Source of the DNA: Candidatus Heimdallarchaeota archaeon
GTDB taxonomy: Archaea; Asgardarchaeota; Heimdallarchaeia; Heimdallarchaeales; Heimdallarchaeaceae
Assembly: GCA_021399345.1 (NCBI GenBank)
Contig: JAAFKI010000059.1
Coordinates: 1-64,000 of the forward strand
Reading direction: 5' to 3'
DNA length: 64,000 nucleotides
This document shows, one piece after another, positions 1 to 64,000 of this stretch (the first letter of the stretch is position 1; each line of letters starts with the position of its first letter). The translations under genes and the position numbers were made by a program. The notes beneath the pieces are model-generated. The model saw only the letters and a list, made by a program, of their open reading frames with translations. It had not been told where the DNA came from and did no database searches.

Positions 1-104
1 ATTCTTAATCCAATATTTGCTTTCAAATAAGGATTGAAAAACACAATAACACAATCTAATTAAAATTTGTGATTTATACCGCGCTAAATCTTAGCTTCGT
101 TCTC

Positions 105-491
105 CTAGATATCACCGAACAAAGAAAGCTTATTCTTCCCACGTAAAGAAATAACTACAATCCCCTTCTCCCGTAACCTCAAACGCAGCTCAGTATCGTT
201 TGTGGCAACAATTGCTTTTTTTTCTAATGCCAACCGTAATATTTCTTCATCAGCATGGCAATTAGTGTTTGATTCTATTTTTACAAACCCGTTAGCCAAT
301 TCTAATGCTAGTTTTGCCTTTTGCCTAATAGAAGGGCTTTCTTTTTCTGATAATCTCTCTAATTCATCCAAAACAATTTGTGGTACAACAATTTCAAAAC
401 TTGTTTGCACCAATCGTTCAATCTCATAAGATAAATTTATCTTTTTTTCAAGAGGAAGCATTAGCATGCTAGAATCTATAATAATTAACAT
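105..491 (-). CDS. PIN-domain protein (Utp24/Fcf1-like, archaeal)
   Basis: IIDSS...VVPQIVLDEL...HADEEIL...VATNDTELR PIN acidic motifs; conserved position directly downstream of eIF2gamma. Confidence 0.9.
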   Translation of the reverse strand: MLIIIDSSMLMLPLEKKINLSYEIERLVQTSFEIVVPQIVLDELERLSEKESPSIRQKAKLALELANGFVKIESNTNCHADEEILRLALEKKAIVATNDTELRLRLREKGIVVISLRGKNKLSLFGDI

Positions 492-497
492 GCGATT

Positions 498-1799
498 TCA
501 CGGCTTAAGTACTTCGCCAACCCCTATTAGACGGAATCTACCTGATATCCTTCTTGAGATAGCTACTTTGCTTTGTTCTCTTGCTGCTACTTCACGATTA
601 AGTTTTATGGAAGCTTCCTTCCCTTTAATTTCAGATATTACTCCTGCAGTTTTTGCAGTTCCAACATTTAACATCAAAGTCTCCCCTTGGGCTAATGGTT
701 GAACCTTTGTTATTTCTTCTGAGCCTACAACAAATTCCATTAACTGAAATTTCAATTTTAGTTCTGAAAGAATTTCAGGAGCATGACCTGGAGCAGTAAT
801 AATGTTGCCTGCCATTTTATCTGCCTTCACGAATGAGGGGTCTAATTCTGTTCCAATAGCAACAAGACCACCAGAATGGGCGCTTTCAACAAGACCCTGC
901 TCTCCTATTGCTATACTAGTAATTTTTGTCCTAATTGGGGTGTAAATTATTTTATTTGCCTTTTTGACAGGCAAACCAGGTACAATTTCAATTTCTTCAT
1001 TTACTTTGATTTGTCCTTTGATTATTGTTCCCCCAAGAGCTCCTCCCTTAATTTTATTGATTTTTGTTCCAGGTCTATTTATATCAAAAGATCTAGCAAC
1101 ATGCATTTCCAGAGGGCTGTCAATGTCTAAATCTGGTGTAGGAATATTTTTTTCAATTTCACAAATTAAAACATCTAGATTTGCTTTGTGCATTGCACTC
1201 ATAGGTATTATTGGGGCGTTTTCAGCAATAGTTCCTTTAATAAAGTCTTGAATTTCTTTATAATTTCTTTCGGCCTCTTCTTCACTAACAAGTTCAATTT
1301 TATTCTGAACAACGACTATATTTTGTATTTGAAGAATCTCCATCGCTGCAAGATGTTCTCTTGTTTGTGGTTGTGGGCATTTTGAGTTTGCAGCTATCAG
1401 AAGGATTGCCCCATTCATTAATGTTGCACCAGATAACAATGTTGCCATTAGAACCTCGTGTCCGGGACAATCAACAAAAGAAACTCTTCGCAAAAATTTA
1501 GAAGGTTTTCCACATTTTGGACATGTTTTTTCGACTGTATAAGCTTCAGGTTCAGGACACTTAGGGCACTTGCGAAATTCTGTATCAGCGTATCCTAATC
1601 TTATTGATATTCCTCTTTTAAGCTCCTCTGAGTGATCATCAGGGAATTTACCTGTTAAAGCTTGGACTAAAGTAGATTTACCATTGTCTACATGTCCAAT
1701 AGTCCCAATATTAACTACTGGTTGTCTGATGACTTTTTCTTCCTTTTTAGCTGCTGTGGGGGTGCTTTTTTGCTTTTCTGGGGAACTTTCTTCGCTCAT
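498..1799 (-). CDS. eif2g: Translation initiation factor 2 subunit gamma
   Basis: NIGTIGHVDNGKST, RGISIRLGYA, zinc knuckle, DCPGHE, PQPQTREH, QNKIEL, RSFDINRPG. Confidence 0.98.
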   Translation of the reverse strand: MSEESSPEKQKSTPTAAKKEEKVIRQPVVNIGTIGHVDNGKSTLVQALTGKFPDDHSEELKRGISIRLGYADTEFRKCPKCPEPEAYTVEKTCPKCGKPSKFLRRVSFVDCPGHEVLMATLLSGATLMNGAILLIAANSKCPQPQTREHLAAMEILQIQNIVVVQNKIELVSEEEAERNYKEIQDFIKGTIAENAPIIPMSAMHKANLDVLICEIEKNIPTPDLDIDSPLEMHVARSFDINRPGTKINKIKGGALGGTIIKGQIKVNEEIEIVPGLPVKKANKIIYTPIRTKITSIAIGEQGLVESAHSGGLVAIGTELDPSFVKADKMAGNIITAPGHAPEILSELKLKFQLMEFVVGSEEITKVQPLAQGETLMLNVGTAKTAGVISEIKGKEASIKLNREVAAREQSKVAISRRISGRFRLIGVGEVLKP

Positions 1800-2086
1800 T
1801 AATTTTTCCTCAATAGTTCTCTTAGTGCTTAAATGAAATTATTTTGCAGTTTTTAATGCTTATTTATTCAAGACTGATACCTAAGCAATACTAATACATC
1901 AAAAACTTTACGTTCAGCTAACTTTTATTCCAGTTAACTTTTTTTTCAGCCAACTTTGATAAAATCTAAATTTAGCTATTTTCCCCCCAGACTCTCTTTA
2001 ATTGTTTAGAAAAGATATTTAATATAACTATATTTAAAAGCAATAGATAAGAACGAGCACTGTAGAAGAAAGAGAGTGATGTTGTC

Positions 2087-2662
2087 TTGTATTACAGTGT
2101 TAAAGCAAAAGATACACTTAGAGTACCTCCAAACAGATTCGATGAAGATCTTTCTCAAGTTTTAGTAGAAATCGCAAGAGAAAGCTTCGAAGGTAAAATC
2201 GACCCTGATGTTGGTTTTATTGTTGCAGTTACAGAGATTAATAAAATATATCAAGGTAAATTGATTTCAGGAGATGGGGGAGCATATTATGAAACTGATT
2301 TCGGTTTATTATGCTATTTACCTGAAATTGGAGAAATCGTAACTGGAGAAGTTGTTGAATGTGTTGATTTTGGAGCATTTATAAGAATAGGAACAATTGA
2401 TGCTCTATGTCATGTTTCTCAAATTGCAGATGATTATTTCCGTTATATCCCAAAAAATGCTGTTTTAAGAGGGGATAAATCTAAACGTGATTTATTAGTT
2501 AATACAAAAGTTCGATCCAAAATAATCGCTGTAAGCATAGGTAAAACAGCAATTCGTGTTGGACTAACTATGCGTCAAGATTCTCTTGGAGCGATTGATT
2601 GGGTAGAAGAATGGAAAAGAGATTTGAAGAAGCCTAAAAAGAAAGATGAGGAGGCTGCATAA
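2087..2662 (+). CDS. rpo7: RNA polymerase subunit Rpo7 (E')
   Basis: LRVPP, GDGGAYY, S1 domain FGAFIRIG..DALCHVSQI, GLTMRQ; TTG start. Confidence 0.95.
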   Translation: MYYSVKAKDTLRVPPNRFDEDLSQVLVEIARESFEGKIDPDVGFIVAVTEINKIYQGKLISGDGGAYYETDFGLLCYLPEIGEIVTGEVVECVDFGAFIRIGTIDALCHVSQIADDYFRYIPKNAVLRGDKSKRDLLVNTKVRSKIIAVSIGKTAIRVGLTMRQDSLGAIDWVEEWKRDLKKPKKKDEEAA

Positions 2663-2663
2663 T

Positions 2664-2852
2664 ATGTCTAAAGCTTGTCGAGTATGTCACCATATTGTAG
2701 AGAAAACAGCCAATATCTGTCCAAGTTGTAAAACACAAGATCTCTCTTCTGAATACACTGGAGAAATTTTTATTTTAAACCCTGAAGACAGTGAAGTATC
2801 TCAAAGAATGAAAATTAGTAAGAAAGGACACTATGCACTAAGAGTTCGGTGA
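2664..2852 (+). CDS. spt4: Transcription elongation factor Spt4 (RpoE'')
   Basis: KACRVC..CPSC zinc ribbon, C-terminal GHYALRVR; GAGGAGG SD precedes ATG 2664. Confidence 0.95.
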   Translation: MSKACRVCHHIVEKTANICPSCKTQDLSSEYTGEIFILNPEDSEVSQRMKISKKGHYALRVR

Positions 2853-3409
2853 AACTAGTGGATTTTTTCAATAAAGGCTATTACATCTTACCTGAAGATG
2901 AGAGAAATTACTTTAAAGAGCCCTTAGGTATTGTGCTGAGCACAGATGAGGAAATTGAGGATATCGTTCACGTTCTAAAAACAAGTCAAGAAGATTGTAA
3001 GATCGTTACAGTTGGAGATGTAAGTACTCAAACCCTTTTGAACAAAGGGCTTGTTCCTAATATTGCAATTATTGATGAACGTGTTCAAAGAAATAGATCT
3101 GATATGGTCGATATGTCCAAATTCACCGTGGTAGAAGCAAAAAATCCTGCAGGAACTATTACTTTAGAAGCATGGGATATGATTCAAAAAGTTCTAAAAA
3201 AGGATGATATCAAAATCATTATAAAAATAAGTGGTGAAGAGGATTTACTGGTGCTTCCAGCTATATATGAAACGCCTTATAATTCAAAAGTCTTATATGG
3301 ACAACCAAATGAAGGGCTAGTAATAGTCACAGTCACAGAAGAAGTTAAGAAAAAAGTGAAGAGTTTAATTCAGAAAATGGTGAAAATCAATGAAAATCAA
3401 AATCGTTAA
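2849..3409 (+). CDS. GTP-dependent dephospho-CoA kinase (DUF359)
   Basis: KEPLG, TVGD, NPAGTIT, GEEDLLVLP, YGQPNEG; conserved context. Confidence 0.93.
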   Translation: MKLVDFFNKGYYILPEDERNYFKEPLGIVLSTDEEIEDIVHVLKTSQEDCKIVTVGDVSTQTLLNKGLVPNIAIIDERVQRNRSDMVDMSKFTVVEAKNPAGTITLEAWDMIQKVLKKDDIKIIIKISGEEDLLVLPAIYETPYNSKVLYGQPNEGLVIVTVTEEVKKKVKSLIQKMVKINENQNR

Positions 3410-3686
3410 GAAGACAGAAAATAAACTACTCGATAGGGTAGAACTTGATGTGGAGATAGAGCATCAAGGAGATCCTGTTCCTACAAGAGATGCTGTTCTT
3501 GGGAGAGTTGCAGCTGAGGTTAATAAAGAGAAAAACCAAGTTGTTCTTATTAAAATGCAAGCAAAATATGGAATTGGTATCAGTCACGCTATAATTCATG
3601 CTTATGATTCTCAAGAACGTGCCATTGCAGTTGAAAGAGAATATTTACTAAAAAGATCTGGAATTAGAGAAGAAAAAAAAGAATAG
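3390..3686 (+). CDS. rps24e: 30S ribosomal protein S24e
   Basis: ENKLLDRVE, HQGDPVPTR, AHAYDS-like motif; context. Confidence 0.95.
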   Translation: MKIKIVKKTENKLLDRVELDVEIEHQGDPVPTRDAVLGRVAAEVNKEKNQVVLIKMQAKYGIGISHAIIHAYDSQERAIAVEREYLLKRSGIREEKKE

Positions 3687-3695
3687 GTGCAAACT

Positions 3696-3863
3696 ATGAG
3701 CGAAATACACAAAAGGTACAAAGCTGAAGGAGACAAGATAGTTAGAACAAAAAAGATTTGCGAACGTTGTGGGGATGCAGTATATATGGCTGAACATCCA
3801 GATCGTCAAACTTGTGGAAAATGTGGTTTCACCCAGTATAAACGTGGTCGTAAAACCTCTTAA
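3696..3863 (+). CDS. rps27ae: 30S ribosomal protein S27ae (55 aa, missing from ORF track; no ubiquitin fusion)
   Basis: Manual translation MSEIHKRYKAEGDKIVRTKKICERCGDAVYMAEHPDRQTCGKCGFTQYKRGRKTS; CxxC..MAEH.DR..CGKC; AGGTG SD. Confidence 0.97.
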   Translation: MSEIHKRYKAEGDKIVRTKKICERCGDAVYMAEHPDRQTCGKCGFTQYKRGRKTS

Positions 3864-3920
3864 CAAAATTTTAAACTCTTACAGAAAAATTTATACTTCA
3901 TTCCCTTCTTAATATAATTA

Positions 3921-3988
3921 GGCGAATGACTGATTGAGACGGCTTAGATGTGCTCTTCACACACATGATAGAAAGATCAAAGGACGCC
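3921..3988 (+). ncRNA. Candidate double-kink-turn (box C/D-like) sRNA
   Basis: GGCG/CGCC stem + AAT bulge + tandem GA/GA; second k-turn TGTG/CACA + CAT bulge + GA/GA; TTTATACT box ~25-30 nt upstream; T-rich tract downstream. Confidence 0.55.
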
Positions 3989-4102
3989 ATCATCAATATT
4001 TTTTTTACATTTCTTTCTTAAGGCATCAATACCTAGATAAAAAAGATTTAAAACAGAATGAAGAATATTTTAACGTCAAATACATTCAATAGGGCAAAAC
4101 AT

Positions 4103-4582
4103 ATGAAATCTTTTGAAGCAAAAATCCCAGAAAAACTATATAAATATATTGAGAAACTCGTTAATGAGGAGAATTTTGAATCTATTGATTCATTTGTTAA
4201 TCATGCTATTCATTGGATAGCTGAATTATACGGTTTTGGTGAACAATCTGAAGGGAAGAGTTTGAAAGACTTAATTGCTGATGTTATGCATTCTAAGCCT
4301 AAGCCTAGAACTGGAGTCAAGGAAACACCAAAAGTAAAGGTTGCAGTTAAGGAACCTGATATTCCAAATAAGGACATAATTCTTGAATCCTATGGTTCCT
4401 CTAAATTCATGTTTGAAGATGCAATATTTGCTGCTTGTCAATTTTCTGCATTGAAGCAAGGAACGCCTCCAATTTCTAAGGAAGAATTTATCAAATCCTT
4501 AGAACAGATGACAGATGCTGGAATTCTTACTCAGATTCAACAGGGCGATAAAACAATGTGGAAGAGAATAGTAGAGAATTGA
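4103..4582 (+). CDS. Ribbon-helix-helix domain protein with C-terminal winged-helix-like domain
   Basis: FEAKIPEKLYKYIEKLV...FESIDSFVNHAI matches RHH/CopG pattern; likely start ATG 4103. Confidence 0.6.
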   Translation: MKSFEAKIPEKLYKYIEKLVNEENFESIDSFVNHAIHWIAELYGFGEQSEGKSLKDLIADVMHSKPKPRTGVKETPKVKVAVKEPDIPNKDIILESYGSSKFMFEDAIFAACQFSALKQGTPPISKEEFIKSLEQMTDAGILTQIQQGDKTMWKRIVEN

Positions 4583-4612
4583 TTTTCTTAGATTTCTCTT
4601 ACTTACTGAAAT

Positions 4613-5290
4613 TTACAAAACTGCTTTTGCCATTTCTATTAGTACTTCTTTTGGGTCTTTAGCCTTCACAAAACCTGAAGCTAAAAGAACTCCTTTTGCT
4701 CCTAATTGCAAAGCTTCAAAAACATCTTTATTGGTCGAAACTCCAGCTCCCACTAAGGGTTGAATGTTTGAATTAATGTCAGAAATAGCTTTGATAGTGT
4801 CTTTAACCAAACTTGGTTGCGTAGTAACTGATACTCCGCTACCAATTAGTTCAGGTGGTTCCATGGCACACGCTACTGGATTAAGAGCGGCTATTGCTTT
4901 GCTTGTTTGGAGATTATTAGAACACACACAAGTGAAGAAATCTAGAGTATTTGCTTTATCAACTATTCTTTCAATATCAGCTAACTTTAATCTGTGTTCA
5001 GAATGGTTAACAAGAGAACCAATTGCTCCTGTTTCTATTACGGCTTGAATAAGATTATTTCCTGTATAACTCCCAGAATCATTTGCATCTACATGCTGTG
5101 CTAAAACTGGAATATCAACCTCTTCTGCGATTTTCCTTAAGTCAACGGTTTGAGGACAAACTGCAATTGACACACTTAACTCTCTAGCAACCTCTTCTGC
5201 AATCTTGGAAAGATGTAATCCCTTCTTCCCAATCGTTTGATCATAATTCTTAAAATTTAGTATAATAACGGGATAAGTTATCTTAATCAT
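4613..5290 (-). CDS. tpiA: Triosephosphate isomerase (archaeal type)
   Basis: LNFKNY, AQHVD, NHSEHR, EPPELIGSG, GAGV, GVLLASG; likely start ATG 5290. Confidence 0.97.
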   Translation of the reverse strand: MIKITYPVIILNFKNYDQTIGKKGLHLSKIAEEVARELSVSIAVCPQTVDLRKIAEEVDIPVLAQHVDANDSGSYTGNNLIQAVIETGAIGSLVNHSEHRLKLADIERIVDKANTLDFFTCVCSNNLQTSKAIAALNPVACAMEPPELIGSGVSVTTQPSLVKDTIKAISDINSNIQPLVGAGVSTNKDVFEALQLGAKGVLLASGFVKAKDPKEVLIEMAKAVL

Positions 5291-5397
5291 GTGGTTAATT
5301 TTTACGTCATGTTTAAAAAGTTTGCTTGGTAAAAATATTAACACTACATATAAATATATTAAACAACAAATAGACATTAAGAGATGTCGTAAAATAC

Positions 5398-5922
5398 TTG
5401 GTGATATGCTTGTATGGTGCTGACCAAATAAATACAATACTTCATGAAATTATAACAAGTGATGCTAATATCAATCATGTAATATTAGCTGATAAGACAG
5501 GATTAACACTGGCTTACTCTTCAAGATTCGCTTTTGATGAATTTGAAACAGAAGCTCTTGGAGCTATAGCAAGCGCAGTTTACTTAGCTAGTGAACAGCA
5601 AGGTACAAATGTTGGATTAGCTGTGCTAGATATAATTATTTCTGAATTTACAGATGGTTTAATTTTAGTGGCAAGTTGTGGAAGTACTGTTGTGTGCTTA
5701 ATTACAGATGCTGGTGTAGCTCTTGGAATGGTTAGAAGAACCATGAAAATAGCAGCGGAAAAAATCAGAAATATATTGGACGTTGAAGCAAAACCTGTCC
5801 CAGCTCCGGAAGTTAAACCTGCAGTAGCTGCCCAACCGGTTGTTGTTGAAGAAGAGAAGAAGGTTCAAGATGAATTTATATCAGATTTAGAACTTGCATT
5901 ACGGGAGCTAGAACAATTTTAG
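5398..5922 (+). CDS. Roadblock/LC7 (MglB-like) domain protein with Pro/Ala linker and C-terminal helix
   Basis: VILADKTGLTLA...ALGAIASA...LGMVR roadblock pattern. Confidence 0.85.
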   Translation: MVICLYGADQINTILHEIITSDANINHVILADKTGLTLAYSSRFAFDEFETEALGAIASAVYLASEQQGTNVGLAVLDIIISEFTDGLILVASCGSTVVCLITDAGVALGMVRRTMKIAAEKIRNILDVEAKPVPAPEVKPAVAAQPVVVEEEKKVQDEFISDLELALRELEQF

Positions 5923-5944
5923 CTAATTATTTGAGGAATGTTTA

Positions 5945-6775
5945 ATGGATATGAACTCACCATCTGGAGGGACAGAACGTATAGGAAAGTCAAACCCCTC
6001 AAAGGATGCAAGAGGCGATTTAGTTCAAACTGGTATTAGATCACTTGATCAAAAATTGGGGATGGAGATGTCCTCAAGAAAAGGGTTACCTCAAGGATCT
6101 CTTATACTGGTAAGTTATCCTTCAGAAACAGTTATACCAACATTATTTATACAAAGGATTCTTCTGAATTGGGCTCAAAACTCTGACAATGTAATTTTCT
6201 ATGTTCATAGTAGTCGTCCGTATTCTCATATTCTGAATTCATTCAACGCTTATGAGTGGGATGTGAAACCTTTCGAAGGAAAGAACTGGTATTTTGAAAA
6301 TATGTTTGATCTTTCAAGTTCTTCAATGGCTTCTTCTCTAAAACTAGGAAAGATTGAAGTAAAAAGAAAAACATATGTTAAGAAAATTATTGATAGAATG
6401 CTTCATGTAAAAGAAAATCAGAATAAACAATGTTTTAGTATTTTTGATGATTTATTGTGGATGAAAGAAGATAGATTGGATGAAGATTCAAATGCTCTAA
6501 TTACATTTCTAAAAGGAACAATAATGTCCTTAACAAAAATAGGTGGTGTGCATTTCTTTCTATTACCTCAAGATATACTAGATTCTGTAGCTGAAAGAAT
6601 AATCATGAATGCTGCTCAAGGGATATTTTATTTTTCAAGGAGCACTGTCGGAAGCAGAATAAAAGATACTTTTGCAATTACAAAATTAATGGGAGTGGCC
6701 TATGTAAGTGAAAACTTTGATCTTACACCCTCTGAATCCGAAGGCTTCAAGATTGAATCAACAGCAAAAATATAG
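5945..6775 (+). CDS. RecA/KaiC-superfamily ATPase-like protein with degenerate Walker A
   Basis: QTGIRSLDQKLG...GLPQGSLILV; P-loop replaced by YPSETVIPT; Walker B-like IFDDL; C-terminal ITKLMG. Confidence 0.75.
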   Translation: MDMNSPSGGTERIGKSNPSKDARGDLVQTGIRSLDQKLGMEMSSRKGLPQGSLILVSYPSETVIPTLFIQRILLNWAQNSDNVIFYVHSSRPYSHILNSFNAYEWDVKPFEGKNWYFENMFDLSSSSMASSLKLGKIEVKRKTYVKKIIDRMLHVKENQNKQCFSIFDDLLWMKEDRLDEDSNALITFLKGTIMSLTKIGGVHFFLLPQDILDSVAERIIMNAAQGIFYFSRSTVGSRIKDTFAITKLMGVAYVSENFDLTPSESEGFKIESTAKI

Positions 6776-7582
6776 ATGATTTCGATGGAAAACCTTTATG
6801 AGAAAAAATCTGAGGATGATGATGAATTTCAAGAAATCGCTACAGAAATATCTAAGCTTTCTGAAGAAGTTGAAGAATTAAAGGAAAATCTCAAATCTCC
6901 AAGAAAAAAAGAAGCTAAAGCAGAAAAATCCAAGAAAAAAAATCAATCTTCAACTCTAGAACTAGATCCAGCAATACAGTATGTAAGTGAGCTTCTGGAA
7001 AACTCTTCAGATGTAGTAATAGCAGAAATGAAATCAGAATTCTTTCGATTGTTTAATTTCTTATCAAGCATGTTCTCAGTATCTCCCTATCAACAAGATC
7101 GAAGGATGATTCAAAGAAAAAATAGCGATGCTTCTGAAAGTAGCGAGAATATGGACGCTGGTTTTCTAGAGGAATTTCAAAAAGAAAAGGATATGCTAAA
7201 TCTACTTCTAGAAGAAAGAGAATCGTTAATTTACGAGTTATCAGATCAAGTTGTTGCGATTGAGTCAGAAAAAAAGAGATTAGAAGATGAGATGGAGAAA
7301 ATCAAAGAAGACATGGAGAAATGGATGAAACAAAAAAATATTCTAGAAAGAATAGTAACAACTGATCCAAGATTTAACGTCATAAATCTTCTTAGAAGGA
7401 TGGGCGTAATTGCTCCAATTCAGTTGTCTTTTGTACTTGGGGTTTCTCTTTCACAAACAAAGAAGTATATTTCAGAGCTAGAACAAATGAAAATATTGAA
7501 TGTAAATGAAGATGGAACAGTTTCTCTTCATGCTGAATTTGATGAGGATACAATGAATATACGAATCAACAATAATCAGTAA
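6776..7582 (+). CDS. Coiled-coil protein with C-terminal winged HTH
   Basis: Heptad E/K-rich segments; DPRFNVINLL...QLSFVLGVSLSQTKKYISELEQMKIL. Confidence 0.65.
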   Translation: MISMENLYEKKSEDDDEFQEIATEISKLSEEVEELKENLKSPRKKEAKAEKSKKKNQSSTLELDPAIQYVSELLENSSDVVIAEMKSEFFRLFNFLSSMFSVSPYQQDRRMIQRKNSDASESSENMDAGFLEEFQKEKDMLNLLLEERESLIYELSDQVVAIESEKKRLEDEMEKIKEDMEKWMKQKNILERIVTTDPRFNVINLLRRMGVIAPIQLSFVLGVSLSQTKKYISELEQMKILNVNEDGTVSLHAEFDEDTMNIRINNNQ

Positions 7583-7610
7583 AAAACAGAAGAAAAGGAA
7601 AAGAAATTAC

Positions 7611-8180
7611 TTATTGCTGAGCATATAATTTTTCGTAAAACAAAACAATATTTTTTAACAAGGTCTTAAATGCTTCATCAACATTTTCACCAGTTTTGGC
7701 AGAGGTTTCGATATAAGGAACAGTAAAACCTGACCAAGCTGAAAGACTGCGAGCATATTCTTCAGATTGTTCTCGCATAATTGGATCCTTAGCCGTAGCT
7801 CGAAGATCGCTTTTATTGCCTATGAGAACTATTGGTACAACTCTATTACTATTGTTCTTTAGAAGCTCTGCTATCCAAGATGGAATATTTTCAAAACTTG
7901 AACGTCGAGAAATATCAAAAACTAATAAGCATCCAGATGTTCCGCGATAGTAAACCTCACGAACAGCTGAGAATCTCTGTTGTCCTGCGAGATCCCAAAT
8001 CTGAGCAACAAAATCTTGGTCATCTATTCTTAATCGTTTAACAGCGAAGTCAGCCCCAATTGTCATGGAGTAGCCATCTTTAAAACCCTCACCTAGATAG
8101 GTTTTTCGAAGACTTGTCTTGCCAACTGCTCCGTCTCCAAGTAGTGTGATTTTGAAGATTTTCCGTTGTCCTGCGCCCAT
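7611..8180 (-). CDS. Rab-like small GTPase
   Basis: GDGAVGKT, TIGADF, WDLAGQQRF, YYRGT, LVFDIS, NKSD, ETSAK; no C-terminal Cys motif. Confidence 0.95.
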   Translation of the reverse strand: MGAGQRKIFKITLLGDGAVGKTSLRKTYLGEGFKDGYSMTIGADFAVKRLRIDDQDFVAQIWDLAGQQRFSAVREVYYRGTSGCLLVFDISRRSSFENIPSWIAELLKNNSNRVVPIVLIGNKSDLRATAKDPIMREQSEEYARSLSAWSGFTVPYIETSAKTGENVDEAFKTLLKNIVLFYEKLYAQQ

Positions 8181-8510
8181 TCTATATTCCCCTTTATACA
8201 ATTAATTTATAGTCTTGGATACTATTTAAACTATTTGATATTTCTTTGCGTATATGTTTCTTGGATATATCTAACACTATTTACAGCAATTTATGGCTTA
8301 GGTAAGAAAAAGAAAAAATAGTGCTATCTTTACTATTTTGGGAGTGAAAATACATCAATTCATGAATCTACTTGAGAGAACCTTATGAGATGATTGATGC
8401 TATTTTTATTTTCTTTTTTTAAAGTGTCAATTATTTTAAGAATTATATTAGTGATTTTTAGTTTCTGTCTTTTAAAAACATATAAATTACATATCTCTTC
8501 TTCTTCTTTG

Positions 8511-9161
8511 ATGAGCACTTCATTAAAGAAGAGAACTATATTGCTTTTAGGAAAACTAGAGGAATGCTATCCTACATTCAAAGGTGGATTAACTAATTAT
8601 ACTACTCCTTATCAGCTGTTAGTTGCTACTATTCTAAGTGCGCAGAGTACAGACAAACAAGTTAATTCTGTAACTAAGGAGTTATTTTTCACTTTTCCAG
8701 ACCCCCAAGCTTTTGCAAGTGCCTCTATTATAGAAATTGAACAAGCCATTTCTAAAGTTGGATTATATAAGAACAAAGCAAAATTCATTCATGAAATGTC
8801 AAAAGAATTGATCAAAGAACATGATTCTGAAATTCCAACATCCTTGCAGGAATTAACCAAATTAACTGGTGTAGGAAGGAAAACGGCTAATGTTCTTCTA
8901 AATGATTGGTTTGAAATTCATGAGGGAATTGCTGTTGATACCCACGTAAAACGCATATCCTTCAGATTGGGTCTGACAAATAATATTGGTCCTATCAAAA
9001 TAGAAAAGGATTTGATGGAAATAATTCCACAGGAGAAATGGGGGAAAATTACTCATTTACTTATCTCACATGGCAGAGCTATCTGCAAGGCACAAAAGCC
9101 CCAATGTATCGAATGTTTTTTGCAATCTTATTGTCCTAAAAATGGTGTGGAAATTGATTAA
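8511..9161 (+). CDS. nth: Endonuclease III
   Basis: LLVATILSAQSTD, HhH LTGVGRKTAN, VDTHV, C-terminal Fe-S C-x6-C-x2-C-x5-C; likely start ATG 8511. Confidence 0.96.
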   Translation: MSTSLKKRTILLLGKLEECYPTFKGGLTNYTTPYQLLVATILSAQSTDKQVNSVTKELFFTFPDPQAFASASIIEIEQAISKVGLYKNKAKFIHEMSKELIKEHDSEIPTSLQELTKLTGVGRKTANVLLNDWFEIHEGIAVDTHVKRISFRLGLTNNIGPIKIEKDLMEIIPQEKWGKITHLLISHGRAICKAQKPQCIECFLQSYCPKNGVEID

Positions 9162-9283
9162 GCGATAAAAACGAGGTTGCCTTTTGTATATTCTTTTTAA
9201 GCAAGATAAATTATTTTTTTACTGCAATAAAATTTATGTAGTAAACTAAATCTAATTAGTATAATTAAAAAAAGGCTGATAAT

Positions 9284-11581
9284 ATGTCAAGAATTGAGAT
9301 ACTACCCCCACTATTAACTCGTATAGGTTTTAATGAAATTGATATAAAAGTGTATTCTGCTACACTTGGGTTAGGAAAAGTAACCATAGGTGAATTACTA
9401 GTAGTAACAGGTTTAGATCCCCTTACCCTCATTCAATCAGTTAAGAATTTGGAAGAATTGGGTTTCTTGAAGAAAACAGCAGGAAAAACCCCTCAGTACT
9501 TTGCTATGCTCCCCTTTCTTAAAGAATACATAATTATAGAAAAAGACGCCTTATACTCCTTAGATGGGGTAATAACTGCCTTAAAAGGTGCGAAGGAAGA
9601 GTATAGAGAAAAGAAAACCAAATTTGGGGGAACTTTAGAATTAACCGGTGAAGGTTCTGTTTTTGACATTCACGTAGTTAGTGGTTTAATTAAACAAGTG
9701 GTCGAAGCGCTATTCCAACAATATGTTGAGCATAGCGAACAAACTGAAAACTCAGCTTCTGGTTTCATAACAGAAACAGAACAAGAAGTAACTGGGTATC
9801 TGACTCAAGTGATGGATCAACCCTTCCTGTTTTCAACACAGTTGGAAACTTTTGTGCAAGAACTTAATGCTTTTGTAAAACAGTTCCATCACACAGCAAA
9901 ACATAATAGTGATGTTTTAGTCCAAACAACTGAAGAAAAAATACAAAGTTCTTTTGAAAATCTAACACAGATTATTAACAATGGTTTAGATTCACATACA
10001 GAGAATCATAAGGAGTTTCTAGAAAAACTAGCTCCGGATTTGGATAATGCACTCAAAGATCTTGTTAATGATGTGACTGAAATTCAAGAATCCTTCCTCG
10101 AGAATTATAATAGCATTTGGCAAGAATCTTATAGTGCATGGAACTTAGAGTCGAAAAAAGTAGTCGAAGAACTCTCTTCTGAAGTAAACAACATTTTCTC
10201 TGACCAAATTAAACAGACTCAAGAGCTTAGAAGAAGTGTTGAACAAATCGACAGACAAACAAACTTTTTGTCTTCAAAAATTGCTGAAGCTTTAAATGGT
10301 CTAGAAGGCTCTACTATGATGAAATTGGGTAAAGGGAAGAAGCTAATTGAGGCTCCTCTCCAAGATGCAAGAGATACTGTTCGAAACTTAGCTAATGATC
10401 TGAATGAGAGTGGTTTGCAATTGATAGATCAACATGTTTTATCCTTAAATGAAGTTAGGGAAGCGTTGCGTTCCAAATTGGACCACTTTCAGATAACAGG
10501 AGAAACAACCATTCGAACAAAGAAGAATGAACTAACTGATACAACCATAGATAAGATAGATTTGCTACCCAAGAATCTCTTGGAAACGCTCCAAAATCAA
10601 ACAGAAGTGTATGCCACTTCTTCATATGATTCTTGTTCAGAAGTGACAGAAAAATTAAAACAAAACACCGTGGATCAGCTAACTACTACTAAAGATCAAG
10701 TTCTAAAAGATTTTCAGTCTCATGATAACGAAAAAACTCAGATTATTAATAAAATTCAAAATGATACTATCAAAGAATTAAGCAAATCAAAACAAGATTC
10801 AGAGAAAATGGCACTTGAGTTAAAAGAAAAATTACAAGATTCTTTAAATCAATTTCAACAGAAATCAGAAGATAAACGAAACCAATTAGCTATGCAACTA
10901 ACTGAATTAAAACAGCATCTTAAGGATTATAAGGATGAACAAAAGGAACAAATTATAGAACAGATTTCAGAAGGCGAAGAAATCCAAGTCAACACTCTAG
11001 TATCTCAAGTTGCGGCTGTAATAAAGGATGTTGATGAAATTTTAGATTCTCAAATGGATTCTCTTTTGGAAAAAGCAATGACTTTCTATCAAGTTGTTAA
11101 TACAAGAGAAGATGAACTAAGGCAAGTTGATGGTGCTGCGTCATCATATTCATTTGATGGACAACATGATACATCTATTATTGTAGGCGAAGAAGCTATC
11201 AAAGCCAGTATTACAGACATCGCAATGAGGTCCAATTATGAACTCCTTCTTGTTACACCAGATGTTGATGAAGATCTTCTAAAAGAAATGATGCAATACA
11301 CCAAAGCTCAGCGAGTAACACTAGTTTCATATTTTGACAAAAGACATCAGTCTATCCTTAGACCGCTTTCAGAAAGGTTTACAGGATTGAAACTGAAACA
11401 CTATGATAAGAAGGATGTTTACTGTGGGATTTTAGATGGTAATAATGAAGCTGTATTCGCTTTCTTAACTGCTGATTCAATACCTATAGCTGTGAGAACT
11501 TCAAATGAGTTACTTCTAGGTCTCTTTAAATCAGCAATTAATAGGGATGTCTTATTCCATTCAAGTGATGTAGAGGTATAA
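9284..11581 (+). CDS. Giant TrmB-like protein: wHTH, long hendecad helical rod, TrmB/PLD-fold C-terminal domain
   Basis: N-term IGFNEIDIKVYSATLGLGKVTIGEL...LEELGFL...YFAMLP; C-term GEEAIKASITDI...ELLLVTP...GILDGNNEAVF; 11-residue periodic central region. Confidence 0.75.
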   Translation: MSRIEILPPLLTRIGFNEIDIKVYSATLGLGKVTIGELLVVTGLDPLTLIQSVKNLEELGFLKKTAGKTPQYFAMLPFLKEYIIIEKDALYSLDGVITALKGAKEEYREKKTKFGGTLELTGEGSVFDIHVVSGLIKQVVEALFQQYVEHSEQTENSASGFITETEQEVTGYLTQVMDQPFLFSTQLETFVQELNAFVKQFHHTAKHNSDVLVQTTEEKIQSSFENLTQIINNGLDSHTENHKEFLEKLAPDLDNALKDLVNDVTEIQESFLENYNSIWQESYSAWNLESKKVVEELSSEVNNIFSDQIKQTQELRRSVEQIDRQTNFLSSKIAEALNGLEGSTMMKLGKGKKLIEAPLQDARDTVRNLANDLNESGLQLIDQHVLSLNEVREALRSKLDHFQITGETTIRTKKNELTDTTIDKIDLLPKNLLETLQNQTEVYATSSYDSCSEVTEKLKQNTVDQLTTTKDQVLKDFQSHDNEKTQIINKIQNDTIKELSKSKQDSEKMALELKEKLQDSLNQFQQKSEDKRNQLAMQLTELKQHLKDYKDEQKEQIIEQISEGEEIQVNTLVSQVAAVIKDVDEILDSQMDSLLEKAMTFYQVVNTREDELRQVDGAASSYSFDGQHDTSIIVGEEAIKASITDIAMRSNYELLLVTPDVDEDLLKEMMQYTKAQRVTLVSYFDKRHQSILRPLSERFTGLKLKHYDKKDVYCGILDGNNEAVFAFLTADSIPIAVRTSNELLLGLFKSAINRDVLFHSSDVEV

Positions 11582-11643
11582 AATCCTCTTCTACTTTATT
11601 AAAAATAAATATGATTAAAGCAATTAGATGAATCATTCTTGCT

Positions 11644-11898
11644 TTAATCAACATAAAATTTACATGATCTCATATCAAGTAAGTGAGGGAGTTTTTGAAT
11701 TAAACCAGCTCTGACTAACAATTTTAATCCATGACGAACAGTTCTTGGTGCTAAACTGCATAAATCGACTATTTCACAACTAGTAATAGGCCCTTTGCCA
11801 ATCACTATCTTATAAATTGTAACAGCACTAGGAGGTAAACCTGTTAGAAGATTTTGACTTAAATTTGGATTTTCAAGAGCTACAGCCACATTAACCAT
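11644..11898 (-). CDS. Small winged-helix transcriptional regulator (MarR/ArsR-like archaeal family)
   Basis: LPPSAVTIYK...GPIT..EI...LAPRTVRHGLKLL...GLI...DMR. Confidence 0.85.
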   Translation of the reverse strand: MVNVAVALENPNLSQNLLTGLPPSAVTIYKIVIGKGPITSCEIVDLCSLAPRTVRHGLKLLVRAGLIQKLPHLLDMRSCKFYVD

Positions 11899-11965
11899 TT
11901 CCTTGCTTGGTTAATCAATACTCGACAAGTTTCCTTTTTAAAGTTATTCAAAATGAATTCGGCAA

Positions 11966-11987
11966 AATTCAACTGATTTGTTGAATT
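11966..11987. promoter_or_regulatory. Palindromic operator-like site upstream of wHTH gene
   Basis: AATTCAAC-tgattt-GTTGAATT perfect 8-bp inverted repeat, just upstream of a TTTAAAAA box on the minus strand. Confidence 0.4.
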
Positions 11988-12410
11988 AAAAGCCGTTTCC
12001 ACATTTTTTTAACTCCACAAAGAAAAACTACAAAAAAACAAAAGGCATAAACTACAAGTTTAATTAATTGCACTAATGCTTTTAAACTCCAAAACAATTC
12101 ATTTTCAGACCTTTTATGTTTTTTTGATTTTTTATCTAATGTTTTTCATAAACAAAGGAAGTTTTTGGTACATATTATTCTTCTCTGCATAAAAAAAGTT
12201 CAATATCTATCAAAACTTATGAATTTAGGTCTTTTGGGCGTTTTCCATAAATAAGTAACACAATAATGATAGTTAGCTTTTAAAATACAAATTTTATGAG
12301 TGTTTATTTTTTTGCCACAATTAGAAATTAGGATATAATGAAAACTTGAGGAGAGAAATTGAATTTGAGATATAAATTAAAAAAAGAAACGATTGATTCT
12401 TCAACTAAGT

Positions 12411-13067
12411 TCAATGTTCTTTTCTAAATTCTGTAGCTAAGTTATGTGCTTTATGTAGTGGTTCTGGTAATTTGAAACGACTTTTGAAAAGATTCTGAAT
12501 AAATGTAAATGAGGATTTTACTGAAACCAAATTTCCTGGTGATATGAAAACTGGATTCCAATTTGTATTTGGCTGATATTTATATCCTACAACTTTCTCA
12601 TTTAAGAAAACTTGTTCTAAATACTTGACTTCAGATGATCTATATTCAAAGAATTTCAATGGTTTCTTCGCAACACCGATTGAAGGGATGTTTGCTAATA
12701 CACCAAAAACTGTTGCTGAGCCTGCGTTTTTTGGATGCGCAATGCCATGCCCATCAATTAATACTAAATCCGGTTTGATTGAAATCTTTGATAGTAGGGA
12801 AATAAAGGAAGGAACTTCACGTAAAAATAAGAAGGTTGGGATGTATGGAAATTGAATTTTGCTTACAATAACCTTTTCCTCCACGACTTCTTCAGTTGCA
12901 TTGTCAATAGTAATACCAGCTGTAAAAGCCATGTCTTGTTTATAGGATATATCAAAAGCTCCTATCGTTTTGATTTCAGATAACTTATCTTCCAAAATAA
13001 CTTCACTTGCTATTTCTTTTTGAAAATCCTTAGCTTCTTGAATTGTTTGAGGAAAGTGTGAGTTCAT
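12411..13067 (-). CDS. nfi: Endonuclease V
   Basis: GAFDISY, FPYIPTFLFLRE, IDGHGIAHP, IGVAKK, FISPGN, LPEPL..AH. Confidence 0.95.
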   Translation of the reverse strand: MNSHFPQTIQEAKDFQKEIASEVILEDKLSEIKTIGAFDISYKQDMAFTAGITIDNATEEVVEEKVIVSKIQFPYIPTFLFLREVPSFISLLSKISIKPDLVLIDGHGIAHPKNAGSATVFGVLANIPSIGVAKKPLKFFEYRSSEVKYLEQVFLNEKVVGYKYQPNTNWNPVFISPGNLVSVKSSFTFIQNLFKSRFKLPEPLHKAHNLATEFRKEH

Positions 13068-13068
13068 C

Positions 13069-14682
13069 TCATTTGCAGTCCATAATCTCAAGATATTTCT
13101 TATATGAGGAAATAAGTGTTTTCTTATCTAAAGTGTGTGTAATGTGTTCCCAAGGAAGGGATTCATCTATATTGTATTTCCATTCAGCTTCTTTATCTAG
13201 AGTGCTGTCAAATTCTCTTAAAGCTATTTTCCAGCTACCTACTGTATTTCTTCCTTTTGCAATTTGATAAATAACAGGATAATACTCGTGATTTTGTAAG
13301 GACAAGACCCTTTGAATTATTGACCATTCAGGCGCATAAAGAGATAAATCGATATTTTTGATTTGGTATAAATTACTTTTGTACCACTTTTGTTCTTTTT
13401 TAGATTCCTTAACACCTATCATGGAGGTATACTGAAAAGGAGTGTGCGCCTTTGTAATAAACTGATTCATAGAAATTCCTATTCGGCCTGTAGGGAAATA
13501 TCTTTCTCTAATTGTACTCACAAAATCCTTTGTTACAACTTTTATTTCCTCTCCTTCACAAGGAAACCCATAAATCATGTATAATTTTAATTTCCTGAAA
13601 CCTGCATCCCAAGCTAGCTTAAGAGCTGAAAAAATGGTTTCGTCATCCATTCTTTTATTTAAAGCTAATCTGAGTTTTTCATCTCCTGTTTCAGGAGCAA
13701 GAGATATAGTTCGTTGTTTTCCTTTTTTGAGTGCCTTTAGTAATTTTTCAGTGAGATAATCTGCTCTAAATGATGAACATGATACTTCGTACCCCTTAGC
13801 TACTATATATTCTATTAAATCATCAAGAGTGCCGGATTGAGCAATTGCACTTCCGTAAAGAACAATTTTATCAAAATCGTTTACTTCACTTGCTTGGTCA
13901 ATTATGTCAATAAGACTGTCCAAACTTCTAGATGTTCTAGGAAATCTACAATGGCCCACATAACAGAATTTACATCTTTCAGAACATCCTCTATCTGTTT
14001 CTAGATAGTATGCTTTACCAAAAATTGGTTCATTCTTAGTGCCTTTAACACCCTCAGGTATAATCTGTTTAATTGGGAAGAACGAATTAGAAATGTCTTT
14101 CAGCTTAACACTTCTTACATTATCTCCTATCCAATCCCCTTTTTCTGAAAAATGATGAGCATAAGCTATGATTCCTGGAACCGAAGCTAATGCTTCTATT
14201 CTTTCTTTTTTACTACTATTCATTAAAGATGATATGAATGCCTTACTAACCGGTTCTATATCTCCTAAGAAAAAAATATCTCCCACAAATAAGACTGGAA
14301 AAGGATTTGCTGTGACTGATGGTCCTCCAAGAATAATGAGTGGATCTGCTTCTTTTCTTTGCCTAACATCTGGGTTTATTCCTCCTCTTATCAACAGCTC
14401 AATTGCTTGGATATAATCCTGCTCAAATTGACACGAGATCGCTAGAATATCGAAATCCGCTAGTTTTTTTTGGCTTTCCAGAGAATAAGGGGCTATTTTA
14501 TAATCAAGGGGTTTGAAAATTCGTTCACAGATTATCTCATCTCTTTCGTTAAATAGAAAATATAGTAACTGAACGCCCAAACTTGTCATAGCTACTCGGT
14601 AAGTGTTTGGATAAATTAAACCGATTTTGACTTTCTCATGGGTCCAATTTTTCTTTATTGCATTCAGTTCTTTAATCTGCAT
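13069..14682 (-). CDS. Radical SAM protein with B12-binding-like N-terminal domain
   Basis: YPNTYRVAMTSLG, RGCSERCKFC (CxxxCxxC), SFRAD, APETG, LYMIYGFP. Confidence 0.9.
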   Translation of the reverse strand: MQIKELNAIKKNWTHEKVKIGLIYPNTYRVAMTSLGVQLLYFLFNERDEIICERIFKPLDYKIAPYSLESQKKLADFDILAISCQFEQDYIQAIELLIRGGINPDVRQRKEADPLIILGGPSVTANPFPVLFVGDIFFLGDIEPVSKAFISSLMNSSKKERIEALASVPGIIAYAHHFSEKGDWIGDNVRSVKLKDISNSFFPIKQIIPEGVKGTKNEPIFGKAYYLETDRGCSERCKFCYVGHCRFPRTSRSLDSLIDIIDQASEVNDFDKIVLYGSAIAQSGTLDDLIEYIVAKGYEVSCSSFRADYLTEKLLKALKKGKQRTISLAPETGDEKLRLALNKRMDDETIFSALKLAWDAGFRKLKLYMIYGFPCEGEEIKVVTKDFVSTIRERYFPTGRIGISMNQFITKAHTPFQYTSMIGVKESKKEQKWYKSNLYQIKNIDLSLYAPEWSIIQRVLSLQNHEYYPVIYQIAKGRNTVGSWKIALREFDSTLDKEAEWKYNIDESLPWEHITHTLDKKTLISSYKKYLEIMDCK

Positions 14683-15973
14683 CTTTTTTTTTCCTTTTTA
14701 CAGTATAGTTTTGAGTACTAAAATAAATAGAATCTGAGGGAACATCCTCTTTTACTATTGTTCCTGCCCCAATCCATGAGTTGCTCCCAATTTTTACCCC
14801 CGGCATTAGTAAAGCTCCAATGCCTATTTCCACACCCTTGCCTATTATTACGCCCAATTTCCTCCGTCCACTATCCTCTTTCTTTCCTTTTACAGTTACT
14901 GGAATGGATTTTTTATCTATGCGTAAATTTGCTGTAAGTGTTCCTGCTGCTATATTGCAATTATCATCGATAATTGAATCACCTATGTATGAAAGATGAG
15001 CTGCGTGAGTGTTATTGCCAATTATTGAATTCTTAACTTCACAACCATTACCAACTCTTGAATTCTTACCAAAGAAAGAAAATTTTCGAATGTAACAATT
15101 TGGACCAATATCTGCGTTTTCATCAAAGAAAGCAGGTCCTTCGATATAAGTTCCACTTCTTAGAATAGCTCCTTTTTTGAGAATAATATTGCCTTTGATT
15201 TGCACGTTTTCTTCGATTGTCCCTTCACGTAAATCATTGATTTTTGATAAAAGAGATTCATTTGCTTCTAGCAGAGACCAAGGACGACCTAAGTCAAACC
15301 AATAATCATCCTCATTAAGTTTCACTAAACTAGCTGGAATCTTTTTATTAGAAAGTAAGAAGTTTACAGCATCTGTAATCTCGTATTCTCCTCTAGAAGA
15401 AATCTCATTGTTTTTGTGTTGATTTTCAAGTATTTTGAATATATCTTTGTTTAAAGAATACAAACCAATATTTGCATATCCCTCTGGAACATCCTCTTTT
15501 GTTGGTTTTTCAATAATCTTGATAGGTTTTTCTTTTTCATCTACTATAATAATTCCAAAATTCTCTGTTTCTTTAGTGTGCTTCCCACCTAATGAGACAA
15601 AACCATTCCTTGCAGCGTCTACTGTCTGTTCCAGAAGGGATTCAGAATATATACAATCACCATTAACACCAATGAAAAAATCCTCTTTAATTTCGTTTTT
15701 AGCCAAAAGAAATGCATTCCCTGTCCCCTTTATCTCTTCTTGATGAATAAAAGTAAATTCTATATTCGGAAACTCCTTTGCTAAATAATCCTTAATCTTT
15801 TTTTCCATAAAGTGAGTGACAATTACAAATGAATTGATTCCAAATTTAAGAAACCCATTAATTGATTTTTTTAAAATTGGTTCTCCTAAAACCTTCAACA
15901 ATGGTTTTGGATTTGAATCGGTCAAAGGTTTTAATCTAATGCCTTCACCTGCTGCTAATATAACAACCTTCAT
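14672..15973 (-). CDS. glmU: Bifunctional sugar-1-phosphate nucleotidylyltransferase/acetyltransferase (GlmU-like)
   Basis: LAAGEGIRLKPLT..PKPL, RGEYEITD, hexapeptide repeats, HLSYIGDS. Confidence 0.93.
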   Translation of the reverse strand: MKVVILAAGEGIRLKPLTDSNPKPLLKVLGEPILKKSINGFLKFGINSFVIVTHFMEKKIKDYLAKEFPNIEFTFIHQEEIKGTGNAFLLAKNEIKEDFFIGVNGDCIYSESLLEQTVDAARNGFVSLGGKHTKETENFGIIIVDEKEKPIKIIEKPTKEDVPEGYANIGLYSLNKDIFKILENQHKNNEISSRGEYEITDAVNFLLSNKKIPASLVKLNEDDYWFDLGRPWSLLEANESLLSKINDLREGTIEENVQIKGNIILKKGAILRSGTYIEGPAFFDENADIGPNCYIRKFSFFGKNSRVGNGCEVKNSIIGNNTHAAHLSYIGDSIIDDNCNIAAGTLTANLRIDKKSIPVTVKGKKEDSGRRKLGVIIGKGVEIGIGALLMPGVKIGSNSWIGAGTIVKEDVPSDSIYFSTQNYTVKRKKKDAD

Positions 15974-16000
15974 CCTTTATTGTCACCTTTAGTGAAGTAA

Positions 16001-16333
16001 TTAAACTTCGAAAACGTCTCCTTCTGCTTCTTCAGGAGTTGCTGCTCTTGGAGCTCGCAAATTGTTAATACTTTGAATAAGATCAAAAGCTTTAGGATTG
16101 GAAAAAATTTCTTTAAATGCTTCCCATTGTTCAAGTGATGTAACAAATAATCCTTTACGCTTGAGTTGTGTTCCATCTTCTCTGACAGGAATAATTTCTA
16201 AACCAAAGTTAGTATCATCACCTTTTGTAGGTAGTTTAACAATGGTTACTCCTGAGACACTTGTCTTCTTTTTATCCCAGTCTTTCATTTCTTTACTAAA
16301 TTCTTTCAGTCTATCTGTTAGATCTGTTGTCAT
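16001..16333 (-). CDS. Conserved archaeal hypothetical protein (possible PC4-like fold)
   Basis: Clean ORF; GVTIVKLP, LEIIPV..G..LKRKGLFVTSLEQWEAF. Confidence 0.6.
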   Translation of the reverse strand: MTTDLTDRLKEFSKEMKDWDKKKTSVSGVTIVKLPTKGDDTNFGLEIIPVREDGTQLKRKGLFVTSLEQWEAFKEIFSNPKAFDLIQSINNLRAPRAATPEEAEGDVFEV

Positions 16334-16449
16334 AATATTCACTGTGGGTAAACAGATAATTTAATTTTTAAACCCTCCTCTCTTTGAGGTTAGGAAAGCT
16401 ACATACGAATGAATCAGTTTAAGAATTCCTTTGAAAGAAGAAAATTAAG

Positions 16450-17664
16450 ATGAATTATGCAATTGTTAATGGTAAGATTTATACCGTAAATAAAAATGAA
16501 AAAATCATAGATAAGGGTACTATTTTAATCAAAGATGGTAAAATAGAGAACATTTTGGAAGGAGACACTTCTATACCTGAAGGCTATGAAATAATTGATG
16601 TAGAAGGAAAACATGTTTTCCCAGGATTCATAGATACTCATACTCATCAAGGTCTGTTTGATGGTAGTATTGGTTGGGCAGGATTTGATGGAAATGAAAT
16701 GACTGACCCAAACACAGCCCATGTTAGAGCACTAGACGCAATTAATCCTGAAGATCCTGGTTTAGAAGAAGCCAGAATTGGTGGAGTTACAACAATTCAA
16801 ACAGGACCTGGAAGTGGCAATGTTATTGGTGGAACTGATACTATAATCAAAACATACTGTAAGAGCAAGATAGTAGATGATATGATAGTTAAAACACCAT
16901 CATCTATGAAAGCCGCTCTAGGAGAAAATCCAAAAAGAGTTTATGGAACAGATAAGAAACTGCCCTCAACAAGGATGGGGACAGCTGCTGTGTTCAGGAA
17001 AGCCTTTGTAGATGCTCAGAACTACGGGAAGAAATGGGAAGAATACAAACTGAAGAAAAAGCAAGCAGAAGAAAAAGAGGAATTAGATAAGATACCTTCA
17101 GAACCAGATAGAGATTTAAACAATGAAGTGCTCCTAAAGGTTTTGAAAAAGGAAATACCCTTGAATTTTCATTGTCATCAAGCAAATGACATAGTAACTG
17201 CTATTCGTTTAGCTGAAGAATTTAATATAGATCTCATGCTTGTTCATGCTACTGAAGGACATAAAATTGCTGACTATATTGCTAAGAAAGGTGTTCCTGT
17301 TTCTGTAGGACCTTCTCTTGCTGGTTTTGAAAAAGTTGAACTTCGTAATATTAGTTTTGAAACTCCGGCTAAATTGTGGAAAGCTGGTGTCAAAATCTCA
17401 ATCCAAAGTGATTCCTTTACTCGCCTTAAGCATTTCCAAATACTCCCTTGCATGGCTATTAAGGAAGGACTTCCTGTTAATGAAGCATTAAAAGCCATTA
17501 CAATTAATGCAGCAGAAATGATTGGAGTAAGTGATCGTTTAGGAAGTCTTGATATTGGAAAAGATGCAGATTTAGTTATTTGGTCTGATCATCCTTTGGA
17601 GAATTTCTTTGCAGAAAATAAACTCGTATTAATAGATGGAGAAATCGCTTATAAGAAAGAATAA
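16450..17664 (+). CDS. Metal-dependent amidohydrolase
   Basis: PGFIDTHTH, MKAALGENPKR, HCHQ, HATEG, GSLDIGKDADLVIW. Confidence 0.93.
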   Translation: MNYAIVNGKIYTVNKNEKIIDKGTILIKDGKIENILEGDTSIPEGYEIIDVEGKHVFPGFIDTHTHQGLFDGSIGWAGFDGNEMTDPNTAHVRALDAINPEDPGLEEARIGGVTTIQTGPGSGNVIGGTDTIIKTYCKSKIVDDMIVKTPSSMKAALGENPKRVYGTDKKLPSTRMGTAAVFRKAFVDAQNYGKKWEEYKLKKKQAEEKEELDKIPSEPDRDLNNEVLLKVLKKEIPLNFHCHQANDIVTAIRLAEEFNIDLMLVHATEGHKIADYIAKKGVPVSVGPSLAGFEKVELRNISFETPAKLWKAGVKISIQSDSFTRLKHFQILPCMAIKEGLPVNEALKAITINAAEMIGVSDRLGSLDIGKDADLVIWSDHPLENFFAENKLVLIDGEIAYKKE

Positions 17665-17685
17665 TATCCTTTTCTCTCTTTTTTT

Positions 17686-18039
17686 TCAAGCTTTTTCATA
17701 ATAACCTGGCTTTCGATGCTCACCAAAAAACTCTAAACCTTTTTCTTTTAATTGCTTTTTTAACTCATTTGCATGGCCTTCTGAAATATCGCCTTTCTTA
17801 AACATGTATTCGATTATTTCTAAAGCTTCTTCTTCAGTGGAACAACGACATATAAAATCTATTACACCAGGTGTGTGGCTTTTGAATTTTCTTACTTTCT
17901 TGGATCCAGCAGGAGTTCTTATCTCTTCTTCTTGATTTTTGTCCTCTCCTTCCATTATCTCTCTATATAGAACTGGAAAGTGACTTTGGAAATCTTCTTT
18001 ATCGTCCCCATCATCTCTGGATTCTTTTCTTTCAGACAT
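17686..18039 (-). CDS. DUF2095 family protein
   Basis: FPVLYREI, PGVIDFICRCSTEEEALEIIEY, FG..RKPGYY. Confidence 0.85.
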   Translation of the reverse strand: MSERKESRDDGDDKEDFQSHFPVLYREIMEGEDKNQEEEIRTPAGSKKVRKFKSHTPGVIDFICRCSTEEEALEIIEYMFKKGDISEGHANELKKQLKEKGLEFFGEHRKPGYYEKA

Positions 18040-18156
18040 GATTCACTGAACATTGGTACCCTAAAAAAGATTGAGATTATGTATTATATTACCGGTTTAC
18101 TCAAAAAATGCTTCTTATACAAAAAGTCTTTATTTTTAGAAGTAACTGAAATAATA

Positions 18157-19356
18157 ATGTTAGTTGGAATAGTTGGTAAACCTAGTTGCGGAAAAAGTAC
18201 ATTTCTTAATGCCCTTACAATGGTTAATGCGAAAGTAGGTGATTATCCATTTACAACCGTAGATTCTAACAGAGGAACAGCTTATGTAAGAAGTCCTTGT
18301 GTCTGTAAAGATTTAGGAGTTGAAGATAATCCAAAAAACTCTTTATGTAAGGATGGAATTAGATATCTCCCCGTTCAGTTTTTAGATGTAGCAGGACTAG
18401 TTCCTGGAGCTTCTGAAGGAAGGGGTTTAGGTAACAAGTTCTTAGATGAATTAAGACAAGCTGATGTTCTTCTTCATGTAGTTGATACAAGTGGTTCATT
18501 GGATGCTGAAGGAAATCAAGTGGACAAGGGATCTTGGAACCCATTAGATGACGTAAAATTCTTGGAGGAGGAAATTGATGCTTGGATAAAAGCTATTGTT
18601 AGTAGAGATTATGCAACAATGAAAAAGAAGGCTTCTGCTGAGAAAATAAGATTTTCATTTCTATTGCATGAAAAACTAACGGGGCTGGCTATAAAGAAGC
18701 ATACGATTGAAGCATCTATTAGAGAAATTGGTTTAATTGACGATGATGCTAATACTTGGGATGATAAACTAGATGATTTAATTACGACGATAAGAAGAAA
18801 ATCCAAACCAATTATAATCGTTGCAAACAAAATTGATCAGCCTACATCCAACAAAAATTTCCTTAAGATGAAGGAAGAACTAGATGAGAACATTTTTCCA
18901 GCTTCAGCACTTGCAGAGGTTTTTCTGCGAACTGAGCAGGAAAATGCAACTATTTCTTACACCCCTGGTGATCCTGGTTTTAAAATCCTGAATCAAGAAA
19001 AACTGGGAGAGAAAAAGGTACAGCTTCTTGAAAGAATTAATACTGATTTACTTCAAAAATATGGTTCTTCTGGAATACAAGAAATACTGTCTCACGTTGT
19101 TTTTAACTTGTTCAATATGATTGTGGTCTTTCCTGTTGAAGATGCTACCAAATTTACCGATAAATCAGGAAACGTACTTCCTGATGCTTATCTTGTCCCC
19201 CAAGGTACAACTGCTAAAGAGTTTGCGGGAAAAGTACATACAGACTTTGCAAAGCATTTTATTCATGGCACATTAGCACCATCTGGTAGACGAGTAGGAG
19301 CTGATTACGAGTTACAAAATAATGACATAATAAAGATTGTATCAGCTGTAAAATAG
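18157..19356 (+). CDS. ychF: YchF/Obg-family ATPase with TGS domain
   Basis: GIVGKPSCGKST, YPFTT, DVAGLVPGA, GLGNKFL, NKID, TGS VHTD; likely start ATG 18157. Confidence 0.95.
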   Translation: MLVGIVGKPSCGKSTFLNALTMVNAKVGDYPFTTVDSNRGTAYVRSPCVCKDLGVEDNPKNSLCKDGIRYLPVQFLDVAGLVPGASEGRGLGNKFLDELRQADVLLHVVDTSGSLDAEGNQVDKGSWNPLDDVKFLEEEIDAWIKAIVSRDYATMKKKASAEKIRFSFLLHEKLTGLAIKKHTIEASIREIGLIDDDANTWDDKLDDLITTIRRKSKPIIIVANKIDQPTSNKNFLKMKEELDENIFPASALAEVFLRTEQENATISYTPGDPGFKILNQEKLGEKKVQLLERINTDLLQKYGSSGIQEILSHVVFNLFNMIVVFPVEDATKFTDKSGNVLPDAYLVPQGTTAKEFAGKVHTDFAKHFIHGTLAPSGRRVGADYELQNNDIIKIVSAVK

Positions 19357-19396
19357 AGTCAAATTAAAAATAAAAAGAAGTGGAAGAATAAATCTT

Positions 19397-20056
19397 CTAA
19401 GCTGTTACAGTAGTTTCAGCGACTTGATGAGTTGATGCAGTGGCACCTGGTAGCAATAATACCTTGCTTTTTCTGATATCCACCATAACTATTGGGTATA
19501 TTTTACCAACAATTTTTTTCATCTCTCCAGCAATTGTTCCATTTATCATGTTTTGAGTAAATTCTACAAACATTTGAGCTCTAGCTGTTGTTTTTACTAA
19601 ATCTTCAATTGCTTTTCTAATAACTTTTTGTGTGCTTGCTCCACATCTAATAGGTGTGATAACAATAGATGAAACTCTTAATCTTGCTTTATCTTTTGTA
19701 ACAACATTTTGTATTGCTTCAACTTTAGAACGATTTCTTCGTATTTGAGATCTGATTTGTTCTTTAGCAATTTCATGACCATCAAATTCTGTTGTGCAAA
19801 TATTGCCTTCAACACTTGTAATTCGAAATCTGATCTTTAGGTTTATATCATAATAGATGTCCTCAGCAACTCCAAGTCTAGCCATCTCAATCACTCTATC
19901 AATTAGTTTTTCAGGCTCACTTGCAGGAGTTTCTCCTAAGGATTTATTAACAATATAACTTGCAGCAGTTACTTCGTACCAAGATTTTTCTTTCCATTTG
20001 TCTACTACTTTTGTTTTTCCTTTAGTTTTTCGTGTTGGTCTTTGAGATGATGACAA
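19397..20056 (-). CDS. rps3ae: 30S ribosomal protein S3ae (eS1)
   Basis: DKWKEKSWYEV, GETPA, IYPI..VDIRKSKV. Confidence 0.95.
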   Translation of the reverse strand: MSSSQRPTRKTKGKTKVVDKWKEKSWYEVTAASYIVNKSLGETPASEPEKLIDRVIEMARLGVAEDIYYDINLKIRFRITSVEGNICTTEFDGHEIAKEQIRSQIRRNRSKVEAIQNVVTKDKARLRVSSIVITPIRCGASTQKVIRKAIEDLVKTTARAQMFVEFTQNMINGTIAGEMKKIVGKIYPIVMVDIRKSKVLLLPGATASTHQVAETTVTA

Positions 20057-20168
20057 TGGTTTAACCTCTAATCTGTTGTTTTTCTTCTTCTTTAATTGAG
20101 TTTTAAATATTATGTTTGATTATAAACTTGAAAACTAGAGAAAATAGGTCTATGGGATAAGCTTAATA

Positions 20169-20426
20169 TCAGCTTTTCACGCTCTTGTAAACTGATTCAA
20201 TAGTACTTATTGTGCTAATTATGTCATCTGCTGTATTTCTTAAAGTTGAAATCGGAGATGAGGATTTAAGCTTTAGAATCAATTTATTATTTTCAATTTC
20301 CATAGTTATAGTTGTCTTGTTATCTACTTGCTTATTTTCAGGTTCCAAACTTTTAGCAATAATATTTGCCATATCATTATTCTTACATTCAATAACCATC
20401 GTAAAGCTAGATTCATGTGAGATCAT
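20169..20426 (-). CDS. KEOPS Pcc1-family subunit
   Basis: ANIIAKSLEPEN...STLRNTADD; lies between DHH gene and rps3ae. Confidence 0.8.
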   Translation of the reverse strand: MISHESSFTMVIECKNNDMANIIAKSLEPENKQVDNKTTITMEIENNKLILKLKSSSPISTLRNTADDIISTISTIESVYKSVKS

Positions 20427-21913
20427 TTATCGTCTTCCTTTTCTTTTGAATTAACTTCTGCTTTTGTACCTTCATGATGTTTCTCAAGAGCTTTTTCAAA
20501 CTCTTCAAGAACGACAGGATACTCCTCATCAGAGAGTGCTAATCTGAAAAACTCGCTTTCTCCTTTAAAACATGATTCAGCAATAGTTTTTTCTTTCACT
20601 AAATCCTTAAAGAAGTGATATATTAGGAATCCTTTTTGAATCTGAGTTGGTGAATCATGCATATACAAATAGTTCGTGTTTGCCTCTTTTAGGTGAAGAA
20701 GAAGCGGTATTTCTATCGTTATGATATTACTCTCTACAAGGGCTTTAATTACAAGAGGGGCTGATTCTAAATCAAAAATTTCTTGATTTTTTATGATCCT
20801 ATAATATTCTTTGTTTTCAACAATTCCTGCGTCTTGAGCAATTTTTTCAATTATTTGTGCTGCTTTTCCGTGATAATTTTCCATTTTTCGTTTAAGCTCA
20901 TCATATAAATTGGTTCTGTCTCCTAAAATAACTGCAAGAGCTAAGCCATATTTCTTTATTTGACATGCTCCTTCTAACAGCCATAAATACTCTTCTGCAT
21001 CTCTTGTTTGACTTTTACTTGTTTCTGTAAGAATAATATAATTGGTACCGAACAACGATTCTGTCCTGAATTGGGCATTCCTCTCTACAAGAAGAATAGT
21101 CAATTTTTCAAACAATATCTGAGTTTCATTTTTTGCAAGCGATGAAAACGTTCTCCAGTCGCCATCTTTTTTCATTGGGATCTTCAGTTTAGACACGAAA
21201 GATGTGCAAGCTTCTTCATTTCCAGTTAGCCCTGGAAAATATGGATTGATTGAATATTTCAATGCTAAATGAATAGGAAGACTCTCTCTACCTGATATTT
21301 TTGTTCCCTTTGATTCTTCAAGTATTTCTTCTTCCTTCCCTTCATCTAGAATAAATCTGTTTATACCAATCAGCTCTTGGCTCTTTGAGTCAACTTGCTT
21401 GTTTGCTAAACCACCTACTACAGCTAATCCTGAGAATTTTGGATAATCTTCTGTAAAATCTTTTGCAATGAAGTACGCTAGTCCTGCATTTGATAAGGCT
21501 ATAACTGGAATTTCTATTTCCTTTAATGAAAGTGTTAAGATATTATCCCAAGGCAGCTTTAATCTCTTATCAATTGTAATTCTATTACCTATTATGATAA
21601 AATTCTTTGCTTCATCTTTGAGAAGTTTACTAGGTAATTCTTTTAGCTGAAAACCAATAAATATGTATGTTAAATAGTTGATTTTGTTAATTCGTTCATC
21701 CAAATCTGAGTTGTTATCAATAAAGATTATGTGACACCCTAAACCTATTTCTCTTAAACAGGATACCAGAATACCGGCTGCACATAAATTATCAGGGTTA
21801 ACCTTGCAGATTATTACAAGATTTTCTTCTAAACCTTTAAGCAACTCAGAAATTTTGCCTGCCTTGTCCTTAAGGTCTTGAATTTTTTCATAGGGAACTT
21901 CTATAGATGACAC
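20423..21913 (-). CDS. RecJ/GAN/Cdc45-like DHH-family protein with degenerate catalytic motifs
   Basis: Context S15-DHH-Pcc1-S3ae; SNAGLAY, LAVVGGLAN, PYFPGLTGNEEAC, RDAEEY; DxD and DHH motifs replaced by NPDN and GNR. Confidence 0.85.
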   Translation of the reverse strand: MSSIEVPYEKIQDLKDKAGKISELLKGLEENLVIICKVNPDNLCAAGILVSCLREIGLGCHIIFIDNNSDLDERINKINYLTYIFIGFQLKELPSKLLKDEAKNFIIIGNRITIDKRLKLPWDNILTLSLKEIEIPVIALSNAGLAYFIAKDFTEDYPKFSGLAVVGGLANKQVDSKSQELIGINRFILDEGKEEEILEESKGTKISGRESLPIHLALKYSINPYFPGLTGNEEACTSFVSKLKIPMKKDGDWRTFSSLAKNETQILFEKLTILLVERNAQFRTESLFGTNYIILTETSKSQTRDAEEYLWLLEGACQIKKYGLALAVILGDRTNLYDELKRKMENYHGKAAQIIEKIAQDAGIVENKEYYRIIKNQEIFDLESAPLVIKALVESNIITIEIPLLLHLKEANTNYLYMHDSPTQIQKGFLIYHFFKDLVKEKTIAESCFKGESEFFRLALSDEEYPVVLEEFEKALEKHHEGTKAEVNSKEKEDDK

Positions 21914-21971
21914 TAGTTACCAATATCCTACAAAATAAAATAAATATAAAAAGATAAAAGAATATCGTAAC

Positions 21972-22424
21972 TTAGAGTAAAAGACCAGCAGTTTTTGGAT
22001 CATATTTCCATTTTGTTGGAAAAACACCTTTCTTCTTATAGAATTTAACTAACCTTCGAATCTTTGATTCGATTAATTGTAATCCCCTTTTACTGTGAAG
22101 ATCCTTCCTATTTTCTTCTAAATGTTTTCTTAGATGAGAAGCTTGTCTAACAAGATTAACTAAATCTTCAGGATATTTTGGCTTTAAATTCAAATCTTCT
22201 ACAATTTTGCTCATTTTTGTGCCAAAAACTTCCTTTACATTGGAAATACCATATTGGTCTCGTAGGATTACTCCAATCATTGCAGAAGATTGACCTTGTC
22301 TTCGAAGTTCTTCAATTTTCTTAACTACAAAATCCTTATCGTAAGGCGTCCATTCTGGGGGTTGATTCCTATAAGGTCGAGTTGAACTCGCTTGTCCTCT
22401 TTTTCTTGCGTGCATTCTTGCCAT
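21972..22424 (-). CDS. rps15: 30S ribosomal protein S15 (uS15)
   Basis: [39 protein letters not shown]. Confidence 0.98.
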
Positions 22425-22437
22425 TAATTTCACCATT

Positions 22438-23010
22438 TCATTGCTTTGCGAAGGCGGTTAAGGAGGTGAATAATATTCGAAGTGACTTTTGGCGGTGAGA
22501 ATATAAATTCTTGGTTGCTAGTGTCATTTCAGCAAAAGTTTGTTCATTATCTTTTGGTTTAAAAATTGGATCAAATCCAAATCCTTCATCACCGATAGTA
22601 GAGTGAATTATTGAACCCTTTGTTATTCCTGTAAAGGTCTCTATAGACTCTCCATTGTGAAATGCTATCACTGATTTAAAATACGCTCTCCTATTTTCTT
22701 TACCATCCATTAGCTTTAGTATTCCATCATTGCTTATAGTTTTGAACACATATGCGGAATAAGGCCCAGGAAAACCATTCAGAGCTTCTATGAACAACCC
22801 TGCATCTTCAAGAAAGAAATTAAGTGCTTTGAGTTCAGGTTTCTCTTGAATTACTCTAGAACAGCTTTTTCGTGCTATAATTTCAAGCGAATCTTCTTGA
22901 GGTTCTTCGTATTCATGATCATACCATTTAACTAACAAGTTGTACTCTTTAGCAATACTCGAAGCTTCTTCGTATTTTGAAGAATTGTGAGTTACAAAAT
23001 GAATTTCCAT
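22438..23010 (-). CDS. rdgB: dITP/XTP pyrophosphatase (RdgB/HAM1)
   Basis: [29 protein letters not shown]. Confidence 0.96.
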
Positions 23011-23134
23011 TACTATAACTTTTCTAGGTTTTTATTAGTCTTTTTCTATGAAAGAGTTTAAATGCAAAAACTATTGATTTATATATGTTAGAAGTATAGG
23101 ACGATATCCAAAAACTATAGCTTGGTGAAACTAT

Positions 23135-23548
23135 ATGGAAGAATTAACCCATTCAACAATTTACAATTCTGCAGAGGATGTAACAATTGAAAAAGAAATT
23201 TTAAGTACTCTCTCTGAAGTCTCAGAGACAAATAGCATACTAAGCATTTATTCTATGAATGCCCGTGCAATTTACTTCTTTCCTGTAGCTTCTGATGTCT
23301 TTAAACTGAGTATTCAAATTTTTCCGCTGACTCCTGAAATCGTTGCAAAAATTATGAATAACATTTCAAAAATATCTACAAAGGTAGTTTACAGTACCGG
23401 GTTATGTTTAGTTGAAAACAGGTGTTTTTGGGAAGGTTTTTTGCAAGAAAAGGATTTAACTGTAGAAGTAGATGAAATTGAATCTAGTTTAAGTTCAATT
23501 GCTGAAGTAACAGGAATCACAATTGAAAAAGTGATTAAAACAGGTTAG
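23135..23548 (+). CDS. Hypothetical protein, possible C-terminal ACT-like domain
   Basis: Clean ORF with GGTGA SD; beta-alpha-beta-beta-alpha-beta pattern at C-terminus. Confidence 0.5.
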   Translation: MEELTHSTIYNSAEDVTIEKEILSTLSEVSETNSILSIYSMNARAIYFFPVASDVFKLSIQIFPLTPEIVAKIMNNISKISTKVVYSTGLCLVENRCFWEGFLQEKDLTVEVDEIESSLSSIAEVTGITIEKVIKTG

Positions 23549-24492
23549 TTTAAACTAACTTTTAGATTAAGCACCCGAATAAATTCTTTGTATCTATTTC
23601 TCAATGTCACTTCAGTAATTTGACATGTTTTAGCAATTTCATTCTGAGGACACTTTGTTTTGTTTTGCAATGCAGCTATATATAATGCAGCTGCAGCAAG
23701 AGAATTAGGATTTTTTCCAGCTGTAATTTTAGCAGCTTTCGCTTTAGTGAGAATTATTTGGGCATCATTAAGTATTTTAGTTGAGAAATTAAGAACTGAT
23801 GCGGACTTAGCAATACTACTTTCAGGACTTGCTAGAGGCATTTTCAAGTCTAAATGCTTTAAAAGAAGTCGGAAGTTCTTTGCTAGCTTTTTCTTACTTA
23901 ATCTTGTTTTATCTGCAACGTCTTCCAATGTCTCAGGTTGTTTATGTAGTCTGCAAGAAAGATATAGTGCTGCTGATACAAGAGCTTCAGTAGATCTCCC
24001 TCTAACTAAACCAGTTTTTAGAATCTTTCTATAAATCATTGCTGCTGTTTCTCGAACCTTAACTGTTAGATTTAGTTGACTACTTATTCGTTTAATTTCG
24101 TTCAAGGCTCTAAGCAGATTTCTTTCAGTTCCATATTGCAAAACTGCCCTACGTTGTAAAGTACGTAATCTAAACATTTGGCTAGCTTTTTCTGGAGATA
24201 TTGAATTTCCAAAAATATCTTTGTTCGAATAATCTATCAGTGTTCCATAATGATCATAAGTAAGAAGATTTTTTGGAGTTCCTGTTCTAGCTCTTTTGAC
24301 ATGTTGTTCTTTGGAATAAGCTCTCCATTCAGCAGTTTGATCAATATAAGAATCCTCAACTACTAATCCACAGCTACCGCAGCTCACCTCGCCTCTAGTG
24401 GCATCAAAAGTAAGTTTCAATGAGTTGCAGTCAGGACACCTTGGAAGTGAAGCTTCAGTACTGGTTGTAATGTTAATAGGTTTCGGAGCCAT
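23545..24492 (-). CDS. tfb: Transcription initiation factor IIB
   Basis: CPDC..CGSCGLV zinc ribbon, EWRAY, ERNL..A, VRGRS, TEVTLRNRYKE. Confidence 0.96.
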   Translation of the reverse strand: MAPKPINITTSTEASLPRCPDCNSLKLTFDATRGEVSCGSCGLVVEDSYIDQTAEWRAYSKEQHVKRARTGTPKNLLTYDHYGTLIDYSNKDIFGNSISPEKASQMFRLRTLQRRAVLQYGTERNLLRALNEIKRISSQLNLTVKVRETAAMIYRKILKTGLVRGRSTEALVSAALYLSCRLHKQPETLEDVADKTRLSKKKLAKNFRLLLKHLDLKMPLASPESSIAKSASVLNFSTKILNDAQIILTKAKAAKITAGKNPNSLAAAALYIAALQNKTKCPQNEIAKTCQITEVTLRNRYKEFIRVLNLKVSLN

Positions 24493-24728
24493 AATAACAC
24501 CCTAGGGCAGTCTGGATATAGCTTAACTATTGAGTATTTAAATTTGGCTGAACTTTCCTACTCATTTTTTGGTAACTCAAAGTGGTGAAAAATGTAGAAA
24601 ATTCGAATGAAAATTCCTTACAAAGGACATAAATAAATAAGTTAATGATGAAAACTGTTAAAAACATCACATTTGGCTAATAATTTAGTAATAAGATACA
24701 ACAGTCCCTTAATTATGGAGTGCAAAAA

Positions 24729-25136
24729 ATGTCACAAAAAGCAGGACAACTTGAGTTTAAATTAAATATAGGCGATCAAAAAGGTAAATGCCACACCAAA
24801 ATCGTTAGAGATGCTCAGGCAAATTCTCTAATTGGCTTAAAGCTTGGAGCTAAAATTGAAGGGAATTTAATTGGTTTGCCTTCTTGGGAATTTACAATCA
24901 CTGGTGGGAGCGATAGAGATGGATTTCCCCACAGAGCAAGTATTGATGGTGCTAGTAGAAGAAAATACCTATTAAAGGGCGGCGTCGGATACAAAGTTCC
25001 ACGCAAAGGTAAGCGTGTAAGAAAAGCAGTCCGTGGGAATACTATTTCTGAAGCATCATATCAAATCAATATGAAAGTTTTAAAAGCTGGTTCTAAGGCT
25101 TTAGAAGAATTAATCTCAGAAGTTAGTTCTAGTTAA
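24729..25136 (+). CDS. rps6e: 30S ribosomal protein S6e
   Basis: ITGGSDRDGFP, RKAVRGNTI, QINMKV. Confidence 0.97.
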   Translation: MSQKAGQLEFKLNIGDQKGKCHTKIVRDAQANSLIGLKLGAKIEGNLIGLPSWEFTITGGSDRDGFPHRASIDGASRRKYLLKGGVGYKVPRKGKRVRKAVRGNTISEASYQINMKVLKAGSKALEELISEVSSS

Positions 25137-25162
25137 TAAAATGAAGGGAATTTATCCCTTAA

Positions 25163-25642
25163 CTACTTCTTTTTTTCCTCTTCATCAGGAGATTCTGTGA
25201 AGAAAATATATACAATTGAGAGAATGATTGTCAAAATGAGCATTCCAAAAATGGTCCATTGCATTGCTGTAGTGTAATTGGTTTCTTGAGCTAATCCTGG
25301 TCTAATTGAAGTAATTATCCAAGTAATCAATATGGCAATTATGGAAGAACTAACAAATGAACCCCAAGACGGTAAACTAGCTCTGATTTCCCTAAGAGTT
25401 GCTAGAGCTAACATTAGGAAGAAGTAGAAAATTGAAACAAGAAAACCAACTAGAATTGTCAAACCAACATTGTATGTTTCTGTTGGATCTTCCAAATATA
25501 ATCCTTTTAACCAACTTGGAGCACTATTTAGATTCCAACCTGAAAAAATAAAAGCTAATATTAGAACTGTTAATGCAACTATTGAACCTATGAGAAGTGT
25601 TCTGTTCTTTTCATCTTTCCAAATTCTTTCGTATAAACCCAT
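25163..25642 (-). CDS. Membrane protein, ~4 TM helices
   Basis: Four hydrophobic segments; AGGTG SD. Confidence 0.75.
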   Translation of the reverse strand: MGLYERIWKDEKNRTLLIGSIVALTVLILAFIFSGWNLNSAPSWLKGLYLEDPTETYNVGLTILVGFLVSIFYFFLMLALATLREIRASLPSWGSFVSSSIIAILITWIITSIRPGLAQETNYTTAMQWTIFGMLILTIILSIVYIFFTESPDEEEKKK

Positions 25643-25927
25643 TTGAATTTGACACCTATTCTGTTTTCTCCATTTTAGCAGGTTGCGTATAATGAAGTTT
25701 TATGACGAGGTTTCATAATCCAAGCAGTTTATTAACTTTTGGCTTTCTGATTTTATTACTGCAATAAAATCTTTCTTCTGAGAGATAGATGTTAGAGTAT
25801 TTTATCCTTTATACATTCAATCTATTGAAGCATATTAGTAAGTTTACGAGCTGTGAGTACTAACGACTAAGAAGGAAGATTTTTGAAGAAAGTAAAAAAT
25901 TAAAGATTAGTTGAAAGTGAAAATAAC

Positions 25928-26773
25928 ATGTCAAACAGAGAGAATCATGTCAATAACGTTCAGCTTTCTTTTGAAAGCAATGTATCCTTGATTGGCGGTT
26001 TCACAATACTAGATTTTATCGAAATTGCTAACATAACCAAGATACCTATTATGGCGATTGATAATCTAACAATTGATGAAAGAAACAAGTTGATTGATGA
26101 TGCTAGCATTTCAAAGTTTTCTTTAGTCTCTCCAACACACATGTATGATTTGTACTGTGATACAAGTTACAATTTAGAACAAGCCATAACCGTTCTTCGA
26201 AACCGTTTAATAGATATGGACTCAAATCAACACATCATTGTGACAAGAAAAAACATATCTGGTAAAAATATAGATGAAATAAAAAGGAATCTACCAAAAA
26301 TTCGCTTTCAATATGAACTAATAGGTATTTTTTCAGAAACAAAAAATATACTGAAATGGGCAGCTAATGACAGAAGAATTGATTTTTTTGCAGTAGACCT
26401 TAGTTCAAACATTTCTTCAATTGATGCCGCTCTTTGTTCCCTTATAAAACAAAATAACAAATTTGTGGAATTATCTTTGGCCTCTTTGTTAACTTCAGGC
26501 GATGATAAAAAATTTAGTCAATCATTACGAAACGGTAAGAAGTTGATGAAATTATTAATACAGAATCGCATCCCCTTCATATTCTCAATGAATCCAAAAT
26601 CCCCATTACATTTACGTAATGGCTCTCAAATGAGATTCTTAGGGGAATTATTAGGTGTTTCATATAATCAAACCAAGAAAGCTGTTTTTGAAAATCAATT
26701 TTCTGCCTTAATTTCAAATATTATAAAACTCCATGATTCGTCAATTTTTGAAGGGGTAAAGGAGGGTATATAG
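25928..26773 (+). CDS. rnp3: RNase P protein component 3 (Rpp30-like)
   Basis: WAANDRRID, VELSLASLL, SPLHLR; adjacent to Pop5-like gene. Confidence 0.8.
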   Translation: MSNRENHVNNVQLSFESNVSLIGGFTILDFIEIANITKIPIMAIDNLTIDERNKLIDDASISKFSLVSPTHMYDLYCDTSYNLEQAITVLRNRLIDMDSNQHIIVTRKNISGKNIDEIKRNLPKIRFQYELIGIFSETKNILKWAANDRRIDFFAVDLSSNISSIDAALCSLIKQNNKFVELSLASLLTSGDDKKFSQSLRNGKKLMKLLIQNRIPFIFSMNPKSPLHLRNGSQMRFLGELLGVSYNQTKKAVFENQFSALISNIIKLHDSSIFEGVKEGI

Positions 26774-27094
26774 TTGGTAATTATTACTAGAGATAGATAC
26801 GTTGTTGTTAATGTTATAACTGATGAATCATGTGTCAGTATGAATTTAATTAAAACCAAGGTTTGGCAAACCTATCAAAATGTTTTTGGTATTTCTGAAT
26901 CTTCAAGCGCTGGTCTATATTTTGAGCATTTTGATGAAAAGAAAAAGAGTGGAATTATTAGGTGTTCTCATGATTCTCTTTCATCTTTACTTACTGTTTT
27001 AGCTCTTATTACAGAAATAGATGGTATAGATGTAATCCTTCATCCAATCTATGTTAGTGGAGTAATTAACAAAGCCAAGAAGTATCTTACATAG
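26774..27094 (+). CDS. rnp2: RNase P protein component 2 (Pop5/Rpp14)
   Basis: RDRYVV, FG...S, GIIRCSH, VSGVINKAK. Confidence 0.88.
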   Translation: MVIITRDRYVVVNVITDESCVSMNLIKTKVWQTYQNVFGISESSSAGLYFEHFDEKKKSGIIRCSHDSLSSLLTVLALITEIDGIDVILHPIYVSGVINKAKKYLT

Positions 27095-27147
27095 TCATAA
27101 ACCAAGACAACAATATTGATTAAATCCAACTTCAGATTTAGCTTAGA

Positions 27148-27633
27148 ATGAATAATACCGATGATTCTTTGATTAAGGAACTGAATAGACCTTCTTGGGA
27201 TGAATATTTTATGGGGATAGCAGAAATAGCTAAAACTAGATCTTCATGCATTAGACGACAAGTGGGGGCAGTTCTTGTCAATGATAAGCACCAAATTATT
27301 TCTACAGGTTATAATGGAGTTCCTCGTGGAATTGTTCATTGCACAAAAGAAACCTGTACTAAATTATACGAAAAGTCTGGTGAAAAAAATGAGGTGTGTC
27401 CAGCAGTTCATGCTGAGTTAAACGCAATAATACAGGCAGCTACTGCTGGAATTAGCTCTGAAGGAACAACACTTTATTCCACAACAAGACCTTGTGGAAA
27501 CTGTACAATGGCTATAATTAATGCTGGTATACGAAAAGTCATTTACATTGAGGATTATTCTGATTCTATATTACGTTCAGGTTGGTTAGATTCCTCAGAT
27601 GTTATTTTTGAGAAATATGATGAAAGTAAGTAG
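27148..27633 (+). CDS. dCMP deaminase family protein
   Basis: RPSWDEYFM, RRQVGAV, TGYNG, HAELNA, PCGNC. Confidence 0.93.
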   Translation: MNNTDDSLIKELNRPSWDEYFMGIAEIAKTRSSCIRRQVGAVLVNDKHQIISTGYNGVPRGIVHCTKETCTKLYEKSGEKNEVCPAVHAELNAIIQAATAGISSEGTTLYSTTRPCGNCTMAIINAGIRKVIYIEDYSDSILRSGWLDSSDVIFEKYDESK

Positions 27634-27653
27634 TGTAAGATTATTTTTTGAAT

Positions 27654-29237
27654 CTACTTATCTTTAGAGAATTTTAATTTCTCGGAAATAATTATATTTT
27701 TAGTTTGTTGTTTGTAAAATGTTTTCTCTTTTGCTTTCGAAAGCTTTCTTAGAGAATTCACTATTTTGCCTTTGTACAAAGAATCTAGTTCTTTTTCTTC
27801 TAATTTTTGAAGAATCTGATTTTTTATTTTGATTCTTATATCTCCTTTTATTAATTCAAAATCTATGGGGTAAATTCTCTCTATTTCATCATCTGTTTCT
27901 TGTGAAATTTCACCTTTAATTATCTCGTCTTTTCGGAGATCTAATACATGATTAGGAGTTAGGGAAATATAATGCTTAATTTGACGAGGATTGGTAATTT
28001 TGTGCTTAAAATCAATTTCCTTAATTATTTTCAGATCACCATCTAGAATTACTACTCTTTTATCTTCCCCGATGGAGATTAATTTGTTATTGTAATAGAA
28101 AAGACCTAGAACGTTCTTGTCATGTATCCTCTGTTTCTTTGTTATTTCTAAGTCCTCATTATCTAATAAAACAATATGTCCTGAATTTAGAGCAAAAGCA
28201 AGATTATCAGGAGTTATCGCTGTTCCTGTTATTAGACTTATTTCTTTATGATGTCCCTTTTTTTCAAGTTGTGTGTCAAAAATTATTAGTTCACCAGTCT
28301 CTAAACCTACCACAAAATCGCTATTTGATGTTTTTAATAGTGAAAAGGGTTTTGATGTAAGGTTAATTGATTTGATGATTTTTGATGATTCAATATTGAA
28401 CATAGAAATTGTTGAATCTAATGAAGTAGTGTACAAAATGTTGTTTATTATTTCTAATCCTGTAATGTGTTTTCCATGAACAAAGAAAACCTTTGATATT
28501 TTTAAATTATCTTTTTTCCAGATGGAAACAAATCCAAATTCATGTCCTAGAATGATGCTATCTTCAGTAATCGTACTTACTATTGCAGGAAACCCATTTC
28601 TCCTGGAAATCTTAAAAAGCAAAGCATAAGGATCTTTTTTCTCAAAATCCTTCAGATATTTGGATGCCTTTCTAATAGCTTTAACAACTTTTGAGTCTTT
28701 AATGAAAAATGCTCTTCCTTCTTTAAAACTTTCAACATCAAAAATAAATTTGTCTCCTTCTTGACATGAAATCAATAATCGGTTATCTAAAGAGAGAATT
28801 TGACTCATTGTAACAATTTTTGTCTTCGAAAGAAGTTTGAATTTGCCATCCTTAATTATCCATTTCCTTAGTTGTTCATCTCTTCCTGCAGTTATGATGA
28901 ATCCCTTCAAAGGTTTAGCTCCGATAATAGAGGATATGTGAGCTTTTGGTCTTTCAATTTTACTAAAGTCAGTCAATGACCATGCTTTCAAATCTAGTTC
29001 CCAAGCTGTAGAAATTATTAAGTCCATATTTTCTAATTTCTGAATATCTGTAATAGCTGCTTTATGTGCAAAAATACACCCAAGTTCTTTTTCTAAATTA
29101 AGATCCCATATACAGATTCTCCCATCTTGCCCCCCAGTTAGCAAATATCCATCAACTTCCCTAATGACATTGACACCTCTAAGATGGCCTGGTTGATGAT
29201 AAAGAATTTCTGTAAAATTGGTATCTTGATTGTTCAC
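27654..29237 (-). CDS. WD40 repeat beta-propeller protein
   Basis: GH...LLTGGQDGRICIWD, AH..AITDI, TAGRDEQLRKW, TTSLDSTISMF. Confidence 0.85.
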   Translation of the reverse strand: MNNQDTNFTEILYHQPGHLRGVNVIREVDGYLLTGGQDGRICIWDLNLEKELGCIFAHKAAITDIQKLENMDLIISTAWELDLKAWSLTDFSKIERPKAHISSIIGAKPLKGFIITAGRDEQLRKWIIKDGKFKLLSKTKIVTMSQILSLDNRLLISCQEGDKFIFDVESFKEGRAFFIKDSKVVKAIRKASKYLKDFEKKDPYALLFKISRRNGFPAIVSTITEDSIILGHEFGFVSIWKKDNLKISKVFFVHGKHITGLEIINNILYTTSLDSTISMFNIESSKIIKSINLTSKPFSLLKTSNSDFVVGLETGELIIFDTQLEKKGHHKEISLITGTAITPDNLAFALNSGHIVLLDNEDLEITKKQRIHDKNVLGLFYYNNKLISIGEDKRVVILDGDLKIIKEIDFKHKITNPRQIKHYISLTPNHVLDLRKDEIIKGEISQETDDEIERIYPIDFELIKGDIRIKIKNQILQKLEEKELDSLYKGKIVNSLRKLSKAKEKTFYKQQTKNIIISEKLKFSKDK

Positions 29238-29311
29238 AATTATCCGAATTTCAAAGAACTAATTAACTTTTATATTCAAGTCTAACGTATTTAGATTAAG
29301 AAAAAATTATG

Positions 29312-29371
29312 GTGGCTCATATCGTCGTGAGAACATCACATTTCAGTCTGGGACGGTTAAATCATCGCCAC
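29312..29371 (-). ncRNA. Box C/D guide sRNA (predicted 23S targets G2251 and U2593, E. coli numbering)
   Basis: Minus strand GTGGC-G-ATGATTT-AACCGTCCCAGA-CTGA-AAT-GTGATGT-TCTCACGACGAT-ATGA-GCCAC; both guides complement highly conserved 23S sequences. Confidence 0.85.
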
Positions 29372-29451
29372 ATGTAGGTTAAACTTCGAAGTTTTTATTT
29401 ATTACTCTTACTGAGTTTAAATTAGAAAAAATGTGTGAAGGGGAGAAAGAA

Positions 29452-32400
29452 TTAGAGAGGTTCTATACCAATTGTTACTTTAAACCCATCAAATTCCCAT
29501 TCTTTGAAGTGTCCTTCTGATGGTTTTTTGAATTGCAAATTCTTACTTAGTGTTTCTTCTTTGATATATTCTTCATGTTTTTTAATAGCTTCTAGACCAA
29601 ATTCGTCAGTTTCTATGGATAGAACAATTTGTTGTGTATATTCCAAATCCAAATCTTTTCTCATTGTTTGGACACGTCTTATTATGTCTCTTACATATCC
29701 TTCTTGCTTTAGTTCATTAGTTATTGTTAAATTGAAAAGTAACAAATAACCTTCTGCTTCTTCACCTGCAAAACCTTCTTGAACCTCTATTTTGTATTCT
29801 AAATCTTCTGGAGAGAGTTGAAATTCAGTTCCCTCTACGCTTAATACAATTGAATCCCCTTTAGCTAACAATTCCACATATTCTCTCGATTGATTGGAAT
29901 CTAATTTTTCCAATTGTGCTCCTATGCCTTTTACTGCAGATTTTACTTTTGGAGCTAAAACCTTGAAATTGGGTTTTATTCTATAACTCACTAATTCTTT
30001 AGAACTCTTACTAAGTGTTATCTTCTTAACATTTAGTTCTTCTTTGAATACAGTTTCATATTTTTCTATCAAATCCTTTTTTCCAAGTGGAGATATCAAT
30101 ATAAGCTCTGAAAGAGGTTGTCTTAGTTTTATATTTGCTGAGGAACGTATACTTCTTCCAGCAATAACGAGTGAAAGAACCTTGTTCATATCTCTTGAAA
30201 GATTGGGATCCAACTCTTTCTTATTTAGAACGGGATAGGGTAGAAGATGCACACTTAATGGTGCCTCAGAGTCTAATCGTTTAACTAGATTTTGATGTAA
30301 TTGCTCTGCTATAAATGGGATGAAAGGAGCTAATAGTTTAGATAATTTAACAAGTACTTCATAGGTTGTTACATATGCTGATTTTTTGTCCTTATCAAGC
30401 CCGTTTTTCCAAAACCGACGACGAGATTGTCTAAGATACCAATTACTGAATTTGTCTATTACAAATTTTTCAAACGCTTGTACAGCTAAATGAACAGTCA
30501 TGTTTTCAAGAGCATCCTCAATGGATTTTATCAGATAATTAACTTCGCTTATTAACCATTTGTCAAGTTCTGGTCTTTCCTCCAGAGGAACCTTGAATGT
30601 TGTTGGATTAAAATTATCTACATTCGCATTAGATACGAAGAAACTGTAACCATTCCATAATGTAAGGATGAATTTTTTCATTGAATCATATATCTGTTCA
30701 GGATCAACTCTTACACTATTCCATGTAGGATATGAATAAAGAAACCATCTAACTGCATCTGCACCATACTTTGGTATGACATCCCCTGCAACTATCATAT
30801 TTCCCTTACTCTTGCTCATTTTCTTTCCCTTTTCATCAAGAGTGTGACCCATAGTTAAACAATTCATATACGCGGGTTTGTCAAATAGGACTGTACTAAT
30901 GGCCAGTGAAGTGTAAAACCATCCTCTTGTCTGATCAATTGCTTCTGTTATGAAATCAAATGGAAAATGTTCTTTGAACAACTCCTTATTTTCAAAAGGG
31001 TAATGATACTGTGCAAAAAATGCACTTCCCGCATCATACCAACAATCTATGACATAGGGTACTCTCTCGCAGATCTTCTGACATTCAGGACAATCAAAAG
31101 TTATTTCGTCAACCCATGGTCTATGCAGACTAAAATCTTCAGCTAAAGGCTTTCCATATAAATCTTCTAGTTCCTTTCTACTTCCTACCACTGTTCTGTG
31201 ATTGTTTTCACATAACCAAATTGGAAGCGGAGTTCCCCAAAACCTGTTGCGTGATAAAGCCCAATCTCTTACTTCTTCTATGAAATTACCAAATCTTCCT
31301 GTCTTAAGGTGTGCAGGTTGCCATCTTACTTGTTTGTTATTAGCTACTAACCTATCACGCATCTTAGACATCTCAATGTACCAAGCTTCTATAGAATAAT
31401 AGAGAAGAGGACCATCACAACGATAACAGAAGGGATAGGTGTGCTTATACACTCCCTTTTTGAAAAGCAATCCTCTTTCCTTTAAATTATCCATTATCTT
31501 GGGATCTGCTGTTTTGACAAATAATCCGGCAAAATCTGTAATTTCCTCTGAGAAACTACCATCTTCAAGAACTGGATTCATAGCCGGTAGCCCGTATTTT
31601 TTCCCAATTTCAGCGTCATCTTCTCCAAAAGCTGGAGCTGAATGAACTATTCCTGTTCCTTCTTCTGTTGTTACATAATTAGCGAGAGTTACATAGAAAG
31701 CATCCTCTTCAGGAACTATAAAGGGAAAGAGTTGTTCATACTTCTTATATTCTAAATCCTTACCTTTCAGTTTCTGCAGAATTGTATAATCATCTAGAAG
31801 TTCTTCCGCTTTACTTTCAGCTAGAATTAATTTTTCTCCATTATACTCTACTTGAACATAATCAATCTCTGGATGCACAGTCAAACATGCATTTGATATT
31901 AGAGTCCATGGTGTTGTTGTCCAGGCTAAATAGTACGTATCTTCAAAATCAAGTGATTTAAATTTCACATGAACTGAGGGGTCTGTTGTTTCCATCATTC
32001 CTTGTCCTACTTCGTGAGAAGACAATGGTGTTCCACATCTAGGACAATAAGGAACTACTTTATACCCTAAATATAACAATCCTTTTTTGTGAATCTCCTT
32101 CAATGACCACCAAACGCTTTCAACATAGTTTTCATCCATGGTTGAATATCTGTTCTCAAAATCAAGCCAGAAACCTATTCGTTTGGACATATCTTGCCAT
32201 TCTTTAACATATTTGAAGACAGATTTTCTGCACTCTGCATTGAAGTTTACCATTCCAAATTCTTCAATTTGGCTCTTATCTGAAAATCCAAGGGTTTTTT
32301 CTACTTCTAATTCTACTGGGAGTCCATGACAATCCCATCCTGCAACCCAAGGTACAACATCAAATCCGTGCATTGATTTATGTCGAAGGAATACATCTTT

Positions 32401-32610
32401 GATAGCTCTAGTTAAAGCATGACCTATATGAGGAAGGCCATTTGCTGTAGGGGGACCTTCTAGCCATCTGAATAGAGGACCTCCCTTTCTCATTTCTCGT
32501 AATTTATCAAAAACCTCATTTTTCTTCCAGAAGTCTAATACTTTCTCTTCTTCTTCAGAAAATGAAGGCAAGGCTTTAACTGATTCAAATATCTGTTTCT
32601 CATTAACCAC
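29452..32610 (-). CDS. ileS: Isoleucyl-tRNA synthetase
   Basis: EGPPTANGLPHIGH, GWDCHGLPVE, WTTTPWTL, DQTRGWFY, KMSKS. Confidence 0.98.
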   Translation of the reverse strand: MVNEKQIFESVKALPSFSEEEEKVLDFWKKNEVFDKLREMRKGGPLFRWLEGPPTANGLPHIGHALTRAIKDVFLRHKSMHGFDVVPWVAGWDCHGLPVELEVEKTLGFSDKSQIEEFGMVNFNAECRKSVFKYVKEWQDMSKRIGFWLDFENRYSTMDENYVESVWWSLKEIHKKGLLYLGYKVVPYCPRCGTPLSSHEVGQGMMETTDPSVHVKFKSLDFEDTYYLAWTTTPWTLISNACLTVHPEIDYVQVEYNGEKLILAESKAEELLDDYTILQKLKGKDLEYKKYEQLFPFIVPEEDAFYVTLANYVTTEEGTGIVHSAPAFGEDDAEIGKKYGLPAMNPVLEDGSFSEEITDFAGLFVKTADPKIMDNLKERGLLFKKGVYKHTYPFCYRCDGPLLYYSIEAWYIEMSKMRDRLVANNKQVRWQPAHLKTGRFGNFIEEVRDWALSRNRFWGTPLPIWLCENNHRTVVGSRKELEDLYGKPLAEDFSLHRPWVDEITFDCPECQKICERVPYVIDCWYDAGSAFFAQYHYPFENKELFKEHFPFDFITEAIDQTRGWFYTSLAISTVLFDKPAYMNCLTMGHTLDEKGKKMSKSKGNMIVAGDVIPKYGADAVRWFLYSYPTWNSVRVDPEQIYDSMKKFILTLWNGYSFFVSNANVDNFNPTTFKVPLEERPELDKWLISEVNYLIKSIEDALENMTVHLAVQAFEKFVIDKFSNWYLRQSRRRFWKNGLDKDKKSAYVTTYEVLVKLSKLLAPFIPFIAEQLHQNLVKRLDSEAPLSVHLLPYPVLNKKELDPNLSRDMNKVLSLVIAGRSIRSSANIKLRQPLSELILISPLGKKDLIEKYETVFKEELNVKKITLSKSSKELVSYRIKPNFKVLAPKVKSAVKGIGAQLEKLDSNQSREYVELLAKGDSIVLSVEGTEFQLSPEDLEYKIEVQEGFAGEEAEGYLLLFNLTITNELKQEGYVRDIIRRVQTMRKDLDLEYTQQIVLSIETDEFGLEAIKKHEEYIKEETLSKNLQFKKPSEGHFKEWEFDGFKVTIGIEPL

Positions 32611-32813
32611 TGTAATCTACTCCAAAATGTTCTTTAGGAAATCTATAAGGCACGCTATAAGGGTATTTAAAAAAGAATTTCTTTTTAGCGAATTTCGCGA
32701 TCCATCCTAATTCCTCTGTGCCTATTCTTTCTCCTCATTTCACATTTTAAAACTTTCTGTCAACTACTTGTTGAAAAATTCTGAAAAACAAAAAAAAGGA
32801 AGAAAAGAGAAAA

Positions 32814-35291
32814 TTATATCTTAAAGCGCTTTCTTATGAGTAAAATGCTAATACCGATTATAACTGGAAAGATTGTAATTAGTATTGTTTTATTGAACTC
32901 TCCAACAATAACATTATTGAATAGAATATCTTCGTTTAAATCTACAGTTGTTAAATCATTCCAATCTGTTACAGTTACATTGAAATCATAATAACCGTTT
33001 TCGTAGAGTGTAGTATCAAGCTCAATTCGTAAGAAGTTGGAACTTATTACCCATTCTTGATTCCAAGAAGCATTCTCCATTCTAACTCTAATCTCTTTAA
33101 TTCCAGCGAAGTCTTCAGCAGAAACATCTATGTTAATACTGCCTGAAACTATAGTGCTTGGGAAAGTAACAGTAACAGAAGGAGCCCTATCATCATAGTT
33201 TGGATCATAGATGTTGATTCCTTGAAAACTTCCAATCCATGGTTCATCAGTTGTTGGAACGTAATCCATTCTACGAACGAATAAAGTAGAAAGTCCATCG
33301 GCTTCAGTTTCAATTTTAAGTACTTGATTTGTCCTATTGTATACATAAAGGCCTGAGTTTGCCAGAATGTATGTTTCATTTCTGGAATCAAGGTAGAAGA
33401 TGTCATTTATAGAAGGAAATGTGATTTGATCTGCTTTATCCCATTCAATGATATTTTCAGAAACTGGATCGAATATTCTTATATTTGGATAGGGTTCCAT
33501 ACCTAACCAGAGTTTTCCATCAATCCACTCAAGAGATTGAATTTCCCAATTCTCAACATCTCTAAATCGTTTAATTTCTGAAAGACTTGTTAAGTTATAA
33601 AGTATTAATCCTGTATTTGTTGCTACATAAAGAACGTCTCTATCTAGATCTTGCAAGATGGAATTTACTTCTAATTGGGTTATTTCTTCAGTGAAGTTTT
33701 CAACGTGATATGTACCTAGTTCCCAATTATAAATTATCATAGAACCGTTTCCACCTACACCTGCATTTTGAGCTGCAGTTGAATAATAAATCAAACTCTC
33801 ATTGTATGATGATGATATATCTGAAACATATCTGTATTCACTCAATGGAAGTATGAGTTCGATATTTGTTGTAGTGCTAGTGTCAATATTATACATGTAT
33901 CTATGATGGAACATAAGTCGTGCATTTACAAGTAATTCTCCAGCAGTGTCTCCTCCAGCACCACCAATTCCAGTGATAAGATGTTCTACTGTAAGAGGAT
34001 TTAATCGGTCTGGATCTGTTGTATCGATCCTATCCAAGCCTAGCAGAGTAGAAATGTAAGCATACCCATCAACCGGATCATAGTTGACATCTGTTGCCAT
34101 ATTATGAGCTAAACCTAATATTTGGGATTGTTCAGTAATGGCTGTACTGGGTGCAGTATAATCTATTTTTTGTATTCTTTGAACTGTTCCAATAATGAGT
34201 TCTCTTGTAATTGAATCTAATCGTATAGATGCAAGCATACTTTCGATTGGGTAAGGCGCCCCAGTTACAGTGGTTAGCGGATATCCAGGTAAAGAACCAT
34301 AATAAGATTTAGCTACAGCTTCCATACTTGTTGTATTGAAAACTAATAAACCGGATTCAGCGTTTGTGGAATATGGAGATACAATAAAACCTAATTTCTC
34401 TTCAGTATCACACACTAAATCAAGAAATGATCTTGAATAATATGGTGTCTGAGTATAAGTATAAGTTTTAACTGTATCATTATCTGGAAAAATTACACTT
34501 AAACCATCACAGATATTGGTACTTTCATCAAATGTTGCAACAAAGATTTTCCCTAAGATAGGATAATATTTAACAAGTCTGGAATAATCATTAGGAAGTC
34601 CATCACTTGTAGTATACCATCTTGTAGAATTCTCCGAAATATCGATTTTATAGACTCCTACTGATGTACCAATGAAAGCAAATGATTCAGAGGAATTAAC
34701 ATCGACTGTAAGCATTTTTACACTTGAAGCAGGAGGGTTATAACCACTAATATCTACTTGTCTATCATTGATGGGATCATAAACAATCAATCCATGAGAC
34801 TGTGTTACAATCCAGACATAGTGGGTAATTAGGTCTACATCTATAAAATCACCTAATTCAAAATTTGTTGCAACCCCTGTTAGAATCGGAGTAGCTGAAA
34901 GTGGTGTAATGGAATAGTTTACAACATCTACTCCTTGTACTGAACCTATGTATAGCAATTTAAGTTCTTTATCAATTTCTATGTTTTGTATTTGAACATC
35001 AGTTAAACCTATCTCATCCATATATACTGTTTGATTAGTTAAATCATCTAATTGTATTAATGCTAACCCTTCAGGAGCGTTTGTAAAGATTAAGTTATCA
35101 TCTTCTGCTACTGCCAATGCCACGTGACCAGGAGGACCAAATATGTGATCAAATTCTGGCGTATCAACATCGAATGTAGAAACACTACCCACGCTAGATT
35201 CAAAACTTGCTAAGTTTAAGTTTGATGAATTAATGAACAGAATCGATGTAAGCATTAAGAACAAGATAGCTAAGGTTAACTTCTTTTTCAT
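32814..35291 (-). CDS. Large secreted beta-propeller surface protein with Ig-like domain and C-terminal membrane anchor
   Basis: Signal peptide MKKKLTLAILFL; propeller repeats (DGLP, ATNTGL, DGL); DDRAPSV...DTTLYENGYY Ig-like; VGEF-TM-RKR tail. Confidence 0.8.
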   Translation of the reverse strand: MKKKLTLAILFLMLTSILFINSSNLNLASFESSVGSVSTFDVDTPEFDHIFGPPGHVALAVAEDDNLIFTNAPEGLALIQLDDLTNQTVYMDEIGLTDVQIQNIEIDKELKLLYIGSVQGVDVVNYSITPLSATPILTGVATNFELGDFIDVDLITHYVWIVTQSHGLIVYDPINDRQVDISGYNPPASSVKMLTVDVNSSESFAFIGTSVGVYKIDISENSTRWYTTSDGLPNDYSRLVKYYPILGKIFVATFDESTNICDGLSVIFPDNDTVKTYTYTQTPYYSRSFLDLVCDTEEKLGFIVSPYSTNAESGLLVFNTTSMEAVAKSYYGSLPGYPLTTVTGAPYPIESMLASIRLDSITRELIIGTVQRIQKIDYTAPSTAITEQSQILGLAHNMATDVNYDPVDGYAYISTLLGLDRIDTTDPDRLNPLTVEHLITGIGGAGGDTAGELLVNARLMFHHRYMYNIDTSTTTNIELILPLSEYRYVSDISSSYNESLIYYSTAAQNAGVGGNGSMIIYNWELGTYHVENFTEEITQLEVNSILQDLDRDVLYVATNTGLILYNLTSLSEIKRFRDVENWEIQSLEWIDGKLWLGMEPYPNIRIFDPVSENIIEWDKADQITFPSINDIFYLDSRNETYILANSGLYVYNRTNQVLKIETEADGLSTLFVRRMDYVPTTDEPWIGSFQGINIYDPNYDDRAPSVTVTFPSTIVSGSINIDVSAEDFAGIKEIRVRMENASWNQEWVISSNFLRIELDTTLYENGYYDFNVTVTDWNDLTTVDLNEDILFNNVIVGEFNKTILITIFPVIIGISILLIRKRFKI

Positions 35292-35348
35292 ACTGCGTCA
35301 TATTTATCTAAAAATATAAACAGTCTCTTTGAGGCGGGATAATTATTC

Positions 35349-35807
35349 TCACTTTTTTAATAATAGATCTTCATCTATTAGGAATTGCATATAATCTACA
35401 TCCTTAATATATGATCTCAATTTAATTTCTATTTTGATAACGTTGGTTGCTGAACTAATGATTAGTTGATTATTGTATATCCCTTGCTTGTCTATTCTAA
35501 TGTGGAAAGATTTTTTATTTTGATTGAATCTTTCCTCGAATTCATTGTAAAGCTGCATTTTCTGTTCTTTTGAGAGTTTAGATACTATGTGTTTGAGAAT
35601 TTTAGTAACTAACTTCTTATTACTAAAGGAAGTTACAACATATTCAATTGGATTTTCATATCCTCCCTCAAGTTCTTCTACAACTATCTCTGTTTCTTCT
35701 ATAAGTTCATCAGGAATAAGATTTTCCAGTGCTTCCATGTTTTTATCAAAATTTTCAGTAGCATGAACTGAAAAACTACATTCAACTTTGCTAATAGTGA
35801 TGTCCAT
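35349..35807 (-). CDS. Archaeal RNA-binding protein (DUF54/COG1325, exosome-superoperon associated)
   Basis: VHATEN, GGYENPI, FHIRIDKQ; adjacent to rpl15e. Confidence 0.85.
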   Translation of the reverse strand: MDITISKVECSFSVHATENFDKNMEALENLIPDELIEETEIVVEELEGGYENPIEYVVTSFSNKKLVTKILKHIVSKLSKEQKMQLYNEFEERFNQNKKSFHIRIDKQGIYNNQLIISSATNVIKIEIKLRSYIKDVDYMQFLIDEDLLLKK

Positions 35808-35866
35808 CTTATTCCCTTTTTTTTCTTAAAATTAGGCAGTAATGTAAAAAAGAGATAAATTAGAGG

Positions 35867-36496
35867 TCAGTTACCTCTTCGTCCATGTCTTCTTAAAGAT
35901 GGTCTGACTTTTTCAGCACCTTTTCCTTTTGTTCGGAGTCCCCTTGATTTCTTACCTGCGCTTGTCAATCCACGATGAACCCTTCCTCTATGAACTGGGT
36001 TCTTGAGATAAACTAAGTCATCGCCACGATATTCTTTAATTGAAATCCAGCTAGTTCTTGGATCTTTTGCAATAACAGGATGTTGAGGATCTATTAAAAT
36101 CACTTCAAAGAATTTGTGTCTTCCATCTTGACCTACCCAATAGGAATTTAGAACTTCAAGATTAGAATATCTTCTTGCTACTCTTTCTTCGGCTATGAGT
36201 TTAATGCTTTTCTTAGGAGTTATTTTATTGACACCCATATTACGAGACTTTCTTCCTCTTACAGGTCTTTTCTTTCTCCTTCCCCCTCTCCTAACCTTGG
36301 CTCTTACAATTACATACCCTTGTTTAGCCTTATATCCAAGAGTTCTTGCTCTATCAAGTCTTGTTGGTTTTTCAACTCTTTCAACTGCTCCCTCTCTTCT
36401 CCATTGAATAAGTCTACTTCGCATAAGCTCCTTAAACTCAGGAGTTTCGCGATTTCTCCAAAATTCTCCAATATACTTATACATACTTTTGGTCAT
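35867..36496 (-). CDS. rpl15e: 50S ribosomal protein L15e
   Basis: [37 protein letters not shown]; AGGTGA SD before ATG 36496. Confidence 0.98.
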
Positions 36497-36510
36497 GATA
36501 ATCACCTAAC

Positions 36511-36546
36511 GATTCCCGGGTGGACATCTCGTCGGTATGTTCCCAA
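36511..36546 (-). promoter_or_regulatory. Candidate eL15 ribosomal-protein leader (structured 5' UTR)
   Basis: GC-rich GGGAACAT-accgacgag-ATGTCCACCC-GGGAA immediately 5' of the SD in an AT-rich genome. Confidence 0.5.
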
Positions 36547-36827
36547 ACAAAGAATTAGTTTTAAAAGTTGTGATTTTGATGATTTTTTATTAAAAAGAAA
36601 ATATAAAGAACATATCTCCTTTTATTGTGATTGTAAATGGACGTGCGTCATCTGATACCAAGAGCTTTGATTTCACTTATGTTATAGTATACTTTAGCAA
36701 TTTTTGGAAATACAATGTGTGCATTAGTATTCCCAATCAGGTCTTTTTTGATTAAATATTCATATCTCTAGAACTAAGTGATAAAGAAAAATTCAAAAGA
36801 AGGACAACCTATTGATGATTGGTTATA

Positions 36828-37256
36828 ATGACATCTTTTGGAATTCATCAAATTGGTGTAGTAAAAATAGAAAAAGAAGCTTGTTATATTGAGATATCTC
36901 AGCTATATACTACTGGTTTGCGTCATATTGAACAATTCAGCCACATTTACGTCTTGTGGTGGATATCGATGAGAGATAATCCTTCGGATAGATCTAAGAT
37001 GCTAGCCACACCCCCTAAATTGAAAACTTCTATAGAAACTGGCGTTTTTTCTTCTAGAAGTCCAAATCGACCTAATCCAATTGGTTTAACCAAAGTAAAA
37101 CTACTAAGGGTAGAAAATACTAAACTGTACATAGATAGGATTGATGCGATTGATGGAACGCCTATTCTAGATATTAAGCCATATTTACCTGGAGATAGCG
37201 TTTCTGCCGATGAAATTAAACTTCCAGAATGGTTTGACCACTTGAAGGAAGAATAA
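36828..37256 (+). CDS. trmO: tRNA methyltransferase TrmO/TsaA family
   Basis: GL..IEQFSHIYVLW, GVFSSRSPNRPNPIGL, DAIDGTPILDIKPY. Confidence 0.92.
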   Translation: MTSFGIHQIGVVKIEKEACYIEISQLYTTGLRHIEQFSHIYVLWWISMRDNPSDRSKMLATPPKLKTSIETGVFSSRSPNRPNPIGLTKVKLLRVENTKLYIDRIDAIDGTPILDIKPYLPGDSVSADEIKLPEWFDHLKEE

Positions 37257-37322
37257 GGTTTAATTTCTTTTTCTCTCTTTTTTTGAGTTTTTATAAGAAT
37301 ATTTAGAAACATTCTTGATATT

Positions 37323-38219
37323 ATGAAGAAAAGAGCTCAATATTCTAACAACGCATTTATTGATGAAAGCAAAGTCATCATTATTACTGGAGCCTCCTCA
37401 GGAATTGGTAAGGCTGTATCTCTAGCCCTAGTTAAATACAAACCAAAACTTGTTCTTGTTGCTAGGAGAAAGAAAAAACTGTTGCAAACTGCAAGTTTAT
37501 TGAAAAAACATAAAATCAAAACTTTATCCATTGTTGGTGATGTAAGAAATCGAGATGACAGAATGAAGATTATAGATCTTACTTTGAAGACATTTGGAAG
37601 AATTGATGTTCTAATAAATAATGCAGGAGTTGGAAAAGCAAACTTGTTTTTAGAACAGCCTGAAGAAGAAATTGATCAATTAATAGAAACAAATATTCTG
37701 TCCTTAATTAAGATGACACATGCAGTTGTACCTATTATGGAACAACAAGGCGAAGGTAACATTATCAACATATCTTCATCTCTTGCAATGCTTCCCGTTT
37801 ATCCTTTTGCAGTTTATTGTGCAACAAAGTCTGCAGTTAAAGTATTTAGTGATAGCGTAAGACAAGAGCTCAAAAATTATGGGATATCAGTTTCAACCGT
37901 TTTACCAGGTCCATATAAAACAGAATTTAACAAAATATCTGGGTTAAGTGATAAACTTGTGAATGGAAGTGAGGTTGACAAACTTGCTAGGAATATTGCA
38001 CATCTCATAACTAAGCCAAAAAACAACCTGATTCGACCTAAATCATTTATTCCACTCTTGTGGATAACCACTAGATTTAGTTCGTTTAAGGAAAAAATTA
38101 CTTTTCAAATAGCAGAGCAAATAAATAGAGCAAGATTAGCCAATCTCAAGAAATTGGAATTGGAAAAATCCTTATTAAAAGAAAAAGAAAAAGAAATTAT
38201 TGTTGAAGTAAAAGCCTAA
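37323..38219 (+). CDS. Short-chain dehydrogenase/reductase
   Basis: TGASSGIG, NNAG, YCATK. Confidence 0.95.
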   Translation: MKKRAQYSNNAFIDESKVIIITGASSGIGKAVSLALVKYKPKLVLVARRKKKLLQTASLLKKHKIKTLSIVGDVRNRDDRMKIIDLTLKTFGRIDVLINNAGVGKANLFLEQPEEEIDQLIETNILSLIKMTHAVVPIMEQQGEGNIINISSSLAMLPVYPFAVYCATKSAVKVFSDSVRQELKNYGISVSTVLPGPYKTEFNKISGLSDKLVNGSEVDKLARNIAHLITKPKNNLIRPKSFIPLLWITTRFSSFKEKITFQIAEQINRARLANLKKLELEKSLLKEKEKEIIVEVKA

Positions 38220-38221
38220 AT

Positions 38222-38470
38222 CTAAGCTGCTAAGAAGTAATTTCCATTAGATTTCTGTTTCTTATCTAGTTGGGAATCCTTTTTATTGACTCTAGGTCGA
38301 AGAGTTCGAGGGTCTTGCCTGAAAGTTATACCCATCTTTCTCAAAAAATTATTCATACCATTCTGTAATGTACCAATTCTTTTGCTTGACCCCTTTTCTC
38401 CTGAAATCCCATCAAAAACCATTAGTCTATCAGAAGTGAAATTAAGCATCATAACGTCATGTTCTACTAC
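38222..38470 (-). pseudogene. Displaced/duplicated 3' fragment (82 codons) of ABCE1/Rli1
   Basis: VVEHD...YFLAA aligns without gaps to the last 82 aa of 39531..41393 (62/82 identical by hand count). Confidence 0.9.
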
Positions 38471-38721
38471 TATTGGAAGTATCAAAAGAAAACTCAAAAA
38501 TAAGAGAAAGCACTTTAGATGGAAAAAAATTCAGTATAAATAATAAAGCTAAGAATTGACAAAAAACAGATTCATTAAGGCTATCATCTATTAATGCTAA
38601 CTTAGCTTATGGGAGAGCATATACGGAGGGGAGATTAGCAACCTAAATGGTTTTATGTGTTATTGTACTAGTATAATTAAAAATCAGTTGTTAGAATTAG
38701 AGAGTAAGGAGGAAGGATAAT

Positions 38722-39384
38722 ATGAATAAAAAAATAGGTAAATTCTTGACTATATCGCTAATAGTGCTTACACTTTTATTCCCATATACGATGGTAGTGG
38801 AAGGGGAAGAATCAACTATTGCTTCTAGAATCTCAGAAATTTCTGAAGTTTCTGTACTTCACAATTCATATTTTAGTGAACCCAATACCACTTTGTTTGG
38901 TATAAATGTAACAGTAGAAATTTTAAATAAAGAAGCTGAAAATCAAACAGTCACTGAAATATCTGATTATATTCCAAAGGTTTTCATTAATGCATCACTT
39001 GAGAACCAATCATTGGAATTTGAACGATTAGGATATGTACACTCAACAGTTATGAAATATACTTATCAACCGAGCATTACAGTTGAATATAGTTATGTTG
39101 TGTTCTATATTAATCAAACAGACTTACCTTATCTTCCAAATGGCAATTACACCCTTTGGAGACCAATCAATACTGCTTATCAGTGGTTAAATACTACTAA
39201 AGCAGAAGTTTTAATGACTATAATCACTGTGACTTCTGGTGTGTTGAACATTACATACCCTAGCTTTAACTATGGTCCTACTGACAATGTAACATTTTCA
39301 AGCATATCATCACTAGTATTTCTTTCACTGTGTTTGTATCCAATAATTAGATTTAGAAGAAGAAGAAAACCGAGAATTGTCTGA
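38722..39384 (+). CDS. Secreted, membrane-anchored glycoprotein
   Basis: Signal peptide, 10 N-x-S/T sequons, C-terminal TM followed by RFRRRRK; AGGAGG SD. Confidence 0.75.
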   Translation: MNKKIGKFLTISLIVLTLLFPYTMVVEGEESTIASRISEISEVSVLHNSYFSEPNTTLFGINVTVEILNKEAENQTVTEISDYIPKVFINASLENQSLEFERLGYVHSTVMKYTYQPSITVEYSYVVFYINQTDLPYLPNGNYTLWRPINTAYQWLNTTKAEVLMTIITVTSGVLNITYPSFNYGPTDNVTFSSISSLVFLSLCLYPIIRFRRRRKPRIV

Positions 39385-39530
39385 AATACTATCATTACAA
39401 ATCAGCAGATGATAGCGACTATTAATAGAATGGATTTCTTAATTTGTGTACTAAGAGACTTGATCTATTAATATTGTTTATTGGCAACAACCTCAAATCT
39501 ATTCTTTTATAAAAACATAGAATCAACTTA

Positions 39531-41393
39531 CTATGCCACAGTAAAGTATTTCCCTTCTGCTTTTTGTTTTTTGTCTAGCTGAGAACCCTTTTTGTTGACC
39601 CTAGGACGGAGATTATGAGGATCTTGTCTAAAAGTAATATCCATCCTTCTTAGAAAGTTATTCATTCCAGCTTGTACTCTTGCGATTCTCTTAGCTTTTC
39701 CTTCAATACCAGAAATTCCATCAAAAACCATTAAACGATCAGAAAAGAAATTCAACATCATAATATCATGTTCAACAACCAAACATCCCATCCCATAATG
39801 TGAAACTACTCTTTTAATTACTTTAGCTACATTTACTCTATCCTCAGAAGAAATGAAGGCCGAAGGTTCATCTATAAGATACAAATGAGCTTTTCTTCCT
39901 AGACATGCTGCAATTGAAACTTTTTGAAGTTCTCCACCTGAAAGATCACATAAACTGGAATCTAGAAGTTTAGAGAATTTTAAAGGCTCAATAATTTCTG
40001 ATTTGTGCCAACCGCTTGTTAACATTACTGGATTAATTTCACTTAAATAATCTACTACTGTTTGTTCTGATTCAGTATAGAGATATTGGGGTTTATGGCT
40101 TACTTTCAATTTTTCATTGATTCCACCATCTTGATTCTTCTCTTGAAGATCAATTGATTCTTTGTCTCTAGTTGCCATCTGAACTAACAATTCAGTAGGT
40201 TCAGATATTGTTGTAGGTTCAAGAATACCCGCTAGCATTTTTACAAAAGTTGTTTTTCCAATCCCATTGGGTCCAATGATTCCCACTACTTCTCCTTTGT
40301 AGAGTTCTCCACCTTTAACTGAAAGCTCAAAAGTATCAAATTTTTTGGTCATGTCACCATATCTTATTGCTAATCTCTGAGATGTGACCTTATCTTCGTG
40401 ACTGGCTTTTTTGAAGATAATTGGTTCAGATCTGAAGCGCATATTTTCTGAAGGAATATATCCATCTAGAAAAATATTGATACCCTCTCTCACAGAATAA
40501 GGATGACTTACAATACCGTAAACTCCAGCATCTCCATAGTACATATGTACCTGATCACTCAGATAGTCTAGCATAGCTAAATCGTGTTCAACTACAATAA
40601 GAGTGTGATTTGGTGATTTCATTTCATTGATATATTGGGCAATCTTGACTCTTTCGTGAACATCTAAATATGAGGTCGGTTCATCAAAGAGATACACATC
40701 TGCTTCTCTAACTACAGTGGCTGCAATTGCTAATTTTTGTAGTTCCCCCCCACTCAATTGTGAAATACTTCTGTCCCAAACCTTGGTTAGAGAGAAAATC
40801 TCTTTGACTTCATCTTTTAACCCACGTTCGTCAACTTTTGAAATTAAATCAGAAACATTTCCCTTAGTAACTCTAGGTAATTTGTCTACATTTTGCGGTT
40901 TTAGGATAATTGTTAACTCTTCATTTGCTATTTTTTCAAAATAGGATTGAGCTTCTGTTCCTCTGTAATTTTCTATAATTTCATCCCAGTTTGGTGGTTG
41001 ATCAAATTTTCCTAAATTTGGTTGTAATTTTCCTTGTAAAATATTGAGAGTTGTACTTTTACCAGAACCATTTTGTCCAACTAAACCAATAACCTTGCTT
41101 AGTTTTGGCATTGGTAATCTGTGAAGTTTGAATCCATTTATTCCATATCTATGTGTAACCTCTTTATCTAATTCTTCAGGAAGATTAACAACAGTAATAC
41201 AATGGAAAGGACATTTCTTAACACAAATTGCAACCCCTGAGCATAATGATTCATGAATAACAGCTTTATTGCTAGGAGGTTCAAAAGTAATAGTTTCTCT
41301 TCCCGCTCGAACAGAAGGACAAACTTTGTAACATAAATGCCCACATTTATCGGGTCTGCATTTCTCTTGATTAATCACAGCTACTCGAGTCAT
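39531..41393 (-). CDS. rli: Ribosome recycling ATPase ABCE1 (RLI)
   Basis: N-terminal Fe-S domain, RYGINGFKL, two Walker A, LSGGELQ x2, TFRQD..RPRVNK. Confidence 0.98.
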   Translation of the reverse strand: MTRVAVINQEKCRPDKCGHLCYKVCPSVRAGRETITFEPPSNKAVIHESLCSGVAICVKKCPFHCITVVNLPEELDKEVTHRYGINGFKLHRLPMPKLSKVIGLVGQNGSGKSTTLNILQGKLQPNLGKFDQPPNWDEIIENYRGTEAQSYFEKIANEELTIILKPQNVDKLPRVTKGNVSDLISKVDERGLKDEVKEIFSLTKVWDRSISQLSGGELQKLAIAATVVREADVYLFDEPTSYLDVHERVKIAQYINEMKSPNHTLIVVEHDLAMLDYLSDQVHMYYGDAGVYGIVSHPYSVREGINIFLDGYIPSENMRFRSEPIIFKKASHEDKVTSQRLAIRYGDMTKKFDTFELSVKGGELYKGEVVGIIGPNGIGKTTFVKMLAGILEPTTISEPTELLVQMATRDKESIDLQEKNQDGGINEKLKVSHKPQYLYTESEQTVVDYLSEINPVMLTSGWHKSEIIEPLKFSKLLDSSLCDLSGGELQKVSIAACLGRKAHLYLIDEPSAFISSEDRVNVAKVIKRVVSHYGMGCLVVEHDIMMLNFFSDRLMVFDGISGIEGKAKRIARVQAGMNNFLRRMDITFRQDPHNLRPRVNKKGSQLDKKQKAEGKYFTVA

Positions 41394-41496
41394 TAAAAAT
41401 AAACAAATGGGCCAATTTAAAAATTTAGAGATGAGATAGAATATTGAAGATTTGAAAGCGAATCTATGATTTTTTTGTCATTTTTAGTCATGTTGT

Positions 41497-41591
41497 GGGT
41501 TCAGTTATAGAGCTCATCATACCAACTATCAGATGACTCGCTTACAGTTGAATATTTACTCTATTGGATAAATCACGTATCCTCCTACCCC
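41497..41591 (-). ncRNA. Box C/D guide sRNA (predicted 23S C1920 in helix 69, and the ~2069 region)
   Basis: Minus strand ...TAAGCGAGTCAT-CTGA-tagttggt-ATGATGA-GCTCTATAA-CTGA-ACCC; perfect D', C' and D boxes; 5' end and C box uncertain. Confidence 0.7.
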
Positions 41592-41685
41592 GTTCACATT
41601 TCGTTTGGGAAATGCTTTCGGATTGCTTTAAATGACTGCTATTTCTTCTTCTATCTCATCAATTATTTGAATAACAAGGTAATTC

Positions 41686-41739
41686 TTTCATGCCTGACCT
41701 AAATCACTCTCTGATGAGGTCACCAAGGTTCATGGTAAG
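41686..41739 (-). ncRNA. Candidate degenerate C/D-like or hairpin sRNA
   Basis: ATGAACC-TTGGTGACCTCAT-CAGA-GA-GTGATTT-AGGTCAGGC-ATGA; TGACCT/AGGTCA stem; TTATAAAA box just upstream. Confidence 0.35.
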
Positions 41740-41915
41740 CCGTGTTGATTCACTTTTATAATTAAAACATAATATTTAAACACAAAACATGCTGAATAGG
41801 TGCTAGGTGTTTTCTACTTCAACAAATGAGTTTACGAAGGTTTTTAAGGTACAATTTGTTCTAATTATTTGAAATTAATCTATAGAAATAGATTATCGAA
41901 AGAAAGGTGTAAAAT

Positions 41916-42572
41916 ATGCCTATTCCAGATAGTGTCCTAGCAAAAGAATATAGTCTTGTAATGGAGAGAGCTTATGCTTTCGAGCCAAAAGATGGTGATC
42001 TAACAACTTGGAAAGGTTTTGTTCCAGTAATCACAAATGAAGGAGAAATATTCGTAGATGTTGAAATAAAATTACCAGAAAATTATCCCGAATCTCCGCC
42101 AGTAGTTCAAATTCTTAGTCCAATCACTCATCCAAATATGACCACAGAAGGCATTCTCGAGATGAGAATGTTAGCACGTTGGAGAGACAGTTATCGCTTA
42201 TTCCAAGTGATAGTGGAACTACTAAGACTCTTCTCAAAAGTTCCTGCAAGATGTATTGAAGAAAAACCTCAAACTGTAGATTCTCAAGAACAACTTAATC
42301 CGATAATTACTCAGAAAGAGCAACTAGTTGTAATTCTCGAAGATAAGAAAAGAATCTTGAATGAAATTAAAAACAAGAAATCTCAACAGCTTACTAACAG
42401 AGCTTTGGAACAAGAAAAACAAAAACACCTTGATGACGAGATTTTGAATGTTGAAAGTGAACTTTTCGCGATTGAACAACAATTTGAGGATTACGATATT
42501 TCAAGTTTAGAATTTGCTAAAAGGTTCTATAATTTGAAGAAAAGACTATATCTCTTAGAGACTAAAGTGTAA
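41916..42572 (+). CDS. UEV-domain ESCRT-I (Vps23/TSG101-like) protein
   Basis: UBC fold LPENYPESPP...HPNM..G.LEM.ML..W with no catalytic Cys; coiled coil; C-terminal helical hairpin ISSLEFAKRFYNLKKRLY. Confidence 0.8.
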   Translation: MPIPDSVLAKEYSLVMERAYAFEPKDGDLTTWKGFVPVITNEGEIFVDVEIKLPENYPESPPVVQILSPITHPNMTTEGILEMRMLARWRDSYRLFQVIVELLRLFSKVPARCIEEKPQTVDSQEQLNPIITQKEQLVVILEDKKRILNEIKNKKSQQLTNRALEQEKQKHLDDEILNVESELFAIEQQFEDYDISSLEFAKRFYNLKKRLYLLETKV

Positions 42573-42575
42573 GAT

Positions 42576-42905
42576 TCATTCGTTTTCTTCTTTTTCCTTA
42601 TTTTCTTTTCTATCATTTTTCATGAGTCTTTTTGTTAAATAATACCATACACCTAGCCATAGCCCAATTAGGAGCAGACTAATCCCTACTTTCAATGCTG
42701 CAAACAAGAAATTTAATCCTGGTTTTGGGGAATCAGGTATTTTCATAATCCCTTCACTAATCACCACACAAATGGCAATAAAAGTTCCAAAAACAAAGAT
42801 TTCTAAACCTATTAACTTCGCAAGTCTTGGTGTAAGTCTAAAATAGCTTATTATTCCTGAACCAATATTTTTTACAAAATTCGATGTTGATTGAATAAAA
42901 TTCAT
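42576..42905 (-). CDS. Small membrane protein (2 TM)
   Basis: Two hydrophobic segments; overlaps stop of upstream gene. Confidence 0.7.
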   Translation of the reverse strand: MNFIQSTSNFVKNIGSGIISYFRLTPRLAKLIGLEIFVFGTFIAICVVISEGIMKIPDSPKPGLNFLFAALKVGISLLLIGLWLGVWYYLTKRLMKNDRKENKEKEENE

Positions 42906-43963
42906 GATACTACCCCCGATAGATTAGTTAAAACAGCAATCACTATTGCAAGAATAGCACTGACTATTGTTAAAACATTGAATGTTTTCACAACATCCTT
43001 TTCATGAAGCGGTTCCTTTTGTATAACTAAACCTACTAGTGTGATTGGTGCTTTTCTATCTCTTGTTGATTCTATTTTCCAATCTTTAGTCATTTTTGTG
43101 GGGCGCGCCATTTCTCTTCTTTCTAATAACCCTTTAACACTGCCAATAATTCCGAAAGCATTCATGATGAAAGGTATCATAGCAATGATCACAACTACCT
43201 CTAACCTTCCCATCACTGCAATAGCTCCTAGTGCTCCACCTATTGCAAGGCTGCCAGTATCTCCTCCAAAAACCTTAGCTGGATATTTATTAAAAATCCA
43301 AAAAGCCAATATTGTACCAACCAAAATTAGAATGAAAATATAAGTTAGCCCTGAATCTGATAGTCCTGCATCATTAAGAGGATCTAATCCGTTACCAAAT
43401 ATAATCAAATTGGAAAACAATATTGCGATCAGTACAATAATTGTAGTAGTTGCCATTGAACCATTAAATACATCTAGCATATTGACAGAATTTGCAGGTA
43501 CTGCAATAATGAATGGTAAAAGTATAATATAAGCAATAGTTAATCTTGTTTTTCCAATGAATGGTAAAATTGGTTCAGGCTTATACCTTTTAGATGCAAT
43601 TATAGGAATTGAAGCAAATAAAAGTAGAAACGGCTTAAGTAATGCGCTTAAGTTGAAAATATCATCAGCTAATCCTATTAAACCAGCTATTGTAACTGTT
43701 ATGCAAAATATCCCAATTGATAATCTTAATTCTGGGTCATTAATTAAAATGATCATTAACACCGAAGATAGCACAATGGCTATTAATATCACAATTCCTC
43801 CCCTTTCTGCAACCTTTGGTTTCTCTTTTTTATGAACATCTACACCACTGATTCCTCTTTTGTGCATCAGTCGTATATGAAACGGTAATCCTACCAATGT
43901 AATAATAAAAGGGGTAAAAAATGATAAAATATAAATGACGATTGGAGCTATGGTAGGAGCCAT
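42902..43963 (-). CDS. MraY/GPT family UDP-GlcNAc:polyprenyl-phosphate GlcNAc-1-P transferase (AglH/DPAGT1-like)
   Basis: GVDVHK...AERGG, GLADD, NSVNMLD, NKYPAKVFGGDTG. Confidence 0.92.
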   Translation of the reverse strand: MAPTIAPIVIYILSFFTPFIITLVGLPFHIRLMHKRGISGVDVHKKEKPKVAERGGIVILIAIVLSSVLMIILINDPELRLSIGIFCITVTIAGLIGLADDIFNLSALLKPFLLLFASIPIIASKRYKPEPILPFIGKTRLTIAYIILLPFIIAVPANSVNMLDVFNGSMATTTIIVLIAILFSNLIIFGNGLDPLNDAGLSDSGLTYIFILILVGTILAFWIFNKYPAKVFGGDTGSLAIGGALGAIAVMGRLEVVVIIAMIPFIMNAFGIIGSVKGLLERREMARPTKMTKDWKIESTRDRKAPITLVGLVIQKEPLHEKDVVKTFNVLTIVSAILAIVIAVLTNLSGVVS

Positions 43964-44010
43964 TAAGCAAAAATCTACAATCGCTATATGAAATTTGCTG
44001 TTGATTAGAT

Positions 44011-44883
44011 TTACAAATCTTCCAATTTCTTCAAAGCTTTTAGAAGTTCAGCTTTGTCTCCACTTACAGCCTCTCCAAATAGTTCTGCTGATTTTTTCTC
44101 TTCTGGAGCTACAGCTTCTATTTCATCTGCTTTTGGTACTGGAGGTTGTACAGCTTGTGGCTGCAGTGTAGATGAATCATCTTGTGATGGAGGCGGCATT
44201 GGTATGCTACCTGATACTTCTTTAGAAATTGGACTCACATCTCTTTCAGCTGGTTCAGTGACTTGAGTCGCAGGTTTAGGAAATGCTGCGGGTGTTGGAA
44301 TATCAGGTTTTGCAGGAATGGTTGCAGGTTCTGGCATTTCGATTGGTTGAGGTATTTCAGGTTCTGGAGTACTACGAATTGGAGATGGAGGTGCAGGTGT
44401 GGGTATTGATGGAGCTTCAACTGTTGGAGGTACAGGTTGTTTTTCAACATCAGGTTCTGGTGCTGAGGTTATAACCTCTGGTGTAGGTGGTGGAATTGTA
44501 GGTGCTGTAGGCATTTCAATGACAGATTCAGGTTTTGTTTCTTTTTCAGCAATGTCTTTTAGAGCTTGAACGTCCGCTGGCTCAACCACTGTCTCTTGTT
44601 GCACACTTCTAGCTGCTTCAATCAAAAGAATTCTTTCATTGAGACCATCTAATCTTTTTTCTAGTCGAGAAACTTGATCTGGAGAACTAGGTGCTCCTGC
44701 TGGAACTCCTGATTGCTCAAGTACAGATATTTTATTCTCTAAATTCTCTATTTTTTCTTTTAGAGATACAACAACATTATCGTAATCTTTGAATCTTTCT
44801 TGGACGGCTGAAACTATACTTTCAACCATATTTTTTACCATATTGACAGAATTCACCAATGATTTTACTTCATCTTTTGCCAT
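44011..44883 (-). CDS. Coiled-coil plus proline-rich disordered protein with C-terminal amphipathic helix
   Basis: Two coiled-coil segments, ~150 aa P/E/T-rich linker, terminal DKAELLKALKKLEDL; likely start ATG 44883. Confidence 0.75.
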   Translation of the reverse strand: MAKDEVKSLVNSVNMVKNMVESIVSAVQERFKDYDNVVVSLKEKIENLENKISVLEQSGVPAGAPSSPDQVSRLEKRLDGLNERILLIEAARSVQQETVVEPADVQALKDIAEKETKPESVIEMPTAPTIPPPTPEVITSAPEPDVEKQPVPPTVEAPSIPTPAPPSPIRSTPEPEIPQPIEMPEPATIPAKPDIPTPAAFPKPATQVTEPAERDVSPISKEVSGSIPMPPPSQDDSSTLQPQAVQPPVPKADEIEAVAPEEKKSAELFGEAVSGDKAELLKALKKLEDL

Positions 44884-45012
44884 CTTAAATCTACAAGTTA
44901 CTTTTGTTTTTATACATATAAAACCATTGCTAAAGGTAGGAAGTTCCAACTAAGGTCGTTTTAACGTTAATTGATATTTGAAGGCTAAAAACGGTCTACA
45001 CAAATTTAATAG

Positions 45013-47004
45013 TTAAAAACTTATAACCTCCAATTTTCTCATCAATTCTATAAAACTTCCAACAATTTTTATATCAATAATTTTCCACTCAACTAAGCTC
45101 AGATATAATACAATTTCTAAAACATTTCTTTCATCATTAATGAGATTAATTGTGTCAAACATTAGTCCTCCATAATTTGCCATCATGCTTTGCGATAGTT
45201 TTTTGATATCCATAATCTGATTTTCAGAGAGTTTTATTTCATCTTTTAACGAATCTAGATTACTCATAGATTTGTAAATTATACTAGCATTAAATGGTCC
45301 TTTCCACAATCGTTTTGGTATCTTATCTAGTAGTTGTTGAGTTGTTTTGCTTATTATTCCGCTAGCTAATTCTCTCGTTAAGGTATGAACTGAACTTTCA
45401 AAATGATTTAAACCATTTCTTTGTAAATCACTTATTTCTGTATTCAAACTCCCAAATAGATCTTCAATCGATTGCAAGATCCTTCTTTCGTACTTCAAAT
45501 ACGGCTGATGAACATACCGAATCAGATATTCTCTTTCTTCTTTTTCTTCCTTATCTAGATTGTTCACTAGTTTCATTTCCTTTAATATCATATTGAGGAA
45601 TGAACCCTTCCTTTTTTCTAATCCTTTAAGAAAACTACCTTGAATTTCTTCTGAAAATTTGTTCTTATAGCAACAAGAAATAATTGTACTTGCTGCAACT
45701 GCTCCTACTCTCTTCAATGTTGTTGGATCTACTTTTTCAATTGTGTCAAGATTTGTGTGATGAAAAGTATCGGAATGACCAAACATAACTGAGGGAATTC
45801 TTAGAGGTGCATCATTAAACAACAAATGGTCTGAACCACCTGCAAAGGGTTTAATTCTATAATTCCAAGGAAACTGCCATCCTCCTTGTTCTATAATTAG
45901 AGGATTGTCTTTGACATTTTCTATACACTCTGATATTAAATCATTAAGAAAAGATGGTGTTGAAATGCTTGTTTTATTTACAGTAAAAGGAAAACCTACG
46001 AGAGAAGGATGTTCTCCAACCATATCTAGATTTATACAGAAAATTGGTTTGAAATTTTCTCTTTTTTCTTGTTCTACAATCCAAGGAATGGTTCCACTAA
46101 ATTCTGGTACCCATAAGAATCTGATTGTACGTTCAGGACGATCAATCTCTTTCTTTTCAATTAATGCTTTAATTGTTCTATATATCTCAAACAGTAATGC
46201 ACTTCCTGAAGCATTATCATTTGCTGAAGGCGCTGGATGACAGATGTGTGCAATGGTTATAATTTCTTCTTCTGGATACTTACTTCCCTCAATTTTAGTG
46301 GATAATACGTGCATTTTTCCCTCATATAGTTCAGCTTTGATTTTCCCCCTTATCATAACTTTCTTTCCCTTATTCAAGAAATCAATAAGTTCCAAGGCTT
46401 GTTTTCTGGAAAGAGAAAACCCAAATGTTGACTTCTCAACATTCTCTGCATTAGGCCATAGACCTACATATTGTATCATTTCTTGATGTCCCTGAGCTCT
46501 TTGTTCAGAAGGGTATGCAATGACACCAATAGATCCATGTTTGGCTAGTCTTTCAATCATTGTTCTTGGGCTTGCAGATGTTAAAACAACTTTCCCCTTT
46601 ACGTCTATGTTTTCAAAATCTTCTTCTTTACCTGCTCCAACATGAACTACCTCAGAAGTTAGATTTACTGATTTTGAATGAGTACAAATACTCTCAGGAA
46701 CTTCTGAAAAACGACAAAGTACCTTTTTGATGGGTTCAACAAGATATAATGACCCATCCTCAATATCCCAAGAAATTGGTGTTTCCCATTCAGAATATCG
46801 CTTTGTACCGTCAGCTATGTATTCGTGTATATACGAATTTTCATCTCCAAGCTTTAATAGTTCCTTCTGTAGAAATTCAGCAGCTGTATGAAATTCCTTA
46901 CTAGCTTGAATTCGATGATACAAGCTCAAGAAACTAGTCATCCGTTTTGTTTTTTCTCCCGACAATTCATGAGCGACCTTGTTAATAAGTTCCTGTAGAT
47001 CCAT
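45013..47004 (-). CDS. M28-family aminopeptidase-like protein with PA domain (DUF4910-like)
   Basis: AHICHP..SANDNASG, RFLWVPE, NLDMVG, GSDH, HHTNLD. Confidence 0.88.
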   Translation of the reverse strand: MDLQELINKVAHELSGEKTKRMTSFLSLYHRIQASKEFHTAAEFLQKELLKLGDENSYIHEYIADGTKRYSEWETPISWDIEDGSLYLVEPIKKVLCRFSEVPESICTHSKSVNLTSEVVHVGAGKEEDFENIDVKGKVVLTSASPRTMIERLAKHGSIGVIAYPSEQRAQGHQEMIQYVGLWPNAENVEKSTFGFSLSRKQALELIDFLNKGKKVMIRGKIKAELYEGKMHVLSTKIEGSKYPEEEIITIAHICHPAPSANDNASGSALLFEIYRTIKALIEKKEIDRPERTIRFLWVPEFSGTIPWIVEQEKRENFKPIFCINLDMVGEHPSLVGFPFTVNKTSISTPSFLNDLISECIENVKDNPLIIEQGGWQFPWNYRIKPFAGGSDHLLFNDAPLRIPSVMFGHSDTFHHTNLDTIEKVDPTTLKRVGAVAASTIISCCYKNKFSEEIQGSFLKGLEKRKGSFLNMILKEMKLVNNLDKEEKEEREYLIRYVHQPYLKYERRILQSIEDLFGSLNTEISDLQRNGLNHFESSVHTLTRELASGIISKTTQQLLDKIPKRLWKGPFNASIIYKSMSNLDSLKDEIKLSENQIMDIKKLSQSMMANYGGLMFDTINLINDERNVLEIVLYLSLVEWKIIDIKIVGSFIELMRKLEVISF

Positions 47005-47059
47005 AAAGAAAAAAAGAAAATCCTAATTATATCTCTTTTGCACTCAGCTTAACAAATTC

Positions 47060-47908
47060 CTAAACTTGACATTTTTCGCAATAGAAGGTACTTCTTTTAT
47101 CCTGTACGATTCTTATGATTTCATTGCCACAGCTTTCACAATCAATCCCTGCTTTTGCATACACCTTATGCCATTTCTGAGCAGAACCTTCTTCTCCAGT
47201 AAATGTTCTAAATGATTGTATTGAACTTCCCATGGAATCAACAGCTTTGTGAAGAATAATTGAAATCGAGAATCCCAACCTTTCTATTTCTTCAGGTTTG
47301 AGTTTTTTTACTAATCTTAAAGGGTTTATTTTTGCTAATGCTAAAGCTTCTGATTTGTAGATATTCCCTATTCCTGCGATTAAAGTTTGATCAAGAAGAA
47401 TTCTTCCAATTTCTTTGTTTGCATTTTTTTTCAGTTTAAGCTTCTCAGCAAATGCTTCTTGGGGGAAAGGAACTTTCAGTCCATTAGAGCCTAAATTTCT
47501 AATAGGTAAATAGTTTATTACATCTTGATAGGTATCATAAATTCTGAACTGTCCAAAATTTCTTGCGTCTTCAAAAATAGCTATCTTATTTTCGTTTTTA
47601 AATAGAATTTTTATCTTGGGGTGAATAATCTGAGTTGGAACATCTGCCCCTTCAGAGATAATCCAATGTCCAGACATGCCTAAATGATTTAGAATGACTT
47701 TTGAGAAATCAAAATTCCAAATAAGAAATTTCCCTTTTCTTTCAATTTTTGTTATTGTTTTTCCAATAAATACGTCGAATATCTTTTGCTTTCCCTCATA
47801 TTTTTTGTATTTTTGTGAAAGTTTAGTTAATTCTATTTTCACTATTTTCTTGCCTTCAAACCTTCTTAAAGAAAGTCTTGTGCATTCAACTTCTGGACCT
47901 TCTGGCAT
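47060..47908 (-). CDS. mutM: Fpg/Nei family DNA glycosylase
   Basis: MPEGPEV, RKGK, HLGMSG, DARNFG, GIGNIYKSE, zinc finger CESC..RSTFYCEKCQ. Confidence 0.93.
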   Translation of the reverse strand: MPEGPEVECTRLSLRRFEGKKIVKIELTKLSQKYKKYEGKQKIFDVFIGKTITKIERKGKFLIWNFDFSKVILNHLGMSGHWIISEGADVPTQIIHPKIKILFKNENKIAIFEDARNFGQFRIYDTYQDVINYLPIRNLGSNGLKVPFPQEAFAEKLKLKKNANKEIGRILLDQTLIAGIGNIYKSEALALAKINPLRLVKKLKPEEIERLGFSISIILHKAVDSMGSSIQSFRTFTGEEGSAQKWHKVYAKAGIDCESCGNEIIRIVQDKRSTFYCEKCQV

Positions 47909-48421
47909 TTAAATCATCAACTTAATAATGTCTTTTGCAGCTTGAGATCTATTTTTTTCTGTGAGCTGATAAACAATTGTATCTAATCTATTTTTAGTTT
48001 TACTAGTGAAATCATTATCTCTCTTCATAATTGTACCTAAAACACATTTTTGTTCTAAACACTTCTCAACAAATTGTTTGAATTTAGTGGAAAAAAGTTC
48101 CATTTTTCCGATTTCATCCAATATAATCCATTCATAGCTAAACTTTTCCATATCCTGTTTGATTTGATCGACAATTGCGTCAACATTTTCCAGATAAACA
48201 CCATAGCTGGCTACACGATACAAACTTTGTCGATTTTCCTTTGAGGCTAATGGTAGCTTAAGACCTGAAAATGATTCAATATTAAACCCCACTCTTCTAT
48301 TGTTTAACTTAATCTCACTAGTAACAAATCCTACAACTTCTATTTTTGTTGTTTCTACAATTCTATTAATTAAGGTGGTTTTTCCTACTCTTGGATATCC
48401 CGTTATCAAGATATTTGGCAT
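47909..48421 (-). CDS. Nucleoside-triphosphatase THEP1 (NTPase_1)
   Basis: ITGYPRVGKTT, RRVGF, ILDEIGKME. Confidence 0.93.
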   Translation of the reverse strand: MPNILITGYPRVGKTTLINRIVETTKIEVVGFVTSEIKLNNRRVGFNIESFSGLKLPLASKENRQSLYRVASYGVYLENVDAIVDQIKQDMEKFSYEWIILDEIGKMELFSTKFKQFVEKCLEQKCVLGTIMKRDNDFTSKTKNRLDTIVYQLTEKNRSQAAKDIIKLMI

Positions 48422-48549
48422 GATTGTCCTCCGTGTAATCTTAATTTTTCTCTTTCTTATTAAGTTCTCAATCTTGAAAAATCTTATAAATCTGGCTTTC
48501 AATGTTCTAAAAATCAGCGAAGTTAATATGTTACACGAGAGTGGTAAAA

Positions 48550-49293
48550 ATGAGCAAAGATTTTAGAGGTGTTACAATAGATAGGCGAATAGATTTACGA
48601 GGAAAATCTATTGTTCGTTTTGAAAAACATGGGAGGCGATATGAATTACTTGTCAATCCTGAACCAGCTTGGAAGTTATTACAAGGGGAAGAGGTTGAAA
48701 TAGACGATATATTTGAGGTATTTGATGTATATGAAAATTTATCGCGGGGAGTTAAAGCAACAAAAGATGATTTAGAAGTTGCTTTTGAAGGATTGACAGA
48801 AAGAGAAATAGCAGTTAAGATTTTGAAAGAAGGTAAACTTCAATTAACTGCTGACCAGAGAAATGAAATTCTTAAGGAAAAGAGAATTGAAATTGTTGCC
48901 TTCATTCATATTCACTGTATAAATCCACGAGAAAATGTTCCTATCCCGAAGGATAGGATAGAAAAGGCCATTCTTGATTTGGGAGTTAATATTGATTACA
49001 AGGAAGAAGCAAAAAATCAAGCTTTAGAAATTATTAATCAACTAAAGCCTATTATGCCTATTCGGCTGGAATCAGTTAAATTAGCAATAAAAATACCTCC
49101 AAATTATACTGGACCACTTTATGGTTTTATACTATCTGCAGGCAATTTAATTCAAGAAGAATGGTTATCAGATGGTAGTTTAGCTATGGTAACCCAAATA
49201 CCATCTGGAACTCAAGCAGATTTCTTGGAACAAGTAACTTCGCGAACTAAAGGAAAAGCGCAAGTCAAAATATTAGAAAGACTTGCTGAATAA
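48550..49293 (+). CDS. Ribosome maturation factor SBDS/Sdo1
   Basis: RFEKHGRRYE, ILKEGKLQLT, INPR..P..RIEKA, EEWLSDGS. Confidence 0.95.
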   Translation: MSKDFRGVTIDRRIDLRGKSIVRFEKHGRRYELLVNPEPAWKLLQGEEVEIDDIFEVFDVYENLSRGVKATKDDLEVAFEGLTEREIAVKILKEGKLQLTADQRNEILKEKRIEIVAFIHIHCINPRENVPIPKDRIEKAILDLGVNIDYKEEAKNQALEIINQLKPIMPIRLESVKLAIKIPPNYTGPLYGFILSAGNLIQEEWLSDGSLAMVTQIPSGTQADFLEQVTSRTKGKAQVKILERLAE

Positions 49294-49315
49294 ATAACAA
49301 AGATTGTGATTAATA

Positions 49316-50017
49316 ATGTCCGTTATTAAAGTAAAGAATCATGAAATAGTTATTCCAGGTGATTTACTAGCAGAAGGTAATTTCAAATATGGCGAAGGCG
49401 TCATAAAAAAGGGAAATGTCTATTACTCTACACTTGTAGGTCTTTTTCAAGATAAAGGAGAGCTTATTCAGGTAAAATCTCTGAAAGGTAAATATATCCC
49501 TAGACCTGGTGATCTAGTAATCGGTAAGATAGTTGAAGTTGGATTAACTAATTGGATTGTTGATGTTGGCGCCCCTTATTCGGCGGTATTACTAGCCAAT
49601 AATGCAACAGAGAAACGATTTGATCCAGTGAAGGATGATACCAGAAAAATATTTGATATTGGGGATATTATCCTAACAAAAATTGCAAGTTTTGACAGAA
49701 CCAGAGATCCTTCATTACTCACAAACGAGAGGGGATTAGGTAAATTAAGAGGGGGAAGAGTGATAGAGATTGAAGCAGCTCATATTCCTCGAGTTATTGG
49801 AAAGAAAGGAACTATGATTAATATGGTTAAAAGACTTACAAGAACACAAATTATAACTGGTCAAAATGGAAGAATCTGGATTCATGGAAAGAAGCCTGAA
49901 GATGAAATAAAGGCTATTGAATCAATTACAAAAATAGAGTTAGAAGCACATACACAGGGATTAACTGACAGAATACGCGATATGCTATCTAACGGTCAAA
50001 CAGAAAATGAGAAGTGA
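49316..50017 (+). CDS. rrp4: Exosome complex RNA-binding protein Rrp4
   Basis: VIPGD, YIPRPGDLVIG, KH motif PRVIGKKGTM, GQNGRIW. Confidence 0.96.
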   Translation: MSVIKVKNHEIVIPGDLLAEGNFKYGEGVIKKGNVYYSTLVGLFQDKGELIQVKSLKGKYIPRPGDLVIGKIVEVGLTNWIVDVGAPYSAVLLANNATEKRFDPVKDDTRKIFDIGDIILTKIASFDRTRDPSLLTNERGLGKLRGGRVIEIEAAHIPRVIGKKGTMINMVKRLTRTQIITGQNGRIWIHGKKPEDEIKAIESITKIELEAHTQGLTDRIRDMLSNGQTENEK

Positions 50018-50021
50018 TATT

Positions 50022-51014
50022 ATGGCAGGAGATGGAACAGTCCAACTAATCGATGAAAAAGGAAAAAGAGTAGATGGACGAGATTTAGACGAATTACGTC
50101 CTTTAAGTATTAAAATTGGTGTATTAAAAAATGCAGATGGTTCTGCAGAAATTCGCATGGGAAAGAACATTATTGTTGCTGCGGTCTACGGACCTAGAGA
50201 ACTGCATCCAAAACACAGAGCATTACCAGATAGAGCATTAATTCAATGCTTTTATCGAATGTCAACTTTTTCAGTTAATGACAGAAAAAGCCCAGCTCCC
50301 TCAAGGAGAGAAAAGGAAATTTCTATGATTCTTGCAAATTCCTTATCTTCAGTTGTTCTAACTGAGAAGTATCCAAGAACAGCTATAGATGTATATATGC
50401 AAGTACTTCAAGCTGATGGTGGTACTCGTTGTGCCAGTTTAATAGCTGCTTCTGTTGCTCTAGCTGATGCTGGAGTTCCAATGAGAGGTATAGTTTCCTC
50501 AGTAGCTGCAGGATTAATTAATGACAAAGTTGCTCTAGATTTATATGATTTAGAAGACCAAAAGGGTTCGGGTGATATGCCTGTAGCATATGCTCCTACT
50601 TTAGATGAAATTTCATTACTTCAGCTAGACGGAGTCTTCACCATAGATCAATTTGAAGAAAGCTTAGATTTGGCTGTCAAAGGTGCAAAAGAAATATTCG
50701 AAATTCAAAAAAACGCCTTAAAACAGAAATATACAGATATTAGAGCTGAAGTTAAGGAAAAACCTAAAGCTGAAGTCAAGGAAGTACCTAAAGCTGAAGT
50801 CAAGGAAGTACCTAAAGCTGAAGTTAAGGAAGTACCTAAAGCTGAAGTCAAGGAAGTACCTAAAGCTGAAGTCAAGGAAGTACCTAAAACTGAAGTCAAG
50901 GAAGTACCTAAAGCTGAAGTTAAGGAAGTACCTAAAGCTGAAGTCAAGGAAGTACCTAAAACTGAAGTCAAGGAAAAACCTAAAGCTGAAGCCAAAGAAG
51001 AAGGAGTAGAGTAA
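50022..51014 (+). CDS. rrp41: Exosome complex catalytic subunit Rrp41 with repetitive C-terminal tail
   Basis: RVDGR..DELRP, YGPRE, SRREKEIS, ADGGTR, EDQKG..DMP. Confidence 0.97.
   Translation: MAGDGTVQLIDEKGKRVDGRDLDELRPLSIKIGVLKNADGSAEIRMGKNIIVAAVYGPRELHPKHRALPDRALIQCFYRMSTFSVNDRKSPAPSRREKEISMILANSLSSVVLTEKYPRTAIDVYMQVLQADGGTRCASLIAASVALADAGVPMRGIVSSVAAGLINDKVALDLYDLEDQKGSGDMPVAYAPTLDEISLLQLDGVFTIDQFEESLDLAVKGAKEIFEIQKNALKQKYTDIRAEVKEKPKAEVKEVPKAEVKEVPKAEVKEVPKAEVKEVPKAEVKEVPKTEVKEVPKAEVKEVPKAEVKEVPKTEVKEKPKAEAKEEGVE
50745..50999 (+). repeat. 24-bp coding tandem repeat, 10 full copies plus a partial, encoding (A/T)EVKE(V/K)PK
   Basis: Unit GCTGAAGT(C/T)AAGGAAGTACCTAAA repeated head-to-tail with no spacers. 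Confidence 0.97.
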
Positions 51015-51015
51015 A

Positions 51016-51831
51016 ATGGGAGATAATTATGTTATTAGTGAAATAGAGAAAGATCACATTCTATCCCTTTTGGAACAGAATAAGAGAACCGATAATCGAG
51101 AATTGAATCAGATTAGAGAGGTTAATATTGAAACACATTATGTAGGAAAAGCTGAGGGATCAGCGGTTGTAACACTTGGAGATACCAAACTGATTGTTGG
51201 AGTTAAAGCAATTTTAGGAACCCCTTATCCAGATACTCCAAACACAGGTGTTATTACAACAAGTGCAGAACTTTCTCCCTTAGCATCACAATATTTTGAG
51301 AGTGGTCCTCCCTCAAACAATGCAATAGAACTTGCAAGGGTAACAGATAGAGCAATAAGAGAATCTCATTGTATAGATTTATCGAAACTATGTATTATTC
51401 CTGAAAAATCTGTTTGGATATTGTTTATAGATTTTTACATTTTAAATGATGATGGAAATCTATTTGATGCTGCCACACTTGGCGCATTAGCCGCTTTAGC
51501 AACTACTGAAATACCTAAAACCAAAGTTGGAGAAGATGGTGTGGTTGAGGTTTTAGAAGAAAAAGAACCACTAAAAATAAACCATTATCCTGTTTCAGTA
51601 ACATCGTATAAAGTAGATAAATTCAATATTTTTGATGCTAGCTTCAAGGAAGAAAGAGTTGGTAACTCTAGAATAACCTTTGGATTCGATGAAGAAGACC
51701 ATGTTGTATCAGTTCAAAAGGGAAAACAAGGAGTTTATACACCTGAAGAAATAAAGAAAATACTTCGCGAAAGCTTACTTGTATCGAAAACTTTAAGGAA
51801 AGAGCTAATGAAAGCGCTTTCGAAGAAATAA
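51016..51831 (+). CDS. rrp42: Exosome complex subunit Rrp42
   Basis: AEGSA, PYPDTP, FESGPP, ELARVTDRAIRES, DDGNLFDA. Confidence 0.96.
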   Translation: MGDNYVISEIEKDHILSLLEQNKRTDNRELNQIREVNIETHYVGKAEGSAVVTLGDTKLIVGVKAILGTPYPDTPNTGVITTSAELSPLASQYFESGPPSNNAIELARVTDRAIRESHCIDLSKLCIIPEKSVWILFIDFYILNDDGNLFDAATLGALAALATTEIPKTKVGEDGVVEVLEEKEPLKINHYPVSVTSYKVDKFNIFDASFKEERVGNSRITFGFDEEDHVVSVQKGKQGVYTPEEIKKILRESLLVSKTLRKELMKALSKK

Positions 51832-51843
51832 GTGGTGTAAAAA

Positions 51844-52125
51844 ATGCCCAAAACAAAAAAAGTTGGCTCAACAGGACGTTACGGTGCTAGGTATGGTAGT
51901 ACAATTAGAAAACGAGTAAGAGAGATAGAAAACAAAAGTAAAGCTGTTTATAAATGTCCCGTTTGTCAAATGAAGACATTAAAAAGAGCTGGTCTTGGTA
52001 TATGGGAGTGTTCTAAATGCGGTGAAAAACTCGCAGGTGGAGCATGGGAACCCAACACTAGTGCAGGGCGAAGTATAACACGAAGAGTTACTCGTATTTC
52101 TGAAGGATTAAAAGACGATTTTTAA
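51844..52125 (+). CDS. rpl37ae: 50S ribosomal protein L37ae (eL43)
   Basis: GRYGARYG, CPVC, GIWECSKC, AGGAW. Confidence 0.97.
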   Translation: MPKTKKVGSTGRYGARYGSTIRKRVREIENKSKAVYKCPVCQMKTLKRAGLGIWECSKCGEKLAGGAWEPNTSAGRSITRRVTRISEGLKDDF

Positions 52126-52201
52126 TCCCTCCTATTTTTTATTTTATTTGTTTTTGGTTTAGCATACTTACATTTTAAAACTCTAAAACGTCGTGAACTT
52201 A

Positions 52202-52780
52202 ATGACTAAAATTGGTTATACTACATCACGCTCTCCAACTAACAAAACTAGAACCTTCATCCATGAAATGGTCAGTGTGGTTCCTCGTTCTTCAAGGATT
52301 CCAAGAGGATCAGCAAACGAATTTTTTTGTTTGAATTCTATGAAAAATCAAGGCTTTGGAACAGCTATTATAATTAACTCGGTAAAAGGTAATCCAAATT
52401 TTGTTAGATTGTTCAACTTAGCAGATAAAATAGAAGAAATCCCCTATGCTATAAAGATTAGAGGTTTAACGTTATCTAGGGATTATCAAAAAAAAGGTAG
52501 AGATCGAAAACCTGCTGTTTCAATATTGATTTCAACTCTTGAAAATCCTGTTGAAGAGGAAATTCTAAAGAAATTTTTAGGTATAACTAACGAATCAATC
52601 GAGAAAATCAAAGATAAGGAATATGTAACTGTTTATGCAGATTATCTGGATAAAGATGATGGTATTATCTTCTTAGAATTTTTAGATAAAAACAACAAAC
52701 AGACCGGGCCTCGCATAAAATTGAGAATAATAGAAAGGCAGATTCAAGACAATAATACGAAAAAAATTGCTGGTGATTGA
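52202..52780 (+). CDS. Brix/Imp4-like rRNA maturation protein
   Basis: TTSRSPT..TRTF, RG, KGNP, GPRIK; conserved position after rpl37ae. Confidence 0.85.
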   Translation: MTKIGYTTSRSPTNKTRTFIHEMVSVVPRSSRIPRGSANEFFCLNSMKNQGFGTAIIINSVKGNPNFVRLFNLADKIEEIPYAIKIRGLTLSRDYQKKGRDRKPAVSILISTLENPVEEEILKKFLGITNESIEKIKDKEYVTVYADYLDKDDGIIFLEFLDKNNKQTGPRIKLRIIERQIQDNNTKKIAGD

Positions 52781-53054
52781 CATTCAAGAAAAAACCATTT
52801 CAAAAATAGATATTCTTTTTGAGATTAAACTATCTGATGTTGAAATCTGCAATCAAATATATTCCAACTTACTTCTAGAAACTGATTTTGATTCAAACGA
52901 AAGGTCTGTTGCTACCATTGAGCAGCAAGACTCAACATTGATTTTGAGAATTAATGCGAAAGATTCTATCTCAGCAAGAGCTACAGTTAACTCATATCTC
53001 AAATGGATTGATTTATCCTTTCAGTTAATGACATATATTAAGAAAAAATCTTAA
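52767..53054 (+). CDS. KEOPS Pcc1-family subunit (second paralogue)
   Basis: LRINAKDSISARATVNSYLKWI Pcc1 signature. Confidence 0.88.
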   Translation: MLVIDIQEKTISKIDILFEIKLSDVEICNQIYSNLLLETDFDSNERSVATIEQQDSTLILRINAKDSISARATVNSYLKWIDLSFQLMTYIKKKS

Positions 53055-53062
53055 AGATAGAA

Positions 53063-53890
53063 TTATGTAATATCGGCTTTTTTCAGCTTTTTCTGAACTA
53101 AAGGTTTAACAAAAACTTGCCTTGCTGTAACCTTGAGATATAGTCGCTTCTTGAAATATTTAGCAACTTCTCGGTAAGAATCAATTGCACTCCATACGCT
53201 AGGATAGGCATCAATCTCATTCACAATTATTTTATTGAATCCTCTCTTTTTAATCTCCTGAAGAATTTTTTTTACTGGAAGAATTCCTGCTCCGAATGAG
53301 TAATGAGAATCTTCACCTTCTGTGCAATCTGATAAATGAATTTCTTCTAATTCATCAAATGGCATTTTATCCAATAAATCAAGATATTTTTCTGGGCCAT
53401 TACGTAAATAAGAATGAGCAACGTCAAATAACCATCCTTTTAGTTGACTCCCTAATTCTTTTTTGAATAGATTATATACTTCAATAAATTCCTCATCAGA
53501 AGTTAATACTATATTCTCTACGACCAAAGGAATTTTCAATTGTTTAATATTTTTCAATAACGTTTCTAGGTTACCATGAGTCTCGACAGGATGAAAAACC
53601 CCTAAGATGATATTCAGATCCTTTCCATAATCATTTACTAACTTAATAATATCTTGAATTTCCTTTTCCTTTTCAGGATAAGCGAAATCGAATCCTTCTA
53701 TTCCTTCCACAGGTAAATGGAATGTAGTTTTCATCTTTCCCACAGCTTCTATTATTCTATCTATGTTTTCCAAATTTACTCCTTGAGGGTTTATTTCACA
53801 TGATTCGATTCCTAGTGATTTAGCTAGACGTATGATGTGTTCGCAACCAAGCCCCTTATACGCTTGAACTGTCTGACCTATTAGTTCCAT
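53063..53890 (-). CDS. Xylose-isomerase-like/AP endonuclease 2 TIM-barrel protein
   Basis: FHLP, FHP, VEN, FDVAH, IHLSD, H..FG.G. Confidence 0.8.
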   Translation of the reverse strand: MELIGQTVQAYKGLGCEHIIRLAKSLGIESCEINPQGVNLENIDRIIEAVGKMKTTFHLPVEGIEGFDFAYPEKEKEIQDIIKLVNDYGKDLNIILGVFHPVETHGNLETLLKNIKQLKIPLVVENIVLTSDEEFIEVYNLFKKELGSQLKGWLFDVAHSYLRNGPEKYLDLLDKMPFDELEEIHLSDCTEGEDSHYSFGAGILPVKKILQEIKKRGFNKIIVNEIDAYPSVWSAIDSYREVAKYFKKRLYLKVTARQVFVKPLVQKKLKKADIT

Positions 53891-53950
53891 ACTAGCTGAT
53901 GCGATGGAGAAATATTTAAACTCATCCCCAAATTATGCTTTGAAATCTAA

Positions 53951-54706
53951 ATGAATGCAAAGAGAGCAATAGTTCGTGAACCAGGTAAGAGTTATATTAA
54001 TTGTATAACTTCTCATCCAATGGGTCATACTGTAAATTTATCTTTGGCAAAAGAGCAGCATGGCCGATATTGTGAGACTCTAAGAGAATTAGGTTTAGAT
54101 CTCATAAAGCTGCCACCAAAGGACCGCCTTCCAGATTCGTGCTTTGTGGAAGATAATGCTATTGTACATGGTAAGAAAGCTCTGGTAACACGAATGGCAT
54201 TAGAAAGCCGAAGGGGCGAGGATGAAGATGTACAGAAAACATTGCTGAACTATTTCTCTGTAAAAAGAGCTACAGCTCCAGCTATTATAGAGGGTGGAGA
54301 TGTTGTTCATCTCCCAGATAAGTTAATTTGTGGAATTACTCAAAGGACAAACCAACAAGGTGTGAATCAATTAAGATCTTGGTTAGATATTGAGATTTCA
54401 TCAATAACTAACTCTAATATTGTTCACTTAAAGAGCTACATAAAATATCTTGGAAAGAATACTGCTATTACAACAACTGAATATGATAACCACCCCCTAC
54501 TGAAGAATCTCGAATTGGTTATAGTTCCAGAGGAAGAATACTATTCTGTAAACTGTTTAGCTGTAGCTGATTCAGTTATTATGTCTGATAAGTTTTCATA
54601 CGCACAAAAAGCAGTAGAAAATGCTGGCTTTGATGTTATCTCATTGAACATGAGTGAATTTGAGAAATGTCAAGCATCTTTAACCTGTCTATCAATCTTA
54701 TTCTAA
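53951..54706 (+). CDS. Dimethylarginine dimethylaminohydrolase / amidinotransferase family
   Basis: PDSCFVED, RRGE, EGGD, HLKS, SLTCLS. Confidence 0.92.
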   Translation: MNAKRAIVREPGKSYINCITSHPMGHTVNLSLAKEQHGRYCETLRELGLDLIKLPPKDRLPDSCFVEDNAIVHGKKALVTRMALESRRGEDEDVQKTLLNYFSVKRATAPAIIEGGDVVHLPDKLICGITQRTNQQGVNQLRSWLDIEISSITNSNIVHLKSYIKYLGKNTAITTTEYDNHPLLKNLELVIVPEEEYYSVNCLAVADSVIMSDKFSYAQKAVENAGFDVISLNMSEFEKCQASLTCLSILF

Positions 54707-54769
54707 TTTCTGAGAATTGTTTCTTCAAAATAAATACAAAGGTCTAAATAAGAAAATATCCAATTTAGT

Positions 54770-55366
54770 TTGATTGATATGTTCTTCCTTAGGCGTATTT
54801 ACAAATCTATAATAGGTTTTATTACCTGTACAATTGTTGTTGTCCTTCTAATGTTAGTACTCTGGCCAACACTTGGTATCGAAGCTTTAGATATTGCAAA
54901 TACCGCACTAGTTGCCGATCATGGCTCTGGTGGTCATTTCTGGTTAATGCTTCTGATTCTCTTAGTAGTCAACATATTTATCAAAATGAATCTACCTATT
55001 CCGATTCCAATTCTGGAAACTTATGGTCTTGATAATACCTTGGGTAATGGAGGAGTATATGTTTTGATACTAGTTATTTGGCTAATCGGTTCTTTTGTTG
55101 GAGGTTTAGTTTCCAGAGGAGGATTAAGGTCTGGTGCTTGGTCTGCAATGTTATCTTTCCTATTTCTAGATTTCATTTTTGCTACAATGACTTCTTCGTT
55201 TTTTGGCTCTGGAGGTCTATTTTTTAGTACTTTCTTTGCAACATTGATTTTAGGCTCGTTCATTTTTGTGCCATTAATAGGACTTATAGGTGGAATAACA
55301 GGGGGAATTTTAGGGAAAATGCTCTTTACTAAATCTAAAGATAAAAAGAAAGATCCAGAAGAGTAA
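54770..55366 (+). CDS. Membrane protein with glycine-zipper helices
   Basis: 5-6 TM; GSFVGGL and GLIGGITGGILG GxxxG repeats. Confidence 0.75.
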   Translation: MIDMFFLRRIYKSIIGFITCTIVVVLLMLVLWPTLGIEALDIANTALVADHGSGGHFWLMLLILLVVNIFIKMNLPIPIPILETYGLDNTLGNGGVYVLILVIWLIGSFVGGLVSRGGLRSGAWSAMLSFLFLDFIFATMTSSFFGSGGLFFSTFFATLILGSFIFVPLIGLIGGITGGILGKMLFTKSKDKKKDPEE

Positions 55367-55434
55367 TATAAATAACATTTTCCCATTACCCACATATTTT
55401 TTATATTGAAACATTTATGGTCTAAATGACATTA

Positions 55435-57030
55435 ATGGCTAGTAAGAAAGATAATCAAGTTGTGCCTTGGGTTGAAAAATATCGTCCTGAGCGATTAGAA
55501 GATTTTGTTGGAAACAAGGAGGCAATTCAGAAGTTAGAAAATTGGTTGAAAAGCTGGAACCAACAGAGAAAGAAAGTTGTTCTATTAGCAGGACCTGCCG
55601 GAGTAGGCAAAACTAGTGTTGTATATTATCTGATAAAGAAATATGATTATGAGTTTGTTGAAGTAAATGCTAGCGATAAAAGAAATAAAAAAGCCGTTGA
55701 GCTACTTGTTGGAAGATCATCAACTGAAGGAACTGTACTTCAAGGGGCGAGAGTCAGAAAATTGGTTTTAGTTGATGAAGCGGATGGTCTTTTTGGAAAT
55801 GAAGATAGAGGTGGAGGGAGTGCTTTAACGAAAGCTGTATCTGCGACAAGAATCCCGATAATATGTACCGCCAATGATCCTTCAGCTTCCTCGTTGAAAT
55901 CTGCTAAAAAAAATATGTTAGTAATAGAATTTCACCGTTTGAAAGAAGAGGAAATTCTCACTCTTCTCAAAAAGATTGTTAAAGAGGAAAAACTAGACAT
56001 TAACGATGAAACACTAATTGCTATAACCAAAAATAGTAGTGGTGATGCGAGGTCTGCTATCAATGATTTAGAAGGAGCTTCCTTTGGTACAAAAGGTGTT
56101 AAAATTATTTTTGATCCGAGAAATCAAAAACACAGTTTGGATTCAGCCCTTAATACTATCTTTGGAGCTAAGGATTTTGCTTCTGCTAGAAGGGCTTTAG
56201 ACGGGGTGGATGTTGATTATAGGGAATTACTTACTTATGTTTACGAACATGCCTATAAACAAGCAGATTCATCTGAAGAGTTATTTAGTATTTATCAGCT
56301 AATTGCTGAAGCGGATATGTATTTACAGAGATGTTATATCAAACAAGATTGGAAATTTCTCAAATACTTCTTCACTTTTATTTCTTCAGTGGGATTAGTG
56401 AAAACATCATCTTTTAAATATACTAAATATGGTTTTCCAAGCTATTGGTCATTGATGGGAAGGTTAAGAGGTAGAAATACTAGTTTAATGGGAATAGCAA
56501 ATAAAAGTATAAAACAACTTCATTGTTCAAAAAAAGCTTTTCAGGTTGATTATTATCCATTTATTCGTGTAATCTTCAATACTGACCCAAAAATGGCTGC
56601 TGGTTTAGTCGCTTGGTTTCAGTATGATGAACCAGATGTCTTCTTCTTAACTGATAAATCCAGCAAATTGACTAAAAGAATTTTAGAATACTCAGAAGAA
56701 GCTTATCTGCAAATGGCAGAAAAATGGATAAGCAAAGCTAAAGAAATGGATCAAAGTTTGATTTTTTATACACAGAAAACAACAAAGCCAGTTCAAAAAT
56801 CATCACAAAAACCAAAAAGAGTAACTAAAGCAGAAACAACTGGGAAAGTTGTTAAAGAAAAATCTACAAAAACTGATAATAGAAAAGAAAAAAGCAAAAA
56901 ATCACAAGATGAATTAAAAAAGAAGAAAGTAGATGATTCTAAAACAGAAGAAAAGAAAGAGAAACAATTAACAGATAATAAAATCAAAAAAGATTCTCAA
57001 ACCTCATTGGAAACATTTCTAGGGGAATAA
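55435..57030 (+). CDS. rfcL: Replication factor C large subunit
   Basis: WVEKYRP, GPAGVGKT, NASD.R, DEADG, GDARSAINDL; C-terminal PIP box QTSLETF. Confidence 0.96.
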   Translation: MASKKDNQVVPWVEKYRPERLEDFVGNKEAIQKLENWLKSWNQQRKKVVLLAGPAGVGKTSVVYYLIKKYDYEFVEVNASDKRNKKAVELLVGRSSTEGTVLQGARVRKLVLVDEADGLFGNEDRGGGSALTKAVSATRIPIICTANDPSASSLKSAKKNMLVIEFHRLKEEEILTLLKKIVKEEKLDINDETLIAITKNSSGDARSAINDLEGASFGTKGVKIIFDPRNQKHSLDSALNTIFGAKDFASARRALDGVDVDYRELLTYVYEHAYKQADSSEELFSIYQLIAEADMYLQRCYIKQDWKFLKYFFTFISSVGLVKTSSFKYTKYGFPSYWSLMGRLRGRNTSLMGIANKSIKQLHCSKKAFQVDYYPFIRVIFNTDPKMAAGLVAWFQYDEPDVFFLTDKSSKLTKRILEYSEEAYLQMAEKWISKAKEMDQSLIFYTQKTTKPVQKSSQKPKRVTKAETTGKVVKEKSTKTDNRKEKSKKSQDELKKKKVDDSKTEEKKEKQLTDNKIKKDSQTSLETFLGE

Positions 57031-57044
57031 TGTTTCTTTTTCTT

Positions 57045-57359
57045 CTAATCCTTAGTTTTTGAAATTTGATCACTAATTGGAAACATTAAACCTGAAGACA
57101 GTAAGAATTGAAGCATTTTCTTGAAATTAGAAACATAGTAGATATCTGTATTCAATCTTTGTCGAACCATTCTATGATGAATTAAAAATTCCAGATTTTT
57201 CATTACATCATTTTCTCTTATCCCCGTTACTTCAATCAGTTCTCCTAAACTCATCCCTTCTTCATATAAGCTTAAAGAGACTGCAACAACACCAACATTT
57301 ACTCTATCAATAACATCACTAGGCAATTCAACGTTGTCTTCGGAATTTTCTTCACTCAT
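57045..57359 (-). CDS. Small winged-helix protein
   Basis: GMSLGELIEVTGI...VMKNLEFL. Confidence 0.6.
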   Translation of the reverse strand: MSEENSEDNVELPSDVIDRVNVGVVAVSLSLYEEGMSLGELIEVTGIRENDVMKNLEFLIHHRMVRQRLNTDIYYVSNFKKMLQFLLSSGLMFPISDQISKTKD

Positions 57360-57960
57360 TATCTATCCTCTTCTTATTTGTTTTATCTAAAATCAGAGAA
57401 AAAAAAGCATTCACTAATGGAGGTGGAATTCCAATGTCTTTTAATTTCCTTCTAATTTCTTTAATAGACATCTTCTCATTTAGTTGATCATATTGAAAAG
57501 CTGCAAACTCTCCATATTCCCATGGATAAACTATCCAAGCTTCAGTTTCTTTGATATAATACTCGGGTTTTATGATGCTGTGCTTTTTGTAATATAGTGT
57601 AGAGGTCCTAATCTCCTTGGCTCCCATTTCTTTTATATGTTCAATAGCTGCCATTAGACTTTTTCCTGAATCTGCAACATCATCAACGATTAAAACAATT
57701 TTACCTTCAACTTTCTCTGAAATTTCTTGGGTTATAATAGGATTCTCTGTGGCCCTTGAAGTATTATTGTAGAATTCTATCTTTATATTAGCAGTCCTTC
57801 GGTTACCATAAAAATCTGCTAATAATCTTGCTGGAATCCATCCACCTCTAGCAATACCCACTATGATATCAGGGTAGAAATTGTCGTCTGTCATTTTTTC
57901 AAATAAGTAAAAAGTCATCTGGTAACTTTGATCCCATGAGACTATTTCATATTCAGTCAT
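57352..57960 (-). CDS. Purine phosphoribosyltransferase (type I PRTase)
   Basis: GIARGGWIPARL, VLIVDDVADSGKSL, WIVYPWE. Confidence 0.93.
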   Translation of the reverse strand: MTEYEIVSWDQSYQMTFYLFEKMTDDNFYPDIIVGIARGGWIPARLLADFYGNRRTANIKIEFYNNTSRATENPIITQEISEKVEGKIVLIVDDVADSGKSLMAAIEHIKEMGAKEIRTSTLYYKKHSIIKPEYYIKETEAWIVYPWEYGEFAAFQYDQLNEKMSIKEIRRKLKDIGIPPPLVNAFFSLILDKTNKKRIDNE

Positions 57961-58093
57961 AAGTTTACCACATCAGCAATAGTATTGCGCTTGTTAAAAA
58001 AGATTCTCAAAGATACTAGTGGCATGTGCCTTTTAAGAAACCTTATTAATTTAACTTGAGAGAAAGAGCTTTGAAATTAATAGGTGATTAAAA

Positions 58094-60337
58094 ATGTCAT
58101 TCATTGAAAGATTAGAACTAACACTAGAAGAAAAACAAGTTTATTCTCTTTTATTAGGGTCAGGTCAATTAACGGCTTTTGAAATAGCTCAATTTGGAAA
58201 TCTTCATTTTTCAAAAGTTCAAGTTGCTCTTGATGCATTGCAGAAAAAAGGTGCTGTAGGTGTATCTGAAGGGTATCTCGAGAAATATTTCGTTAGAATA
58301 CCTTTAGAATATCTTGCTGAAAGCAGCGATCAAATTGGTGCAAGTGTAAAGAATAATTTGACAAACACTTCAACTTTCATGGAGAGCAAGAAAACTGAGT
58401 TTAATGAGCTAAGGACCAATCTTGTAACACAGTTAAATGAATCTGTTTCAAGAAAAGAAGCTGAGTTAGATCAAAAATTAGCGAGTTCATCCTCAGAATT
58501 AGAGAATATCCGTAATCAGAAAAAGGAATTTATAGCATCAAAATCAAATGAAATTAAACGCGAATTATCTGCCATTCAAGATGGACAGAAACAGAGTTTA
58601 ACGAATTTTGTTCAAGAAACATTACAGAATAATACAGATAGTATTTCAAGTGCTAAATCATCAATAGATTCAGCCGAAGCAATAATATCTCAAAATAATA
58701 CTGGAAGTGCTTCCACTTCAAGTAGCCAAGTAGATCAAAATGTTAATCAAACGTTGACATCAATTGAGGAAATATCTCAAACCCTAAAACCAAAGTTGGA
58801 ATTATTAGGGGAGAATTATTCAGCCCATATAGGGGAAATTCCACAACTTCTGGAAGAAAGTATTGATTTAACAAAAATCGATGTTAGAGCGTTTAATAAA
58901 AGTCAAACAGATAAGAATCTCAGTTTTTCAACTGAAACTGTAAGAACAACAGGAGAAACTGTTGATAAAATTTCAGAAACAGTCTCTGGTTCTCTAAATG
59001 AATTAAATAACTCACTTGAAATGCTTCTAAACAGAAAAGTAGAAGAATTGTCACTTCAGGTTCAAGAAGCTGTATCTGCTCTAAATGATAAGGTTTCAGA
59101 GATTAAACAATCTTTATCTGATGAACTAATTCAACAGAAAAACCTTGCCTTATCAAATACTGTGTCACAAATAAAAGAAGATATGAATCTTAAGTATACT
59201 AATCTTCAAAACAGTGAGCAAATACATCGTAACAACTTAACAAGTGAAAGAGACATGTTTGCTCAAAAACTTGATGCTCAATATAATGAAACATTACAGA
59301 ACTACAACAATAAGATTCAAGAAATACAGGAAACTGCAAGAACAAGACTAAGTAATTTTGAGGAGAACTTTTCAACTCAATTTAGTGATATTGTGACAGG
59401 CATTGTTGACAATTTAAACAATCATGTTCAATCTTTTAGGGATCTTGCTACAAAACTAAATGAGAATATTAACCAAACACTAGGAACAGAAACTGACAAC
59501 CTAAAGGAAAAATGGTCTGATTTAGCAAGTCAAATGCAAGCAATAGCTCAAGAGAATGAAGTAGCGATAAATTCAAAGTACCAAGAAGCTGTTAATTTGA
59601 TTAATTCTTCAACTTCTGCTATTTCCTCTGAATTATCAACTTATTTGGATCAATCCTTAGAATCTACCCGTAACATAACAAACGATATAGTAACAACATC
59701 AAAGGCTCAAATAACTGATAGTAAAAATCAACTTGCTGGAAATCTAACTGAAGAAGTAGATGCCGCAGCAAGATTTCTTGCTGAGACTGAAGGAAAGTTC
59801 ACAGATACAGCTAATCATCTTTTAACAGTAGCTATGAAATTGAAGAACGATTTCAGAACACTAGAAGCAACAACTAGAGAATCACCCATACCTAGAGTCG
59901 AAACAACATCAATAACAGGATTAGAAGCTACAAAAGATCATATGGATAGAATAGTCAGAGCTGCAAAAAGAAGTGTAACAATAATGTCCCCAAATCCAGA
60001 CTATATACCGCTAGATGCAGTGAAAACCTTACCTTCAACAGTAAGAGTTACTATAGTAACAAAACTAGATGAAACGATAAATAGAGAATGGATCGATTCA
60101 GCTTATACAGCAGAAGCAAATGTTGAGGTAAGAAAGTTCAGAGATGTGGGTACAGGAGTAGAATTGCCAAAGTTCATAGGAGTTGAAAGAGAAAACGAGG
60201 AAGTTCTGATTGGAGCTGTAGATGAAGCAACAAATGAAGTTGTTGGAATCTTAAGTAGTTCTACAGAATTTGCAAAAATAGTTTCCTACATTGTTATCGC
60301 TGATTTTGCTAGAGGAAGATCAACACAAATAAAATAA
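58094..60337 (+). CDS. Giant TrmB-like protein (paralogue of 9284..11581)
   Basis: LTLEEKQVYSLLLGSGQLTAFEI wHTH; hendecad rod; C-term GLEATKDHMDRIVRAAKRSVTIMSP...GVERENEEVLIG; AGGTGA SD. Confidence 0.75.
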   Translation: MSFIERLELTLEEKQVYSLLLGSGQLTAFEIAQFGNLHFSKVQVALDALQKKGAVGVSEGYLEKYFVRIPLEYLAESSDQIGASVKNNLTNTSTFMESKKTEFNELRTNLVTQLNESVSRKEAELDQKLASSSSELENIRNQKKEFIASKSNEIKRELSAIQDGQKQSLTNFVQETLQNNTDSISSAKSSIDSAEAIISQNNTGSASTSSSQVDQNVNQTLTSIEEISQTLKPKLELLGENYSAHIGEIPQLLEESIDLTKIDVRAFNKSQTDKNLSFSTETVRTTGETVDKISETVSGSLNELNNSLEMLLNRKVEELSLQVQEAVSALNDKVSEIKQSLSDELIQQKNLALSNTVSQIKEDMNLKYTNLQNSEQIHRNNLTSERDMFAQKLDAQYNETLQNYNNKIQEIQETARTRLSNFEENFSTQFSDIVTGIVDNLNNHVQSFRDLATKLNENINQTLGTETDNLKEKWSDLASQMQAIAQENEVAINSKYQEAVNLINSSTSAISSELSTYLDQSLESTRNITNDIVTTSKAQITDSKNQLAGNLTEEVDAAARFLAETEGKFTDTANHLLTVAMKLKNDFRTLEATTRESPIPRVETTSITGLEATKDHMDRIVRAAKRSVTIMSPNPDYIPLDAVKTLPSTVRVTIVTKLDETINREWIDSAYTAEANVEVRKFRDVGTGVELPKFIGVERENEEVLIGAVDEATNEVVGILSSSTEFAKIVSYIVIADFARGRSTQIK

Positions 60338-60583
60338 TCTAATTCAGATTATTTTTTCTATTTTTTATTTGCATGATTACTATAAAACATAGTTAGATTT
60401 ATTGTAAACAGAAGCTAACTGTTCTTTATACGAAGAGAGGATAGAAAAAATTGATTTGGTGTGAACAAATTGACATAGGAATGAGTAACTTGAAATGCAG
60501 AAGAATGCTGGGAGACATGGCTTGAGAGAAGAGTTTAAAAAGAGGAGTAAAAAAAGGATTTCAAACACTAGGTGAAAGAAAAA

Positions 60584-60757
60584 ATGCCAACAGTAGTAGA
60601 TGCAGAATGTTGTATAGCATGCGGTGCTTGTGTGGACATCTGTCCAGAGAATGTATATGATTTGAAAGATGTTGCAGTGACAACAAGAAAAGAAGAATGT
60701 ACAGATTGCGGATTATGCATAGATGAATGTCCAAGCGAATGTATAGATTACGAGTGA
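60584..60757 (+). CDS. 2[4Fe-4S] ferredoxin
   Basis: CIACGACVDICP and CTDCGLCIDECP. Confidence 0.95.
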   Translation: MPTVVDAECCIACGACVDICPENVYDLKDVAVTTRKEECTDCGLCIDECPSECIDYE

Positions 60758-60782
60758 ATCGGTAATTCTTCTCACTTTTTTT

Positions 60783-61259
60783 CTATTTATGCTTATATTT
60801 CTTAAACAGTCTTTTCCATCCTCGCACTTTTTCTCCCAAATTTATCATACCCATTGGTTTAGATTTGACAACGTTCAAATTATATAGGACTTCATCAAAT
60901 CCATCAAAGACTGCAGGTTCTGAATATCCTCTTCCTATTTGGTCCTCATACATTTCAAGAAATGCTCCGTAAGTCATTTCCATTTGATTTTTCACTTCTT
61001 CGTCTGTTTCACTCATTGGTGTAGTAAATACAACTATCACATCTCTTTCGTTATCTACTCTGAAATGCAATTTTAAGTCTGAAAAGACAACTGTCTGTAT
61101 TTCCTGTTGTCCATATGATTCTTTTGAAAACGCATATAACGCCGCTAGAAAGCCTGTTTGTAGTGTATAATCCGGTCTCATTTTACAAGTTTCTCCTCCA
61201 AAACATCTACTATAATAAGGAATTCCACTACTATCAATAATAAAAACATCATCTGCCAT
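60783..61259 (-). CDS. Longin-like domain protein
   Basis: VFIIDSSGIPYYSR...GFLAALYAFSKE...F pattern typical of archaeal longin folds. Confidence 0.7.
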   Translation of the reverse strand: MADDVFIIDSSGIPYYSRCFGGETCKMRPDYTLQTGFLAALYAFSKESYGQQEIQTVVFSDLKLHFRVDNERDVIVVFTTPMSETDEEVKNQMEMTYGAFLEMYEDQIGRGYSEPAVFDGFDEVLYNLNVVKSKPMGMINLGEKVRGWKRLFKKYKHK

Positions 61260-61411
61260 TTTTATTCACTTTATTACTTTTTGTTCTTCAAATCAAATAG
61301 TGTTTGTTGATACCTTTTAAAATTTGGTTTCAACAAAAATCCTTGATACATTTTTCTTTCCTCATTTTTACCCACATGTTTATTTATTATTTTCTAGATT
61401 TAGTATCAACC

Positions 61412-64000
61412 ATGCTTAATCTAGACTGTGTGTTCTTGAAAACTCTCTCTCAAAAAGAAGGCAACAATCCTCTTTCTACCATACTTATTGATGTAGACAA
61501 AGAACACTTCATACTTAATCTTTGGTCTCCTTGGCATGAGATTGGAGATTATCTCCCACCATATACTCCTTTGAAGATTTTTAATGTTGAAAAGATAGTA
61601 GATGATGAATCTTACTATTTTTCAGCAGGTTCTAAATCCATTGTAGTAGTTGACCCTGATATCTTAATGTATGCCACAGCTGCCAACAGCGTATCCTTTT
61701 GCCCTCGAAGCTATTATATTAATGAAATCGTTGGTGATACTCCTTCTCCTTACATAGCTATTAGGGGTTCCATTGTTCATGATGCCCTTAGTTTAGCTGT
61801 TTCTAACAATTCTAAACCCTCTGAAGAACTATCTAAAGTCCTAGATAATTTTTCTCTTCAGTATGAGCATTATGGATACAAGAAAGAGACCGTATTTCAA
61901 GATGTTAGAAAAATGACAGAAAGTCTAGATTCTTTTGTTGAAAATCTTCCCCCAAATGCTTTACCTGAAATCTTATTTCTTTCTCCTTTCTTCGGAATCA
62001 GAGGTAGAATCGATCTTTTTAGTGATAACAAAATCATCGAGTTAAAAACCGGAAAAGTTTCTGAAGAGAAGGACATTCGCTTTTCTGATCTCCTTCAGGT
62101 TTCTCTCTATCGTTATGGTCTTCAAACTGATATAGATGAATCTCCTCCTGAAGAAGGAAGTGTTCTCTATGTTGGTACAAATACACTTGTTCAAAAAACT
62201 GCTAATCCTAATTGGGGTCTCCTGAGATATGGTATGCAACATAGAAACATCGCTTACCGAATCTCCTATCTGGGGTATATTCCTCCAATTCTTCCTGAAT
62301 CTCAACATAACAGATGTAGAAATTGTTTTGTGAAGCATTATTGTGCTTTAGTTTGTGCAGGCTTGAATCAAGAACGTAGCTGTTCAACATGTCCCCACGA
62401 GCAGCTTTGTACAAAAAAATCTCTTCCTGATACTCACATCGGGTATTTTAACAAATTCTCGAAACTAATTAGATTTGACAAAAGTGAATCAGCAAGAAAT
62501 CTTTCTGATTTGTGGAAACTCTCAATTGATCAACGAGTTGCCAAAGGAAAAGCCATTACCGATTTATCTTTGGAAAATGAAATAAAAGAAGGTAGTACAA
62601 CTAGGTTGTTATATTCTTGCAAGAATAACAGTGAGCTTCGTGAAGGTGATATTGTTATTTTGAGCAAAGGACGAATCAAACAAGGTTTTGTAAGTACTGG
62701 TGTGATTTCAGGCATATCAAATACATCGATAGAAATTGAAACCAGAGCAACTCAAGAATCAGTTTCAACAATTGATATGTACTCAATAGACGTTGGTTTT
62801 AGAAGACAACAAAGAGGTTTGTTTAGTCTTCTTTTCAAAAGAAATCCTTTCCGTGAATTAGTTATTCAAGCTAGTAAATCTGAAACCGAACCTATAAAGG
62901 GAAAATATATTCCAAGTAATCCAACACAAAATGAAGCTGTAGAAAAGATTCTTGGAACAATAAATTATTCTCTTATTCAAGGTCCTGCAGGAACAGGAAA
63001 AACTTATGTGATAGCAAAATCAGCCATTGAGCTAGCTAAACAAGGACAAACAATTCTGATTACAGCATTTACAAATAGAGCTGTAGATAATGTTTGCAAA
63101 TATCTACTAGAAAATGAATTTCATAATTTTATCAGAATTGGTTCTTCTCATTCGATTCAAAAAGATATTCGAAATTACACTATAGACTTTTACAAAAAGC
63201 AAAATCCTGAGAAGTCTACTAAAGAAATTTTAAGAGAGTATCCAATTATTGTAGCAACCACCACCACTATATCTAATCCAGTTTATGAAAAATTAGGAAT
63301 CCAAACAATTATCATTGATGAAGCGAGTCAGATGACTGAACCAACGGTTTTATCTTCTTTGCTTGAAGGAAATAGGTTCATTTTGGTGGGTGATCATAAA
63401 CAACTTCCTCCTGTGGTTCAAAGTCCTCAAGCTCAAAAGGAAAATATGAGTATTTCCTTATTTGAACGTTTAGCAGAGCGAAATCCTGCTTCCATACATC
63501 TTCTAACTCACCAGTTTAGAATGAATGAAAAGCTTATTGATTTTTCTAATAGTCGATTTTATGAAAATAAACTCAAATCTTTTGATGATCTTGTTAGATA
63601 TCAGAATCTTCTGGAATTACCTAATTACAAAGGTGATTATTCTAAATTTAGTTGTCCTGAAATATATGATCCAAAACACCCCCTGATTTTCATCCCAGTA
63701 AACGGTATTTTCGATCACCAGAAAAAGTATAATGTAGAAGAAGCTAAGGTAGTAAGTGAAATAATAACTAATTTCTTAGATCTTGGGTTAACAACAGATC
63801 AACTAGGGGTAATCTGTCCTTACCGAGGACAAGTGGCGGAAATCAGAAGAAATCTCTCGCCAACTATAACCGTTGATACTGTTGATCGCTTTCAAGGGAG
63901 TGATCGTGAATTAATTGTTCTTTCTTTAACCGAAACCACTACAAAGAGTAAGAGAGGTTTTGCTGATGCTAGACGATTAAATGTTGCAGCCACAAGGGCA
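61412..64000 (+). CDS. Dna2-like Fe-S nuclease/SF1 helicase (3'-truncated by window end; missing from ORF track)
   Basis: Manual translation from ATG 61412: DPDIL..T....FCPR, RGSIVHD, GRIDL, IELKTG, CRNC....C, QGPAGTGKT, IDEASQ, GDHKQLPP, TVDRFQG, RRLNVAATRA. Confidence 0.92.
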   Translation, partial: MLNLDCVFLKTLSQKEGNNPLSTILIDVDKEHFILNLWSPWHEIGDYLPPYTPLKIFNVEKIVDDESYYFSAGSKSIVVVDPDILMYATAANSVSFCPRSYYINEIVGDTPSPYIAIRGSIVHDALSLAVSNNSKPSEELSKVLDNFSLQYEHYGYKKETVFQDVRKMTESLDSFVENLPPNALPEILFLSPFFGIRGRIDLFSDNKIIELKTGKVSEEKDIRFSDLLQVSLYRYGLQTDIDESPPEEGSVLYVGTNTLVQKTANPNWGLLRYGMQHRNIAYRISYLGYIPPILPESQHNRCRNCFVKHYCALVCAGLNQERSCSTCPHEQLCTKKSLPDTHIGYFNKFSKLIRFDKSESARNLSDLWKLSIDQRVAKGKAITDLSLENEIKEGSTTRLLYSCKNNSELREGDIVILSKGRIKQGFVSTGVISGISNTSIEIETRATQESVSTIDMYSIDVGFRRQQRGLFSLLFKRNPFRELVIQASKSETEPIKGKYIPSNPTQNEAVEKILGTINYSLIQGPAGTGKTYVIAKSAIELAKQGQTILITAFTNRAVDNVCKYLLENEFHNFIRIGSSHSIQKDIRNYTIDFYKKQNPEKSTKEILREYPIIVATTTTISNPVYEKLGIQTIIIDEASQMTEPTVLSSLLEGNRFILVGDHKQLPPVVQSPQAQKENMSISLFERLAERNPASIHLLTHQFRMNEKLIDFSNSRFYENKLKSFDDLVRYQNLLELPNYKGDYSKFSCPEIYDPKHPLIFIPVNGIFDHQKKYNVEEAKVVSEIITNFLDLGLTTDQLGVICPYRGQVAEIRRNLSPTITVDTVDRFQGSDRELIVLSLTETTTKSKRGFADARRLNVAATRA

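Follow-up and report, generated by a model that had tools for sequence, protein, structure and literature searches.

TrmBL2 (TK0471/PF0496; PDB 5bpd, 5bpi, 5bqt and 5box) is a nucleoid-associated protein of Thermococcales. It forms stiff nucleoprotein filaments and stalls SMC; few chromatin proteins of archaea have a known role, and TrmBL2, as a stiff DNA filament and SMC roadblock, is among them (PMC11840125). Its ~264 aa comprise a TrmB-type winged helix-turn-helix (wHTH), one short connecting helix and a PLD-like domain, with no sugar barrel. The sugar-sensing regulators TrmB and TrmBL1 (3qph, 2f5t) carry a wHTH of the same family and a PLD-like N-subdomain in the effector domain, followed by a C-terminal sugar-binding beta-barrel. 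Long helical arms are known from other proteins: chemoreceptors (MCPs; 2ch7) have a long cytoplasmic hairpin of antiparallel helices whose tip is highly conserved and whose length falls into discrete classes, with units gained or lost in pairs by the two arms (PMC6628036), and in SMC/Rad50/MukB both chain ends build a head from which a long antiparallel arm extends to a conserved apex.

The window analyzed here, 64,000 nucleotides of contig JAAFKI010000059.1 from Candidatus Heimdallarchaeota archaeon, contains an open ORF of 747 aa plus stop (58094..60337, + strand) whose product has the TrmBL2 domain set in the TrmBL2 order. Unlike TrmBL2, it has ~517 helical residues inserted between the end domains, is acidic with a non-basic wHTH, and comes from Heimdallarchaeaceae. 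It has 45 orthologues (orthogroup OG1), mostly of exactly 747 aa, and is present in 30/30 genomes of this GTDB family, of which no member is known to be in culture. A 765-aa paralogue (OG2) of the same layout lies in the same window. The features are as follows.

58094..60337, + strand: whole gene of the giant TrmBL2-like hendecad-rod protein, OG1 (ORF; 45 orthologues)
58094..58306, + strand: N-terminal TrmB-type wHTH, aa 1-71 (Pfam, AF2, structure matches, conservation)
58307..59059, + strand: arm 1, predicted continuous helix with hendecad (11/3) repeat, aa 72-322 (AF2; Fourier period 3.67, phase-coherent; no orthologue indels)
58844..59305, + strand: conserved distal block, aa 251-404, symmetric around the apex (column identity, entropy bins, invariant residues)
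59060..59089, + strand: predicted apex or turn, aa 323-332, pLDDT <50, without Gly or Pro (AF2 break, mirror centers, phase step)
59090..59857, + strand: arm 2, predicted continuous helix with hendecad periodicity, aa 333-588 (AF2; Fourier)
59903..60334, + strand: C-terminal PLD-like alpha/beta domain, aa 604-747 (VIA, Foldseek, sequence; AF2 alpha/beta 604-745)
9284..11581, + strand: 765-aa paralogue OG2, with a predicted joint (loop 115-128 facing kink 567-569) and a Gly/Pro-rich apex at 339-358

The reading that we lean towards, with some reserve, is that OG1 folds back into an arm of ~37 nm, carried by a TrmBL2-like head and serving as a fixed-length spacer between this head and a distal interaction site, with its length set by pairing. 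In this reading the protein is of the TrmBL2 type, with a winged helix at the N-terminus and a PLD-like, non-catalytic domain at the C-terminus, and the single helix that usually links these domains would have grown into a pair of helices, each of ~250 residues and built on a strict 11-residue a/d/e/h repeat. The rod halves would pair antiparallel and in register, most likely within one chain, and the fold-back would unite both end domains in the head and leave a conserved, paralogue-specific tip at the far end. Two chains would probably join via the head or as a four-helix bundle, and the head at the base of the spacer would probably bind DNA.

The wHTH matches the Pfam TrmB model PF01978 over aa 6-65 (29.9 bits; cut-off 25.6) and gives 34 bits in a six-frame genome search. 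In the AF2 model it consists of helices 11-23, 28-34 and 39-51 and strands 55-58 and 64-67, and structure comparison (VIA, Z 10-11) places it near the wHTH domains of MarR and TFE-alpha. It is the best conserved part of the protein in the orthologue alignment. DNA binding by the head is an assumption, against which speak the net charge of the wHTH (-1) and the pI of the whole protein (4.8); moreover, where the recognition-helix consensus of the Pfam TrmB model has Tyr, OG1 seems, as read by eye, to have Gln.

The C-domain superposes on the PLD-like N-subdomain of the TrmB effector domain (2f5t_X, Z 15.0, rmsd 2.4 A over 129 residues; 3qph_A, Z 15.0; rmsd 2.4-2.8 A for the two), and the alignment spans TrmB 107-242. 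OG1 stops after this domain of ~145 aa, and the C-terminal sugar-binding beta-barrel of TrmB/TrmBL1 is absent. Foldseek matches the OG1 model to TrmBL2 (E 4e-7), to the TrmB-type PLD-like subdomain (E 9e-7), and to Nuc and Zucchini; TrmBL2 is the top match for the OG2 model as well. Despite the Nuc/Zucchini fold match, the HxK(x)4D catalytic motif of the PLD/Nuc superfamily is absent from aa 604-747 when the sequence is read directly. The C-domain is the only region with indels among orthologues, and N676, R680, G688, P692, E698 and R699 are invariant in it. The likeness to TrmBL2 is at the level of the fold only, as OG1 scores 14.9 bits against the TrmBL2 equivalog NF041141 (cut-off 530); the NCBIfam TrmBL1 model gives 18.5 bits (cut-off 650). 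In the latter comparison (aa 575-635 against profile 86-144, a weak match) the last ~25 residues of arm 2 resemble the junction of the TrmBL1 coiled coil and E-domain.

The preliminary description of this locus had called the hendecads of the rod very clear, and the strings quoted for this are present at aa 101-144 and 395-438. The hydrophobicity spectrum of aa 96-600 peaks at a period of 3.67 with a normalized power of 50-55, a value equaled in 0/2000 shuffles and thus far beyond chance; the heptad period of 3.5 has no signal in the same spectrum (power 0.1). The 11/3 period runs through the helical span of ~517 residues, its core positions are a/d/e/h, and it is phase-coherent from aa ~61 to ~650. 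Genome-wide, such a signal is present in four ORFs only. The same three-part architecture had also been claimed for the paralogue, and this holds: OG2 has the layout of OG1 with a period of 3.665. The low sequence identity claimed for the pair is likewise borne out (BLASTP E 0.08), and profile-profile comparison establishes their homology across the wHTH and the first arm (92% probability, E 5e-7).

Rod length is under very strong constraint within each orthologue group, as judged from the alignments. In OG1, aa 1-646 contain zero indels among 46 sequences of 42-96% identity, and the rod remains free of indels against orthologues of even 24-28% rod identity. In OG2, rod indels (deletions of 11 and 3+1 residues) are confined to the midpoint, aa 339-358. 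The neighboring genes for ADI, Dna2 and a TIM-barrel protein are also nearly indel-free at ~63% identity; the weight of the zero-indel observation therefore lies in the comparison at 24-28%. A length constraint was what the preliminary description had suggested from the similar rods of the two paralogues, and the constraint stands for each group, whereas the ruler function or co-assembly derived from the similarity between paralogues is not supported. The two proteins are indeed of almost the same length (747 and 765 aa), but their helical spans are 517 and 543 aa and the genome also carries a third giant of 1260 aa with a rod of ~1000 aa. When paralogues were counted and their rods compared, as had been suggested, lengths were fixed within OG1 and, outside the midpoint, within OG2 but ranged from 425 to 1676 aa across the superfamily.

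The cause of the fixed length is probably mechanical, in that antiparallel pairing of the rod halves would not tolerate one-sided indels. Whatever one arm gained or lost would have to be balanced by a change of the same size at the mirror-image site of the other arm, so that length would change in rare paired steps only and no ruler function would be needed to keep it fixed. The third paralogue behaves in this way. Alignment of its short form (1257 aa) with the long one (~1471 aa) gives offsets of -3, +103 and +211, and the difference consists of one indel of 106 aa at position 443 and another of 108 aa at ~729-732. The two sites are mirror images around aa 587.5, the rod midpoint, where G583, G594, G598 and P599 lie and hendecad power falls to a null. 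As the short form is restricted to a subclade of one genus, the indels are paired deletions. On sequence grounds, they are the clearest evidence that the two rod halves pair antiparallel; they settle which type of object the rods would be and offer an explanation of residue-exact length that does not invoke a ruler. Across the family, the strongest phase break lies at 0.45-0.55 of the rod in 22% of 71 representatives, within a broad distribution.

In OG1 and OG2, several observations point to the same pairing. The AF2 model of OG1 has helices at 72-322 and 333-588 with a pLDDT profile mirrored around aa ~327, although fold-back is the only arrangement open to a long helix in a single-chain AF2 model. 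The rod of this model aligns along the whole chemoreceptor hairpin 2ch7_A (309/309) and with the cohesin arms of 7ogt_B (474 residues). Anti-diagonals of entropy-normalized covariation peak at 329.5 in OG1 and 347.5 in OG2, a modest ~3-3.7 SD above background, with 21 effective sequences. Raw MI-APC values were confounded by column entropy, and normalization left the peaks unmoved; the covariation is used as supporting evidence only. The OG2 center had been calculated ahead of the AF2 model, which puts the apex at 343-348, where the helix breakers G339, G342, G349, G351 and P358 surround the midpoint. Conservation along OG1 is mirrored around aa 324 (r = 0.67). Taken alone, this symmetry was discarded as proof of pairing because a parallel offset of 311 performs nearly as well (r = 0.63).

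The paired deletions, the mirrored covariation and the conserved center would be equally expected if the pairing occurred between chains. In such an extended head-to-tail dimer, each chain would be one helix of ~517 residues (~77 nm), the chains would run antiparallel, and a composite head of the wHTH of one chain and the C-domain of the other would stand at either end; such a strut, with its two heads, could link two DNA sites. Since OG1 lacks any Gly or Pro between G299 and G436 and its predicted turn has pLDDT <50, a continuous helix is possible; the strongest hendecad phase step is at aa 342, and the phase shift across the midpoint is only ~65 degrees. In OG2, the deletions at the midpoint (11 and 3+1 residues) also remove nearly integral numbers of helical turns. 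We nevertheless consider the dimer rather unlikely, because helix breakers cluster exactly at the midpoint in OG2 and the third paralogue, AF2 breaks the helix at the midpoint in both models, and in the TrmB and TrmBL2 structures (3qph, 5bpd) each head is built from a wHTH and a PLD-like domain of one and the same chain. Fold-back within one chain is thus the form of pairing that we prefer for OG1.

OG1 and OG2 might also be matched rods, co-assembled side by side in a filament or hetero-oligomer, or rulers of one cellular distance. Each is present in a single copy, the two are inherited together (30/30 and 29/30 genomes of the family, at a distance of 42-49 kb), and arm 1 has 251 helical residues in both AF2 models if the 14 aa of a loop in OG2 are disregarded. 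Joint inheritance says nothing, however, among close relatives whose synteny is conserved, and the commonest small rod size in the superfamily, which extends over the range given above, is 520-580 aa. Arm 2 differs by 13-16 residues, and the joint formed by loop 115-128 and kink 567-569, two helix breaks that mirror each other, is predicted in OG2 and missing in OG1. OG1 evolves faster than OG2 (33% identity against 48% in the same genomes). Their conserved tips are unrelated (hhalign 1%), each protein is nearer to the 1260-aa paralogue than to the other, and this paralogue lost 214 aa in the subclade while OG1 and OG2 stayed at 747 and 765/766 aa. Such matching is therefore quite improbable, and co-assembly in particular is unsupported rather than refuted. 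As OG1 and OG2 are homologous along the first arm, their similar length can be simple inheritance, and with length held fixed by pairing it would be no sign of co-assembly.

In the fold-back arm, the far end would be the site of interaction. The distal block (aa 251-404) is the best conserved part of the OG1 rod, with a column identity of 0.67-0.79 as compared with 0.44-0.61 elsewhere in the arms, and contains the invariant residues K261, D263, R265, F267, Q271, L304, L308, L312, K338, N373, Q376, N380, D387 and F389. Such a conserved tip on a long antiparallel hairpin recalls MCPs, with whose models the OG2 model aligns too, but the OG1 repeat is hendecad rather than heptad, a membrane or HAMP part is absent, as is a module for kinase control, the tips differ between paralogues, and Pfam finds no MCPsignal (PF00015) match in OG1; the likeness is one of build, not of family. 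With SMC/Rad50/MukB, OG1 would share a head made from both chain ends, a long arm and a conserved apex, and the break pair of OG2 is elbow-like. The periodicity is again different, and OG1 shows no ABC ATPase head: no P-loop or SMC Pfam match is found at E up to 0.1, no hinge or zinc hook is present, and the rod has no Cys.

The gene shows that in Asgard archaea a TrmBL2-type head has come to carry very long arms of exactly maintained length. Should the heads attach to DNA and the tips to other structures, such proteins would be candidates for organizing nucleoid architecture in the lineage nearest to eukaryotes. A bolder extension, which we consider improbable, is that Heimdall-group Asgards keep three ATPase-less, SMC-arm-like spacers with fixed reaches of ~37, 40 and 75-90 nm, whose DNA-binding heads and conserved, differently docking tips (membrane, cytoskeleton or another chromosomal site) together position or compartmentalize the nucleoid at set distances. 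If true, this would be a previously unknown system in the closest prokaryotic relatives of eukaryotes. The giant rods would also be natural building blocks of defined length for hendecad protein design.

Alternatively, a rod of 11-residue amphipathic helices could rest on lipid or on a membrane, in the manner of apolipoproteins, perilipins and phasins, and tether the head, possibly together with DNA, to this surface, the hairpin being a lipid-free storage form. The only sequence-level PDB matches in a profile search are apolipoproteins A-IV and A-I and apolipophorin III (E 8e-8 to 5e-4), which share 11/22-residue amphipathic helices with OG1, and the Pfam Apolipoprotein model (PF01442) scores 39.3 bits. 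Lys is enriched at the flanking d/e positions of the rod and Glu at the center of the polar face, which we take to be a class-A-like amphipathic pattern. The Pfam score is, however, far under the cut-off of 90, and the matches may reflect shared periodicity only. The OG1 helices run unbroken for ~250 residues and lack the Pro punctuation of exchangeable apolipoproteins, large hydrophobic residues make up ~26%, the apolar stripe is narrow (a/h), and the protein has a wHTH head and belongs to the archaeal cytoplasm. A surface-lying helix would need neither paired indels nor residue-exact length. This reading is very doubtful, and the likeness is probably convergent periodicity.

That OG1 is an ordinary TrmB-family transcription regulator, whose long helix is a dimerization element without a role of its own, is hardly credible: the wHTH above the Pfam cut-off, the TrmB-like effector-domain fold and the annotation of orthologues would fit, but the sugar-binding barrel is absent, a passive linker would neither stay indel-free at 24% identity nor carry a conserved distal block, the superfamily has hundreds of representatives with rods of up to 1676 aa, and a STAND-type ATPase and a separate hendecad protein of 485 aa are encoded in the same operon as one paralogue. 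The annotation in question, given by the source databases, is 'sugar-specific transcriptional regulator TrmB'.

OG1 belongs to an Asgard family of giant hendecad-rod TrmBL2-like proteins, for which literature searches found no published description. This family, defined by wHTH, hendecad rod and PLD-like C-domain, has 456 representatives at E <=1e-3, and all three parts are present in 71 of the best 150 of them, with rods of 425-1676 aa. Around OG1, the order RFC-large-like gene, orf104, PRTase gene, giant gene and Dna2-like gene is kept in 24/24 loci; the whole region is equally kept, and the neighborhood was accordingly set aside as a functional clue in favor of general synteny. Metatranscriptome X20 contigs, 97-98% identical, cover 59057-59490 only and leave the neighbors uncovered, in a run chosen by the giant gene, and give a weak hint of expression. 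A class of ~910 aa has ~165 additional residues relative to OG1 (~20% identity); HMMER places all of these before OG1 position 99, and MAFFT splits them 95/70 between the two arms.

The open reading frame at 58094-60337(+) is genuine and encodes a 747-aa protein (orthologue group OG1). Its TrmB winged helix (aa 6-65) scores 29.9 bits in Pfam against a curated cut-off of 25.6, and the middle of the protein gives a sub-threshold apolipoprotein-like match. Weak NCBIfam matches of aa 5-109 to TrmBL2 profile positions 12-112 and of aa 575-635 to TrmBL1 profile positions 86-144 bracket this middle, which places the rod within the interdomain helix of a typical TrmB protein. The hendecads (11-residue repeats) called very clear in the preliminary description were located at aa 101-144 and 395-438, and Fourier analysis bears them out: hydrophobicity averaged over 46 orthologues has a period of 3.67 (11/3) with a normalised power of 50-55 across aa 96-600, attained by 0 of 2000 shuffles, and no signal at period 3.5. 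The hendecad phase stays coherent between about aa 61 and 650 apart from one shift, of about 65 degrees, near aa 342; positions a and h are apolar, flanked by d and e.

The AF2 model, built from the alignment of orthologues, has a mean pLDDT of 74 and consists of the following parts.

OG1 aa 1-67: winged helix
OG1 aa 72-322: helix, arm 1
OG1 aa 323-332: low-confidence break (pLDDT < 50)
OG1 aa 333-588: helix, arm 2
OG1 aa 604-745: alpha/beta domain

The pLDDT values in ten-residue blocks are near-exactly mirrored about aa ~327, indicating that the model is a hairpin. In VIA-align comparisons, the rod aligns along the entire chemoreceptor hairpin 2ch7_A (309/309 residues) and also matches cohesin arms lengthwise, and the C-terminal domain superposes with an rmsd of 2.4 A over 129 residues (Z 15.0) on TrmB's PLD-like subdomain, 2f5t_X. 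Foldseek ranks TrmBL2 first for the OG1 and OG2 models alike. OG1 has neither an HxK(x)4D motif nor a sugar barrel, which makes its head one of TrmBL2 type and not a sugar sensor. The head is assumed to bind DNA because of its family; the net charge of the winged helix is -1 and the pI of the whole protein 4.8. By family tests, OG1 has the TrmB wHTH and the PLD-like domain, and falls outside TrmB/TrmBL1 (no barrel), the TrmBL2 equivalog, catalytic PLD, SMC/Rad50, MCP and apolipoprotein. In construction the protein resembles the arm of an SMC or the hairpin of a chemoreceptor, set on a TrmBL2 head; full-text literature searches turned up no account of proteins of this kind.

The paralogue at 9284-11581(+) (OG2, 765 aa) shares the Pfam pattern of OG1 and has a period of 3.665; the three-part architecture is indeed common to both. 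BLASTP detects no similarity between OG1 and OG2 (E 0.08); by profile-profile comparison they match with 92% probability (E 5e-7) along the winged helix and the whole first arm. The two are true, old paralogues. Their near-equal length, which had been taken as a sign of a shared constraint, is real but only approximate: in the AF2 models the arms measure 251/256 residues in OG1 and 265/272 in OG2, the difference being a mirrored pair of short insertions that form the OG2 joint.

OG2 aa 115-128, window 9626-9667: conserved non-helical loop (FGG...DIH..SG, many invariant residues) interrupting arm 1

In the AF2 model this loop lies opposite a kink in arm 2 (567-569), mirrored about 345.5; loop and kink form an elbow-like joint, which OG1 lacks. 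The loop may serve as an elbow or as an OG2-specific binding site.

Across 46 sequences of 42-96% identity, OG1 aa 1-646 contains zero indels. As some neighbouring enzymes are nearly indel-free too, at ~63% identity, the strength of the case for a length constraint rests on four more distant OG1 representatives, in which rod identity falls to 24-28% and the rod still contains zero indels, all length variation being in C-domain loops. In OG2, rod indels are confined to aa 339-358 across the whole group. The three-part layout recurs in the superfamily (456 representatives, E up to 1e-3), where the rods span 425 to 1676 aa and their lengths cluster by subfamily. Judged by the refuting observation named in the preliminary description, free variation of rod length among homologues, the rods do vary freely between subfamilies but clearly not within them.

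A genome-wide scan for hendecad periodicity singles out only four ORFs: OG1, OG2, a third TrmB-headed giant and a 485-aa protein adjoining it, which matches Pfam Apolipoprotein at 54 bits.

C169, L001:3123-6905, minus strand: 1260-aa third giant (P0048), downstream of a STAND-type AAA_16 ATPase and the 485-aa hendecad protein
C169, L001:3123-10132, minus strand: three-gene set of a 587-aa AAA_16/STAND-like ATPase, the 485-aa hendecad protein and the 1260-aa giant

Homologues of this third paralogue (among them P0217-P0241) fall into two length classes, 1256-1264 aa and 1470-1489 aa. The same offsets between classes emerge from a multiple alignment and, independently, from a diagonal scan: -3 as far as about aa 445, +103 between about 441 and 726, and +211 over the remainder, beginning at about 727. 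Two indels, one of 106 and one of 108 residues, therefore separate the classes. Their sites mirror each other about aa 587.5. Here, at the rod's midpoint (arms 83-582 and 600-1100), the hendecad power has a null, helix breakers cluster (G583, G594, G598, P599) and the central segment is best conserved (30-32 of 44 residues identical between classes). The long form (~1471 aa) occurs across the order, whereas the short form (~1257 aa) is limited to a subclade within one genus, which identifies the indels as paired deletions. If the rod halves pair antiparallel and in register, a deletion in one half calls for an equal one at the mirrored site in the other, as is seen here; the paired-heptad length classes of chemoreceptors follow the same logic (PMC6628036).

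Mirrored conservation, covariation and AF2 breaks support the same geometry in OG1 and OG2. The conservation mirror of OG1 is centred at 324 and its entropy-normalised covariation peaks at 329.5, both coinciding with the AF2 break; the OG2 covariation centre, 347.5, was obtained before AF2 placed the apex at 343-348, and the mirrored loop and kink of the OG2 joint fit this geometry too. Mirrored covariation and paired indels would be expected equally from an intramolecular hairpin of about 37 nm and from two continuous helices dimerised head to tail, about 77 nm long with a composite head at each end. Gly/Pro clusters at the midpoints of OG2 and the third paralogue favour a turn. In OG1 the stretch between aa 299 and 436 is free of Gly and Pro, and the model gives the apex a pLDDT below 50; for OG1 the hairpin is thus only moderately favoured.

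Side-by-side co-assembly of OG1 with OG2, as previously proposed, is argued against: the distal conserved blocks (OG1 aa 251-404, OG2 about 309-418) are unrelated (hhalign 1%), the 1260-aa paralogue is nearer to each than they are to each other, OG1 evolves faster than OG2 within the same genomes, and both kept their lengths (747 and 765/766 aa) where the third paralogue lost 214 residues. Inherited length and suppression of unpaired indels are enough to explain the resemblance. Newly added here are the paired deletions of the third paralogue and their polarity, the restriction of OG2 indels to the apex, the paralogue-specific tips and the lack of co-variation of lengths among paralogues.

All orthologues come from Heimdallarchaeota MAGs of marine sediments, vents and seeps. 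Within the GTDB family of this genome, OG1 occurs in 30 of 30 genomes and OG2 in 29 of 30, each as a single copy, 42-49 kb apart wherever contigs permit. The order RFC-large-like AAA+, small ORF, phosphoribosyltransferase, OG1 giant, Dna2-like nuclease-helicase is kept in all 24 loci fetched.

55426-57030, plus strand: RFC-large-subunit-like AAA+ protein with Rad17/RFC lid domains
61304-64000, plus strand: Dna2-like PD-(D/E)XK nuclease and SF1 helicase, flanking the OG1 giant

Reading a function from this order was rejected because the remainder of the region is conserved to the same degree. Between the OG1 giant and the Dna2-like gene lies a 158-aa ORF (60783-61259, minus strand), found by tblastn in 9 of 24 related loci, with a weak longin-domain match below the cut-off (Fuz_longin_1, E 0.003). 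A related genus, represented by a complete genome, has its OG1 orthologue (G007:C1:1799374-1801603) split near residue 242 into two overlapping frames of 249 and 509 aa; a frameshift, decay to a pseudogene or an error in sequencing could account for this. The nearest OG1 relatives beyond its family (P0075-P0091, about 904-913 aa), from a sister family of the same order, are ~165 aa longer; HMMER and MAFFT place the extra residues differently, and the hendecad phase breaks consistently at only ~0.3 of the rod.
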